Positions 1-63,886 are shown, counted from the whole stretch's first letter. The stretch: 63,886 nt of DNA, filler included, from Lenisia limosa (GCA_001655205.1; 10 parts of 10 records of this genome joined end to end with filler, not necessarily neighbours in it); one strand, 5' to 3'. Numbers and translations: made by a program. The notes: a model not told the origin generated them from the sequence alone.

Positions 1-39
1 CACTATTATTCCCCTCCGCTCTTTCAAGTCTTCACGGCC

Positions 40-900
40 CATATGCTGATAGTTGTAATACAATGGTTGAAGTTATAATGAAGGAACTTCACCCCTAAAA
101 ACAAATTAAGCCCACTTTGTTTCTTCTGACTCTCTTCCGAGTTGAACCATGAGTACAGTGATAGTGACAACAAGGAAGGCAAAGACAGCGAAAATTCCCG
201 AGGTCCACGAGTTTATCATTGCGCCATAGTTTTCTGGACCCAGTAAAAAGGCATGCGCATAAACTTGAACTTCAATTGGACACCAAGTCCTTTACCTCCT
301 TGACTAACCTCGCTCATAGCCGGGAAGGTCCGTTCCATCGTATTCACTGGAAGTATCCACGGGAAACATCATCAACATGCCAACTAGACAATAAAACATT
401 AAAATCCAATAATGAGCAAAAGTAGCCATCTATCCACCCCTCCTACTGCAATACATACCAAAACCAAACATCTGACCAACTGCCAGACCACCACCTGAAA
501 CATTAGACAACAAAATCACGGGGGGGGGGGTCCCACTCATTGAACACATCTGGGCTAGAGAAAGGAGAACTCCCACCGCTCCAAACTAAACTGTTAACAC
601 GCTATGCAAATCAACATGGGACCGCAGAGCAATTCCAAACACGGACCTGTGCAGCGGCGAAGACTCCAAAGGCGCCACCCCAACTCAGCGAAAACACTCC
701 TACAGAGTGAGATGTCGGCCAAACTGGCAGATTGACCGGTTTAAATACATCACAAATGTTGCCGTTTGTAAATAAAAATGATCTTTCTCTCTTACATACC
801 TACAGACATTCCCGTGGAAATTGCAATGATTCCCACTGCGTTCACCGCTCCAATTGCGATCACTCCTTGCGGAGATTTTCCGAAGGAGAGAATTGCAAGC
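40..900 (-). CDS. Spliced small membrane protein, function unknown (ends uncertain)
   Basis: Short GT-AG exons on minus give LAILSFGKSPQGVIAIGAVNAVGIIAISTG, GVFSLSWGGAFGVFAAAQ and ENYGAMINSWTSGIFAVFAFLVVTITVLMVQLGRESEETK (Gly-rich and hydrophobic). No family recognised. Confidence 0.45.
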
Positions 901-1322
901 TAAATAAAGTCAGCTGGCTAATATAAAACATTGAAATATGTTAACTACAATTCAATATTAGGTCAGAAGAGCCTGGCAAACCTCTCCATCGGTGGAAATA
1001 ATTCTCATGCTGAACTGTTAATGATGTACTCTTTCCCCCCCTTAATTCCCAATATTAAAGGCAGCAACAAAGCAATTTTTGACCAAAAACACATTTTTAA
1101 ATGACTACTTTAAAAGTAATCATATACAATTTCATCGTTTTCTCGCCCCTTGCCTCTCTTTGTCCCCCCCTCCTCCTTTCATCGTATACATTTTGACAGA
1201 TTGTTACAGGATTGTTAGCTTGTTACCTGTTTGCGGCCTGTGTGGATAAATCTATCATTCACCTTTGCATGTGCTAAGCAAGTCCAACAAAGCTGCTGCC
1301 TTTAACAAAGAGATTGTCAGGC

Positions 1323-3708
1323 ATGGCGGCAGAGGCTCGCTTGGTTCCCAAAGAGATAGCTTCTCAGACCCAGGCTTTGGAGGGGGTGCTTGACGTACTC
1401 AAGACTCTCAGCCAACCTCAGGTCTGACTTACTGTTTAACAAGGATTACCTCTTATTGTGTATGTATTTTCCACTATTTTTATTGTTCTCTTTGAAAAAT
1501 GGAAGGGGTTTCAGGCTAACCTTAACCTGTTAGACGCAGAAGCTCTATGCTTCCCCACACTCATGCCGCGCCATTATGAAGTGAGATTCGAGTGGTTTTG
1601 GGACCATTGCCGCTCTCTATTTGTCACGACAGTGGAAGAAATCTACTGTTTTTCATCGGTTTAGAGCAGTGTCACCTTTGTCACGTTTTCTTTTGTTCCG
1701 ATTTCAGCCCCTCAACTGCCCTGTCGTGCAGAATACCGTAGCAATGGTGAGTGTAGCTCTGGGCATGACTAACCCATTTAGTGGTTTGATGATATGCAAA
1801 TGCTTGAGACCGCTCTCAATCCCCTAATTTCAATCCGTCTGATCAATAGATCAACAATTATCAAGTATGCCATGAAGCTTCATTGGATTCAGCGTATCAA
1901 ATACATATTTGAGTGATAGTGATATCATCCTGCTTAGGGGGAATGCAACGGTCTGTCGCTATCGATTGAACCCTGTTTTCCAAGTAAGATGGAATATGAA
2001 TGTTTCTTAGTGTCTTTGTCAACACTATTGACCTCTCTCACATCTGCAGAAAACGCTCTTCAACAATCTGGGGCAGATAGATGCGGGATGGGATCTAGCA
2101 GACGCGGCTCCTGAAGATAACCTAGCTGAATGGTCGAAGTCTATGTGGAGTGAGGGGAAGCAGAATGTCAGATAATGTGATATACAATAGTATACGGATT
2201 GATTTGATGGCTGTTTGTAGCTTTCGGCTCAGTTAACAATCCTAGATGATATTCTCCAGCATCTTGCTGGTGTTTCCTCAAATAGAACAAAATTGTCCCC
2301 TCATGTTTCAGCGTAGGTCTCCAAAAACTCAGAACAATACGTTATGTGATGTTGACCCATTACTGAATCATAAAAGCATCTTTTCCAAGAACTCGCCTAA
2401 ACTTCGGTCAAAGATCACCATCCAGGGTTATCGATCAATGTGGATTACTCAGTTCCTCACGCGGTGCTAACATTACCGAAGCCGGGTTTGGCCATTTGAT
2501 TCAGTATGTGACCCTCCAGGTTCAGCTTTCTGTTGAAAGACTCAGTGGAGCAGATTTGGACGTTTCTAAAGGACTATATAAATAGACCAGGGGTATGACA
2601 GAATTAACCGTTTCTAACGAATAGACGGAAGATGAGAGTTCCATTCTTCGACTGCTGTTTCTTTTTGAGTTGAGTCTTGACGCAACAAATGTGGTAAGTG
2701 CGACAACCCTGTAACCCTTCAGCCGCACCCCATTTCCTGTGTCGCCTCCACCATCCCCTCAAAAGACTTGGAAATCTTCCATGCTATTGGACTTGTCAAG
2801 ATTGCAGTTGGAGGGAGAATATTGGAATCTCTACACTTCTATTTTTTTTTTTTTNNNNNNNNNNNNNNNNNNNNNNNNNNNNNNNNNNNNNNNNNNNNNN
2901 NNNNNNNNNNNNNNNNNNNNNNNNNNNNGCGAAAGCACTTTTCAGCAGTTCATCAGAGAAAGTGAGGAGGCGCTTGTATCCAATGTGTGACAAGAGTTGG
3001 TTTAACATTTTCAGATGGGGAGCGCATCCATTGACCAGGTTATTGTTGAGACAAATTTCAAGGTTTGCTGAGTTAAAGAAAAGGCAAGCTATAACCGAAA
3101 GTAAATAATACCTCAGGTTTACTCCTACACAACATCGCGTTTGCATGTGGCCATTCTGAAAACCTTCGCTGACATCACGTACATGTAGGCTCCGTTGGGG
3201 GTTTGGGAATTTGTGATTTTTGCTTCAAGTTCCTGAACCTTGCAGTTCTTTATTTCTGACACCTTTGCAGCCTGCCCAATCTAGTTGTATCCTATGTGTC
3301 ACGAGATTCGGTGTTCAAGGCCCTTCGAGTCGGTATCACCGCCAAGCAAATCGTGCGTTTTTTGTCTCTCCATGCTCACAAGAGAGTCTTGGATGCGGGT
3401 GCCGACCCAATCCCACTAAACGTTTCCGACCAGGTTTGCCTAGTGTCCATCTGACCCCCAGATTCATCTGTGGGAGGGCGAGCGAAAGAGGGTGTCATCT
3501 TCAGACGGACTGCTTATTGATGGCTTCACGGGCTTCGAGGAGTTCAAGGACGCCGCCAAGTTCTCTCGAAATGCGGGGATACTGAAATGGTTTGTAACCT
3601 GTCAACAGACTCAGGTAACAGCTTGGCAGGTTCAGTAGAGATGCGCTGGTTCTTCTACTGCACCCAGGAAGCGAAGCTACTTTCCAACAGTTCCTTTCAA
3701 AATTATGA
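1323..3708 (+). CDS. TFB2: TFIIH subunit p52/Tfb2 (GTF2H4), multi-exon
   Basis: Spliced exons give ITEAG|FSFLLKDSVEQIWTFLKDYI, VIVETNFK|VYSYTTSRLHVAILKTF, LPNLVVSYVSRDSVFKALRVGITAKQI and VSDQ|IHLWEGE, matching the p52 motifs ITxxGFQFLL, IVETNFKxYAYT, PNLVVG...ITA.QI and DQIRLW. Confidence 0.88.
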
Positions 3709-3966
3709 TCCTGGCTGCTGGTCATCTTCTTGACCCCCCCCCCCCCNNNNNNNNNNNNNNNNNNNNNNNNNNNNNNNNNNNNNNNNNNNNNNNNNNNNNN
3801 NNNNNNNNNNNNNNNNNNNNNGCCGTTTTTCAAAGAGAGACATAATACTAAATAAAAACAAAATTGAGTAGTAAAAAATAACCATACATATTGAGGTACC
3901 TAAATATCCTCTGCAGAATCTGTATCCTAAAGAACGTCAAATAAAATGGATTGTATGGAATCAGTT

Positions 3967-6900
3967 TTATTCAGCATACACTCTTAGCCCCTCCCCTACT
4001 TCTTCGGCTTCAACACTCGTATTCAGCTATAAATTTAAGAAAAAGTAGGTGAGTACAATAGACTACGAGTCAAAGATAACGCATACAAGAGAATTGGGCT
4101 GGCGAGGGGGGCGTCTTGCTGACCTTGGCTGCTGAAAACGATAAGCCAAAGCAATTAAATGACGACATAGAAATATTTTCTGGTATCCCTATGTATTGAT
4201 TTGTTTCCACAAGATATTTAATGAATACTATTTCTCTTGTTCAAAAAAAGAAAGATGAAAAGCTAAAGCTCACATCGTGTGCCCAGTCATAGTCAAGTTC
4301 AATGGTCCTGGGGGGTTCAGACGTTGCCGGGCTCTGTACAGTTATTAGCACTGAATACGGCTGTTGGGACCCACTGATTCATTTGTCGGCGTCTTTCCAG
4401 AAATGAAAATCGGAGGGATCACCGAGGGTCGTAAAGAAGGCGATGATCTTTCGGCTATCCCTGAAAAGTCAAGATGCTGCCTCATCTAGAGTGCCATATG
4501 CATCATGCCCACCTTCGTTGAGGTCCTCAGTCGACCGACCCCCCTTGCGAAGGTCTCCAATGGTTGTCACCGAACCGGCATGTAGGCATGACATGTTGCG
4601 CGACACAATGGAGCCTCTCGACTCAATGTGCTGCATCTGGTCGACAAGCGAGAAGCCACCGCCGGTGTTTGCAAGGTCTTCAATCACCTCCAAACACTCG
4701 TACTTCGCAATGACTGTCTCGGTGAGGGGAGAAAAAAGGGACGCTAACCTTGGTCGAGATGCGTGGCGGTGGGAAACACGTTGTAGGACACCATGTTGCC
4801 TTTACCCTATACCATAAGCAAGAGTGCAGTGATTGCTTACCTTGACTTGAATGGGCTGAAGTTGGTCAAATACATACTGCGGAAGGTGCGCAATACGGAC
4901 GTGCGTTGTGGGACTATATTGTGAGAACTCCAAACTACATTTGTGCGTCAGCTTACCTGATGTGAATTTTCCCAGCAGTTCCCGTGCTTTCCATTCGAGA
5001 TGCAGTATTAACTAAAAAAAAAACAGTTATTGAAGGCTTGACATCCCAAATCATACCCGTATCTCCAACAAGGGTGAACCTTGGGATCGCATGGCCGAGG
5101 ATACCAGAAGACACCATTCCTATTGAGTAATGCAAAGACCTTGGCACGGGCTAACCTGTATGGATGCCGACTCGCATTTGTAGTTTGCCGCCGTTTGGTG
5201 TCGGGAAGTTGTACAGGCAATCCACAATAGCTAGTGAATAGGTCAAAATAACCAGTAACCCTGCATTCTTCCTCATAAGAACCAACCAATAGCGAAGTCT
5301 GTTACGCGTTGGCAGTGATCAGAACATGGTTCAGGGCAGCCAGCCACTCCAACAAACTCATCACCAACTACTTCAACCTGCAGAATCGAGTTAATGGGCC
5401 AACAATGCAACAAACATCCCGGCTAGACCGCACCTTGTACACGCCGAATTCATCTGCAATAGCCTCGTATATGGACCACATTTGGTTGAGGAAATCGAAG
5501 AGTACCGGCGTTTCCATTGCAGAAGACATGGAGGTAAATCCAACCTGGGGGTTGATTGCTGTGGTGCCTCAAGGTTGAATAGCAATAGTAATCTTTGGTA
5601 AAAGGAAATAGAAAGTAGAATTAGGCCACAACGAACTGTGGTGTTTAATACAGAAAAACCAACCACATCAGAGAAGAACATTGTAACGTCAGGGTGGTCA
5701 ATTGGAACGATCACCTGGAATGTTAACCCCTTCGTGCACGTTGATTGAATATATAGATAATAGCAATGAGAAATAAACAATAAGGTAGTATCTGGCCGAA
5801 GCCGTTCACACCATCACGCTTAGAAGAGATATTAGATTATTGTATCATATTAATTCACCCAATCATTCATTTGCCTTACAACTCTGTGCAACTCTGTGCA
5901 CACAGCTTTCTGCGTGCCTCCCCAGCATACCTACCACACAACATCATATCATTGTATGTATGAAGCTTATCACCCCCCCCCCCCCNNNNNNNNNNNNNNN
6001 NNNNNNNNNNNNNNNNNNNNNNNNNNNNNNNNNNNNNNNNNNNNNNNNNNNNNNNNNNNNNNNNNNNNNNNNNNNNNNNNNNNNNNNNNNNNNNNGAAGG
6101 ATGAGCGACTTCACTTGAGGATACTCACCTTCTCAGTTTCCAGCATTTGAGCAGCAATGTTCTTTTCGGCCAATTCCGCTTCTCTTGTGACCAACTCCGT
6201 CAGGTCGGAAAGCATAATAACGAGAACACGCTCCTGAGAGAGACGGAAGTCACTGGGTAGTGAGGTTTATTCACAAATGACTCAACAAGCAGTCATGACT
6301 GCGTTGTGCTTGCATTTCCAAATTCTGTCACATACTCCCCTCTAGCTATTGGGAACAACTACCCCCAATATATATACAGTGACCGGGATAAGTCTTCACC
6401 GATTTGCCATTTTCGGGTCAAGAATTATCCCGGTCACTGATTACTCAAAGAATATACAAGATAATTCCGCATACCTGACTTTGACTTCGACTGGAAGCTC
6501 GCCTCCATCCTTCATTTTAGCGTTGGTTTTCTAAAGGTGAGTTGGCCCCAGATCAAAGTCGAAGATTTACTTGGCTAAGGAATACACCATTATCTAGACG
6601 GAAGCTGATTTGAAGAATACCATATTTTATCACATTTGTAGTTACTTGCTAATGTATCCAGAACAAATACAACATGAAAGCTGACCATAGTTTTGCCTTC
6701 GGTAAGTAAGTTGGTGACAGCCGTGATCGACACTAGAGAGGGTAACACAAAAAGGGTGGGGCTTACAGTCAAGGACAGCATTAACACCTTGCCCCGTGAG
6801 GTCAACTGCGAGATGCCTGAAACGTGATCACAACAACAGGAGTGGATAGAGGTATCGAACACACCAATAATGGTGGATAGGGATATGAACTCACCCGAGT

Positions 6901-9900
6901 TTCTCCTGTAGCGACACATTGATACCGATGATTTCAAGGGATTCCGAACATACTGCGAAGCAGTCAGTGGCAAATTTAGCATATTAGACAACGGAAAGTT
7001 GATAACGTTAAAACAACATTCCTTGGATATTGTTTACTTCCTGTTCAGCTCACCTAGCACTGGCTCCTTGACTGCACGTACCAAGCCAACTACTTGCTCC
7101 CTCTGAGAAATGAGCCACAGAACGGAAACACTCCAGGGGTGCACTCATAATGCCATCCCAACCTGTTTTCCGATCTCCGACTTTTCAAAGTCCACATCTG
7201 AGGTTGAAGGCATACGGCCACTAGCAACAAACGTTCTGCGGCGTCACACGAGTTTCGAGTTAAACAATGCATAAAAAAAAAAAAAAAGACCAACGCACCN
7301 NNNNNNNNNNNNNNNNNNNNNNNNNNNNNNNNNNNNNNNNNNNNNNNNNNNNNNNNNNNNNNNNNNNNNNNNNNNNNNNNNNNTCGGTCACTGCCGTCAG
7401 GTTGGAGTAAATCGAGAAGGCTGGGGGCACGAGCAGAATCACTGAAAAATAATGCCGGTTGTTTTGTAATGGAAACGAGTTTAGCTACAAATGGAGAGAG
7501 CAAGCACTGGATACGAACCGAAAACGACGATGAGGAAGATGTAGAACGACCACACGAGTGTCGGAAGCCGGTCACGTGCCATCACCGCTTGATCACTCTA
7601 GGACAATTAGCCGTCATTGTTACATATCCACAAGTCTCAATAAGAGCCTTTCATACCACTCTATTAACATGGTTTTGCATCGACTGCAAAAGGCCATCCC
7701 AAAGATCGTACTGACACACCTGGAGAATTAAAACTGAAGTGAAGCTTAAAAGGGACACTTTGAAAATAAGCAATACCCTCAAACAGTGTTGAGCCACTTG
7801 TATTCCTTTGAATCAAGTTTCATCTCTCCACCTTCTTTGGTTGTCAAAAAGAGCACCTTAGTCTGCGATGTGTGATTAACTGCATCTGGGCTTGACTATT
7901 ACGCATAACCTACGTGGAACTGTTTGACCAGATCATCTAAGCCGCTGTACGAAACTTCTTCTGTGCATCTAAAGAAGTAATGATGTATCATCTTCCTCTA
8001 ATATTACCATGCCTAAGAGTAAGGGTTTGCTATGGTCCGAAAAATGACATTTTATATCAATATCAATGTTGATCGAGGAGTTATTGAGAAATTCCTTGTT
8101 TTGGGATCATAGAGAAGCTCACAGTCCATCTTCTCTGAGGCAAGTGGTGTCAAAGAGCAGCTCACGTTCCTCCTGAAACGTTAGGATTGCAGTCCACATC
8201 ATCATATTTCAAAGGGATATACCGCCACTCACCTCATCGTCTACTACCAGGTTGGAGTGGGATGTCTGTAGTATCGATTCGAAATTGTGGATTCTGACAA
8301 AGTAAATCCCAGCGAGAAAAGCACCCACTTTGCCTTGACATTGTCAGGAGTGCCGACCCATTCCGTGCGGTTGGTGGCGAGAATGAGAAGGTAGGTGTGG
8401 CAGATGTTGGTCATTGAAAGTCGACGAGATGCATCAACAATGGCCGAGGGCGAATTGAGCTGAATCGTCAGAAGGTCCATTAATATGGCTCTTACGTGAT
8501 CCTCAATGAACATTGGAGAAAGGAAGAAGATGACAGCAGCAACTGCGACAATGAGGAAGGCTGGCAAGTGGACGAGATTCCGTTTGAGGATAGATGACGT
8601 ACGCGTGGTGTCAATATGGACGTAATCTGAAGGTAAGCCTTTCAATTGCCAAGTACTCACCATTTCGGGCAAAGACTGTTGTCAAATCACGTGCTTCAAC
8701 AATGGAAGACTTTTTCCTTTTTTGAGTAAGCAAAAATGGAGATGAATATTCAGTTTAACAGTATAATCAAGGCATACGACGACTTTGAAGCGGGTATGAA
8801 ATCAAGACTGGTTGCGGAGGCTGAGGCCTTCCCAGTGGGTGGGTCCATTGCTGAAATATTAGCAAAGAAAAAAAGAAAAGAAAAAAGAGTTGACAAGTTC
8901 ATGAACGTGTTAACATTGAGCCACCAACAAATGATAGCCATTTGAGCTTTAGAGAGATGAGTATGTGATATGTTCGGTGAAAGGACTGGGGTGGTGGTGG
9001 AGTCTTCATGCGACGAGTTGTTTACAACCTGCAGCTCAACAGAAGTCGGCAAGCTTGACTACAGTGTAACCGGGCAAAAATGGGCCGTCCTTACCACAGA
9101 AGTAAAGGCAGCGGAGTGGTGGTCTGTAAGAGACGCCTCCATACGCAAGGCATGCTACACAGTCAGGTCCATTTAATCACCAACCTGGTCCACAAGCGGG
9201 GATTGTGGCTGAGGCGACGGCATGGCCAAGGATGATTCAGCTGCAAAGGTGACTGAAACTAATCAGAAATCCACTTACATTCCACAATCAGTCCGCTCAT
9301 AAGAGGCGGTAGGCTATAGGATGACTTCTAAAATGGTTAACAAATCATTGGTGGAAGCAACCAACCTTTTTGCCGTGAGGAGATCCTATAACCGATCCAT
9401 CTTCGGAAGTGATCACTGACGAAACTGACGTGTTTTTGGCGTAGTCATCGGACAGCTGAGCGCGGCGACTCATTGCTGGCGTCAACCCGGCTTCAGATGA
9501 CTCTGAAGAGTGATCCGCGAAGGTGCCAACAAACCTTTTTCATCCTCGTTATCAATGTTGAAGCGAACTGGGTGCGATCCCAAGCCGGGGGTGGAACGCT
9601 GCTGTGTCAAACGAAGCAAAGTGGTTGCTCTGGTAGATTACCAGATACTGTCAGAATAGAGTTCTTGCCGCCATTCTTACTGCGCCTCCAAGACTAGAGC
9701 TGACTTGCCGGATTGATTCTGGGGGATGCACACTTGGGTCACTGGGTGCCTTGGTCAGGCCTTTCTGGAGATGTTAGATTCAGATATAGAATCTCTTCAC
9801 GTTCATCAGAAATGAAACTACTTTGAATTCCTGCTTGTCCTTCAGGAGCTGGTCAAGTCGGGAGTCCAGACGTTCAACAATAACGGACATTGCTAAGGGA

Positions 9901-12900
9901 TTAGACAGGAGTTTGGATTCAATCATAGAGTGCTCTATTCCCCTAGCTTGACCCACTTTGTGGGGGTACACTGTAGTACGCTTGAAGCAGAGCGAGACGC
10001 TTGGTGTGGAATCTAACGTGTGAAAAAAGGTGCTACTACTTAGTGACAAACCTCTTATGGAGCGGGACATAGGCAACCTCAAAAAGAGCTGCAATTGAGA
10101 GGAGTAACACTACCGCAACAATTCGGTCGTAGGTTACCTGTATCATTACAAATATCATGTTTTCGTATTGCCATACATGATCTATTCTCTAAATACTATG
10201 GTAATTTTTTGGACATGAGTTCATGTTCCTTTCACTCACCTGATCAGCCTTGGTGGTGACCACTTCAGTGTAGATTTGAAGAGAACTGTCAAATGCGGTG
10301 TTGAGAGGCCCGATTCCTACAGAGTATTAGAGGATCAGCGACACAGATAAAGCAGGCTAAAAAGGAAGCACACCATTTTCGAGGATGAAACGATAGTCAG
10401 TGGAGTCGTTTGGGGTCATTGTCTTGAACTCGTCATCCTTGGCTCTCAGCATGCCCATTGCGTGCTGGTAGAACATGAGGCCTCCATCGTAGACGTTGAC
10501 AAAGTATTCCTTTTTCATCATGCTGTTGTTTTGAGGGTAGTATTCGGTCATGTTGACTAAGGGAGTGAGAACAATAACACAACTCACATGATGGAATCTC
10601 CCAATCATCTCTGAGGGGTTGGTACTTCAAGGAGTTCACAGCGTCATGATAGAGTGCAAGGTGGTTACGCAGGAAAATGTCGGTGCGAGATCGGAACGAG
10701 ATTTCATAATGCGGAGAATAGAGATTCGTGAGGTTGTTGAAACCAAGCTGTAGGGGTGAGCGTTAGAAACTGTTCGTGTATCATAGCTATGTGATGTGGG
10801 GCGGACCTGGGAGGACTTGCCAATTGCGAAGTAGATTGCATCCATGGAGACACCCTGAAGAGCAGCGTTGCGGTTTCCAGCACTCAGAACCTCCTAAAGA
10901 GGTAAGTACGCCAGTCGTTTGGAGACAAACCATGTAAACGTCAAGGCACGTGGACAAGCCTTCTTCAACGTTGTTGGAGAGGACGAAGAGTACAAGGAAG
11001 ACGGATCCGAAGATGGTCAGACAGAAGAGCATGTAGAACAGTACCATCTAAGCGAATCAGTAAGAACATGGGTAGAATAAACAAGGACACGCTTCAGACC
11101 TTGGTGATATTACCCGAACGAATATCCTGTGCATCAAGTGCAAGTTCAGATCTACAGTATTAAGGGACCAGGAATTGATGAAAGGGAAAAAAATAGCATT
11201 TCCCCCCCTAACTCAGCTTGGACGTACTCCATGCCTCCCGTGTGCTGTGAGTCACGATAAGACGATACACCACTCTGGCTGCTATGGGCGGACATGGTCT
11301 CAAGTTTCGACGACGCCGTGTCGTCAAATGCAGGAAGGTTACTAGCTTGGTTGATGTTGGAGTCAATCATGGTGGCGTGTGACCTAATGCGTGAAATTGT
11401 GTATTTGACGCTCTGAGTAAAATCGTTCAAGCATACTTCAGGAAGTCGGCCAAGGAATGGTCTCCGAGTGCTTCAATGGCACAGTCTGAGAACTTCTCCA
11501 GTACCACAGTAGATGAGGGAAAGTCCTTGAAGAGTTATAATGAGATGATGTCCCACCATCAGAATTTCCATCCATGACTTTCTCGCACGTCCTTGAAGAG
11601 CTTTGATACGGAATGCGAACTAAAATATCAAAATCAGTGGGAAACGTGTAGTCTGCGAAACAAGAGCAAGTAAGTAAAGAAGGGTGAGGAGAGCAACATC
11701 CTCCCACTTCAGTGACCTTCTCAGGATCAGCAGTGTCATTGAGCAAGAAGTACCACTTATCACGGATGGCCTTGAGGCACAAATGATGCAAACTGTAAAG
11801 TTACTCTAAATCGAAAGGCGGCCCACTTCAACGCCTCTCTTAGTCTCGAAAGGAACTCGGGGGATCCTTCGCCAAGTTGAGGCACAAGCCACCGCACTCG
11901 AAGTCTTTGGGCCTATTGCGTGAGAAAACTACCCGTGCTCTGTCTCAAAAAGTTTCAGTAGCCAATAAACTTGTCAACTCGAGAGCGATTCAAATGAGTG
12001 GGATCCATGCGATCCTTCACACCAGCAAACCTGATGGAGCTCAAACTGTTGCCGCATTGAAAGCGTATTGCTATTCAAAGATTTTCGGAGGAAGCGAATA
12101 GACTGAAGAGTTACCTCAGACCCTCGCAATTGCATATGGTGTAACATCACCCCCTGCATACCTCAACATTGGATCGTTTGCCAACAATGAGGAAATAGAG
12201 ATAAGAAAGCTTGAGGTCACCATCACGTGAGTATTCTCGGTACGCGGCTGTGAGGGGTGAATTCAGATATGGAGGTCATTGAGATTGTCCACCATCCGAT
12301 CAGACGACAAACCTTTGAAAACGGCCGCCGCAGCAAACATTGACGATTGGGACTGTGATGAATGCCTAAAAATGTCATTTTAAACAGTAAACAGTAGAAT
12401 ACGGGCTTTATCCATATAAAACCAGTGAAGATAGCCCCAAACCATCTACGTGAAAGAGTAACCATAGATGCGTGTGATTTGCTATTTAAGGATTCAGAGG
12501 AATGCTGGAGGTCTAGATGGGGTGAGAAAAATGGGAGAGAGTGTGTGTGTGTGTGAGGGAGAGAAAGAGAGATGTTCCTTACCTTTCGAACTGACGAGAA
12601 GATTCCAGCACTTCGAAATGTTGCCTTCATTCAAATCTGAAAAGGTCAATTTCCACTTCAAAAAGCAAAAAAACAGAACAGTAACAAAGATATTAATACG
12701 ATTATAGGAGTAGTATTTAAATGTACACTCAATCATAGATTCTGATATGATTCTCCATTACTGCTCATCAATTTATCAAATTCAAGCCGCATACAAACGA
12801 CAAAGAACATCGCCACTCCGGTGATGAACGCCGACAGCAGTGGCAGGGTGAAGTATAGGTCTTTCTGGATATCGACTGAAGACAGTAAGAAAATGGCAAT

Positions 12901-14762
12901 TGCAATAGACACCATTCAAATAGTTCATCCCCACTTACACAGACTCCAGTACATAATCGGAATACCAAAGCCAGCTGTCACTCCCATAAGGACCGACCTC
13001 TGATATGTCAGAAAAAAAATAATTAGAAAGTAGTGATCAAAATGTCTTGCCAATGAATTGATACTACCTCCCTCAAACGTAAATACTTAGCCTCGAGCTG
13101 GAGTGTGGAACCGACAACCCAACATTAAGACCAATGATAAGAAGAAAGACGGAGAGTATCCCGGCAACCAGACCAGAGTTCTCTGTTGACAGTGCCACCA
13201 CTTTAGATCGTGAGATCAATAAACTATCTCTCACCAGCAAGTATCAACTTGAGGAACAGCATTGTGATTGATGTATTTGGTGTATTAACTGACACAAACG
13301 TTGTAGAGAGCGGGTTAATCGAGACGTCACTGAAGGGTTAAATTCGCCAAAAGGATGTGCGAAAAATAATTTCTCCATTTCCAATCTTAAACCTTGGTAG
13401 CATTCCACAAACAAGTAAACATAAGGCAAGATCATCGGAAGGAAGAACAGGAGGGCGGCGGCAGAAACCCTTGATTTCGCATCTTGAGAGCATTCTGTGA
13501 AGTCGTTTGTGAAGCCATCAGCATTCTAAATCCATCAAAGAAATTGTGTGTCAAAATAGGGGGTGAGGGATGAAAGGTGGAACCCAATAGAGAAGACTAC
13601 TTGAGGCCCTAAAGCTCCAAATTAAAGAGTCAGCGACTGGACTCTCATAAAACAGATACCCCCCTCCTTTTTTTTCTTTCTTTCTTAAAAGTAATATACC
13701 GTTCAGAGAAATTACACACCTTCCTGTCTGCGAAAACAGTTTTTTTTTAGTTATCACATGACGCAACAACAACGCACAACTCCCAATATGCAAGTCCAGC
13801 ATACACTGCAAGTGGAGGCCTGTAGCCAGAACGCTTGTACCGTCGGTAGGAATAGTATTGTTGAGAAGAGCGAGAAGGCCGTGCTGAATAGCTTGTAGAT
13901 GAACTTGTTGAGCTTGTTGTTGACCTGGAGCGGTTATTTCAAACCATATATTGGACATATGGCAGAGAACGACCATAGTTTAATTTCTGAAGCAAGCTCA
14001 AGAGGTGGTCCCCATAAGTTTTTTTTTTTTTTTTTTNNNNNNNNNNNNNNNNNNNNNNNNNNNNNNNNNNNNNNNNNNNNNNNNNNNNNNNNNNNNNNNN
14101 NNNNNNNNNNNNNNNNNNNNNNNNNNNNNNNNNNNNNNNNNNNNNNNNNNNNNNNNNNNNNNNNNNNNNNNNNNNAGCCCAACTTGAACAGCTTCTCCCT
14201 TAGTCAATGACTGTACGCCATCACCCCCCCCCCCCTTCAATTACAATGATCAGCAGGACCAACAATCAACATGACTCAAAAAAACAGTGCTCGGAAGCGA
14301 GCGCCCCCTGACCGAATAAGTTACCAACTGATAGAGTGTCAAGGTTGCGAAGAAAAGGAAGGCAAGCGCAAGGTAGAGGGCCGCGTTCCAGATTTGAGAA
14401 TCATCCCAGGATGGTAGAGGGCCAGTCAGAAGCTTTGAGTCTTCAATGCTCCATCCATCATCACTAAAGAGTATAATGATTCATCCTCCCACATACCTTA
14501 CTACATCTGAGGAAGCCACAAAAATCAGGCCGATCAAGGAAACCGCCTCGAAAAGGTACCAAAAGTACACAATAAGTTGTATGAACTGTGAGAACTTCGA
14601 CTTATGGGCCCGAGTGGCGTCAGTGGGAAAATAAAACCTATCCCTGAGGCCAAATGCATTTGAAAGGAATGGGAAAAGCTTTCTGTTAAGGAACTTTTTT
14701 TTCCACGTCCTAGACTCACGCTTTTGGAGAGTTGATATAAAATCTAAAAATGAAACATCCAT
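3967..14762 (-). CDS. Large multipass membrane protein (TmcB/TmcC-like N-terminus) with PAS domain and C-terminal class III nucleotide cyclase; possibly two genes
   Basis: Cyclase motifs are clear at 4850-5730: FFSDV|VGF, YK|[32 protein letters not shown]|[14 protein letters not shown]-like exons at ~6470-6970 ([24 protein letters not shown]). Hydrophobic blocks at ~7400-7570, 8300-8640, 10790-11050 and 12730-14760. TPR-like segments [15 protein letters not shown] and [14 protein letters not shown]. Unbroken run of minus-strand exons from ATG 14762. Cyclase confidence ~0.9; single-gene model lower. Confidence 0.65.
5761..5930 (-). repeat. Intronic repeat family A, copy 1
   Basis: Plus-strand consensus GGTTGTATCTGGCYGAARCCGTCCACACCATCACGCTT...ATTCACCCA...TTTGCCTTACAACTCTGTGCACACAGCTTTCTGCGTGCCTCCCCAGCATAC. 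Recurs at ~25078-25215 (inverted), 28590-28682, 29725-29822, 45195-45215, 49580-49625, 50080-50614, 52163-52283, 53270-53300, 54200-54240, 54508-54610 and 60395-60555. Confidence 0.9.
6377..6439. mobile_element. MITE-like hairpin family D, copy 1
   Basis: Perfect 15-bp inverted repeat CAGTGACCGGGATAA...TTATCCCGGTCACTG inside an intron. Confidence 0.7.
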
Positions 14763-15193
14763 TTGAAGAGTGTTTTTTACTACTATTATTTTTCTACATC
14801 ACTCCTGCTTAAAATTATAAACCTGAAAACAAATTTGATAAAAAATTTGTTTTTTATACCCGAATTTTTGACTTAGATAGTTCTTTAAAAATAAGTTTAA
14901 GTACTCAATAAAGTAATTAATTTTGAGAAATTTTGGTTGTGCATACGCCTGAAATTCAGTCAAGATACAACACTAATTTCGATACTTCTGTCATTTTTGT
15001 GTGAGAGAAAAGTTCACTCAAATCACCAACTCACTCAGATTCACTTTTTTTTTTTTTTCCAATTTTTACGCGATATTGCGGNNNNNNNNNNNNNNNNNNN
15101 NNNNNNNNNNTTTAATTGTAGTTTTTGAACAATATAGGTTTACAATTTCTGTGAATTAGAATATTGGCTAAAACTTAATTTTAACGGGCTATC
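14763..15193. promoter_or_regulatory. Probable bidirectional promoter between the TmcB-like gene and SMC1
   Basis: ~430-nt very AT-rich spacer between divergent start codons at 14762 (-) and 15194 (+). Inferred from geometry only. Confidence 0.5.
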
Positions 15194-18100
15194 ATGGCAG
15201 GAAGGCTTGTGAGGATTGAGGTGGAGAACTTCAAAAGTTACAAAGGCCACCAGATCATCGGTCCTTTTGGTGAGTTGGCTACGTTGAGGCCAAAGGTATA
15301 TTCAAGAATACTTTCGTAGTTTCTTTTGTTGGCAAATCTATATAGCTATCTTTGAATTTAGTGATCTTGAGAGCTAACAAGATATTCCAACAACCTAATC
15401 TTCTTTAGATAACTTTTCTTGTGTTATTGGGCCAAATGGTTCAGGTAAGGGTGGATTTCATATCACCGCGCCATTTTTGAAATGTTGATTCTTTTGCTTA
15501 CCATCTATCTGGAGTAAAATTCACTGACACAGGTAAATCTAATCTTATGGACGCCGTCTCTTTTGTCCTTGGTGTCAAAGCTGCTACCCTACGAGGACAA
15601 TCTATGAAAGTATGTTTTTCCATTCATCTTTGAAAGATGGATGTTTTCTTGAAAACTTTGATTATTTGATGAGAAAGTTTTACAAAAGTAGGATTTGATT
15701 TATTCCTCTACTGGAGAGAAGCCTTCTGGGAAGGCCGTTGTGACAGTTGTTTATGCTGAGGTGAGCTTGATACAAAGACTCTGCAAGAGTTATTGGAGTG
15801 TACCTCATTAATTAGGGGAATGAGAACACGCCTGAATATAAGGAAACGTATTTCAGCAGGACAGTTACTGCTGAGGGAAACACTGACTACCGATTCAACA
15901 GCGTAAGTCCTCACTTTTAATGCTCTGTTTCTTACTATTTAGCGAGTTGTGACTTTTGAAAACTATTCAAAGAAGCTGGCTGAACTTGGAGTGGTTCTCA
16001 AAGCCAAAAATTGCCTTGTATTTCAGGTTTGGGGGTAAGAATACTGAAACCCCACACAGTAAACGGTGCAAATAGCTTATCATGCAGGGAGATGTGGAAG
16101 GAATTGCCACGCGAAACCCCAAAGAATTGGCACAGTGGATCGAACATCTTTCGGGTTGGAGGGATTTTGCTTCTTGTTGTTGTTCGTACTCTTGCTGTTC
16201 TTGTTGTTCTTCTTTAATTGCGGTTTGTTGCTCAAAAAAGCACTGTAATAGCAGTCATGAACATGGTTTTGTTGACCCTTCAGGTTCGGACGAGTTCAAA
16301 ACCGAATATGAGAAGCTAAAACTCAGCAAGCAGGAGGCCGATGACGAGACGTACTTTGCAATGCAGAAGAAGAAGGGTGTTGCGTAGGAGGGCAGTGAGG
16401 GAGACTTCCATGGTCTGGTGTAATGTGTTTCACTTTCAGGGCTGAGAAGAAACAGTATCGCGAGCAAAAGGTTGAGGCAGATAAGTACCAGAGCCTGATG
16501 GACAAACGGGCTGATGTTCAGCACAGTGTTCGTCTTTGGGAGGCTTATCACACGGTCAGAAAGATTGAGAACATCACAGACGAGAAGGAGGCACTTGATG
16601 CGGTGAGTTGAATCCATTTTCTTACCATATTAATACCCCCTTATCGTGTAGGAGTTGGAGACGAATGAGCACCAGAATGAGGCTGCAGCCAACAGGCTGG
16701 ACGAGGGTTTGTGATATTGAACTTTGTCTCACTTCTTAGTCAAGACCAAGCAGGCCAAGTTGGAAAAGGAAACCCTGAAACTGAAACGGAAACGCTCAGC
16801 TCTCAAAACCAAGGACTCTGAGAAGGTATGGAAGATTTTACCCAACTGCGTATAAAGCTCGAATAATGACATTCACTTTTTTTTAGGCCACAGAGGCAGA
16901 TAAGGCAGCCCAAGCCCTCAAGAGAGCGGAAATGGATGTCAAAAAAGCCGAAAATATGATTGCTGAGAAGCAGGCTGAAATTGAACGCAGAGTGAGCCTC
17001 GTTGCTTATTTACACTTATCTTACTCAAACCTAAATTTCGATGATTGTTTATCCTTTAGGACGCAGATGTTGCCAGCTTAGAGAAAAAGCAGAAGAAAGC
17101 TAACGATGTTCTGAAGGCGTTCGAGGCTGAACATGACGATATGTCCCCTATCCATTTGGCCGACGCCCAATTAGACGAGTATAGAGAACTGTGAGATGGT
17201 ACAGGAAAACTGACCTTCACAGTGCTCTTTTTATTAACCCTTCTTACATTATAGTAAGGAGAAGGCCATTGCGACCGCTCAAAAGGACCAGTCAGCTCTC
17301 CAGAAGCTGGGAAGAGCCCAGAAGGGTGATGAGGCCGAACTCTCCGAAGTCAATGCCAAGGAGGAAGACATCAAGGCCAGCATCAGAAGTGTAGGCTGAT
17401 CCTGCCAATAGGGCGGTGCAAGTAGCTTTACTCACCCCTCACAGGAGAACGAGGCACTTGAAATGCTGGAAATTAGGCAGTCCAAGCTCGAGCGTGTCGG
17501 TATTGAGACCCGTGAACAGACCAAACTGAAAGAGACTGAGCTCTCAGAAGCGCGTTCCAAGCACAGAAATATTGAAGTATGTATTATAACTCAGCCGTGT
17601 TCTTTCAGTCTCCTTTAATAGTTTTTCTTTACCAAATTAGGGGAAAGTTGAGTCCATCCAAACCGATCTCAACGCAATTGTGGAGGAGATCCGAGAGATC
17701 AAGTCCGACAAGAAGGCTGCAGAGAAGGAGAGGCAGGTGAGGACCGGGACGGGACGGTGCTGACCAGTGTCTGTTGTACGTCGGCTCATTTTGCAGATTG
17801 ACGAGAATATGAAGCAGCTTTCTGAGGCCGTGGAGGGTGTCCACGATCGGATGGTCAACATTTGCACTCCAGCCCATGTAAGCTTTTCACTCCAATGACC
17901 TTTTTGACGCTTCAGCGTCGCTATGGCAAGGCAGTGGAAGCCGCCCTGGGCAAACACTGCGACTCGGTGGTGACGTCCACACGCAAGTCTGCTACGGACG
18001 CTGTGGAGTACTTGAGATCCCATCGTCTCGGCCGCTCCCGCTTCCTCCCAGTAGATTTCGTTGAAGTTCCGAAACAGGTATGCCAGAGGCAGCCGACAGT

Positions 18101-20948
18101 TTTGAAGACAAATGGGTTTGTTTGACTCAGTAGCCGGCTACCCTCCCTCCCAACATTCCCAAAAACATTCCTGCTCGTCTTGCCATCAACTGTGTCAGCT
18201 TTGATGAGGTACAGGGGTATCATTTATTCTAATATTTTGTACAATAACTCAATAACTGATTGACCCCATAGATGCACAATAGGGCGGTACAGTTTGCGCT
18301 TAACAACACGGTGATCTGTGACGACCTTGCTTCAGCCAGAATTGTTGCTTTCGAGAGCGGAGAGCGCAGAAGAGGTTCGTATAACAGGCTTTCGTTGATT
18401 GTTTGGACCTCAGTATCACTTACATTATAGTTGTGACCTTGAACGGAGAAATTGTTGAGAAGTCTGGTCTTATGTCGGGTGGTTTCTCTGATGGTGCTGG
18501 CGGCCGTTATGCAGCTAAGGATACTGAAGGTTGGCTAGGTTTTGACAATGTTTGAAAATTAGAAAAATGGTGTTTACCTTGCTGAGGATTGTATGATCTT
18601 TCCGTTTTTTTTTTTTATTTCTCTGAACATTTTTCAACTCGCTTTTGACGGAAACGGGAGGTGAAGTGTTGAAAATACATCTGGTTAAGTATGTAATTCC
18701 ACAGCCTTGAAGAAGAAGAGAGACAGGCTCTTCAGTGAGCTGACTCAAGCCCAGAAAGAGAAGCGCCGAGGCTCAAAGGAGGCCAATTTGAAGGGTATGT
18801 TTGTCGGTCTGTCATTTGGGGCTTTCTTTCCTCTATTCTCTTCACCTTCCTCTCACATCTCAGCTGAACTTGAGGGACTGAAGAAGCGCATCAAGCACAA
18901 CGACCTTGATGTCAAAACCGGGCTGGAGAAGATTAAAAGAATGAAGGCCAATATCCTGGTAGACTATTGCTCTTGAAAAGAACTACGCTGACACCTCAGA
19001 ATTTGGAGAAGGAACTGGAGGGACTCCCGAGCTTGACTGCTAAACTTGAGAACACCATCGCTGACCGCCTGAAGGTCATTACCGTACATGAAAGAAGTAG
19101 GTTGAAGGCCAATTTGAATCTCTTTCTTTCCAAAGTCTGACTTCGCAGGTCTTCACAACGTCGAGGATCGCATCTTCAAATCATTCTGCAAGCAAATCAA
19201 GGTCCGTATATAAAACTTTTTGTAACTTACTCCGGTGGTGTTTGTTTGAGGTCGCTTGCTTACATTGCAGGTCAACAATATTCGTGAGTACGAGGAAGGT
19301 GGACTGAAGCAGGCGGAGGCGAGAGCCCAGAAGAGAGGACAACTCACTGCTGACCTCGCACAGATCGAACAAAAGTTGGGTGGTACCTAACATATCAGAA
19401 ACACTCAGTAGTCCTGTTTTCACTGACACACTAGGCTTTCCTTCGAGAAGGACCGTGAGCTGACCTCAAGAAAGGCCCAGTTGGAGGACCAGTTGAAGAA
19501 GGCCAAAAAGGTCGTAATCGCATCGACTGCCACTTCGGAGGTGAGATTCTCATCAATTTTCTCCTTTTGAATCCCGAGTTCCCCCCCCCCCCCCCNNNNN
19601 NNNNNNNNNNNNNNNNNNNNNNNNNNNNNNNNNNNNNNNNNNNNNNNNNNNNNNNNNNNNNNNNNNNNNNNNNNNNNNNNNNNNNNNNNNNNNNNNNNNN
19701 NNNNNNNNNNNNNNNNNNNAAAAAAGCCCTCGCAGATTTGGACACCAAAACCAAGGACGTCACTAACGAAATCGAAGCTATTGCTGCCCAGGTCTGGAGC
19801 TGTGCTGCTTTATATCAGGACTGTAAAGGGAGGAGTTGTGGATAACTTCACAGTGGTACGGGCTGTGTTTTGTTGATTTCTTGCATGGGTGCTTCCCCCT
19901 CCCCCACTTCTTTTTGTGTATTGACCCACCAGGTTGCCAAGACGGACGCAGCTGTGGCCCAACTTCGCAAAAAGATCACTAACAAAGTTGGGGGGGGGGG
20001 GNNNNNNNNNNNNNNNNNNNNNNNNNNNNNNNNNNNNNNNNNNNNNNNNNNNNNNNNNNNNNNNNNNNNNNNNNNNNNNNNNNNNNNNNNNNNNNNNNNN
20101 NNNNNNNNNNNNNNNNNNNNNNACAGCATTCAGGTGTTACTTGAACAATGTTATATGGCCGATATAACGCAGCAGGAGGGTTTGTTGGACCAGGCCCGTG
20201 CGCAGCGCCACGATCTCTTTGTCAGATGGCGTCTCGAGGGCGGCAAGGGCGCTCAAAGTCTGGGGGTGCTGCGTTAGTCGAAAAGATTTCCTTAGGTTTT
20301 TCGTCTTCATACTGACCGTCCAGGTCTCCCTGAAGTATCAGCCGGCTCAGGCTGTAGTCAGGCTGTTGAGTCCGACAGTATGGGCATTTATTCCCAGGGT
20401 AGGCGAAGATTTAGGGTAATCATCAAGAATAGCATCAATAGAAGCACCCCCCCCCCCCCNNNNNNNNNNNNNNNNNNNNNNNNNNNNNNNNNNNNNNNNN
20501 NNNNNNNNNNNNNNNNNNNNNNNNNNNNNNNNNNNNNNNNNNNNNNNNNNNNNNNNNNNNNNNNNNNTGCGTGACCCTCGACTTCAGCGAGCTGGAAAGT
20601 GCCCTCAAGAAGGACCCGTCCTCTGAAGTTCGCAACAGACTGCAGGCTGAGATCCAGGCTCTCACGGCCCAGGCTGACAGAATTGCTCCCAACATGCGCG
20701 CCGGGGACAGGTGGGTTACGAAGGGATTCATCAAGCGATGGGGGAGATTATCAGTAGTCTGACCAGACAGACTCATTGCTGTGACTGATCGGTTCACCGA
20801 GGTTGGTGAAGAAGTCGACAATGCGAGACAGGTATGTGGAGGAACTCTTCCAAGATGATTCGTTTATTTTGGATTCACGTGTCTGATTTCGTTATCTTCC
20901 ATCAATTTTGTATTGGTTTTCAGATATTCAGTCAGTGCCTTTCAGACC
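15194..20948 (+). CDS. SMC1: Cohesin subunit SMC1, truncated at contig end (C-terminal ATPase half missing)
   Basis: MAGRLVRIEVENFKSYKGHQIIGPF, Walker A GPNGS|GKSNLMDAVSFVLGVK, LVFQ|GDVEGIATRNPKEL, hinge YGKAVEAALGKHCDSVV...FLPVD and VTLNGEIVEKSGLMSGG, and the SMC1-type APNMRA motif. Confidence 0.95.
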
Positions 20949-21048
20949 NNNNNNNNNNNNNNNNNNNNNNNNNNNNNNNNNNNNNNNNNNNNTTAATTAA
21001 TTAANNNNNNNNNNNNNNNNNNNNNNNNNNNNNNNNNNNNNNNNNNNN
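20949..21048. other. Artificial contig spacer (44 N + TTAATTAATTAA + 44 N)
   Basis: Identical 100-nt construct also at 23954-24053, 26634-26733, 30144-30243, 35288-35387, 52825-52924, 55028-55127, 58905-59004 and 62372-62471. The 12-mer puts stops in all six frames. Confidence 0.97.
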
Positions 21049-21220
21049 AAATTCAGGTGACAAAAACACAAAAACAAAGCTCATAAAACGAAGGATATGA
21101 AATAAGCTGGGGAGGGTGGGGGTGGGGAGGTAGAGATTGAAATATGAAAAACAAAATGTTGCTGAAAGACTGGAAATATGCTCCGAAAATAGTTTCTGAA
21201 AACAAATGTGACAACACATA

Positions 21221-21298
21221 CACTGACCGCAATAAGTCCTGACACAGATATTAATCTTTATCTTTTGTCAATCTTGTCAGGACTTATCGCGGTCAGTG
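21221..21298. mobile_element. MITE-like family D, copy 2 (TA-flanked)
   Basis: TA-CACTGACCGCAATAAGTCCTGACA...TGTCAGGACTTATCGCGGTCAGTG-TA: 24-bp inverted repeats with 1 mismatch and TA on both sides. Confidence 0.8.
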
Positions 21299-21338
21299 TA
21301 TTACGATATACTCTGCCTGGGGCAACAACAAGGCCTAC

Positions 21339-23640
21339 TTTTCCAGAGGTTAATTCAAGATCTGTAAACGAGTGGAACTCCTAAAAACGATGAAAAAGTC
21401 AATTTGCTCATCTTATATAATCATCAAGCTGTTTATTTCCCCTCATGTGGTTAAAGGGAATACATTGTGAGTGTCATTATGAGAGCTGTCTATTTCAAGC
21501 CACCCCCCCCCCCCNNNNNNNNNNNNNNNNNNNNNNNNNNNNNNNNNNNNNNNNNNNNNNNNNNNNNNNNNNNNNNNNNNNNNNNNNNNNNNNNNNNNNN
21601 NNNNNNNNNNNNNNNNNNNNNNNNNNNNNNNNNNNNNNNATCACAAAATTCAACAACTTATAAACCTTAAAAACTCTCCAAATGTATATACTACTACCCC
21701 TTACCTCTCCACTTCCCTCTCTTAAACTTTACAATCACCTTCATTTGATTAATCTCCCACCTTCAACTGTTGGTCCGCCTGGGTGCCGAGGCTCGACTCG
21801 TCATCTGCCAGGTCCGCGAAATCGTCCACAAACGAGTCCAGCACGGCGTTGTGTCCGAGGGCTTTTTCGGTCCTGGCGTGGTTAGGATGCGTACGTATTT
21901 GGTTCAGCAAAAAAAACATGCACCAAAAATAAAACATGCACCAAATAAAAACAAAAAGCTGCAACAACAAATAAAAACACAATCCACCAACAGAGGAGCA
22001 ACTTCCTTGAGGAAATCTGCCATGCTATTTTCCTGCATAATTCGAGCGGAGGTTTCTTCGTCCATTGAGCGGGGAGCGGCTTGAATCACTGGGANNNNNN
22101 NNNNNNNNNNNNNNNNNNNNNNNNNNNNNNNNNNNNNNNNNNNNNNNNNNNNNNNNNNNNNNNNNNNNNNNNNNNNNNNNNNNNNNNNNNNNGTTGGCTA
22201 GTAACACACGAGGGTTGAGAACAACAGAGCAAACAAAGCCCATCCCAGTCGCTTCTGCAGCTCCGTATCCCATCAGGGGGAGTAAAACGAACAAAATTTC
22301 GATCCTACCATTGTTTTTTGGGAGGTACCAAGTAGTCTGCGAAGTGGATGTTGTCTGGATGGGGACTGCTTGGCATGCCTTATGGTGCTCAGTTCGCTTT
22401 AGAGAATATGACTGATCCTGAAATGTGAAAGAAGTTAAACAGGGAAAGTGTTATAACTAAGGCTTTTAAACGGTCCAAAACAATATTCCAGAGTTTATTT
22501 ATTGTTGGGAACGAGGGAAAGCCTAATTATTGCCAAGTGCAAGGAGTTCCTCAAGGATAAACCATGTACATCGTAGCAAGGGAAAAGAAGAAATAAAGCT
22601 TGTAGTTTGGGATAAAAGAAATTGAAGGCGATACAAAATATTAAATTACACATTGACCCATTAGCGTCGTTTATCATCAACATCATTCCCCATGATCATT
22701 TCCATCAACATCAACATCATCAATAAGGATTCAAAGGGATTTCCTAACGATGCTGAGAGGTCTCCAAAACTCTCTCTAACCCAACTACAATATCACAAAA
22801 CACCTTTCAACAATCTCAACTGCCTTAAACAGGCCAACGCCAACCTTGAAAGGTCGGCACTCCACCAGGCCATCGTGAGCTTCACGATCAGAAAATGAAA
22901 CCGCAGCGCCAAAATCACGGCGAAGGCGAGAATACGCCACTTTCACCTAAAAGCTGGGTTAATTGCACCCAGGAGAGGACAGAGGGACGGAAAGGAGTTT
23001 ACCTTGGGCCTGGATGTCTTGACTGTGAGCTCCTCAACTTCCGCCTCGCTTCCAAGACTCTTCCATACTTTCTTTTCAGAAGGGGGAGGCACTTCCCCCT
23101 CGCTAACTGACATTATGCGATTTCCCACAGAAAGTACTTCTCAATTTTCTGGATTTCTCTGATTACAATATCTATATCTTTCCTAAACAAATGTCAATCA
23201 ACTTTCTTTTTGACAATCTAAAAGAACAACGTTTTTTTTCCTTTCCTTTTTTTTTAAAAAACTATTTAAGTGTGGCAACTCTCCGAATGACATATTTATT
23301 TTCCCTTTACGNNNNNNNNNNNNNNNNNNNNNNNNNNNNNNNNNNNNNNNNNNNNNNNNNNNNNNNNNNNNNNNNNNNNNNNNNNNNNNNNNNNNTAGTA
23401 GGTGCCAAGCTTCTGCATAAACTGGACAGAAGACAGCCCTTCCTTCGCCCTCCCTGCTTTACTGCTATAGTCAACCTTTAACCCCCTCCTTCCTAGATTT
23501 ATCATGAACTTTGATAAACTCCAAAGGGTGGATGGGCCACACGCCCATCGAGGCAACCCCGAGCCCGTTGGCATCCGTCAAGATCTTCCCAACACAATGC
23601 CTCAACCGTCTCGGCCGGGACCGAAGTCTGCAGTCTCAAA
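21339..23640 (-). CDS. DNAI3: Inner-arm dynein intermediate chain IC140/WDR63 (DNAI3), N-terminal fragment
   Basis: Exons KVWKSLGSEAEVEELTV, YSRLRRDFGAAVSFSD, EKALGHNAVLDSFVDDFADLADDESSLGTQADQQLK|EFHSFTDL parallel WDR63 PWVSLGSEKEIEE, SRKRSEFGAP and ALQQNEIM..F.DD...L...LKEYQSFTDL. Confidence 0.85.
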
Positions 23641-24274
23641 TCGAAGCAGTGAAGGGGCCAGTTCGAATAGAATGAAAGGTTGGGGTGGAGGATGGCACTA
23701 TAACTCTCTTTTCTGGAAAAAAAGCGCAAGAAGGGGCGCAAGAAGGGGCGAAAAAAGGCCAATTTTAGCTTAAATGGAAAACTGGGTAATAAACATGTAC
23801 CAGATTTTCTTCAGAAACAATCGGGCAAAATATGCCACAGTACACGTTTATATTTTTTTTAATGATATAGTGACAAGACCAGGAATTCATATTTGACTCT
23901 TCAGCAACGCCGAGTGCTACTCGAAGGTCAGCTCGCAGTCTCATGAACGCAAGNNNNNNNNNNNNNNNNNNNNNNNNNNNNNNNNNNNNNNNNNNNNTTA
24001 ATTAATTAANNNNNNNNNNNNNNNNNNNNNNNNNNNNNNNNNNNNNNNNNNNNCGGTTCGAAAAATACCAATATCAATAATTTTCTAAGGTTTATCGAGA
24101 AATTCAGTTTTAAAAAATTATATATACTCTACTAGTAGCTATATTATGTATATGATCATATATGTATGTACTATATATTCATGATACATTCATTTTACTC
24201 CCGAACCCCCCAACCCACACACACACCCTTTCTTCTACCTCGCTTCAAACCTCACTATTGTGCTTATTGACCCT

Positions 24275-26560
24275 TCTCCCCCAGAGAGAATATTGTGCGT
24301 ATGCTGACGTCATTATCGGGATGCTTCAGTGCCGCGGACCAAAAGAAAATCTCGGATAATTCGTGGGGGTGGGGGTTGCTTCATAGTGTTCTATTTTAAC
24401 CCTCGTGTGTTGTCAGCCAACAGAGTTGATTTTGCCCCCCCCCCCCTCCAATAACAATTCCTTAGGGACGTGAAGCTATCACAGCAGCTTTCTCNNNNNN
24501 NNNNNNNNNNNNNNNNNNNNNNNNNNNNNNNNNNNNNNNNNNNNNNNNNNNNNNNNNNNNNNNNNNNNNNNNNNNNNNNNNNNNNNNNNNNNNNNNNNNN
24601 NNNNNNNNNNNNNNNNNNNNNNNNNNNNNNNNNNNNNNNNNNNNNNNNNNNNNNNNNNNNNCGTTCCCAAATAAATCTCTATTTCTTGATAAATCCTCGA
24701 TAAATATCGATATTTTAACGGTCTTTTTTGGACTGTAGGTAAGTCCTAATATTGTGAATCTGGTTATTAGCGTTGGTTGCTCGTGTTTGTTATTTCTTGT
24801 TTTTTTTTGTTTTTTTTTTGTTTCAGATTATTCGGTTCGTGATGAGTATCTTTACCTCGAAATTTCCTTCGTTTCACTCCCTTACCCCTCAGATCTGAAA
24901 CCGCTCTGAGAGTGAAACTGGGCCTTAAGAACAGTCTAGGCTGCCTCAGCAGGATCAAATCCAATCCCACCAACTCCAAGCGTGAAAGCCCGTGTTGCAA
25001 AGTTAACGAGTTTGATGACTATCTCAGGTCCGTGGGGATTGATTGGATGAATTAAAACATCAAGCTAAAATCCATATGCGGAAAGCACGCAGAAAGCTGT
25101 GTGCACAGAGTTGTAAGGCAAATGGGGTGAATTAACATAATTTTTAAATCCAGTATCTCTTATAAGCGTGATGGTGTTGACGGCATCGGCCCGATACAAC
25201 CTTATTTTTTATTTATCTTCTCTACAAATATGATAATCTCCTGTCGGTGGGAAAAAGAACTTCCGCGAATTGCTTTTGATTTAGTGAATAATCTAAGTTT
25301 ATGTGTCTTCATTTGCTCATGACAATTCTCTCATTTTGTAATTCTTCTAATATCTTGTAGTATTGTTTCTTCTGTTGCTTTTAAATTCATCTTCTACTAC
25401 ACTTCAGTTCAAGTTCTTCTTATGCTTTAGAGCGGAATTTCCAGCGCTACGAACACTGCTCAAAACCGAACCGTTCCCCTAGTTTTTCGTTTTCTTTCCT
25501 TTTTTCAATTCTATTTATTATGATGTGGGCGAGGCTGTGATGTAGCTTCCCCTCTGTGAACAGGACTTTTGGCTGCACCTGGGTAATCCCCCGGTTAGAT
25601 GAAAGATCAGAGGGTAACAACACTTGATCACTAGATCATGTGGATAAAATATGTTAAGTATCAGATGAATAATATGCTTCATCGGCTTTACAATTATTTA
25701 TAACCCTCACCAGGACAATTTTTATTTTTTGGATTAATTGTTCGCCGGCGGGTCTAACTCCGATTTCATCTTCTTTTGTGTCCTACTTTTTTATCAAGGT
25801 CCCTCGTCCTTCACTCTCAGCTTGTTGCGCAGGTCTACTGCTCTGTATTTCAGCCCAAGTTTACAAAATTAAAAAAATTGAAGGTAATAAATGAATGCCG
25901 TCATGACGTCACAGATGAGAACCAGAGAGGAGGACCCGGCGGCGGATCGGGAACAGACAAATATTAGTGTACTAAAACCACCCTGTACCCTAGGCTCCGA
26001 GCGACATCTCCCCATGTGTCAAACTCAAGGGGAGATTTTGGGGGGTCCAGAGTGTTGTAAACCAACAGTGAGCTGAGATTGAGGTGTAAGGCAGAGAACC
26101 AACAACCCTCAATCCCAATATTGCAAAAAAGGTATGAAAAAAAAAAAAAATCGGGGTGGAGCCGGGCTCGATCCTGCGGAGGTGACGGAATGTTAATAAT
26201 TCCTCCGATAAAATTCCTGGTCTGCAATCCTGCAATCTGCAAAGTTGTTGCAAAATCTTCTTGGTTACTTCTTGATCCCTGTCCCTTCACTACACAACAG
26301 ATCACGTCAGAAGAGAGCAAGCAAGCAAGAGAGCTGTCACTACCCTCTCCTTCTCCCTCCCCCAGTAAAACCAATCACCAATCCAAGGATCCACAATTCA
26401 GTGACTAATCCAGGAAGAAATACGATACACGCCTCCTGAGCTAGGGTATACATATAAGCAAGTTCTTTATTCCCCCAGTCCTGAGACTAATCATCACGAC
26501 GATGACGAGTTCATTGCTCATCTTCTTCATGCTTTACACGGCTCTTGCTGTCCAGTGGGG
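24275..26560 (+). CDS. Scattered exons of an unidentified spliced gene fragment
   Basis: AG/GT-bounded open segments, e.g. ENIVRMLTSLSGCFSAADQKKISDNS (~24284-24362) and SETALRVKLGLKNSLGCLSRIKSNPTNSKRESPCCKVNEFDDYL (~24892-25027). No recognisable family. Confidence 0.35.
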
Positions 26561-26870
26561 AGGGAGTGTACTCAGTCCATTCTGAGTGTTTTGCGAACAT
26601 GGATTGTTTATGCGCCCCCCTTTTTTTTTTTTTNNNNNNNNNNNNNNNNNNNNNNNNNNNNNNNNNNNNNNNNNNNNTTAATTAATTAANNNNNNNNNNN
26701 NNNNNNNNNNNNNNNNNNNNNNNNNNNNNNNNNTTTGGGATTGTTATGGCTATTTGGGGTTGTTGGGTGGTTGAAAACTAGTTTTGAAATAGCAAAATTA
26801 TGGACTTGATAGCATGTCTAAACCTCGTAGCTGGGTAAACATCCAAAACCAGGTATATCATAACCATGTT

Positions 26871-26955
26871 GGGCTTCACTTCGGTTCAAAAAAGACCGGT
26901 AAATTTTCCGAATATAGATGAGAAATCCGTCTTTTTTCGAACCGAAGTGAAGCCC
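26871..26955. mobile_element. MITE-like family C (85-100 bp, 17-27 bp TIRs), representative copy
   Basis: GGGCTTCACTTCGGTTC...GAACCGAAGTGAAGCCC(TA). Further full or partial copies at ~24054-24110, 24665-24748, 29352-29455, 30349-30436, 33001-33055, 34438-34533, 35005-35099, 56305-56391, 60155-60250 and 60964-61036. Confidence 0.85.
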
Positions 26956-27006
26956 TAATAATACATGTACATATGATACTTTTTCTATACGCCCCCACCC
27001 CCAAAC

Positions 27007-30000
27007 CTGCGGAGGCCAATGAAGGGCCCAGTCATTTCTGGTCACTCTATTCCAGTTAGCGAGGGCAGCGGTTTGAGCGGTTTTGAGGGCGGCAACTACG
27101 GACGCTTCCAGAGAAGAGAGCCAGGATTCCAGGTTAGAGTTGGTCGGAACTAATGTGTGACTTTTGTAGACGGTATTCCAATGTCTGATTAAATGCATTA
27201 TCTTTCGCTACCAGAAACCCTATATATTGCCCTCGTTTTATGAGGGTCTTGTGAACAGCAAACATACTGCACTAGTTTTATGAGGACTAGAAACAGCCAT
27301 TTAGAAACATCCCCGCCATCATCAGCACTAATTTTTAGCTCCCCGTACCGGGAGGCGATATGAGTAGTAAGTCGCCATCAATGCCCTCCATCGCTGTCAC
27401 GTGCGGTACGGGTGGGGCTGGGAGGTAAGGGGGCGAGTGGAGAGATGATTCGACATACACCATTGACACAGAAGATGAAAATCTTATATTACAACATGAA
27501 AAAGGTCACAGAAGATGAACAAGTTATGCACGATCAAGGACAACTCGAATGAAGTGAAAGATAAAAAAGACCACACAACCCACATCCTCAATACCCCCTA
27601 ACTTCCCAAGTTCTCGACAATAAGACTGCAGGCACCGGGGAAACAAGCCGCCACTGGTCCGGACCATCTAATGATATTTGTTCCGTTGGAGTCTGGGGGG
27701 GGGGGTAAAATTGGAAAATTTATGAAAAGAAAAAAGCCAAAATCAACTCTGTTGGCGGGTACACGAGGGTTGGAAACAACAAAACAAACAAAACCCAGNN
27801 NNNNNNNNNNNNNNNNNNNNNNNNNNNNNNNNNNNNNNNNNNNNNNNNNNNNNNNNNNNNNNNNNNNNNNNNNNNNNNNNNNNNNNNNNNNNNNNNNNNA
27901 AAATGACCTTCACATACTAGCCCCTCCCCCCCGCGCGCGCGTCCCAATAAAGGCTTTCAAACCCACCTGCACGGTTCCAACTTTTTCCAGTGCCAAGCCT
28001 CTGCGCGGTAGAACCTCGGTTATTTGCGTTTGGTGTGACTTGGGTGCCTGAGGGGTTGTAAAATTCCAAAAAAGCACAAAAACTCAACAACAAAACAAAA
28101 CCAGGCCAGTCACTTCTGCAGCAAAAACTAACGGAATTATATTGGTATCACGGACAAAATAATCTGTACTCCAAACAGAAATAGAAAACAATACACACCA
28201 TCAGCAATAACTTAAGAAATCAATACTCCTTCAGATATTAAACTCTCAATATAATACAAATGCCCACATTTACCTGGGGTTGGCGGGCGACTTGCTTCCT
28301 CTGTCTCGGGTATCGGAGTATTGGCTGTGAACGGTGAATGGGTGTCTTGGGGTTGATTGGTTGATTGGCTAATACTACATCCTCAAATGGATATGACATC
28401 GACATCCTCAAATGGATATGACATCGACATCCTCAAATGGATATGACATCAGCAAATGGATATGACATCCTCAAATGGATATGCCATCCTCAAATGGATA
28501 TGACATCCTCAAATGGATATGACATCATGGGCTTAGGGTAAAAGGATTCAGAGTGTTTTCAGTGTTATATAATATACTATATAGAAATACAAAACAAGGT
28601 GTATCTGACTGAAGCCGTCCACATCATCACGCTTATAAATTTATTGAATTATAGTATATCAAATAATGTTAATTCACCCATACTCTTAGATAATATTCCA
28701 ACATCCTGATCGTACGGTCCTGGTCAATTCGACCGTTACATACCTGACTCGGAAGGCATGGATGTGAGCGAGACTGAGGTCAGGTCAATGGCCGAGTTGC
28801 CATGAGAGAGCAGGGAGAGGAGCGCTGGAGGGGCAAGTGTTAAAAATTCAGAAACAAATTCACAGATGGGATGTCATATCTTGTTTGTTTATAAGAGTAA
28901 TCTGTAAGAATGTGAGAAGTGAAAACCTCCACTTCAAGTGAGAGAAGCCCAGATGATGAAAAGGCTTCAAACCTCTTATACACCAACCTCCACAATAACA
29001 ATAACAAAAACAAATACCAATAATAATAATATTAATAATAAGTAGCAATAATAATAATATTAATAATAATAACAATACCCCTTACCGGAGTTGCTGAGAA
29101 GCCAGAACCGCGGGAAGGTGCTCCGTTTGAGGTCCAAATACTGGTCCAAACCTGCCCGGGCCTGGAGTGGTCACTCGAAAGGGTAGAAGAAATTACTTTC
29201 ATTGTTGATGGTTCGGAAAATGAGGTAATTTTCTGTTATATTTTTTTGCTTTAACTTCTCAAAAATTGTATAATGGCAGTGACTGTGTCTGTCCTACCTT
29301 GACCGATAACCAGATTCCTCATCAGAATAATCCGCCAAGATTTTTTCAAAGGGTTTCTCGGTTGGAAAATATACTGAATTTCATCATAAATCCTCGACAA
29401 ATCCTCGATAAATCCTTGACAAATCCTCGCTAATTTTATTGGTCAGTTTTGGACTTCAAAAAGAGTTGATATTACCCAGAGAGACTGACCTTGACCAAGG
29501 TACGGGAGATTTCCTTCAGACTATCGAGCAGTGAAGGGTGGCTTGAGACAAGTGCGGCAAGATGAGGGTTCTTGAGCGACAAGCCTAGGGGAGGGGGGGT
29601 GATGAATTTGAATTAATACAATAAAGTAACCTCAATAATCAACTTTTTCTTACAATATCTCGCAAAAGCAGCTGTTCACACCATTAAACATAAGGGATTT
29701 GATATGTGATATTAAAAAGTAAAACGGTTGTATCTGGCTGAAACCGTCAACACCATCATGTTTATCAAAGATATTGGATAATAGTAAAATACAGATTCAC
29801 CAATCATTTGCCTTACAACTTTGTTTTACTAAATATATGATTTCAAGATTTGGGCTAAGAAGTTATCTTGTTTCTAAAAGCTGCCCTCAACTCATACCTA
29901 TGATACGCTTGAGCTTAGTATCCGCTTCCATGAACCTCCTGCCTTCCTGGGGAATTTGCTGCATAATATCCCCGGACGCTGCAATTTGTCAGAAAATTGA

Positions 30001-30114
30001 CAAATACTATACATAATAGTATGACTATATTGAACCAAAACCACCACTACACCCTACCGAAAATTGGCTGAAGATAGGCCCACAGAGACTGACACGTAAT
30101 CCAGGCCTCCACCA
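27007..30114 (-). CDS. Axonemal dynein heavy chain, internal fragment (linker/DHC_N2 region)
   Basis: Exons VVEAWITCQSLWAYLQPIF|ASGDIMQQIPQEGRRFMEAD, LDQYLDLKRSTFPRFWLLSNS|ALLSLLS, VTAMEGIDGDLLLISPP and NLESWLSSLEASVVAAL...DWALHWPPQ. Confidence 0.9.
27693..27798 (-). repeat. Family B sequence forming the 3' end of a dynein intron
   Basis: Sense strand reads ...CCAACCCTCGTGTACCCGCCAACAGAGTTGATTTTGGCTTTTTTCTTTTCATAAATTTTCCAATTTTAC-C11-AG, ending at the acceptor. Confidence 0.85.
28378..28527. repeat. Intronic minisatellite with 19-25 nt units (core CATCCTCAAATGGATATGA), about 6 copies
   Basis: Abutting tandem units visible directly; no unique spacers. Confidence 0.9.
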
Positions 30115-30243
30115 CCTGATGAAATGAAAAAGGGGGGGGGGGGNNNNNNNNNNNNNNNNNNNNNNNNNNNNNNNNNNNNNNNNNNNNTTAATTAATTAAN
30201 NNNNNNNNNNNNNNNNNNNNNNNNNNNNNNNNNNNNNNNNNNN

Positions 30244-33200
30244 CGCGCAGACGTTGCTCTCGCGCGCAGCCAGCGACGACAACGCCCGAGCCGAGCGCCT
30301 GCAAGAAACTGTCAAGGTGGGGTATTTGTAAAGAGGGGTGTATAATTAGGGCTCCATTTCGGGTCAAAAAAAATACTGAATTTTTCCATAAATCCTCGAA
30401 AACTATCGATATTTTCCCGAGCCGAAGTGGAAGCCTTAGGTATAATGATGGAGGTTACCATTAACAAAAATTAAGGTGCCACTAATATGCTATTAATTTG
30501 TTTTGTAGATATTAATTTACACATTGTGAAACTAAAGAGGCTGATATCGAAAAAACCCCTTGTTGTGTTGTTATCAACCCTCGTGTGTTGTCAGCCAATA
30601 GGGTTGATTTTGGGCTTCTTTTTTTTGTTTCATAAATTTTCCAATTTTACTTNNNNNNNNNNNNNNNNNNNNNNNNNNNNNNNNNNNNNNNNNNNNNNNN
30701 NNNNNNNNNNNNNNNNNNNNNNNNNNNNNNNNNNNNNNNNNNNNNNNNNNNNNNNNNNNNNNNNNNNNNNNNNNNNNNNNNNNNNNNNCCAAACAGGCGA
30801 GGGAAGCCGATATCAAGCGACTTGAGGCTCAATTGGTGAGGCTTTTTCTTGCTGTTTGGGTCCTTTTTGTTTGCATTATTTATATATTCGTGGGTTCTGC
30901 TTTTTGATTATTGTTTTCTGGGCCTTGCTTGTTTTCTTGCTGGCTTGGTCATGATGCTCTTTTCCAGANNNNNNNNNNNNNNNNNNNNNNNNNNNNNNNN
31001 NNNNNNNNNNNNNNNNNNNNNNNNNNNNNNNNNNNNNNNNNNNNNNNNNNNNNNNNNNNNNNNNNNNNNNNNNNNNNNNNNNNNNNNNNNNNNNNNNNNN
31101 NNNNNNNNNNNNNNNNNNNNNNNNNNNNNNNNGTTTTCCTCGTTTTGATAATACTTTTGTATTGGGATTCTTCTTTTGAATTCTGCTTTTTGTAACGGTT
31201 GTTGTTCATAAACTGCCATAAATGCATACAGTGACCGTGATAAGCCTTCACAGGATTAATAAAGGGAAAGCTCAATATCCGTGTCAGGACTTATCGCGGT
31301 CAGTGTGTATTTGATTTACATCTTATGAGATGGTAAAATCCACTTATCAACAGACAAACATACCCACATATAAGCTCAGTAGTTTTCCAAAAATATTTTC
31401 AAGATATTTGCTGTTTGTTCATCCTAAAACAAAGCACTTACCTTATTAGGAAAGTACCCAGAAGGCCCTTTCAACCCTCCAAACGAATGTCAAAACCGCT
31501 GATGCTGATAACCAGGACAAAATCCGTGAATTATCAGAAGCTTTGCGTGCTTCCGAGGTAGAAATGGCAACTCTCCGTCGGGACTTTGACGCCGCTTCTG
31601 CTCGCGAATTGTAGGGGGGTGATAAGAAATCTCTGAAGATTTCTGTGTGTTTCAAATATTCCTTTTTTTGTGTATATTTTTGTGTTTTTGTTTGCTTTTT
31701 TCTGCTCTGCAACTGGCCTGGGATTTGTTTGCTTTGCTGTTATCAACCCTCGTGAGTTATCAGCCAACAGAGTTAGTTGATTTGGGCTTTTTTTGTTTCA
31801 TAAATTTTTCCTATTTTACTCCCAGTAACAGAATTGATTTTGGGTCTTTGTTCCCTCCCATAGATTCTCCATTTTCACTCCCAGATTCCAATTTTACTCA
31901 CCCCCCCCCCCCNNNNNNNNNNNNNNNNNNNNNNNNNNNNNNNNNNNNNNNNNNNNNNNNNNNATCAAATGAAAACAATCAAGTTAGAACTTTCCGAGCA
32001 ACTGAAAAATGCCAACGTGGACCACTCCAATCAAATTAAAACCCTGCAATCTGACCACTCTGAGCAAATGAAGACGCTACAATCTGACCACTCCCAACAA
32101 ATCAAGTCGGCACGGGATGAGCACCACGAAGCCCTCGCGGCTCTGAATCGCGACATACAAGACCTCGCTCAGAAGGGNNNNNNNNNNNNNNNNNNNNNNN
32201 NNNNNNNNNNNNNNNNNNNNNNNNNNNNNNNNNNNNNNNNNNNNNNNNNNNNNNNNNNNNNNNNNNNNNNNNNNNNNNNNNNNNNNNNNNNNNNNNNNNN
32301 NNNNNNNNNNNNNNNNNNNNNNNNNNNNNNNNNNNNNNNNNNNNNNNNNNNNNNNNNNNNNNNNNGACGATCTTAGATCTAAAGAAGACCGGATTTCCAC
32401 GATAGTGGCCGACAACGAAGAATTAAAGGGGAACCTCGGGGTGCTTGAGGGCAAATGTGCTACTCTCTCGGCCCAACTGTCTGCCTCGGAGGTGGGGGGT
32501 ATAATTATATGCGCAAAATTTGACTGTCTGACAATTCTGTTGTACATTTGATAACAATCCCACCTCCTCCTAAATTTCGGGCTTTTTTGTTTTTGTTTCA
32601 TAAATTGTCGTACGCTTGGAGTGATGGATGCGGTGCTGCAGAATCGACTGGCTGGGCTTTGTTTGTTTTGTTGTTNNNNNNNNNNNNNNNNNNNNNNNNN
32701 NNNNNNNNNNNNNNNNNNNNNNNNNNNNNNNNNNNNNNNNNNNNNNNNNNNNNNNNNNNNNNNNNNNNNNNNNNNNNNNNNNNNNNNNNNNNNNNNNNNN
32801 NNNNNNNNNNNNNNNNNNNNNNNNNNNNNNNNNNNNNNNNNNNNNNNGGAGAATAAGGAAGCACGCGAGACCTTCGTATGGGGGTTGTTGGAGGGCGCTC
32901 CTTCATTCTTTTGTTTTGTTTTTGTTTTTTTGTTTTGTTTTCGTTTTCGTTCTCTATCTTTTATCCTCATACAAGAACACCCTCCCCCCANNNNNNNNNN
33001 CCGAATTTCTTGATAAATCCTAGATAAATATCGATATTTTACCGGTCTTTTTCAGACACCAGCAAAGCCCTTGATATTCTTGTATTTTCCCCAAATGCTG
33101 TAATTCCCCCACCATACACACTTCATACTCCCCTCACGCGCAGACGTTGCTCTCGCGCGCAGCCAGCGACGACAACGCCCGAGCCGAGCGCCTGCAGGAA

Positions 33201-35287
33201 ACTGTCAAATCACGTGAAGCCGATATTGCGCGTCAAAACGGCGTGATTGTGGGGGGGGGGGGCTTTTATTATTATTATTTGTTTCCAATTTTACTAAATA
33301 GATGGAACTCCAATCTTCTGGCAAATCTGTTGAGGCCAAAACCAATGAAACTATCACATCCCTCTCCGAGACGGTGACGTCCCTGCAATCCGAGCTAAGA
33401 ACCTGCGAAATCAACCTTCAGTCCCAACAGACAAAGCTGGAAGCTGCACTGAAAGATGCGAGTGACGCTAACGCCAGGGAACAGTAGGGAGGGTGTAGAA
33501 GCAGGTCTCCAAACCAAATTCATTACGTAATCTTAACCGAGCCTCAAATCCATGAATTTTGGTCAAGAGAAGTCAAAATCTGTACCCCAAATCCATGGGA
33601 AAATCCTTACACTCCGAGGTTTCATTCTGGTTTAGCGGCCTGNNNNNNNNNNNNNNNNNNNNNNNNNNNNNNNNNNNNNNNNNNNNNNNNNNNNNNNNNN
33701 NNNNNNNNNNNNNNNNNNNNNNNNNNNNNNNNNNNNNNNNNNNNNNNNNNNNNNNNNNNNNNNNNNNNNNNNNNNNNNNNNNNNNNNNNNNNNNNGGACT
33801 CAACCCTCAAAGACGCTAATAATATTGCTGAAAAGGTATGGGGGGGGGGGGGAGTTGATTTGGACTTTTCTGTTTCATAAATTATCCAATTGTCAGTGGA
33901 GTGATGGGATGCGGTGTTGCAGAAGCGACAGGCCTGGTCTTTGTTTGTTTTATTGTGATCAACCCTTGTGTGCTGTCAGCCGACATAATTGATTTGGGCT
34001 TTTTTTTGTTTCATAATTTTCCAATTTTACTCCCCCCCCCCTCCCCAGGCCAGAAAAGAGGCATCCGAAGCGACAAACGAGGTGAAACGCGAGCTAGGGG
34101 CCCAAATAAATGAACTAAACCTTGAAAAGTCCCGACTCCTTCGGGCTGTTACCGAGGTTGGCGGGGGGATACTGTATTGTTGAAACTTCATACATATCAT
34201 GTATACTATATCATTCTGCTAGAACAGAATGAAATTTGGAGCGGAAGGATTTTTTCATGGGTTTGGGGTAGCGATATGGGTATTAATGGATACATTTACT
34301 CTTTTTGTTCTCACAAAAAAATCGAGCTGATTATGGGTTTCTCCACTATTATAAGCTGATTATTGGTTTCTCCATATTATATTAACCTTCCAACTTTAAT
34401 CCCCCCCCCCCCCGANNNNNNNNNNGGTATAATGTTAAGGGCTTCACTTCGTTTCGAAAAAAGACTGCATTTCTCGATAAATCCCCGAAAATTGTCGATA
34501 TTTTACCGTTATTTTTTCGAACAGAAGTGGAGCTTCTTCAAACATTCCCTATTTAAGGTCCTACTGTTTTTACACCCCAGAACATCTCACATGCATCATT
34601 TTCCCTCGCTGCCCCCGTCAATAAGATGGAGGAGACGCTTCTGGATGGACGAGTGGTGGTGCCCCCTTCTGTGGCGTCTCAAAGTTGCTACGCCTATCTT
34701 CACGCAAAGTCCAATTGTTGGCGAGAGGGATATTTTTCTTCTTCTTTTGACCTAAAAACTACATTTATGGAAGCTTCCTTTTGAGATAGTTACCGCTTTA
34801 GGCAAGTTACTCTACCCTTCCAAGAACATTCCCGCCAATGCCCTCCATTCCAAAGTAGGGAGTTACTGGAAACTAACCACAATGTAAGGTCCCTCATCTT
34901 GTTTTTTTTTTGTTATTGTTTTTTGCTATTAGTGATGTTATTGGTGCAATAGTTTTATTACCATCAAAAATGCATCCTCAACCCCCAGATAAATGTCATA
35001 ATTTGGGGTTCCTACGGTCCCAGAAAAGACTGAATATCTCGATAAATCCTCGATAAATATCGATATTTTAACGGTCTTTTTCGGACCGTAGGGAAGCCCT
35101 AGTCATATTTCAGTTTTTTAGATGGCAAATATTGTACAAGTTTTACGCCCCCCTCCCCCCTCTGAGAAACGAGAAATACTCCATTTCACCACTTTTTCAC
35201 AACCGTACATAAATTGTCATTTTTTACCCCTCTTTCCCAGATGACAGATAGCCCGGCCTGGGCGTGTCCACAGCCCATCCTAACGGC
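30244..35287 (+). CDS. Long coiled-coil protein with internal repeats, fragment
   Basis: Heptad-rich E/K/Q/A/L exons, an 11-aa tandem repeat (IKTLQSDHSEQ MKTLQSDHSQQ at ~32035-32100), a duplicated exon TLLSRAASDDNARAERLQETVK at 30251 and 33144, and non-coiled exons at ~34625-34885. Confidence 0.7.
31229..31305. mobile_element. MITE-like family D, copy 3
   Basis: TA-CAGTGACCGTGATAAGCC...GGACTTATCGCGGTCAGTG; arms related to those of copies 1 and 2. Confidence 0.7.
33836..34048 (+). repeat. Complete family B intron (exemplar)
   Basis: GT-ATG-G-run ... TGATGGGATGCGGTGTTGCAGAAGCGAC..GG.CTTTGTTTG...ATCAACCCT.GTGTG.TGTCAGCC.ACA...TTGATTTGGGC...GTTTCATAA.TTTTCCAATTTTACT-C10-T-C4-AG. Homologous segments at ~22193-22265 (inverted), 24398-24450, 27693-27798 (inverted), 28090-28120 (inverted), 30570-30652, 31715-31912, 32575-32675, 55155-55228 and 62505-62530. 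Confidence 0.85.
35005..35099. mobile_element. MITE-like family C, second TIR variant
   Basis: GGGGTTCCTACGGTCC...GGACCGTAGGGAAGCCC(TA), with the shared family core GATAAATCCTCGATAAATATCGATATTTTA. Confidence 0.8.
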
Positions 35288-35528
35288 NNNNNNNNNNNNN
35301 NNNNNNNNNNNNNNNNNNNNNNNNNNNNNNNTTAATTAATTAANNNNNNNNNNNNNNNNNNNNNNNNNNNNNNNNNNNNNNNNNNNNGGGGGGGGGGGGT
35401 CATAGAATGTTCTAAAGGACAAAGGAGAATAATTCTGAAAACAAAAATGGGAGTGAAGATACAGTGACCACGGTTCCTGACACGATTGTCAAAAGGTACA
35501 GCTCATTTGAGTTATTGACTAATCGTGG

Positions 35529-38015
35529 TTACTGTATACAATAATAAAGTTGCAGAACATGACAAACCCCCACTTGAAGGTAAGGATTCTGGCGGATAAC
35601 ATTGGGATCGGCAAGCAACACTCGAACACGATCGTTTCCAAGCTTCTCTAGAGTGATCCGCACCGCCTGCTCCATTGGAGGCTGTGCAGTCCATAACGGC
35701 TCTACTGGAGCCTCTTGTTGGCCGTGATCCGAGCTGATCAGGTTCATAAGGGCACTGAACATATCGGCTTCCGACCGGATCTGAAGTTTCTGAAGGGGGT
35801 CTGTCAGGTCCGGCACGCGGCCAGGGAGGAAGGGCGAGTTGCTCGAAAGACGAACGTTGGGCGTGAAGATTTGTGACACTTCAGGCTCGGAGTGTGGAAG
35901 AAAGTTCTTGACCGTGTTGGTATCTGTACTAGTAATTGAGCTTGCGCGCGGCCGTCTATATGGCCCAGACGCTACGGAAGAAATCGACGGTGACCTTCCG
36001 CGGCCGTGAGACCTCATCGGCGAACTTTCATGCATTGACCGTACACTGTCGTCATCTGACGTGTCATCGTCGTTGGTCTGCTTCCGAGCCTTCTGGCGAA
36101 CTGCCGGTCCGGGGTCCTGTCGCGTCTTTCGGGATCCCCGTGAGGTGACCGAACACGTGTCATCAGCCTCGCTATCGAAACCGTAGTTCTGCTCATATTC
36201 GGGGACATGGGGGGACACCAACAGGCTGCTAGCCGACGTTGTGTGGTAGTAGGCTAAAAGGTGAGTGCAAGCTTTGTCTGGAGTGTTTATATGCATACAG
36301 TAAAAGAGAAGGTTTCAGCTCAAGAAACAACCCAGTACGCACATTGATTATAATCAGCGGAATGAGGGGAGAAGGTGCTCGGTGAGAGGTCTGCTCGGTG
36401 GCCAAAGTCGTTTGCGGTGGCGGGGCTGGTTGAGAGGACTAGCTCGTTGGTGAACGAGCGCGAACGTGAGCGTGAGCGCGAAGTTCGTTTCGCGCTATGG
36501 GACCGGCGGGTGATGGGGGGTCTGGAGGGTGATGGAATGCAAATGGGAATTTGTGAAATAAAAAACCAATAACAGACCTGAATATTAAAGCGCTTGGATC
36601 TATACTTGATGTATTATTGTCCTCATACCTCATGTCAGCGAAGCCTTCAGGAACAGGTGCCAAGTACGGTGAGTCTTGGGGGGTCTATATGATGGGTTTT
36701 CATTGAGAAAACAAAAGCGATTTTAAAACTATTTGTTCATCAAGAAATGAGTATGACAAACAAAATTAATTGTCTTACCGAATCAAAGATTGGCTGTTGT
36801 GGTGATCTCTGAGGGTGTGCCTGATATATTAGTAACATGTGAGAAAGAATCATTTGTTTGACAAAGTAATGATATATCGAATATTTCTCGGACTATTTAT
36901 TGAAGCGTTTTGAAGACTGAAAAGAGACCCAACCTGTTGTGAGGACTTGAAGTCATGCGGATCGTTTTGCTGATAAGTCAGCGGCGGCGGCCTTCGGACA
37001 AACGTTGTTCCCGAGGTTAGGGAGTCGGGCTTGGCCGTGCCGGGGATGGTGGGGGAGGGGGCTGTGTTGTTATGGAGATGTTTGAGGGGTTTAATATACA
37101 TCATCCCTGTGTTGTGCCAATAATATCTAACGCAACTCATCCCACATTTGGTAACCGTTTCTTCATGGTGTATGGGGGTGAATGTGTCAAGCCAGTCCAC
37201 GTCATAAGCGGGGGTAAACGTGGAGTTTTGCTAAAAGGCAGAGTGAGAGTAGACTATGAGAGAAACGAGAGAAAGAAATAATGTGATAAAGACTGGATTG
37301 AATCAACTATTGTAAAATATTACATTTTCACATGTTAACTACGGAACTTGCAAACCAATCTATCCGCCAAACCTGGGGGAAGCCTTCATTGAGGAACTCA
37401 GATGGTGAGGCGGCGAACAGTTGAGAGTCTTCGGAATAGGGCTGGAACGGCTCCTGCCCCAGGGGGTCTAAGAAGAAACTCTGGAGGGTGAGCTGCTCCA
37501 GAGGGTGGAAGAGATTGGAAGGGAGAGGGAAGGAGAAGACTGGAAGAGAGGGAAGGAATACAGTTATTCCATGAATTTCATCTAAAGGCAGAATAAGAAA
37601 GATTGAATATATTGAAGTCAATGATATATTTTATAATCCCTCTTATGTCTCCTCGAAATGAGATTATGTGTTTCGGCACGAAACGAGCCGGCAAGTTGAG
37701 AATGAATCGAATGAAAAACGTTAAAAAAAAAAAAACTAATCAATAAAGCCCCGGAACATGAAAAGGGTCAAACAACAAAGAAGCATATGGAGAAAAAGGA
37801 AGTCATCGAACATGGTCCACACTCGTGATCAGGAACACTGATTCACATGGAATGTGATCAAACCCAACCACAGAAAGGGGAGGCAATCTCCAGCTCAAAA
37901 TAAACAAATCTGAACATACCTCATCACTGGTCGCTACTGGTGAGGGGTAGGACTCAGAGGAGGGGACTGCGGGCATGGTAGCCTCCTCCTGAGAAGACTG
38001 GGTGTTTTTCTCCAA
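35529..38015 (-). CDS. Ser/Arg/Pro-rich spliced protein of unknown function (fragment)
   Basis: A long open stretch at 35529-36296 (two or more exons) plus upstream exons (RSRSRSRSFTNELV at ~36400-36520; LEQLTLQSFFLDPLGQEPFQ at ~37350-37520; EKNTQSSQEEATMPAVPSS at ~37930-38015). Confidence 0.55.
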
Positions 38016-38439
38016 TCTGTGCAGGTTACCTTACGATGAAGATATTCTCTTTCATCAATCTTTCATTCGTTTAGCAAAATGCGATGACGTTTCGGAACTT
38101 CAGTAAACTTGTTTCTTTCCTAAGTTGCTTTTTGCAGTCCTATTATCTTATTATTGATTTGCCCTAGTTGTAGTCTCCTGAAGTACTGCTCATATATTTC
38201 ATTATTTCAATTTCCAAAATATACTTATTTACTGGGGTTACGAGAATAACCAAAAGCTTTGGTTCAAAATGGGGTGTTCTGGTTATCAGGCAGAGTTCAG
38301 GAGTAGTTATCTATATTCTAGTAAGGTTATCAAAGAAGTTCGTCTTGAGAAAAAATTCATATTGAAGGAGCTCTTTATTGAAGGTAAGCCAAGCTTCTCT
38401 TCCTGCCACATACAGGTCGCAGTATCTGACTTACTTTCA

Positions 38440-40550
38440 TTTTAGTTTTGCGAGAATGGATGGACAGTATGACCATCGATCTCGACCTGAAGACCACAGT
38501 GATGAGCGTAAGTTCTGGCCTTTCATTGTGTTTCAAGTTTTTCCCAAGTGTTTATGTGTGTGTGTGTATGTGTATGTGTGTGTGTGTGTGTTTATTGTTA
38601 CAGAAATCAAGATGAATTCAAATAAAAAGAAGAATTCATTCTTCGCAGGATACCTTGCCACTGTAAAGGGCTACAGTGAGGGTCTGCTGGAAGTCTTCCT
38701 GGAACAAGATCCTTGCACCCATGGAACTAACTTTGTCGTTTCTGCCCTGTAAGCTGGTGCACATTATTGCAAGGCCATGAGCGCTGGAGGGTGATACGTA
38801 CTGGCTATTCTATTCATTTCGTTCATGCTTTCTTTCGCTTTTCGCTCAAGCTAAGGCTAAGAAAGAGAAGTGTCAATATTTTTCTTTATCGAGAAATCCA
38901 TTCTTTTTCTGTAACGTAGGGAAGCCAGGCATAACCTTGGGTTATTACATCATCCTTCGCATATCTCACCTCCGCCACAGTGTGGACGGCAATAGCTATC
39001 CGCCTTTCGAGACCAAGAGAGGACTCCTTATTTTCCGAGATGTTTGGTGCCGACCCATGACCTCAGGTACGCTTTTCATGACCACAAGTGTATCATCTTC
39101 TTTCATACGTACCATTTCACCCCTCACAGCTTCGTATTTCTGTGCTGTACGTTTGCAAATGAAAAACGGAAGTATTTCGCTTCCGGGCTTCTTCAAGCGA
39201 ATTAACATGGCCCCTGTTAATGTAAGTTTATGGTGAAGGTGTTAAACAGGTAATTTTATTTGCTCCTTTATTGTATCCATTGCAATGCAAAGTAAACTAC
39301 ATGGATTACTTCTACATGGGTTACTTCTTTTTTTGTCGTCTGCATGTTCTCAACATTGACTTGTAATTTTTTCTTTCCATCTCTACACACACTCGTTTGA
39401 CATTGTCCCAGGTGCTACCACCGCACCTCATACCTCACCAAAGACCGGGCTTTTCATACGACTACCTCCCTGGAGGAAGGGTTTGTGATGTTGATGGAAT
39501 GTTTCATTTTGATCTTTGGGAATGTAACTGATATCTTAGGGTCCTCCAAGACCCCAGCCAACACCACCACAAATGTTACCACCAATGATACAAGGCATGC
39601 AACAACACATGCCTCCAGCCCCTTACATGTATCCTTTCGGTTCCCAAGCCAGCCTAAACCCTGTATGAGTTGTGAAACACTGGTTACTCTGTCCCCTTCT
39701 CTGAGATTGTTTACTGAATATAGACGATGCCAATGATCAGTCCCAGTCCTCCACATGAGAGCTGTAAGGGGGTTTCACTTCAGTCCGAAAAATTCGCGTA
39801 ACACATACAATGATTGTCTCCCCAGGTTTAGACCTTAGCGAAACCCAAGATGTTAGTATTGCATTGTTGACCTATTTCTGATCATCATAGGGAGTCAAAA
39901 CCTGCCACCATCCAAGTTGTCCACTGACCCGTTTGAGGGAATAGAAGTACCATTACTAAGGCATCACTTCTCCGAACAAGACTGAATTTCTCATACCATA
40001 TGTATCATATATGCTCAAGGCCCAAAATTATGTCGTTAATTATTTACAGTCGCCAAAAAATCAGCTATTCCTCTTCAAAACAGTAATATATTTCTGAGAT
40101 ATACACACTTTATTTGTTTATGAAGAGAAAAACCCTTTTTTTTTTTTGATCAGCAAACTTTTTCGCGAANNNNNNNNNNTGTGGCCTCGGCCCTCCTCAT
40201 TCATGGCGCAGACGTCAACGCTAAGTCCGCAGTAAGCTCTGCCCGTCATGGTTTCATGGGTTACCGATCAGCTCAAGTCCACCCCACTTCATTCTGCGGC
40301 CCAAAGGGGAACTGTCGAACTCGTGGAACTTTTACTCAGCAGGGGGGCTGACGTGACTGCTCAAAACCAGGTAAGAGGTTATGTTATGAGGTTTTACAGT
40401 GTTTGATCTTGGTCGCTGTGAAGCGAGACACCGTTGCTTTCATTTGGATGTGTGAAGGCTCGCAGACTTATTGAAAAGGACAATGAGACGCCCCTGCAAA
40501 TCGCCAAGTCTGAAATAGCTGAGGTGCTACAGCGCCACATTAGCACGTGA
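38440..40550 (+). CDS. Ankyrin-repeat protein 3' exons (40180-40550); upstream exons of uncertain membership
   Basis: GADVNAKSA, TPLHSAAQRGTVELVELLLSRGADVTAQNQ|DNETPLQIAKSEIAEVLQRHIST*. Upstream open exons at ~38920-39230 are unassigned. Confidence 0.65.
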
Positions 40551-40827
40551 CCAATGACTGCTTCTACCCCAGAATTGCATTTTGTACTTTTCTTTGTTGT
40601 GTGACTATGCATTATATTATTGACTATGCATGATGCATTATATTATTGGATTTCAGATTATATCTTGTATCTTTCAGGAGTGTGACATAGAGAGCGAGTG
40701 TTAATAGGTAAGATTGAAAAGAAGGACAATACATACACATGTGACATAATAAATTAAACCATAGTTACCTATAACCATCTTCGTAAGACATCATCGTCAA
40801 GCTTAAATAACGTCTAGTAGCGTAAGA

Positions 40828-41200
40828 ATATATGCTGCTCACGGTCCAAAATTATGTCGTTATTTCGAATTAATGTCGTTAATTATTTACGGTCGCCAAA
40901 TCAGCTATTCCCCTTCAAAACAGTAATATATTTCTGAGATATACACACTTAATTTGTTTATGAAGGAAAACAAAGGAAAATATAATCTTTCAATTTTTTT
41001 TTGCAAGATAGCACTTTATCGTGTAAATTTAATTTTTTTTAGCGCCACGCTCGCGCAATTTTTTTTCAGTTTTTGCTCGCATTTGTCTCATATGTCCTTT
41101 TTTACGAGTTAAATTGTTGTGAAGTTGACCGTAACATGAAAAAGACACAGTCACAGAAAATTGAATTAACGACATAGTTTAGGACTTCGAGGATATATAG
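40828..41200. mobile_element. Family E: ~370-bp element with imperfect TIRs, plus a truncated copy at ~40013-40135
   Basis: The left end GTCCAAAATTATGTCGTTA matches the reverse complement of TAACGACATAGTTTAGGAC (~41169-41187). About 110 nt (CAAAATTATGTCGTTA...TTGTTTATGAAG) is directly repeated at 40020-40130. Confidence 0.6.
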
Positions 41201-41239
41201 CAATGAGAGTAATACAAATGGGAAATAAAAGGTACTCCC

Positions 41240-43830
41240 CCCCCCCCCACATTGGTATTGGCGGGTGACTGGGCCACGTCCATTGCGGCTTCGTAATTAT
41301 TCAACGAGCCGTCGGTCCAACTTGCCCAGTCCTCAGCGAATATCGAGGCTGGCCCCGATCGGTTGCTGACGTCACCACCGAAGAAGAAAACCTTGTCGCC
41401 AACCTGGGGGGGGGGGTAATTTCCTTTTATGGAAGTTTGTTGTTGAGTGTTTCACTGATATGTAAAGTCGAATATCCAACACTTATCTGTTGACCATTTT
41501 CCCGTCCCCAGTGTCACTCTGCGTACGTTAACATCGGTAGCCGACACATCTACTGTGATGACATTCATACTCACTCGCCCCACAATGGGACATTTGGTAC
41601 CATTCACCAGCACCTAAACAGTCATATTTTGCATCCACCGCTCCTTGGTAATGAGGTGAGGTGAAGTTGTGTTCACTAGGCAAGTGTTTTGTTCATAACA
41701 TTGTTTAAATCCCATATGCTCATTGATGATGTTCCTTGTTTGACAATAGCCCATTTACCCATCCCTTGTTTGAGAGGGCTCTGGGCACTCCATTGTAATA
41801 GCCACATGCGAGCGTGGCTATTACAGTTTCTAGGCTGTCAGCAGAGCAAAAAGGAAGTACATGGCAATGTGAGTTCAATATGCAATCTCATTCATTTTAG
41901 CTTCACCCCCCCTCTCTCACTTCTATCGCAAAAATACACTGATACAAATGTCTACGTACTTTTGGTCGTGGTGTAAGTGGAATCGTAACCGATTGTGGAG
42001 GACGCGGGAACATCGGCAATGTTGATAATCCTGAAAATTGTCACCAAGTACCGAAGGGCTTGTATGAGTCAAATGCACAAAAAAAAATGTTTCATTGATG
42101 TGGGAATAGCATCAGTATTACCAACTTAGTCGAGAACTGGTAAGCAGGAATGACCGAATTGTTTGTCTGATCACCAGTAGTTTCGTGGCCGTATATCGCA
42201 CCACCAACTCGAACCATGTCCATGTGTGACTAATGAGGTTTGGGTGAGGTGAAAGGCAATGCGCATATTATAAACCAAATTTGAATATCTTGGTAATACT
42301 AAGTTCACCAAATTGGCCAATAACATTCCAGAACCCAGACAAACTTCGGGGAGCAACAGTGTCGCTGCTGAATTAGCACAATGTATCAACGTATGAGGCT
42401 TTACCAATCCGCTTGCACGAAAACCTTCAACCTGGGTGTATTACTTAACATGATGGTTAAAAATATGAGGTTACCATTTCGGTCACCCTATTACGATTTT
42501 ATTGAACTTTTTGATCTGCTGCCTGGTAGTTTCCAAATCTGCGCTGTTGGGGAAATGTGTCATTACCCCAACAAGCTTCAAGTTCGGGAGCTCCTGAATC
42601 TGGAGGAAATAAATAATGAAAGTGGGGATTCGAAACTGAATGTAACAGTTCAATTTGAGAGATCGCAGAAGGTGAAATGCGAGTTTACCGTTGATGTCAT
42701 GATACAGTATACTAGTCACAATATGGGGTACCCACAAACAGAGTCGATATCTTTGAAAGAGTTCTCAAAGAAGCACATACGCCCTATATTTATGAGCATA
42801 ACAATATGAATCAAATACATCATATTAATCAGCAATGAATATAAAAACATTTTACTTGTTTCATCAGACTTATTTCCTCAAACCAGATCCAACGTCCACT
42901 TTAACATGCACCTTGATAACTCTGTTGACAATCATTGCCAACTCGTTTAGTATCACCATCATGTCCTTGGAAGTGACCATTTCCTCCACATCAAGGTCAA
43001 TGACCTCTTCGATCTCTTCCGCGCTCGCCGGCCGGCCCCTGTCACTTATGTTACTGATGTTGACCAATTATAATAAATAATGCAATTCTTTACCAAATGA
43101 ATACAATTTCTCCTTTAACATAATGTATGTACATATGATATATCTAGCTATACAAAAGAGTTGAACCGGCCAAACAAACATCTCCAGCACACCTCATAAT
43201 AGTGATGTTCTTATCCTCCTCACGAATGGCCTTGATTTCGTTGTTATCACACACCCCAATGCAGAATACCTTGGCTTCATGGTTGCAGACTAAGTTTGTC
43301 TGGGGGGTGAGTTCAATTTAATTAAACTGGCAAATAATTTTTTTTCAAAACCCACAATACTAATTGAATGTTGAATTTGAAGTATGTTCAATTTAATTAA
43401 ACTGGCTATTTCAATTAGTCAAACACAAATTAAATTACCCTCCCACTCCATTCTCTGGGTAAACTCAAAACATTATCTTCTTTCACGGTTACTTTTGAGA
43501 GCCCTCATAATAGGAACAAGAACTACTACAAAACTGGAGGCCCATTTGAATCCAAGAAAATAGGCCACATCCACAATCACCAATCAGCAGAAGAGCATAC
43601 TCCCACAAACGATCTCTTTAAGATGCCCCATTCCATAGCATTGTCCCTTGAGCATCGTGCATATCTTCACGTTAGGGCCGACTTTGTCTCGGATCACTGA
43701 CAAGTTGTGTCTAGAAGGAGTAAGGATCTTGTTGGAAAGAAGTGGGAACTTCTCTTTTGCCCGTCTACTTTATTGATTTGAGTGAAACAGTTACTTCAGA
43801 AGGAAGCGCAAGGCCAGTGTCCAGTAGCAT
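41240..43830 (-). CDS. alr: Fold-type III PLP amino-acid racemase (alanine racemase superfamily, broad-spectrum BsrV-like), about 12 exons
   Basis: Spliced product: MLLDTGLALPSEVTVSLKSIK|HNLSVIRDKVGPNVKICTMLKGQCYGMG...CIGVCDNNEIKAIRE..IMR|GRPASAEEIEEVIDLDVEEMV..HVKVDVGS|GRMCF..LVGVMTHFPNSAD..HCANSAATLLLPE|SHMDMVRVGGAIYG..PAYQFSTK|IINIADVPASSTIGYDSTYTT..ACGYYNGVPRALSNKGW|VLVNGTKCPIVGRVSMNVITVDVS..|VGDKVFFFGG. The PLP lysine and catalytic tyrosine positions are occupied. The 3' end is approximate. Confidence 0.92.
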
Positions 43831-44228
43831 TGTGAACAATAAAAAACAAAGAAAGGAAGGCTTTTCAAAACTGTTTATCCAATAATTCTTATAGAAATAC
43901 TGCTATTATAACTAATATACTGCGACAATAGCTGTAAAAACAAATTTTACAAAGATACAAATGGGAACCAATCTACATCCCCATGAAAATTCAATATTTA
44001 TTTTGTTTTGGTTTTTTTTTTGCATTTTTGTGTTACTAAAAGAGAATCAGAGAATAAGAGAGAGAAAAGAAGAATAAAACGAGAAGATATACGGTGTTTC
44101 TTCCTTCATTTTTGAAAACAGCCACAACCCCTTTGCACAGGCCGCCTTACGTCCCTTCTTCTCGTGAATAAACTAATTTATGTCCATAATAAATGATTTC
44201 ATAGCATATCACCAAAAATCCGGTGACA
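43831..44228. promoter_or_regulatory. Probable bidirectional promoter between the racemase and YdjC genes
   Basis: ~400-nt AT-rich spacer between divergent ATGs at 43830 (-) and 44229 (+). Inferred from geometry only. Confidence 0.5.
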
Positions 44229-46500
44229 ATGAATGAGTTCACGCTTATTGTTGTGGGTGACGATTTCGGCTTCAACCCAATGAGGGACAAAGGCCTACTC
44301 CTGTCAGTTACAAAGGTTGGGTGGGAAGTATTTATGGTATAGACCCCTTTTAGTCATTTTCTTCGGTGGCCCAATTTCCTCCTTCACTTTCCTGTTTTGG
44401 CAGTGTCTATCTACTCATGCTCATGTCCTGTCCTGCTGTTGGAAAAAGCAACTCAGATTAATGATTTCTTTCTTTGCCCTCTTGTGTGTTGGTGCCCATT
44501 TTGGAGTTGAAGTATTATCAACCTTTTACGCCTCACTCGCCAGGGCATCGTGTCGAGGCTCTCCATTGCCGTTAACGGACCGACAGCCCTGTCTGCTGCG
44601 CACCAGGCTAAAACAGTGGGCTGGTGATGGTTAATGTATCATATTAATTATACAGATACGATGTACCTTGTTGTATTTCTCATCTTTCTAAATGGTATAG
44701 TTACTACATTGTAAAAGGGAGATTATTGTAATAGAGCACGATAAGATAAGCATTCCCTCGCGTTTGTCACATGTAACGAATTAGTTGGGAGTACCGCTGT
44801 CGTTACATTTAAATGTCACCCAGTTCCAGCCCATTTTACCAGGCCATTTGGTGCCGTCCTTAATTGGTGGGCTTTGATCCATGATGCTTGGATTGCCTCC
44901 GTTGGCTATTTATTCCGTAGACTGCCAAGGCAACTTCCATCCAAGGGAGGAATTTATTGCACGCTGGATGTCAGGCATGATTGATAAGCATGAGGTTGGG
45001 TCGCATTCCACGTGTCCTGTGCTAAAAAGCCATTTTGATTTTTTAGCTACGAGACGAGATTTCGGCCCAATGTGAGGCTTTCAAGTCCCTTATTGTTGGT
45101 GCACACTTACGCGCAGACTCGCACAACCACATCCACGTTATTCCAGGTGTGTTTTAACGTTGACATTTGGATGCTGATTTGAATTGTAAATCATGGCAAA
45201 CCGTCAACACCATGGTGTATATTTTATGATATAGTATATGTATGACATGTAATATATCGATTATACCTTCTTACCTTGTCGTATTGTTTTATCTGCTACT
45301 GACTGCTCTCATTCCATTCAGGGATCCCAGATGTGATCGCTCCAGTTCTTGCTCTTTCAGGTTTTGAGGCCATAAGTTAGTGGGGAAAATCAGCCAAAAA
45401 AAAATGTAGAAATGTCCTAATTTTGTCAAATCCTCTGAAGCCCCGTTAGTTACCATTTCAGGAATACCGTCAGAGATGTTCAACACTTCAGGACCTACCC
45501 CTGACTGCTCCCTCCCGTTTGTTGTCCCATCATGTGGGTAGGTTCACTTAATAGACTGGCCTCGTGGAAAACGACTAATGTCAATATTTTCCGTTTATTT
45601 ATATGTTAGAATAGTAGACAAACTATTTGGGTTGAATAGCATCTTACTGTCAGAGTAGTTGATATTTATCCATTTGTTGAAACGATATCATCATCACCCA
45701 GCGGACCAAGACTCAGAAACAAGCAGCGAGACAATTGACCCCCAGGAGTTATCAGATTCTTCAAGAGCGCGATTCAATCAAGCCATTGCAAAGGTTAGGT
45801 TCAGGGCACTTTGTTGCTGACTTTTAATGTGCTATGTCGGAATGGTCCTTTCTTTGAGTATTATCCCAGCATGCTGCATTAAGAAAGCTTCACACCATTT
45901 ACGGTTTAGTACGCAAAAGAAAGCCGAGCTGTTTTCCGGAAATACAATATAGGCTCGACATCCCTCTTTGGCGGAATGAATTTGGTGGGAGGGGGGGGGG
46001 NNNNNNNNNNNNNNNNNNNNNNNNNNNNNNNNNNNNNNNNNNNNNNNNNNNNNNNNNNNNNNNGCTATTTATACTGCTCAATTGAAGAGATGAGGGATAG
46101 ACTTCCTGGCTCCATGCTCCTAGTTTTAGAATAATCAATACTGAACTTACCAGATCCTGCTATTTATTTCTGATTTCTACATCCATCTGTTTGTTTTCGC
46201 CAAAAATGGAGACCATAACCAAGCAGCTTACGGAGCCCTCGCAAAAGGCATTCATTGAGTCTGTCAGTATCCAACTCAAATGTTCTCAAGCTGAGCCGGT
46301 ATGCTGGCCCTCATCATAACCTCAACCTGGCTCATAACGGTAGGGTCCTGTACAAGTCGAGATGATGGTGCATCCTGGCTTCTGCCATGGCTCAGATGAT
46401 TTCTCGGCATGCAGGCGGAGGGAAATGGAACTTCTTGTTTGCTGGCGTGACTTGCAATACTAGTTTTGTAAACGCCGATATGTTATCCATTATTTAGAAA
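44229..46500 (+). CDS. YDJC: YdjC/ChbG-family carbohydrate deacetylase, multi-exon
   Basis: MNEFTLIVVGDDFGFNP, GIVSRLSIAVNGP, LSLHLNVTQFQPIL..VPSLI|DCQGNF, AHLRADSHNHIHVIP and VEMMVHPG match the YdjC motifs ADDFG, GLHLNLT, DxHxHxH and ELMxHPG. The 3' end is approximate. Confidence 0.85.
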
Positions 46501-47308
46501 TCCAGGGAGTGACTTTTTGAAATCGCATGTATGGAATCTTTGATAGTGGTTGTATTCAGCTTGCAGATTGAGCTTGACCTTTCAGATGGTTCTGGACAAA
46601 ACAGGGTCGCTTTTTGACTCTATACGCAAGATGGGAGGTGTAATTATGTAGAAAATACGCATGGGTGGTGTGGTGTTTCAGGCTAATTTCATAGGTCATT
46701 TTTGTAGTTTTATTTTGATACACCTTTTTCTTTTATGATGCAGACTTGGGTTTTGAGCATATTTCCCTATTTTATTATTTGTCCACGATAGTCCTGATTC
46801 TCCTGCACAATACCAGTCAAATGAAGTATCTGGTCACCTAAGACATGGGAGCACTAACACTAGCAAGTCTTATCCTAACTACCATTAATACTGAAGAAAT
46901 TTCACCAATTGCATACAGCTTTGGGAACTCACGTCCAGAATTGCATAAGATTGGTCCTGTATACACATGATAACATTGATAAACTCAGAAAAACGGCTCC
47001 ACAAAAGAGCCCCTTACTCCATTGAAAGCAGAATCAACACCTTCGAGAAGAGGAATCAAGGGTAGTCGTCCTGGAAAAAGACTCCTCCATCCATTCCAAC
47101 ATCACTACATTGTTATTTGATGTTGGTTACGAGCAAGCCTCCCTCCATTAATATAAACTGGCTGAAGAAATCCTTTATCATGTCAAGAAATCAGTCAGCT
47201 ACCTCACTCACCTCATTTGGTGTGTTGAATAAAGAGTATTCGGTCGTGACTTCACCTAGGGTTTTAGAGGCAAAAGAATTTGGAAGCAACTTTTATTAAT
47301 TTTATCCA

Positions 47309-48776
47309 TTAATAGATAATACATTGCAGGATGGCAATAGGTTTATCCTGCGGAAGCCATCCACATTCAGTTTTTAATATTGAATTGAGTAATGAGAATA
47401 GCCCCCACCTTATCAACACAGTTTCTCAGGAATACTGATAGTTTGGCAGCTGCAGGGGTTCCGACTGAGATCGAAGAAAAATCGTGGAGATTCTAAACAA
47501 CAAATTGAGAAGGGGAAAGAATCTGAATTCCTGGTATTAATGCCAAAGTTAAAAAAAGTAGTCAAACTAACCAAATCAACAAAAAGCGAGTTGGGATAGG
47601 AGTTGGTGGTGGAAATGGGCTCGTAATGTTCCACCAAGTCTTTTTTGGAGCCAACGCATAGAATCTACCAAATGAAAAGATCAAGGAGTAGTGGATAGTA
47701 GTAACGTACTCATTACTTGCCATATAATAATCCTTTCAAGTATCTTACCGGGATAGTTTGGAAGAACTCCTCTCTTTCTGAGTCAACCGCTTGGAGAACT
47801 AAACGGTCAAATGGGAACAGTTAATACTTACACTATTTGAAACACTCAAAAACACTCGATATTAATTTGTCTTTTGGATCCAAAACAAAGTTCCCGCCAT
47901 CCTTCATCAGCCCTGCTCCATACCCCTACCATCTCTGCTCCACTGTCCTGGTGACTGCGGTCCTTTGATGACATCGGGCTGGCTCGCGGACCCGACAACT
48001 TCTTCGCGAACCTCACGAATCCACTGCTCCCGTCAATAGGGCCTTAGAACCACAGCAAAGCAAGGAAATCAATTTTTCTACTACCGGATTGGTCCAATAT
48101 GCCTTCAGACAATGGGTGATATCAAAGACGACGTAGTCACACCAACCTTATTTGTATTACGGAAGGACTTGCCATTGGTGAGGTCATGAACAAGAATAAT
48201 GCCTAAGGGGCAACGTGTCAGAATAATGATATTATAAAACAGTCCATTATCATGTCCCATTTCAATAGCAACCCACCATGAAAGTCCTTATAAAAAACGG
48301 GTCGCATGAGTGAGTATTGCGAGGATCCACTGACTTCTAACAAGTCGAAGAAGAGCTCCTCCCCGGTGTTCGGATGTCGAAAAGGCTATGTTTTAGGAAA
48401 GGCTTTCGGAAGTATATGAAGAAAAGTGTATTATACTTTAATTCCATGAACGCTTTTATGACATATCAACCTTCAACCTGCCTCACTTATACAGTTTCTC
48501 TCTGGTATCAAACCACAACATCACATTTGTAAGGAGAATGAAAAGAGAATAGTGTGAAGTAATCATCTTTGTAAGGAGAATGAAAAGAGAATAATGTGAA
48601 ATAATCGAGGGAGATGGAGGCATTCAGGCCCACTTGTAGTCCACCCTTACCATGACTTCGAGGTGGACGCCCACAGTTCCCCCCCATTGTGACGTCTTCG
48701 TGGCATTGCAAAGCATGTTGACAAGACAGGTTTTGCCGACACCACTATCGCCCAACACTAGGATGCGAGGGTTCAT
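47309..48776 (-). CDS. RABL3: Rab-like protein 3 GTPase
   Basis: MNPRILVLGDSGVGKTCLVNMLC..GGTVGVHLEV, FFDLLEVSGS..RPVFYKDFH|GIILVHDLTNGKSF and ILCVGSKKD match RABL3 VLVLGDSGVGKS, WTVG, GIIFVHDLTNKKS and VIGTKLD. Confidence 0.85.
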
Positions 48777-49699
48777 GGCTGAAGGGTCAGGATTAAATAT
48801 GCTGTACTCTTTAGTTTCCAGACAAAAAAAAGGGGGGGACAAGAGGCAACCATTGTTAAGAAGAGAAGGAAGAAGCCCATTGAAGCCACGCACCGAATAG
48901 CCTAGCGAATCGCGTGTCAGAGCCAGCAACGTCGGCGCCAAGTGGACGCAGGCGAAGCCTTTGGGCTGACTTCTTCACCTGCGAATGCCAATTATCAAAA
49001 AATCAAAACTAAATATCAACTGTATTGAGAGAGGCTGGAAAAGAAAAGAATATGACAGCTCCTCAATGATGAAACTAAAGACACAGGAAAACAAAAAAAA
49101 AGAAATGTAACGCACCTTGGCCGAATTTGCAGATACCGAACCTGCCAATGGAAAAAGGGGAGATGGAAAAGGGTCAAGGGTCAAGAAGAAAGATGACTGG
49201 GAAGTATAAACTGTTGTTTGTTTTATTATGGATGGGGGTGGTATTAATAGAGAGAGCAGTGTGTGATCCTGGTGTGATCAATTTAAAGACCTTGAAATAC
49301 GCAAAAAACAAACAACGAGAACGTGAGAGGGGGCGAGGCAGCGGCTCGCTTTCGCATCTTGCAATTCAATTCACGGATTTTCAATGAGCTACTCCACTAC
49401 ATTGCTCCACGCTCTCCACAACACCACATTATTGTTTGGCAGGTTTAAGGGAGTTTTTGTCATACTTTTTGATTCATGCGACAAAGAACATCTCCCAGGT
49501 TATCGTATGTGCGTACCTCCCGGATATCTTGCTATTTGCCGGATGTCTAATCTGAGTATCATCTAAAAAGCTCTTGCGAAATAAAAAAACAAGGTTGTTC
49601 AGGCTGAAGCCGTCCATCACGTCGTGCTATTGGGTTACCCTCCAGGGAAAAAAGAACAACAATAACTATCAGCCAATCTTCAACACAACAACGAAGCTA

Positions 49700-52600
49700 A
49701 ACAAATGCACAAGCCATATACGACTGCGGCCTCCCAGCGAAGTTCGATCCAGCCCAATCCTCGGGATCTGAAATGTCACAATAACAAACATTCTAACAGT
49801 GTTAATTCGTCTACCTAGTCCAAATATATCATATACTATATGGGCTTTCCTGAAAAATCACACCAAACCGCTACACTCTCGATATCACATGTTAATTATT
49901 TTATTATTGTATTTGATGATGGTACTTTTGGGTTCATACTAACTTCAACCCCCCCTAACCTGGATAGCTGACGCTGTCCGACCAATTATTAGTAAACCAA
50001 ATGCTGTGCAGGGTAAAAGCAGGGTCGAATGTGGATTTCATTAAAGGCAAAGGGGAGATGGCATATCCGCAATATATAGCAATGAGAAAAAAAATAAAAT
50101 AAGGTTGTATCNNNNNNNNNNNNNNNNNNNNNNNNNNNNNNNNNNNNNNNNNNNNNNNNNNNNNNNNNNNNNNGAAGTCCACTTAAATTGCAAAAACAAT
50201 GTTTTTTTTTTGGAATTTCGCCCGCTTTTCCGTGGAATATTGCAAGAAATATGCACTTCTCTGAGTCAACTTCAAGATAATTGGATAACATTAATATTTT
50301 GTCATTATCTAGGTATTAACTTTTCAAATATAGGTCAAATCGTCTTGTTTTCAAGTCTAAAATCACCCATAGAAAGTGCTAAATTCCATTAATTTAGATG
50401 ACGATTTCACAAAGCGGTGTGAAACAAAGACATTACTGAATTCAGCTAATCATCTCACGGAAACGATTAAACTCACAATTATACTTTTGTCCACCCCAGA
50501 CCCCAAATCGTATAAACTAGGTTACAAAAATGTAATTGGACTCCCGCTTTAATTCCCCAATCATTTGCCTTACAACTCTGTACACACAGCTTTCTGCGTG
50601 CCTCCCCAGCATACCCGCAATAGTTTTCATTGGCACGGTCGCAGTGATCTCCCACAATGTTACTAGGCAACGCGTGAACCTGTCCAAAGAGGTTTCTAAA
50701 TCCACCTGAAAAATGAAATTGTAAACTACAGCTACAAGATGTGAGCCACATCTACTGTTAATCATATTGACCCCTTACCCACCCTCTTTATAGAGTGGCA
50801 TGGCCAAGACGGGGTTGGACGTTATGGCACTCACCATGGCGTGGCCAGTCTGGTGGCGTTAAAGTAATGTTTTGGACCAAAGAGAAGCTCACCACTAAAA
50901 GATATATCATGTGCATATGCAAAATACAACATATCGATATCATATTTATGTGTACTGTGATATCTAATTTTAACTCTATCAGGATTTCAATAAGACCATT
51001 CCCACCCTAAAAATAGTATTCTTGACAGCAAGCCATCCCTCGGATTGGAATCCTCTGCCGACCTAAACCATTACTAATGCTGGCTGTTTTGGATGGATAA
51101 CCAAATAGATGGCGGTAGGTGATGGTGGAAGTATTTCTTTATTCAGTGTTAAATAGCAATTTGTGCTTGTCACTTGAAATATGATGCACCCCTTTTTTTC
51201 CACTATCCCACCTGTGGCCACCCCTCATTGCTGCAAAGGTCCAGCATTGCTGCCTTCACTAAAAAATTAGAATCCAGGGCTGTCTAGATCCAAATGTATC
51301 GGTTCTTTCACGTTCCGCAATAACAGTCCAAAATCCCAAAAAGTTAACCATAGCTTTGGGCCCCTCAAACCAGAGGCGACGTCGTTCAGATCGCCAAAAG
51401 GTGCGAGAGGCAACTCAACAAATTTAATGGAGTACACTGACGAGTACGATCCCATTGTACACCAAATCTGAGAGTGAAATCAGGCCTTCTTGGCAACAGG
51501 ATCAAATCAAGTTGAAAGCGGTTTAAGAGCGATCTGCCATCGCCATCCTCCAGCGCCGCAATATAAACATTCAAGCAGAAAGGCCTCACCTGCCTGGGGC
51601 CCAATGCGGTGTTGAAGGAGTAGTATCCTTCAGGAAGCCTGGGGTTGGACTGGTAGAGGTCCGCACAGTCCGAGTGCAGAAGGCTGAAGAGACTGGCCGT
51701 GTCTGGCTGTGTAAGCTGCGAACAACATTGTGCGGGAATCCAGTATCACACTTACACACAAACACGTCAACGAACCTAGTTGGTCGGCACCAATGGCTCC
51801 GGTGGCAACTTGGTTCTACGCAGTGAGGGAAATAAACCGTTCCAATGCTGTTACAACGGGGGGTAGTTAGTTGCTAGAAACCAGTGGCACATTCCCACCG
51901 AAGTAATAGGGAAGACTGCCGCGTTTCCAGGGGAGGTTGGTGTGGTTAGGTTCAAGACTTGGTTACCGTTCAAACTGAATTGGTGAGAAAAGAACCACTC
52001 AAAGGTCTTGACAAGTGTTAACGCCTAAGATGCCTACTTGATGTTCTTGGTGACCACGATTTCGTCTTGTTTCATCACAAAAGAGGTGGTGAGCGAGGCC
52101 ACCTGTTGGTTGTAACAACAAAAATACTCGGCATTCTTCGGCAATCACCTTTTTCAAAAACTGGATTGTATAGCAGAAGCCGTCCACACCATCACGCTTG
52201 AGGAGATAGTATATAGAATTATTGTGTAATAGTAATTCACCCAGTAATTTGCACGGTGCACAAAGCTTTCTGCGCCAGCATAATCATGATAACAACAATC
52301 CAGTTCAGTTTGGTCAAAAATCACACCCCATCATCATCGTTGCATCAACATACCAATAGGAGGGATATCATCAGTAGGTAATGAGAGACCATGATGCAGA
52401 GCTGTCAAGGTCAAGTAGACGTCTCACTCGAGTAACTCCCTGACTATGAATCAATCTTCTCCCCCAATCTAATATATACTCAATATATCTTCTATCTATA
52501 TTCCAGTCTGGTTCTTCAAGGTTCTCAATTCTCAAACTGGTTTCCTCCTTTCCTCAAAGCGCATACAATTTATCCGAATCCGAACCGCGTCCCCTATCCT

Positions 52601-52740
52601 TCCCTTTTTCCCTTTTTCAGCCATGTTTCAGCACCAGACACATACATCCATACATCATTACATACAAGCCCACAGGCTCAGTTTAGCAGGTTAGCACCTC
52701 TTCGTGCCTTTACCCACCATGGTCTTTCCGTACGTCTTGA
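49700..52740 (-). CDS. Probable secreted or surface protein with a fibrinogen-N-like (NEC-type) motif, fragment
   Basis: Exons SDCADLYQSNPRLPEGYYSFNT..LYCGAGGW, GGFRNLFGQVHALPSNIVGDHCDRANENYCG and QFSLNGNQVLNLTTPTSPG. The pattern C..L....P....G.Y...YC...GGW is typical of such domains. Confidence 0.45.
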
Positions 52741-52944
52741 TGGGTACCATCCTTTGGGTATGGATGGATTGGGGGGAGGGGAGGTGGTCCGAATGGCAAA
52801 AGGAATACAAGATAGTATATATGGNNNNNNNNNNNNNNNNNNNNNNNNNNNNNNNNNNNNNNNNNNNNTTAATTAATTAANNNNNNNNNNNNNNNNNNNN
52901 NNNNNNNNNNNNNNNNNNNNNNNNCCCCCCCCCCCTAACTATGA

Positions 52945-55027
52945 GAAACGTGAATGACCTTGATGTAGAGGGTGTGGGCCCCCCAAACGGCACAAACGGT
53001 CAGGATGAGAATTATGGGCAAGATCATCTGTCAGGATGAGAATGATGATATTATAGCTATCAGCTAACTCCACATAGCATAACTATATAGAATAGAGTAT
53101 CGGTATAGTGATTAGAAACAACAAGGTAAAAAAGACCCCGTACCTTGAACAAAAAGACCTCATAAAATGTGAGGCTGGAATTCAGGCCACACTCTGGGGC
53201 TAGAGAAATGAGTTTCACGTACATACATATGTATTATATCAACTTAAGATACTGTGGGAATAGGTAATAAAACACCATCACACTTATAAGAGATATTAAT
53301 AGTAACAATCATAACCCCCCCACAAGCAACTTCCAAGTTGAAGTTGGCAAATGACAGAATCTGGAAGGCGTCTTGCACCTCCTTCGGCCAGTTCATACGG
53401 AATTCGGCGTACAGGGACGTGATTTCTGGGGGGGGGGGGGNNNNNNNNNNNNNNNNNNNNNNNNNNNNNNNNNNNNNNNNNNNNNNNNNNNNNNNNNNNN
53501 NNNNNNNNNNNNNNNNNNNNNNNNNNNNNNNNNNNNNNNNNNNNNNNNNNNNNNNNNNNNNNNNNNNNNNNNNNNNNNNNNNNNNNNNNNNCACAACAAT
53601 ACACAATTAAAAGCAGGTAGTCAATACAAATATAAATTAAAAGCAGATAGTCAATACAGGTATAAATTAAAAGCAGATAGTCAATACAGGTATACATTAA
53701 AAGTAGATCGTCACTAGGGGCCTACGGAGGAAATTGAAAGCAATTCGCGTGGCACCCCATCTTGGATGGCGAGTCGGGGTCAGGGAAACCTGGCGGGGGT
53801 TATATGGGCTGAAAAAACAAGAGAAATAGGATGACAATGTAAGAAACAAAAACTAGCGAAAAACAAAAGAAAAACAGAAAAAAAAAAAACAGATAATGCT
53901 CTTTAGAAGTTACAACTAAATTACAACCCACTTCTTAAGCAAAACAAAGCCTGTGTACAATACACCCCGACCCCCATACGATGTAGAGAGCAACAATTAA
54001 GCCGAGGCAAAAGAGCAATAGAATCGGCAGCAAGATCTGTGACAAAGAACTGCACCGAGTGCACTCCCCGCTGTTCTTGTAGTACCTGGGGGGGGGGGGT
54101 TAACAATGTTGTTATTCTTCTTGTTATTACACACAAATATTCTAACTTCCTTTGTGATACTGTGGTACCTTGTTACGTAATAAGGAAGAATTGAGACATT
54201 TACCGAAGCCGTCGCACAATCGCACAATCACACAAGATATAATATATTATATTTAGTATATATTATTGATTAAAAAATATCATGAGAAATAAAAAAAGTC
54301 GGACGAAACAAAGCAAATGATGGGAATACCCCCCCCCCCCNNNNNNNNNNNNNNNNNNNNNNNNNNNNNNNNNNNNNNNNNNNNNNNNNNNNNNNNNNNN
54401 NNNNNNNNNNNNNNNNNNNNNNNNNNNNNNNNNNAGCAAACACCGTCACCAAGACAAACGTCGTCTGAGGGGCACCTCAGGAATACCTGTGGGGCGTGAG
54501 GGGGGCGCATCACGCTTATAAGAGATATTGGATACTAGAATAATGTTGATTCACCCAGTCATATGCCTTACAACTCTGTACACAGCTTTCTGCGTGCCTC
54601 CCCAGCATATAATCATCATCAAAATCACTCCATCAAGCAATACTTGACATATACTATGATATTATTGATACTACATACCACATCCCTCACATTGCTCTGA
54701 GAGTCTGAGGGGTAGTAGTTGGGTAGAGACATTGGCAGGTAGAATTGGCCTATATTGGGTAAGCAGCTGGTAAAAATGTTCCATATTTGGTAAGTAGCAG
54801 CCTAATTCAACAGATTCCAACATTGGATTAGGGGAAAGGAAAAATAAACCAAAAGAGGAAAAAAAGTGACAGGGTGGGGGGGTGAACCAAAAACAAAACA
54901 GTATAAAATTGCATAATAATGAACAAACAGAGCACCCTCTAATATAATAGCCATTAAACCTACCAGGACACGTTCCGCCTTCGGGGCACAAGAGACATGA
55001 CTCGTCATTCGAGGAGTCGGCTGCGAG
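52945..55027 (-). CDS. Cys-rich ectodomain plus multipass membrane protein (common protist family), fragment
   Basis: CLLCPEGGTCPG, FLRCPSDDVCLGDGVC, YYKNSGECTRCSSLSQILLPILLLFCLGLIVALYI, ITSLYAEFRMNWPKEVQDAFQILSFANFNLE|APECG. Confidence 0.7.
53600..53705. repeat. Intronic tandem repeat, 30-nt unit, about 3 copies
   Basis: AATTAAAAGCAGATAGTCAATACAGGTATA repeated with small variants. Confidence 0.85.
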
Positions 55028-55228
55028 NNNNNNNNNNNNNNNNNNNNNNNNNNNNNNNNNNNNNNNNNNNNTTAATTAATTAANNNNNNNNNNNNNNNNN
55101 NNNNNNNNNNNNNNNNNNNNNNNNNNNACTACTGCTACTCTTCAACCTTCTTGCTAACAGAGTTGGTTTTGTGGTCCTTTTTTTTGTATTAATATTTCAT
55201 AAATTTCCCCTTTTCACCCCCCTCCCAG

Positions 55229-56573
55229 TTCTACCGCTCCTCACGCTACATCTACCCGGTGGGCTTCCGAAGTGCTCGAAGTTTCACCAGTCCACACGAT
55301 CCTGATGCCAGGACCTGGTGTAAGAGGGGAGTTGTTTTTAGAGAAAAAAAAAAGAGTTACGGAGGGTTATGGAGGGGTAGTAGCTTGTTCATGAGGGAAT
55401 GTCATAAAAAGGTGTAGAGGCGTAACATACAAACTCAATTTCTTAATGATAAATCGAATCTGAAGAACATTTCTGGACAAAATACCTTAACCAAACTATC
55501 TCGTGACTTACACAGACTACTGTGAGATTATTGACGGAGGGAAGCATCCTGCCTTCTGCATCCGGTCGTTAGGCGAAAACGCCCTCACTGTCATTGAAGG
55601 TTCCCCGTCTGCTGCCTGGATAAAGGTTCTTGAGGTGGGGGGATACAGGGTTAAAATTCTTAAAAGAAGGGCCCAATGAGTATTATACATCCACTGCCAT
55701 ACAACAACAAACGAATTCCTTCCTTCTCTTCCTTCCCTCTCTTCGTTCCCTCTCTCTCTTCCCTCTATTCCTTCAAGGGCTCCATGCAATTAATTGCTGG
55801 CCATTATTTGTTCAATTATTATTGCCTGACCATCGCAAATAATTGGCAATTAATTGCGGTAATGAATTGCAAGGTGGCCTATTCCTTCCCTCTTTTCCTT
55901 TCCTTCATTCCTAACCTGTTTAGCACATTCGTAACGTTCGAGTCAAACTTGGTAAACCTCTCCCAAGTAACACCATAATCAGGTAAACGTTTGACCATTA
56001 CCATCATAATGTTTATTGTCAAAGTTATGTTTTAGAGTGTTTTTACTGATATCTGTGAGCTCTTATAGCCTGTTTTTTTTTTGGTTTTGTTTGTACTATT
56101 TAACATGATGCATTATATCCTTTGTGAACGAGGACTTCTCTATGTCCCGAAAAGACCAATAAAATAATAACTGTTGAAGTCCGATATCTTCCATTTTCCT
56201 CGTCCTCACCCTCGCAGTGGACCCGAATATTTCGGACTGGCCCGACCCGAAGTAATGGATTGCATTGCACGCCTCAAGGTGGGGGAGGGGAGTATTGTTG
56301 CTAGAGCTTCCCTACTGCCGAAAAAGACCACCAAAATATCGATATTTATAAGGTATTTATCAGGAAATTCTTCTGAGAACGTAGAAAGCCCTATTTATTG
56401 CAAATGGAGAAATGTGCCACAAAGGCTTTGCTATCCCTTTGGCACTCATTTTAGTGTCTTTTTTTTACCAATTTTGCCCCTCACACCTAAGGGTGCCGAG
56501 GCGTGGAACCCAACCTATCGAGAGCGAAAGGAGCGTGGCAGCTCAAATCCGTCCGCCGCTGCCGCTGCCGCTG
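55229..56573 (+). CDS. FYRN/FYRC domain protein (TBRG1-like or chromatin factor), fragment; may continue to ~58770
   Basis: FYRSSRYIYPVGFRSARSFTSPHDPDART, YCEIIDGGKHPAFCI..SPSAAWIKVL, SGPEYFGLARPEVMDCIARL. Confidence 0.82.
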
Positions 56574-59369
56574 NNNNNNNNNNNNNNNNNNNNNNNNNNN
56601 NNNNNNNNNNNNNNNNNNNNNNNNNNNNNNNNNNNNNNNNNNNNNNNNNNNNNNNNNNNNNNNNNNNNNNNNNNNNNNNNNNNNNNNNNNNNNNNNNNNN
56701 NNNNNNNNNNNNNNNNNNNNNNNNNNNNNNNNNNNNNNNNNNNNNTTTACTTCTTGAAATATTTCTCACTTTTCAGGATCTTTCAACCCCACCCACCACT
56801 CCTCAGTCCTTCACAAGTCACAGCAGTATCCCCGCTCTCAAACCCGTTAACTTCTTCTAATGTTACCTTCTTTCAACTCGTTTATTGCCAACTCAAGTTC
56901 GTTGGTGTAGTACTCATTATGTTCGCTTTTTCTCTGAATGAATGTGTGATTCACTCTGTGCTTCTTTGGGTCCAAAAGATATGTTAGTATTTGTAAGTAT
57001 TATACATGTAGGGTGTACAGATGAGAAATACAAACAGGTAGTAAATGTATCGTTCACAATTACCCAATTACCCTACTGTTACAATATTGTTACCCTGACA
57101 AATTGAAAAAACAGCCAACAGAACGGTAAGTACAGAAACGGTCTGGGACAGCAATACCCTATCTCATCATCTCATCATCTGATTAAGGGTCATCGTCATA
57201 AATATAATATATAATATATATCGATATATTATATACGCTTTTTTGGCTAGGTAGGTTAGGTCAGNNNNNNNNNNNNNNNNNNNNNNNNNNNNNNNNNNNN
57301 NNNNNNNNNNNNNNNNNNNNNNNNNNNNNNNNNNNNNNNNNNNNNNNNNNNNNNNNNNNNCTGTATTGTTTAGCACATTGGAAAGACTAAATAAAGATGT
57401 CAGTGAACCTCTGACTGTTGACGAAGCTGTGTTGAAAATCTGTCAGCAGATCTAACAGGGCAAGGGGGGTCAAAGTGCTGTGTATATATTTGGTAAATAT
57501 ATACTGTATAAGAGGGGGTAAGGTTGAGCCAAAAAAAGGAAATACTAACTATATTTATAAAGATGAACATCCAAGTTTCGGCAATTGTGTCGGATCTCGG
57601 AAAGTTCAGTTCAACTTTCTACTGAAATTTTTTTCTTTCCACACCAATCCACACTCACACTAGCTCGACACTTCGACAATAGCCCTCCTCTGTGCAAAAA
57701 TTCACAACCCACTCGCAAGCTCCTGAGATCCTGAGTGCCACAGCCGATTCTCACGAAGATGGCCGACTGAGTACCCCCATGATCATGATACAAATGTTGC
57801 AACCAATTGTGATAATTAGGCTAATTTAAACCACTCCACATTTTGCATTGCGGTAAAAATAAACTTGGCCATAGCAGCTATTTAGATTGATTGGTTTTAT
57901 ATAGTCTATATTCCTCCAAGGTGGTCATCTTTAGTTTCCCCCTTACCCCTCAGTTCCCCCTCATCCTCCTGCTGCTCATCAACCATGCCTCCAAACAAAG
58001 TAAAACGTTTGCTGGCCTATTATCTTCTGTTGAGTAGTTGGATGGATGATTTGGGTTTTGAATTGTGCCTGGTGTAGTCGACAGTGATACATTATTTTCA
58101 ATATATCTTCAAACGTAAACATGTGGTGGTGGAAAATTGAGAAAGAAAAAACACGATGTATATAGTTCACGGTTACCTTCAGCTAATGTGACACCAGCAG
58201 CAGAGCCGAAAACACCCCCAAAAGCCAAAAAACCAACCCTTTTTAATGAGGATGGAAAGCAAATTGCCCAGAGCACTCGTAGAACTGATCGAAGGTTTGA
58301 AGGTGATTAGAATTTGAACTTGCATCTTTACTGTTAACATATTTGTTCATATTGAGTATATTCACGAGGGAACCTTTTTCATTTCATGTTAAATATTATC
58401 GTCAAATAATATTTAGGCTGGTTTCAGAAATTATTTCTCCTAACGTCACAGAACAGTTGCAGGCAGAGCAGAGAAAAAAGCCGAACACAATATATTGTGT
58501 TCCATAAATGAAAGGTGTGGTGGTTTTCTTTGCATTTGCTTTGTTGCGTATTTCAACATCATTACGGCATTTGTCATCTGTTGGATTTGCAGAGAAACCT
58601 CTTCTTGATCTCGAATATTTGAGAGTAGTACAGGAAGAGTCTATGTCACGTACTGTTTGTTACCTTATCGAACTTTTCTTTGTCATTTCTAACTTAGTAG
58701 GAGTCTTGAGGGAGACTATAGTAAAGCGAAAGAGGAGTTCAACATCATTTGTCAAGCTCCTTCCTTGTGGGTAAATGAAGCAAATTACGTATTTCGATAA
58801 TATGTAATAAATATGTGTCATGTAAACTCTTTTTTAGATCGATTTTTTCTCGTTTTTGAAGATTGTTTGCTTAGTTACACAGATATTGTCTGTTTTTTGT
58901 TTCGNNNNNNNNNNNNNNNNNNNNNNNNNNNNNNNNNNNNNNNNNNNNTTAATTAATTAANNNNNNNNNNNNNNNNNNNNNNNNNNNNNNNNNNNNNNNN
59001 NNNNCGATGGGCTGTTAGACCCTTCAAATGAGGCGCGGGTGTGCGGAATTGCGTGTCCGCGCTGCGTTTGGCAAGCCCTTAAAAATGGGCTCTTGTCACA
59101 GTAATATTGTAGCTGTCTGAAGTTGATTTTTTATTTTGTTTTTTTTTTGTTTGGTGCTGTGAGGCCCTTTGAATATTAATTTTATTATCTTATAAGGGTG
59201 GTGGGGTGGGAAAAGCCAACGGTGTGTTTTCAAAAAATTTTCATAAAAATACCAATTTTCACCAGTCCTGTGCATTTCAAACAATACTATTTCATCAATT
59301 TAAATAGCTGAAACACTAAACCCCATTGATCAATCACAACTAGGAGGCGGGCCAAGATGTTTGTTCAGA

Positions 59370-60620
59370 GTAGACAATCAAGGAACTTGAACTCTTCCAA
59401 CCACAAAGGCATTGATATCCAGCTGGGATGGTAAGTAAACCCGGCCAAGAGCATTGTAATTCCCAACAAACCACAGGTGGTAGATTGTTGCTCCTCTCCT
59501 TGCGCTAAATTGTATTATATGCCTGAAGCATAAGATGAGCAGCCAATTTAAGAAGCAATAGTTGAAAATAAAGCTATAACAACAGACCAAAAGAGCTTAG
59601 AACTAGTCAGTTTGAAACTAGCATATTTGAAAATTTGTCATTTTGTTTCAAAATTTTATAGCTTTACAATGACCAACTTCTCAACCAAATGTTCCGATAA
59701 CTCTAACGTCACTTCCAGACATAATAATATCTTCCGGGGTATCAATAGACGAGATATAATAATTGTCTTCTATAAAGGCAACGCGAACTTGGGATTCAGC
59801 AGTTCCAAATGGTGGTTTGAGGAGCCGACCCGAGACGCATATGTATCTATATCGCTTTTCATGAATCTGATAGGTTAACACTTAGATAACACTACAGGAA
59901 AAAGGTGTTCAAAAACGGTGACTTCATCAAAAACGAACAAAAGAATTGCACTCACAAACCAGTTCTAAATGCGACTGGAGACTTGAGATATTGCTGTCTT
60001 TTGAAGCAAACAAATTAACCAAATCCTTAATCCGATCATCGCTATTCCTTGTTTGTGTGCGCCTTTCACCCTTGAATGTCTTTAAAACCTTGAACATTAG
60101 GTGCATGAGGTAGGTAGCGGTAAATATGTATGTGTTACATCTTCATTACTACTTGGGCTTCACTTTGGTTCAAAAAAGACCGCTTAATTATCGATAGTTT
60201 TCGAGGAGTTATCGAGAAATTCAGTCTTCTTTCGAACCGAAGTGAAGCCCTAAACTACCCTTCTTACACTTTCAACGTCGTCGCCCCCTTCAGCAATAAA
60301 GCTGCCAATGTCCAAATAGAGCGATTTCTCTTCGCTCTATGATTCGGTGAAATGAATGTATTAATAGCAATATGATATGATATAATATGTAGCATGTAGC
60401 ATTGAGAAATAAAATAACAAGGTTGTATCTGGCCGAAACCGTCCACACCAAAAGGATGTTGAATTATAGTATAAAATTCACCCATGATATTATGTAATAT
60501 GATATACATATACTATATAATGCTGGGAAGGCATGCAGAAAGCTGCGCACAGATTCGATATTTCACAGGGCTATTGCGGACCACTGGAAAGCGCCAGTCA
60601 TGGATGTCAGTGATGGATGT
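59370..60620 (-). CDS. Unidentified spliced gene fragment
   Basis: AG/GT-bounded open exons such as IHEKRYRYICVSGRLLKPPFGTAESQVRVAFIEDNYYISSIDTPEDIIMSGSDVRVIGTF and SEEKSLYLDIGSFIAEGGDDVES. Confidence 0.4.
60155..60250. mobile_element. MITE-like family C copy
   Basis: GGGCTTCACTTTGGTTC...GAACCGAAGTGAAGCCC(TA). Confidence 0.85.
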
Positions 60621-61254
60621 AGTGGCGATAAATGCTTTTCGAAAAATACTTAATATTTCTCACTTCTCTTTTGTATTTGGGACACCGTGCATGAGAAAAT
60701 TTCGAAATGTGTTCATCAGTAGAATTGATTGTGAAAATTCTAACTCCGTGCAACTAATTATAAGGACAGTATATTATAACTCTTTAGGTTGAACTTGTTG
60801 AACTTCCCCCACAATTATAACTCTTTAGGTTGAACTTCCGCTATGAAATCATTGAAGATGGTCGTGAATCTGGGTCATATCACCGATCAACGGGTGGGGG
60901 GGGGGGGGNNNNNNNNNNNNNNNNNNNNNNNNNNNNNNNNNNNNNNNNNNNNNNNNNNNNNNNGTTCGAAAAAAGACCAAATTTATCTATAATTTTTCGA
61001 ATTTTTCGATATTTTACCAGTCTTTTTCGGACCGAATTATCACTAACTCCAATTGTTAACTGTTAACTTATTAGGATGGGTAACCTGAAAATCTCCAAAA
61101 AGGACCCCGGGCGGTTTTTCCCCGATCTTGGCAGAATCTCAACTCTTCTTGCACCACCAAAACAGCAGAATAGTTTAAGCAAACCACTGGTGGAGGTTGT
61201 ATAGTGAGGCGTTGAAATTGTGGATTTACCCCGAGTCTTGTTTCATTAGCCAAA

Positions 61255-61271
61255 AGAGGAAGCAAAAGTTT

Positions 61272-61313
<42 letters not shown>

Positions 61314-61400
61314 ACTTTTCGGACAGAGGCTGTTTCAGCTGATAGCAGTACTGCAAAACAGCTCTAATTTTTGAAGATGTGTCCGAAAAGGTGTTCGGAT
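61255..61400 (+). pseudogene. Orphan 18S rRNA 3'-end fragment followed by an ITS1-like hairpin
   Basis: 61255-61311 reads AGAGGAAGCAAAAGTTTTAACAAGGTTTCCGTAGGTGAACCTGCGGAAGGATCATTA, the canonical SSU end except that the universal GTCGTAAC is GTTTTAAC. It is followed by the stem AACACTTTTCGGACA...TGTCCGAAAAGGTGTT. No SSU body upstream and no 5.8S downstream. Confidence 0.8.
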
Positions 61401-62578
61401 AGTACTCATGTCAAGCCGGCAAGGGCACATCAGGAGTTTGTTATCTTTTCAGCATCACAGGTTATTGGGTGGAGACGTTAGGGGTTTTTAGACTTATCAT
61501 TGTGGTATTCCACCCATGTATTGCGTGATGTATTAACTAACCAATGATGGGGCCGTTTACGACTCCTATTGTGTATGTATTTATGTTAAAAGAATAAAAG
61601 TTGTTACATGAGTTATACATCTCAAGGTTGCTATTGAATGTTGTTTTTTTTTCTATTTTTTTATAGGTGCTGTTCGCTTGCTTTTTACTCTCAGATTTAC
61701 CCCAAGTTTATTATTGAGCTCAATGAGTGGTGAGATGCGCTGTTAAGAAGCCATTAATATGTTTGTCTTTGGTTGCGCTGAATTGTGCGTTATGTTTTTT
61801 GAATTGATTTTGTTGCTTGAAAAGACATTTCAAAGGTCGAGATATATGTAAAGATAATACAAGGAGAGAAAAGGGACAAAGTATCTTCTTTTTTATGAAT
61901 AACTTATTTATTCAATTTAATATGATGTGTCGTAGAGAATCTGTGTTGTATATCGATGTTATTATGATATGTTCTTCTGTCTCACAATTTTGTATGTTAA
62001 CACATATAGTATCAATGAATTTCGAGTAGAAATGATGAACGAAAATAGACCCAGGATTCCTCGTGTTTCAGAGTATCATTGAGACTTGTCGACTTGCGAT
62101 TACTTTCTTCGTTAAAGATTAATTCTAAATACGAGTGGATATGTATCATATCACTGCGTGGAAAATGATAGGTCACACTTGTGAAAGGACATATTTCCTA
62201 TTCCAAAAATCAAATTAACACAGCCTACGCTGTTCAAACCTTTTTCACTTCGACAATTCGCCTCTAAAGCGTTATTATGACAAAATATATGAGGATATTT
62301 TTTTGAAGTCGGTTGAAATTAATTGCAAAATAAATCAGAAAATTAATATCTATTCGGTACGTCTTCGTTTANNNNNNNNNNNNNNNNNNNNNNNNNNNNN
62401 NNNNNNNNNNNNNNNTTAATTAATTAANNNNNNNNNNNNNNNNNNNNNNNNNNNNNNNNNNNNNNNNNNNNCTCCCATTTCCTTCGTTTACCTCTTTTAA
62501 CGATTTGAGGCTTTATTCTGTTTCATAAATTTTTCCTTTTAACAATGTTCCTTCCCTTGCCCATTTTTTACACTGCAG

Positions 62579-62656
62579 TCCCTCATGGAGAAATACGCCT
62601 CCAAAGACATGCAAGAGCAGGAGAGTGAGGCGAAGGCAATCCTCAATGTGGAGTAG
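62579..62656 (+). CDS. ISY1: Last exon of splicing factor ISY1
   Basis: SLMEKYASKDMQEQESEAKAILNVE* resembles the ISY1 C-terminus (LLQKYASETLQAQSEEARRLL). Short evidence only. Confidence 0.6.
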   Translation, partial: SLMEKYASKDMQEQESEAKAILNVE

Positions 62657-62998
62657 TGATGGTATCTACGTGTACAATATATCTAAGTCTAGGTCCAACC
62701 ACAATATAAACATGATGGTAATAAATGCATAATAGAAGTATAGCATTGGCATATCATATGTAAACATCATAAATACAATAAAACTCTGACAAAAACAACA
62801 AAACAAATAAACAACGTGACAATTGCGTGACAATGTGAAAACAATGGAAGGAAAACGCAACCAGATTAAGCAAGATATGATCTTCATTTTGAGTGGAATA
62901 GGCCCCCGGACCGGGGGGCCGCGGTCCTCGTTTTTTTTGTGTTTTTTAGCGGCCTCTTTTTGGTATTTAGTTCTTTATATTGTGTTTCTTTTGACAAA

Positions 62999-63408
62999 AT
63001 GGCGTACCGTATCCAATACCAAAACACCAGTGACATTGGAGTTTATGCTCTACTCACCAACAAGTACTGTCTTACCGGCTCAGGTTTGTTACAGACCTAA
63101 ATAAGCTGAATATTGACCGATTTGCAGACATCACCACCTTTGCTCAGAAGATCCACCCCGTCCTTGGCGAGGGTGTCCCTCTTGTGCGCTGCTCTATCGG
63201 CACAACACAGATTGTGGGCCGTCTGACCGTCGGAAACAGCCGTGGTATCATTGTGCCCGGAACAACGACAGATCAAGAGCTTCTTGCCATCAGGAACGCT
63301 CTTCCAGACGAAATTGTCGTCCAGAGAGTTGAAGAAAAGCTCTCCGCCCTTGGAAACGTCGTTTCTTGCAACGACAACTCGGCTCTTGTCCATCCTGATA
63401 TCGATCGT
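62999..63408 (+). CDS. EIF6: Eukaryotic translation initiation factor 6, first two exons (partial)
   Basis: MAYRIQYQNTSDIGVYALLTNKYCLTG, SIGTTQIVGRLTVGNSRGIIVPGTTTDQELLAIRNALPDEIVVQRVEEKLSALGNVVSCNDNSALVHPDIDR. Confidence 0.96.
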
Positions 63409-63886
63409 GTATGTTGGAGCTTGTCTTTTGCTTGGGCTTTCTTTGGTCTTTTTGAAGATGATATGAAACATAAGTCTAATATTGCTCGTCTTTATCTGGC
63501 TTGATATTTGAGTTCAATGTTTATGTAGCTTGTGTTAATGAGGCTATTTTGCTATAGTTAAGGTCTTTCCATCTCCTCCCCTCCCTCTTTTATAATACAG
63601 CATTCTAGTTGATAGGTAACAATTTGGGTCAATTTATAACATTAAAAGAGTTTTGGTTTTATAATACTTCCCTTTAATGCCATTATCTCCTTGTTTGAAA
63701 GACTGAATGTAGCTCAAGTAGGTATGATGATAAGTCACATATTGTTCGTATCTCCTCTTTACTATTTTCAAAAGACTGAGCAAATGGACAAATGGAGAGT
63801 AGTCATGATGATAAATATCGATCTTCCAACTGGCGTTAACTGGCAAAACTCTGAATCGGATTTGGTGTGGATGTATGTCTTCGAAC

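Follow-up and report, generated by a model that had tools for sequence, protein, structure and literature searches.

Canonical alanine racemases (Alr and DadX of E. coli, Bacillus and Listeria; model TIGR00492) are cytosolic and use a dimeric two-base mechanism that depends on a catalytic Lys/Tyr pair. They carry a K-x-D motif with a candidate carbamyl-lysine and a tyrosine at the gate of the active site. The carbamylated lysine and this tyrosine are associated with a narrow site of alanine size, and their loss accompanies the wider channel of BsrV; in Bsr enzymes a chloride site takes the place of the carbamyl-lysine. BsrV (PDB 4BEU/7AGZ), the Aeromonas Bsr (4BF5) and the Proteus mirabilis lysine racemase (4DZA) share the fold and the mechanism but sit in a superclade apart from Alr. 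They have a signal peptide, the sequence A/G-L-N-[DS]-G-G-M with an insertion and without the carbamyl-lysine, and Pro, Ala or Thr instead of the gate tyrosine. Bsr racemases are periplasmic (PMC7890096).

Racemases of this family have also moved into eukaryotes. For Ala_racemase_N, 14 bacteria-to-eukaryote transfers have been described in SAR, holozoa, excavates and fungi, together with S. pombe Alr1 and Adineta vaga, and none of these eukaryotic racemases was called Bsr-related (PMC5169069). Here we examine a racemase gene of Lenisia limosa in a stretch of 63,886 nucleotides (hereafter, the window). Compared by description only, it would represent the same type of event, that is, a nuclear PF01168/PF00842 racemase of bacterial origin. 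Such transfers are already well known; this gene is a new, well-supported case whose donor group is uncharacterised, and it adds to the transfers of D-amino-acid enzymes a well-documented example that keeps an intact active site and has 12 introns whose splicing is proven by RNA.

Gene structure, transcription and residency

The gene lies on the minus strand, where a spliced ORF running from an ATG at 43830-43828 to a TAG at 40771-40769 encodes a 396-aa PLP racemase. Between 40720 and 43912 this strand holds short open stretches, and their translations contain all the motifs that the first-pass annotation had quoted (KICTMLK, IMR|GRPAS, MTHFP, VRVGGAIYG, STIGYDSTYTT, GRVSMN and HVKVDVG), the second of them across the junction of exons 3 and 4. 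Two public runs of one 2016 study contain the stretch, one DNA-like (X1) and the other a polyA 'metatranscriptomic' RNA-seq run (X2). The fraction of sampled words of the stretch that was found was 0.99 in X1 and 0.31 in X2, the latter approximating the exonic share. A 1322-nt contig of X2 splits on the window into 13 pieces, which correspond to 13 exons separated by 12 introns. Ten tabulated joints end in CT..AC on the plus strand, that is, GT..AG on the strand of the gene; the remaining two were deduced from pieces of this contig that adjoin each other, and all 12 introns are GT-AG once ambiguous cut points are resolved. The introns measure 58-437 nt with 24-45% G+C, and the exons have 45% G+C. 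An earlier count of about 11 introns within 41240-43830 was thus right as to their spliceosomal nature but one intron short: coding reaches 40769, and the last exon, behind a 437-nt intron, had been missed.

All exons were defined by the RNA contig and translation, with further evidence as indicated. Exon 1 (43769-43912) holds the 5'UTR, in which in-frame stops precede the ATG in the translation of the spliced contig, and codons 1-21. Exon 2 (43611-43710; Pfam and NCBIfam matches, alignment) encodes HNLSVIRDKVGPNVKICTMLKGQCYGMGHLKEI with the PLP-binding Lys42 (codon 43647-43649). Exon 3 (43193-43299) ends in ...NITIMR, with R90, and exon 4 (42884-43038) encodes GRPAS...KVHVKVDVGS, with R92 and K136-V-D138 (K136 codon 42900-42902); intron ends support both exons, as they do exon 5 (42740-42783; RMCFFENSFKDIDS, with R143) and exon 7 (42345-42431; IHCANSAATLLLPE). 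Between these last two, exon 6 (42495-42599; profile matches) contributes LVGVMTHFPNS with H171 and P173. Exons 8 and 9 were confirmed by alignment: the former (42126-42229) carries MVRVGGAIYG with R227 and the latter (41960-42030) STIGYDSTYTT with the second catalytic base, Tyr270 (codon 41985-41987). Exon 10 (41759-41829; NCBIfam) encodes TVIATLACGYYNGVPRALSNKGW, and exon 11 (41527-41613; profile matches, alignment) encodes CPIVGRVSMNVITVDV with M318 and N319. Exon 12 (41251-41403; alignment) contains lineage-specific insertions and the gate Tyr368 within NNYE (codon 41293-41295). Exon 13 (40720-40813), defined by the RNA joint 40813|41251 and translation, supplies the last 14 codons, TLFKLDDDVLRRWL (coding 40813-40769), the TAG and the first part of the 3'UTR.

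As a rule, the 5' splice sites are weak. Introns 2, 5 and 7, three of the 12 (5' ends at 43610, 42739 and 42344), start with GTTTGT, and intron 12 opens with GT and then a G run. At the 3' side, intron 11 ends in 11 C and then AG, and intron 2 ends in 6 C (the ends of introns 11 and 12 lie near 41404-41415 and 41240-41250). Intron 12 (40814-41250, minus strand; 437 nt) is the longest. An inverted-repeat search and read depth revealed within it a MITE-like element of about 340 nt (40844-41185), with 33-nt inverted ends (40844-40876 and 41153-41185) that are 79% complementary. DNA read depth over this element is in the thousands, compared with about 39 alongside; the element is therefore a high-copy repeat of the genome.

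Read depth over the racemase gene itself (about 39) equals that of its flanks. An 8.6-kb contig of X1 links the gene to upstream sequence, and in an independent ENA assembly (ERZ3820729) NODE_328 (28.8 kb) links exons 5-13 with over 25 kb of sequence downstream, reaching about 21 kb past the left end of the window piece. Bacterial-style ORF packing is absent from the flanks. Contamination or a chimeric origin of the gene is very unlikely because its depth matches that of the flanks, contigs from X1 and from the ENA assembly join it to them, and ORF packing there is not of bacterial type. These results show that the racemase is encoded by a real and expressed eukaryotic gene, nuclear and intron-rich as had been proposed; the polyA spliced contig, the depth and the two assemblies agree on this point.

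We searched the 17-kb neighbourhood of the gene for pathway partners and recognised none; its sole recognisable domain is a small-GTPase P-loop exon, and the extra flank provided by NODE_328 gave no Pfam match. An Rfam search gave no match. The P-loop exon (48627-48941, minus strand) encodes ILVLGDSGVGKTCLVNMLC and has weak Roc/Ras Pfam matches; by its appearance, it resembles part of a gene for a Rab-like GTPase, some 5 kb upstream of the racemase gene. A 255-aa ORF rich in Ser, Asp and Arg (35529-36296, minus strand) belongs to no Pfam family and is a singleton in a collection of 15 billion proteins, where it occurs only on NODE_328 of ERZ3820729. Contigs of the RNA run also map to 40184-40735 and 44784-45151, on either side of the racemase gene, and the loose end of an RNA contig at 40180 suggests a spliced neighbouring transcript.

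Active site and bacterial relatives

Exons 2, 4 and 6 match PF01168 (Ala_racemase_N) and exons 9 and 11 match PF00842 (Ala_racemase_C) in collinear order, with best exon E-values of 6e-7 and 1e-7, respectively; taken alone, exon 6 (29.8 bits) and exon 11 (32 bits) each exceed the Pfam gathering score. NCBIfam alanine racemase models were matched as well. Both the N-terminal barrel and the C-terminal beta domain of the family are thus present in the correct order, and on these matches we assign the protein to the fold-type III PLP alanine racemase family (PF01168 + PF00842). Scores against subfamily models were obtained by scanning the exons separately: they sum to about 117 bits (cut-off 434) for NF009879, the PRK13340 long alanine racemase subfamily, and to about 96 bits (cut-off 168) for TIGR00492.

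In the alignment the catalytic set is complete: K42 (PLP Schiff base), Y46, R143, H171, R227, Y270 (second base) and M318. The residues K42, Y270, R143, H171, R227 and Y46 align with K34, Y255, R129, H159, R209 and Y38 of E. coli. From our own alignment we derived a Bsr fingerprint, defined as the columns at least 85% conserved in the Bsr clade and different in canonical enzymes. Over these 36 columns the residue of the window protein is that of Bsr in 13, that of canonical enzymes in 4 and another in 19. The Bsr-like residues include R90/R92 (BsrV R119/R121), P173 (P206, in THFP), N319 (N348, in SMN) and C38 (C70), together with the GYD..T motif, at an overall identity to the Bsr enzymes of 30-32%. 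Other Bsr positions differ, among them N167 (Asp), P391 (Tyr), E383 (Ala, A358) and N174 (Met). Where BsrV reads A165-L-N167-D-G-G, the window protein reads H-V-K136-V-D138-V-G-S-G-R, which is the canonical carbamyl-lysine motif without the one-residue Bsr insertion; the first-pass annotation had rightly judged this segment Alr-like. Likewise, the gate Y368 in NNYE aligns with Y343 of E. coli, where BsrV has P391, the Aeromonas enzyme Ala and the Proteus enzyme Thr. The protein also starts without a signal peptide or any other extension at its N-terminus, as judged from the stops upstream of the ATG in the mRNA and from the alignment, again in agreement with the earlier reading. Its N-terminus lies about 6 residues ahead of the start of bacterial cytosolic forms, whereas the BsrV, Aeromonas and Proteus enzymes have 20-45 additional hydrophobic N-terminal residues. 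Compared with the canonical enzymes, with which it shares a predicted cytosolic location, K-x-D and the gate tyrosine as well as the catalytic pair, identity is 24-31%, and THFP and MN stand in place of their THFA and MD, while RxR is absent from them.

Relatives were collected indirectly and then ranked locally by phmmer against the spliced 396-aa protein. Searching with degenerate DNA that encodes G[IVM]MTHFPN yielded 98 bacterial loci; plasmid and chromosome records gave the Aeromonas, Proteus and Cupriavidus genes and a range of canonical Alr genes, with E. coli providing Alr and DadX; and about 220 further proteins came from two word searches that started from the best bacterial matches. 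In this set, gathered via bacterial loci, records and word searches, all detectable relatives are bacterial. The best matches were P0147 (228 bits, 39% identity), P0167 from Omnitrophota (220 bits, 36%) and L088 from Acidobacteriota (211 bits, 35.5%), a range of 35-39% identity and 211-228 bits that is the highest of all, and L066 (197 bits, 34%). V. cholerae BsrV (186 bits, 31.5%), the Proteus lysine racemase (185 bits, 30%) and the Aeromonas Bsr (170 bits, 30%) came next, followed by a clostridial Alr (L001; 159 bits, 31%), Bacillus Alr (133 bits, 28%) and E. coli Alr (85 bits, 26%) and DadX (80 bits, 24.5%).

The four best matches, P0136 and others among P0122-P0193 form what we call group C, a large set of uncharacterised cytosolic bacterial racemases of about 370 aa with RxR, K-x-D, THFP, SMN and NYE. 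Where named, the taxa are Omnitrophota, 'Ca. Hinthialibacter', Bryobacteraceae/Acidobacteriota and an unclassified bacterium; the P0147 gene sits on a bacterial contig with tight gene packing. The window protein carries all five motifs, K-x-D being without the insertion in it and in most of group C, and it resembles the group in its scale and in having no signal peptide. The window gene alone has 12 introns, insertions of 5 aa and 2 aa, a new C-terminus, and GYD where group C has GYG. Because most group C proteins (P0147, P0136, P0152, L066) carry the same mosaic of Bsr and Alr residues, we regard the mosaic as inherited and not as a eukaryotic novelty; P0167 is without the lysine. In a Bryobacteraceae-like subgroup Asp replaces the carbamyl-lysine and Thr replaces the gate Tyr. 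Since group C mixes the hallmarks of both sides, it could serve to separate the specificity roles of RxR/THFP/SMN from those of the loss of carbamyl-lysine and gate Tyr.

With P0147 as the query, the nearest solved structures were Bsr enzymes (228-236 bits) and then canonical Alr (219), and no characterised or solved member of group C was among the structures compared. An all-against-all search of representatives with exon 4 gave 0 matches at E<=0.001; because this 51-aa query is so short that only identities above about 55-60% are detected, the result means only that there is no close relative among the representatives. A metagenome scan with the same exon returned only two canonical clostridial-type Alr genes, through the common word IKVHVKVD, and a word search with L088 only its own Bryobacteraceae-like swarm. 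The gene neighbourhoods of L088, L066 and P0147 offered no functional hint.

Phylogenetic position

A tree with Alr, DadX and Bsr had been named beforehand as one check of the assignment. We built four maximum-likelihood trees, leaving out row L116 (a wrong-frame ORF) after the first balanced tree; the three LG+C20 trees agree on the following three points. Canonical Alr/DadX are separated from all THFP-bearing proteins by a 100/99 branch, with the window protein on the Bsr side, so that, as had been claimed, it is not a canonical Alr/DadX. The characterised Bsr enzymes and a clade of marine MAGs form a 100/99 clade from which the window protein is excluded. Finally, the window protein is placed among group C, as one arm of a polytomy with rich sampling; with sparse sampling it was sister to L066 plus the Bryobacteraceae-like group (89/60). 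In AU tests, grouping the window protein with the characterised Bsr clade (BsrV, Aeromonas, Proteus) was rejected (log-likelihood 25.7 lower, p 0.007), while positions as sister to Bsr plus the MAG clade (p 0.20) or to all canonical Alr enzymes (p 0.35) were not rejected. The branch of the window protein is long (1.6-1.7 changes per site), and finer placement is therefore unsafe.

The resemblance to BsrV-type racemases noted in the first-pass annotation thus holds for R90/R92, P173, N319 and the side of the main split, but not for membership of the characterised clade, and it extends to 13 of the 36 Bsr-specific columns. Taking trees and motifs together, group C is best described as the group most closely related to the periplasmic broad-spectrum racemases, which seem to have emerged from inside it or next to it, and the window racemase as related to them and not as one of their members.

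Origin and substrate range

Because a resident, expressed, intron-rich gene is combined with detectable relatives that are all bacterial, an old bacterial origin is the best reading, and the lateral transfer proposed earlier is upheld in this form. Judged from sequence comparison, the product is most likely a cytosolic racemase of alanine (small amino acids). Taken as a whole, the explanation that we consider on balance probable is a single-copy, transcribed nuclear gene, derived from a bacterial group C gene, for a cytosolic PLP racemase with a narrow range of Ala and small residues. Retention of the carbamyl-lysine motif and of the gate tyrosine favours the narrow range. In such a scheme, a eukaryotic nucleus would have acquired a group C gene, and the enzyme, presumably a homodimer, would interconvert L- and D-alanine and perhaps serine or other small residues. 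Lys42 would form the Schiff base and Tyr270' would act as the second base of a two-base mechanism, with Arg143, His171, Arg227 and, at the carbamyl-lysine position, Lys136. Its likely use would be the conversion of D-alanine from the cell walls of ingested bacteria to L-alanine, or the production of free D-alanine.

The alternative that survives best, although we consider it unlikely, is a true BsrV-like broad-spectrum racemase that acts in the cytosol to make or consume non-canonical D-amino acids (D-Met, D-Leu, D-Arg, D-Lys), for the use of prey D-amino acids or for action on bacteria. The position on the Bsr side of the main split and the common R90/R92, P173, N319, C38 and GYD..T are consistent with it. 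In the PDB, the matches of exons 4 and 6 are confined to structures of Bsr and Lys racemases (for exon 4, BsrV and the Proteus Lys racemase), and the N-terminal exons favour NF009879. Against this, the window protein falls outside the characterised Bsr clade in both trees and AU test, its exons, scanned one by one, sum to about 117 bits for NF009879 (cut-off 434), and it lacks the signal peptide of the periplasmic Bsr enzymes; it keeps Tyr368, where the Bsr clade has Pro/Ala/Thr, and K136-x-D138 without the Bsr insertion. A broad specificity is accordingly possible but unsupported, and the multi-substrate activity suggested in the first-pass annotation does not find backing in the predicted active site or in the phylogeny.

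Somewhat less probable again is a racemase for another small amino acid, such as serine, or one taken into a pathway particular to this lineage, for instance for a secondary metabolite or an osmolyte. The long branch, the lineage-specific insertions and new C-terminus in exons 12-13, and N319 in place of the canonical Asp beside the substrate site would fit such a history, but no pathway partners are recognisable in the 17-kb neighbourhood, and the gate Tyr, which serine-active variants usually lack, is kept. We give a still smaller chance to the domestication by a eukaryote of a Bsr-superclade enzyme whose substrate range is wider than that of alanine racemase and which would make or recycle non-canonical D-amino acids in the cytosol; if true, a eukaryote could tap or disturb the chemistry of the bacterial cell wall. 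That the gene is a bacterial contaminant, a chimera of the assembly or a dead relic has a negligible likelihood. In favour of such readings are the bacterial nature of every detectable relative and the metagenomic/metatranscriptomic label of the source study, but twelve spliceosomal-type introns are spliced out in the polyA RNA contig, the intact ORF retains every catalytic residue, the depth equals that of the flanks and two assemblies are concordant.

Returning to the bacterial enzymes, we observed that the Bsr-clade racemase genes L107, L108 and L109, on plasmids of Parasedimentitalea, Novosphingobium and Rhodobacteraceae, lie directly downstream of an amidohydrolase gene; this conserved pair may represent a salvage unit for D-amino acids or peptides.
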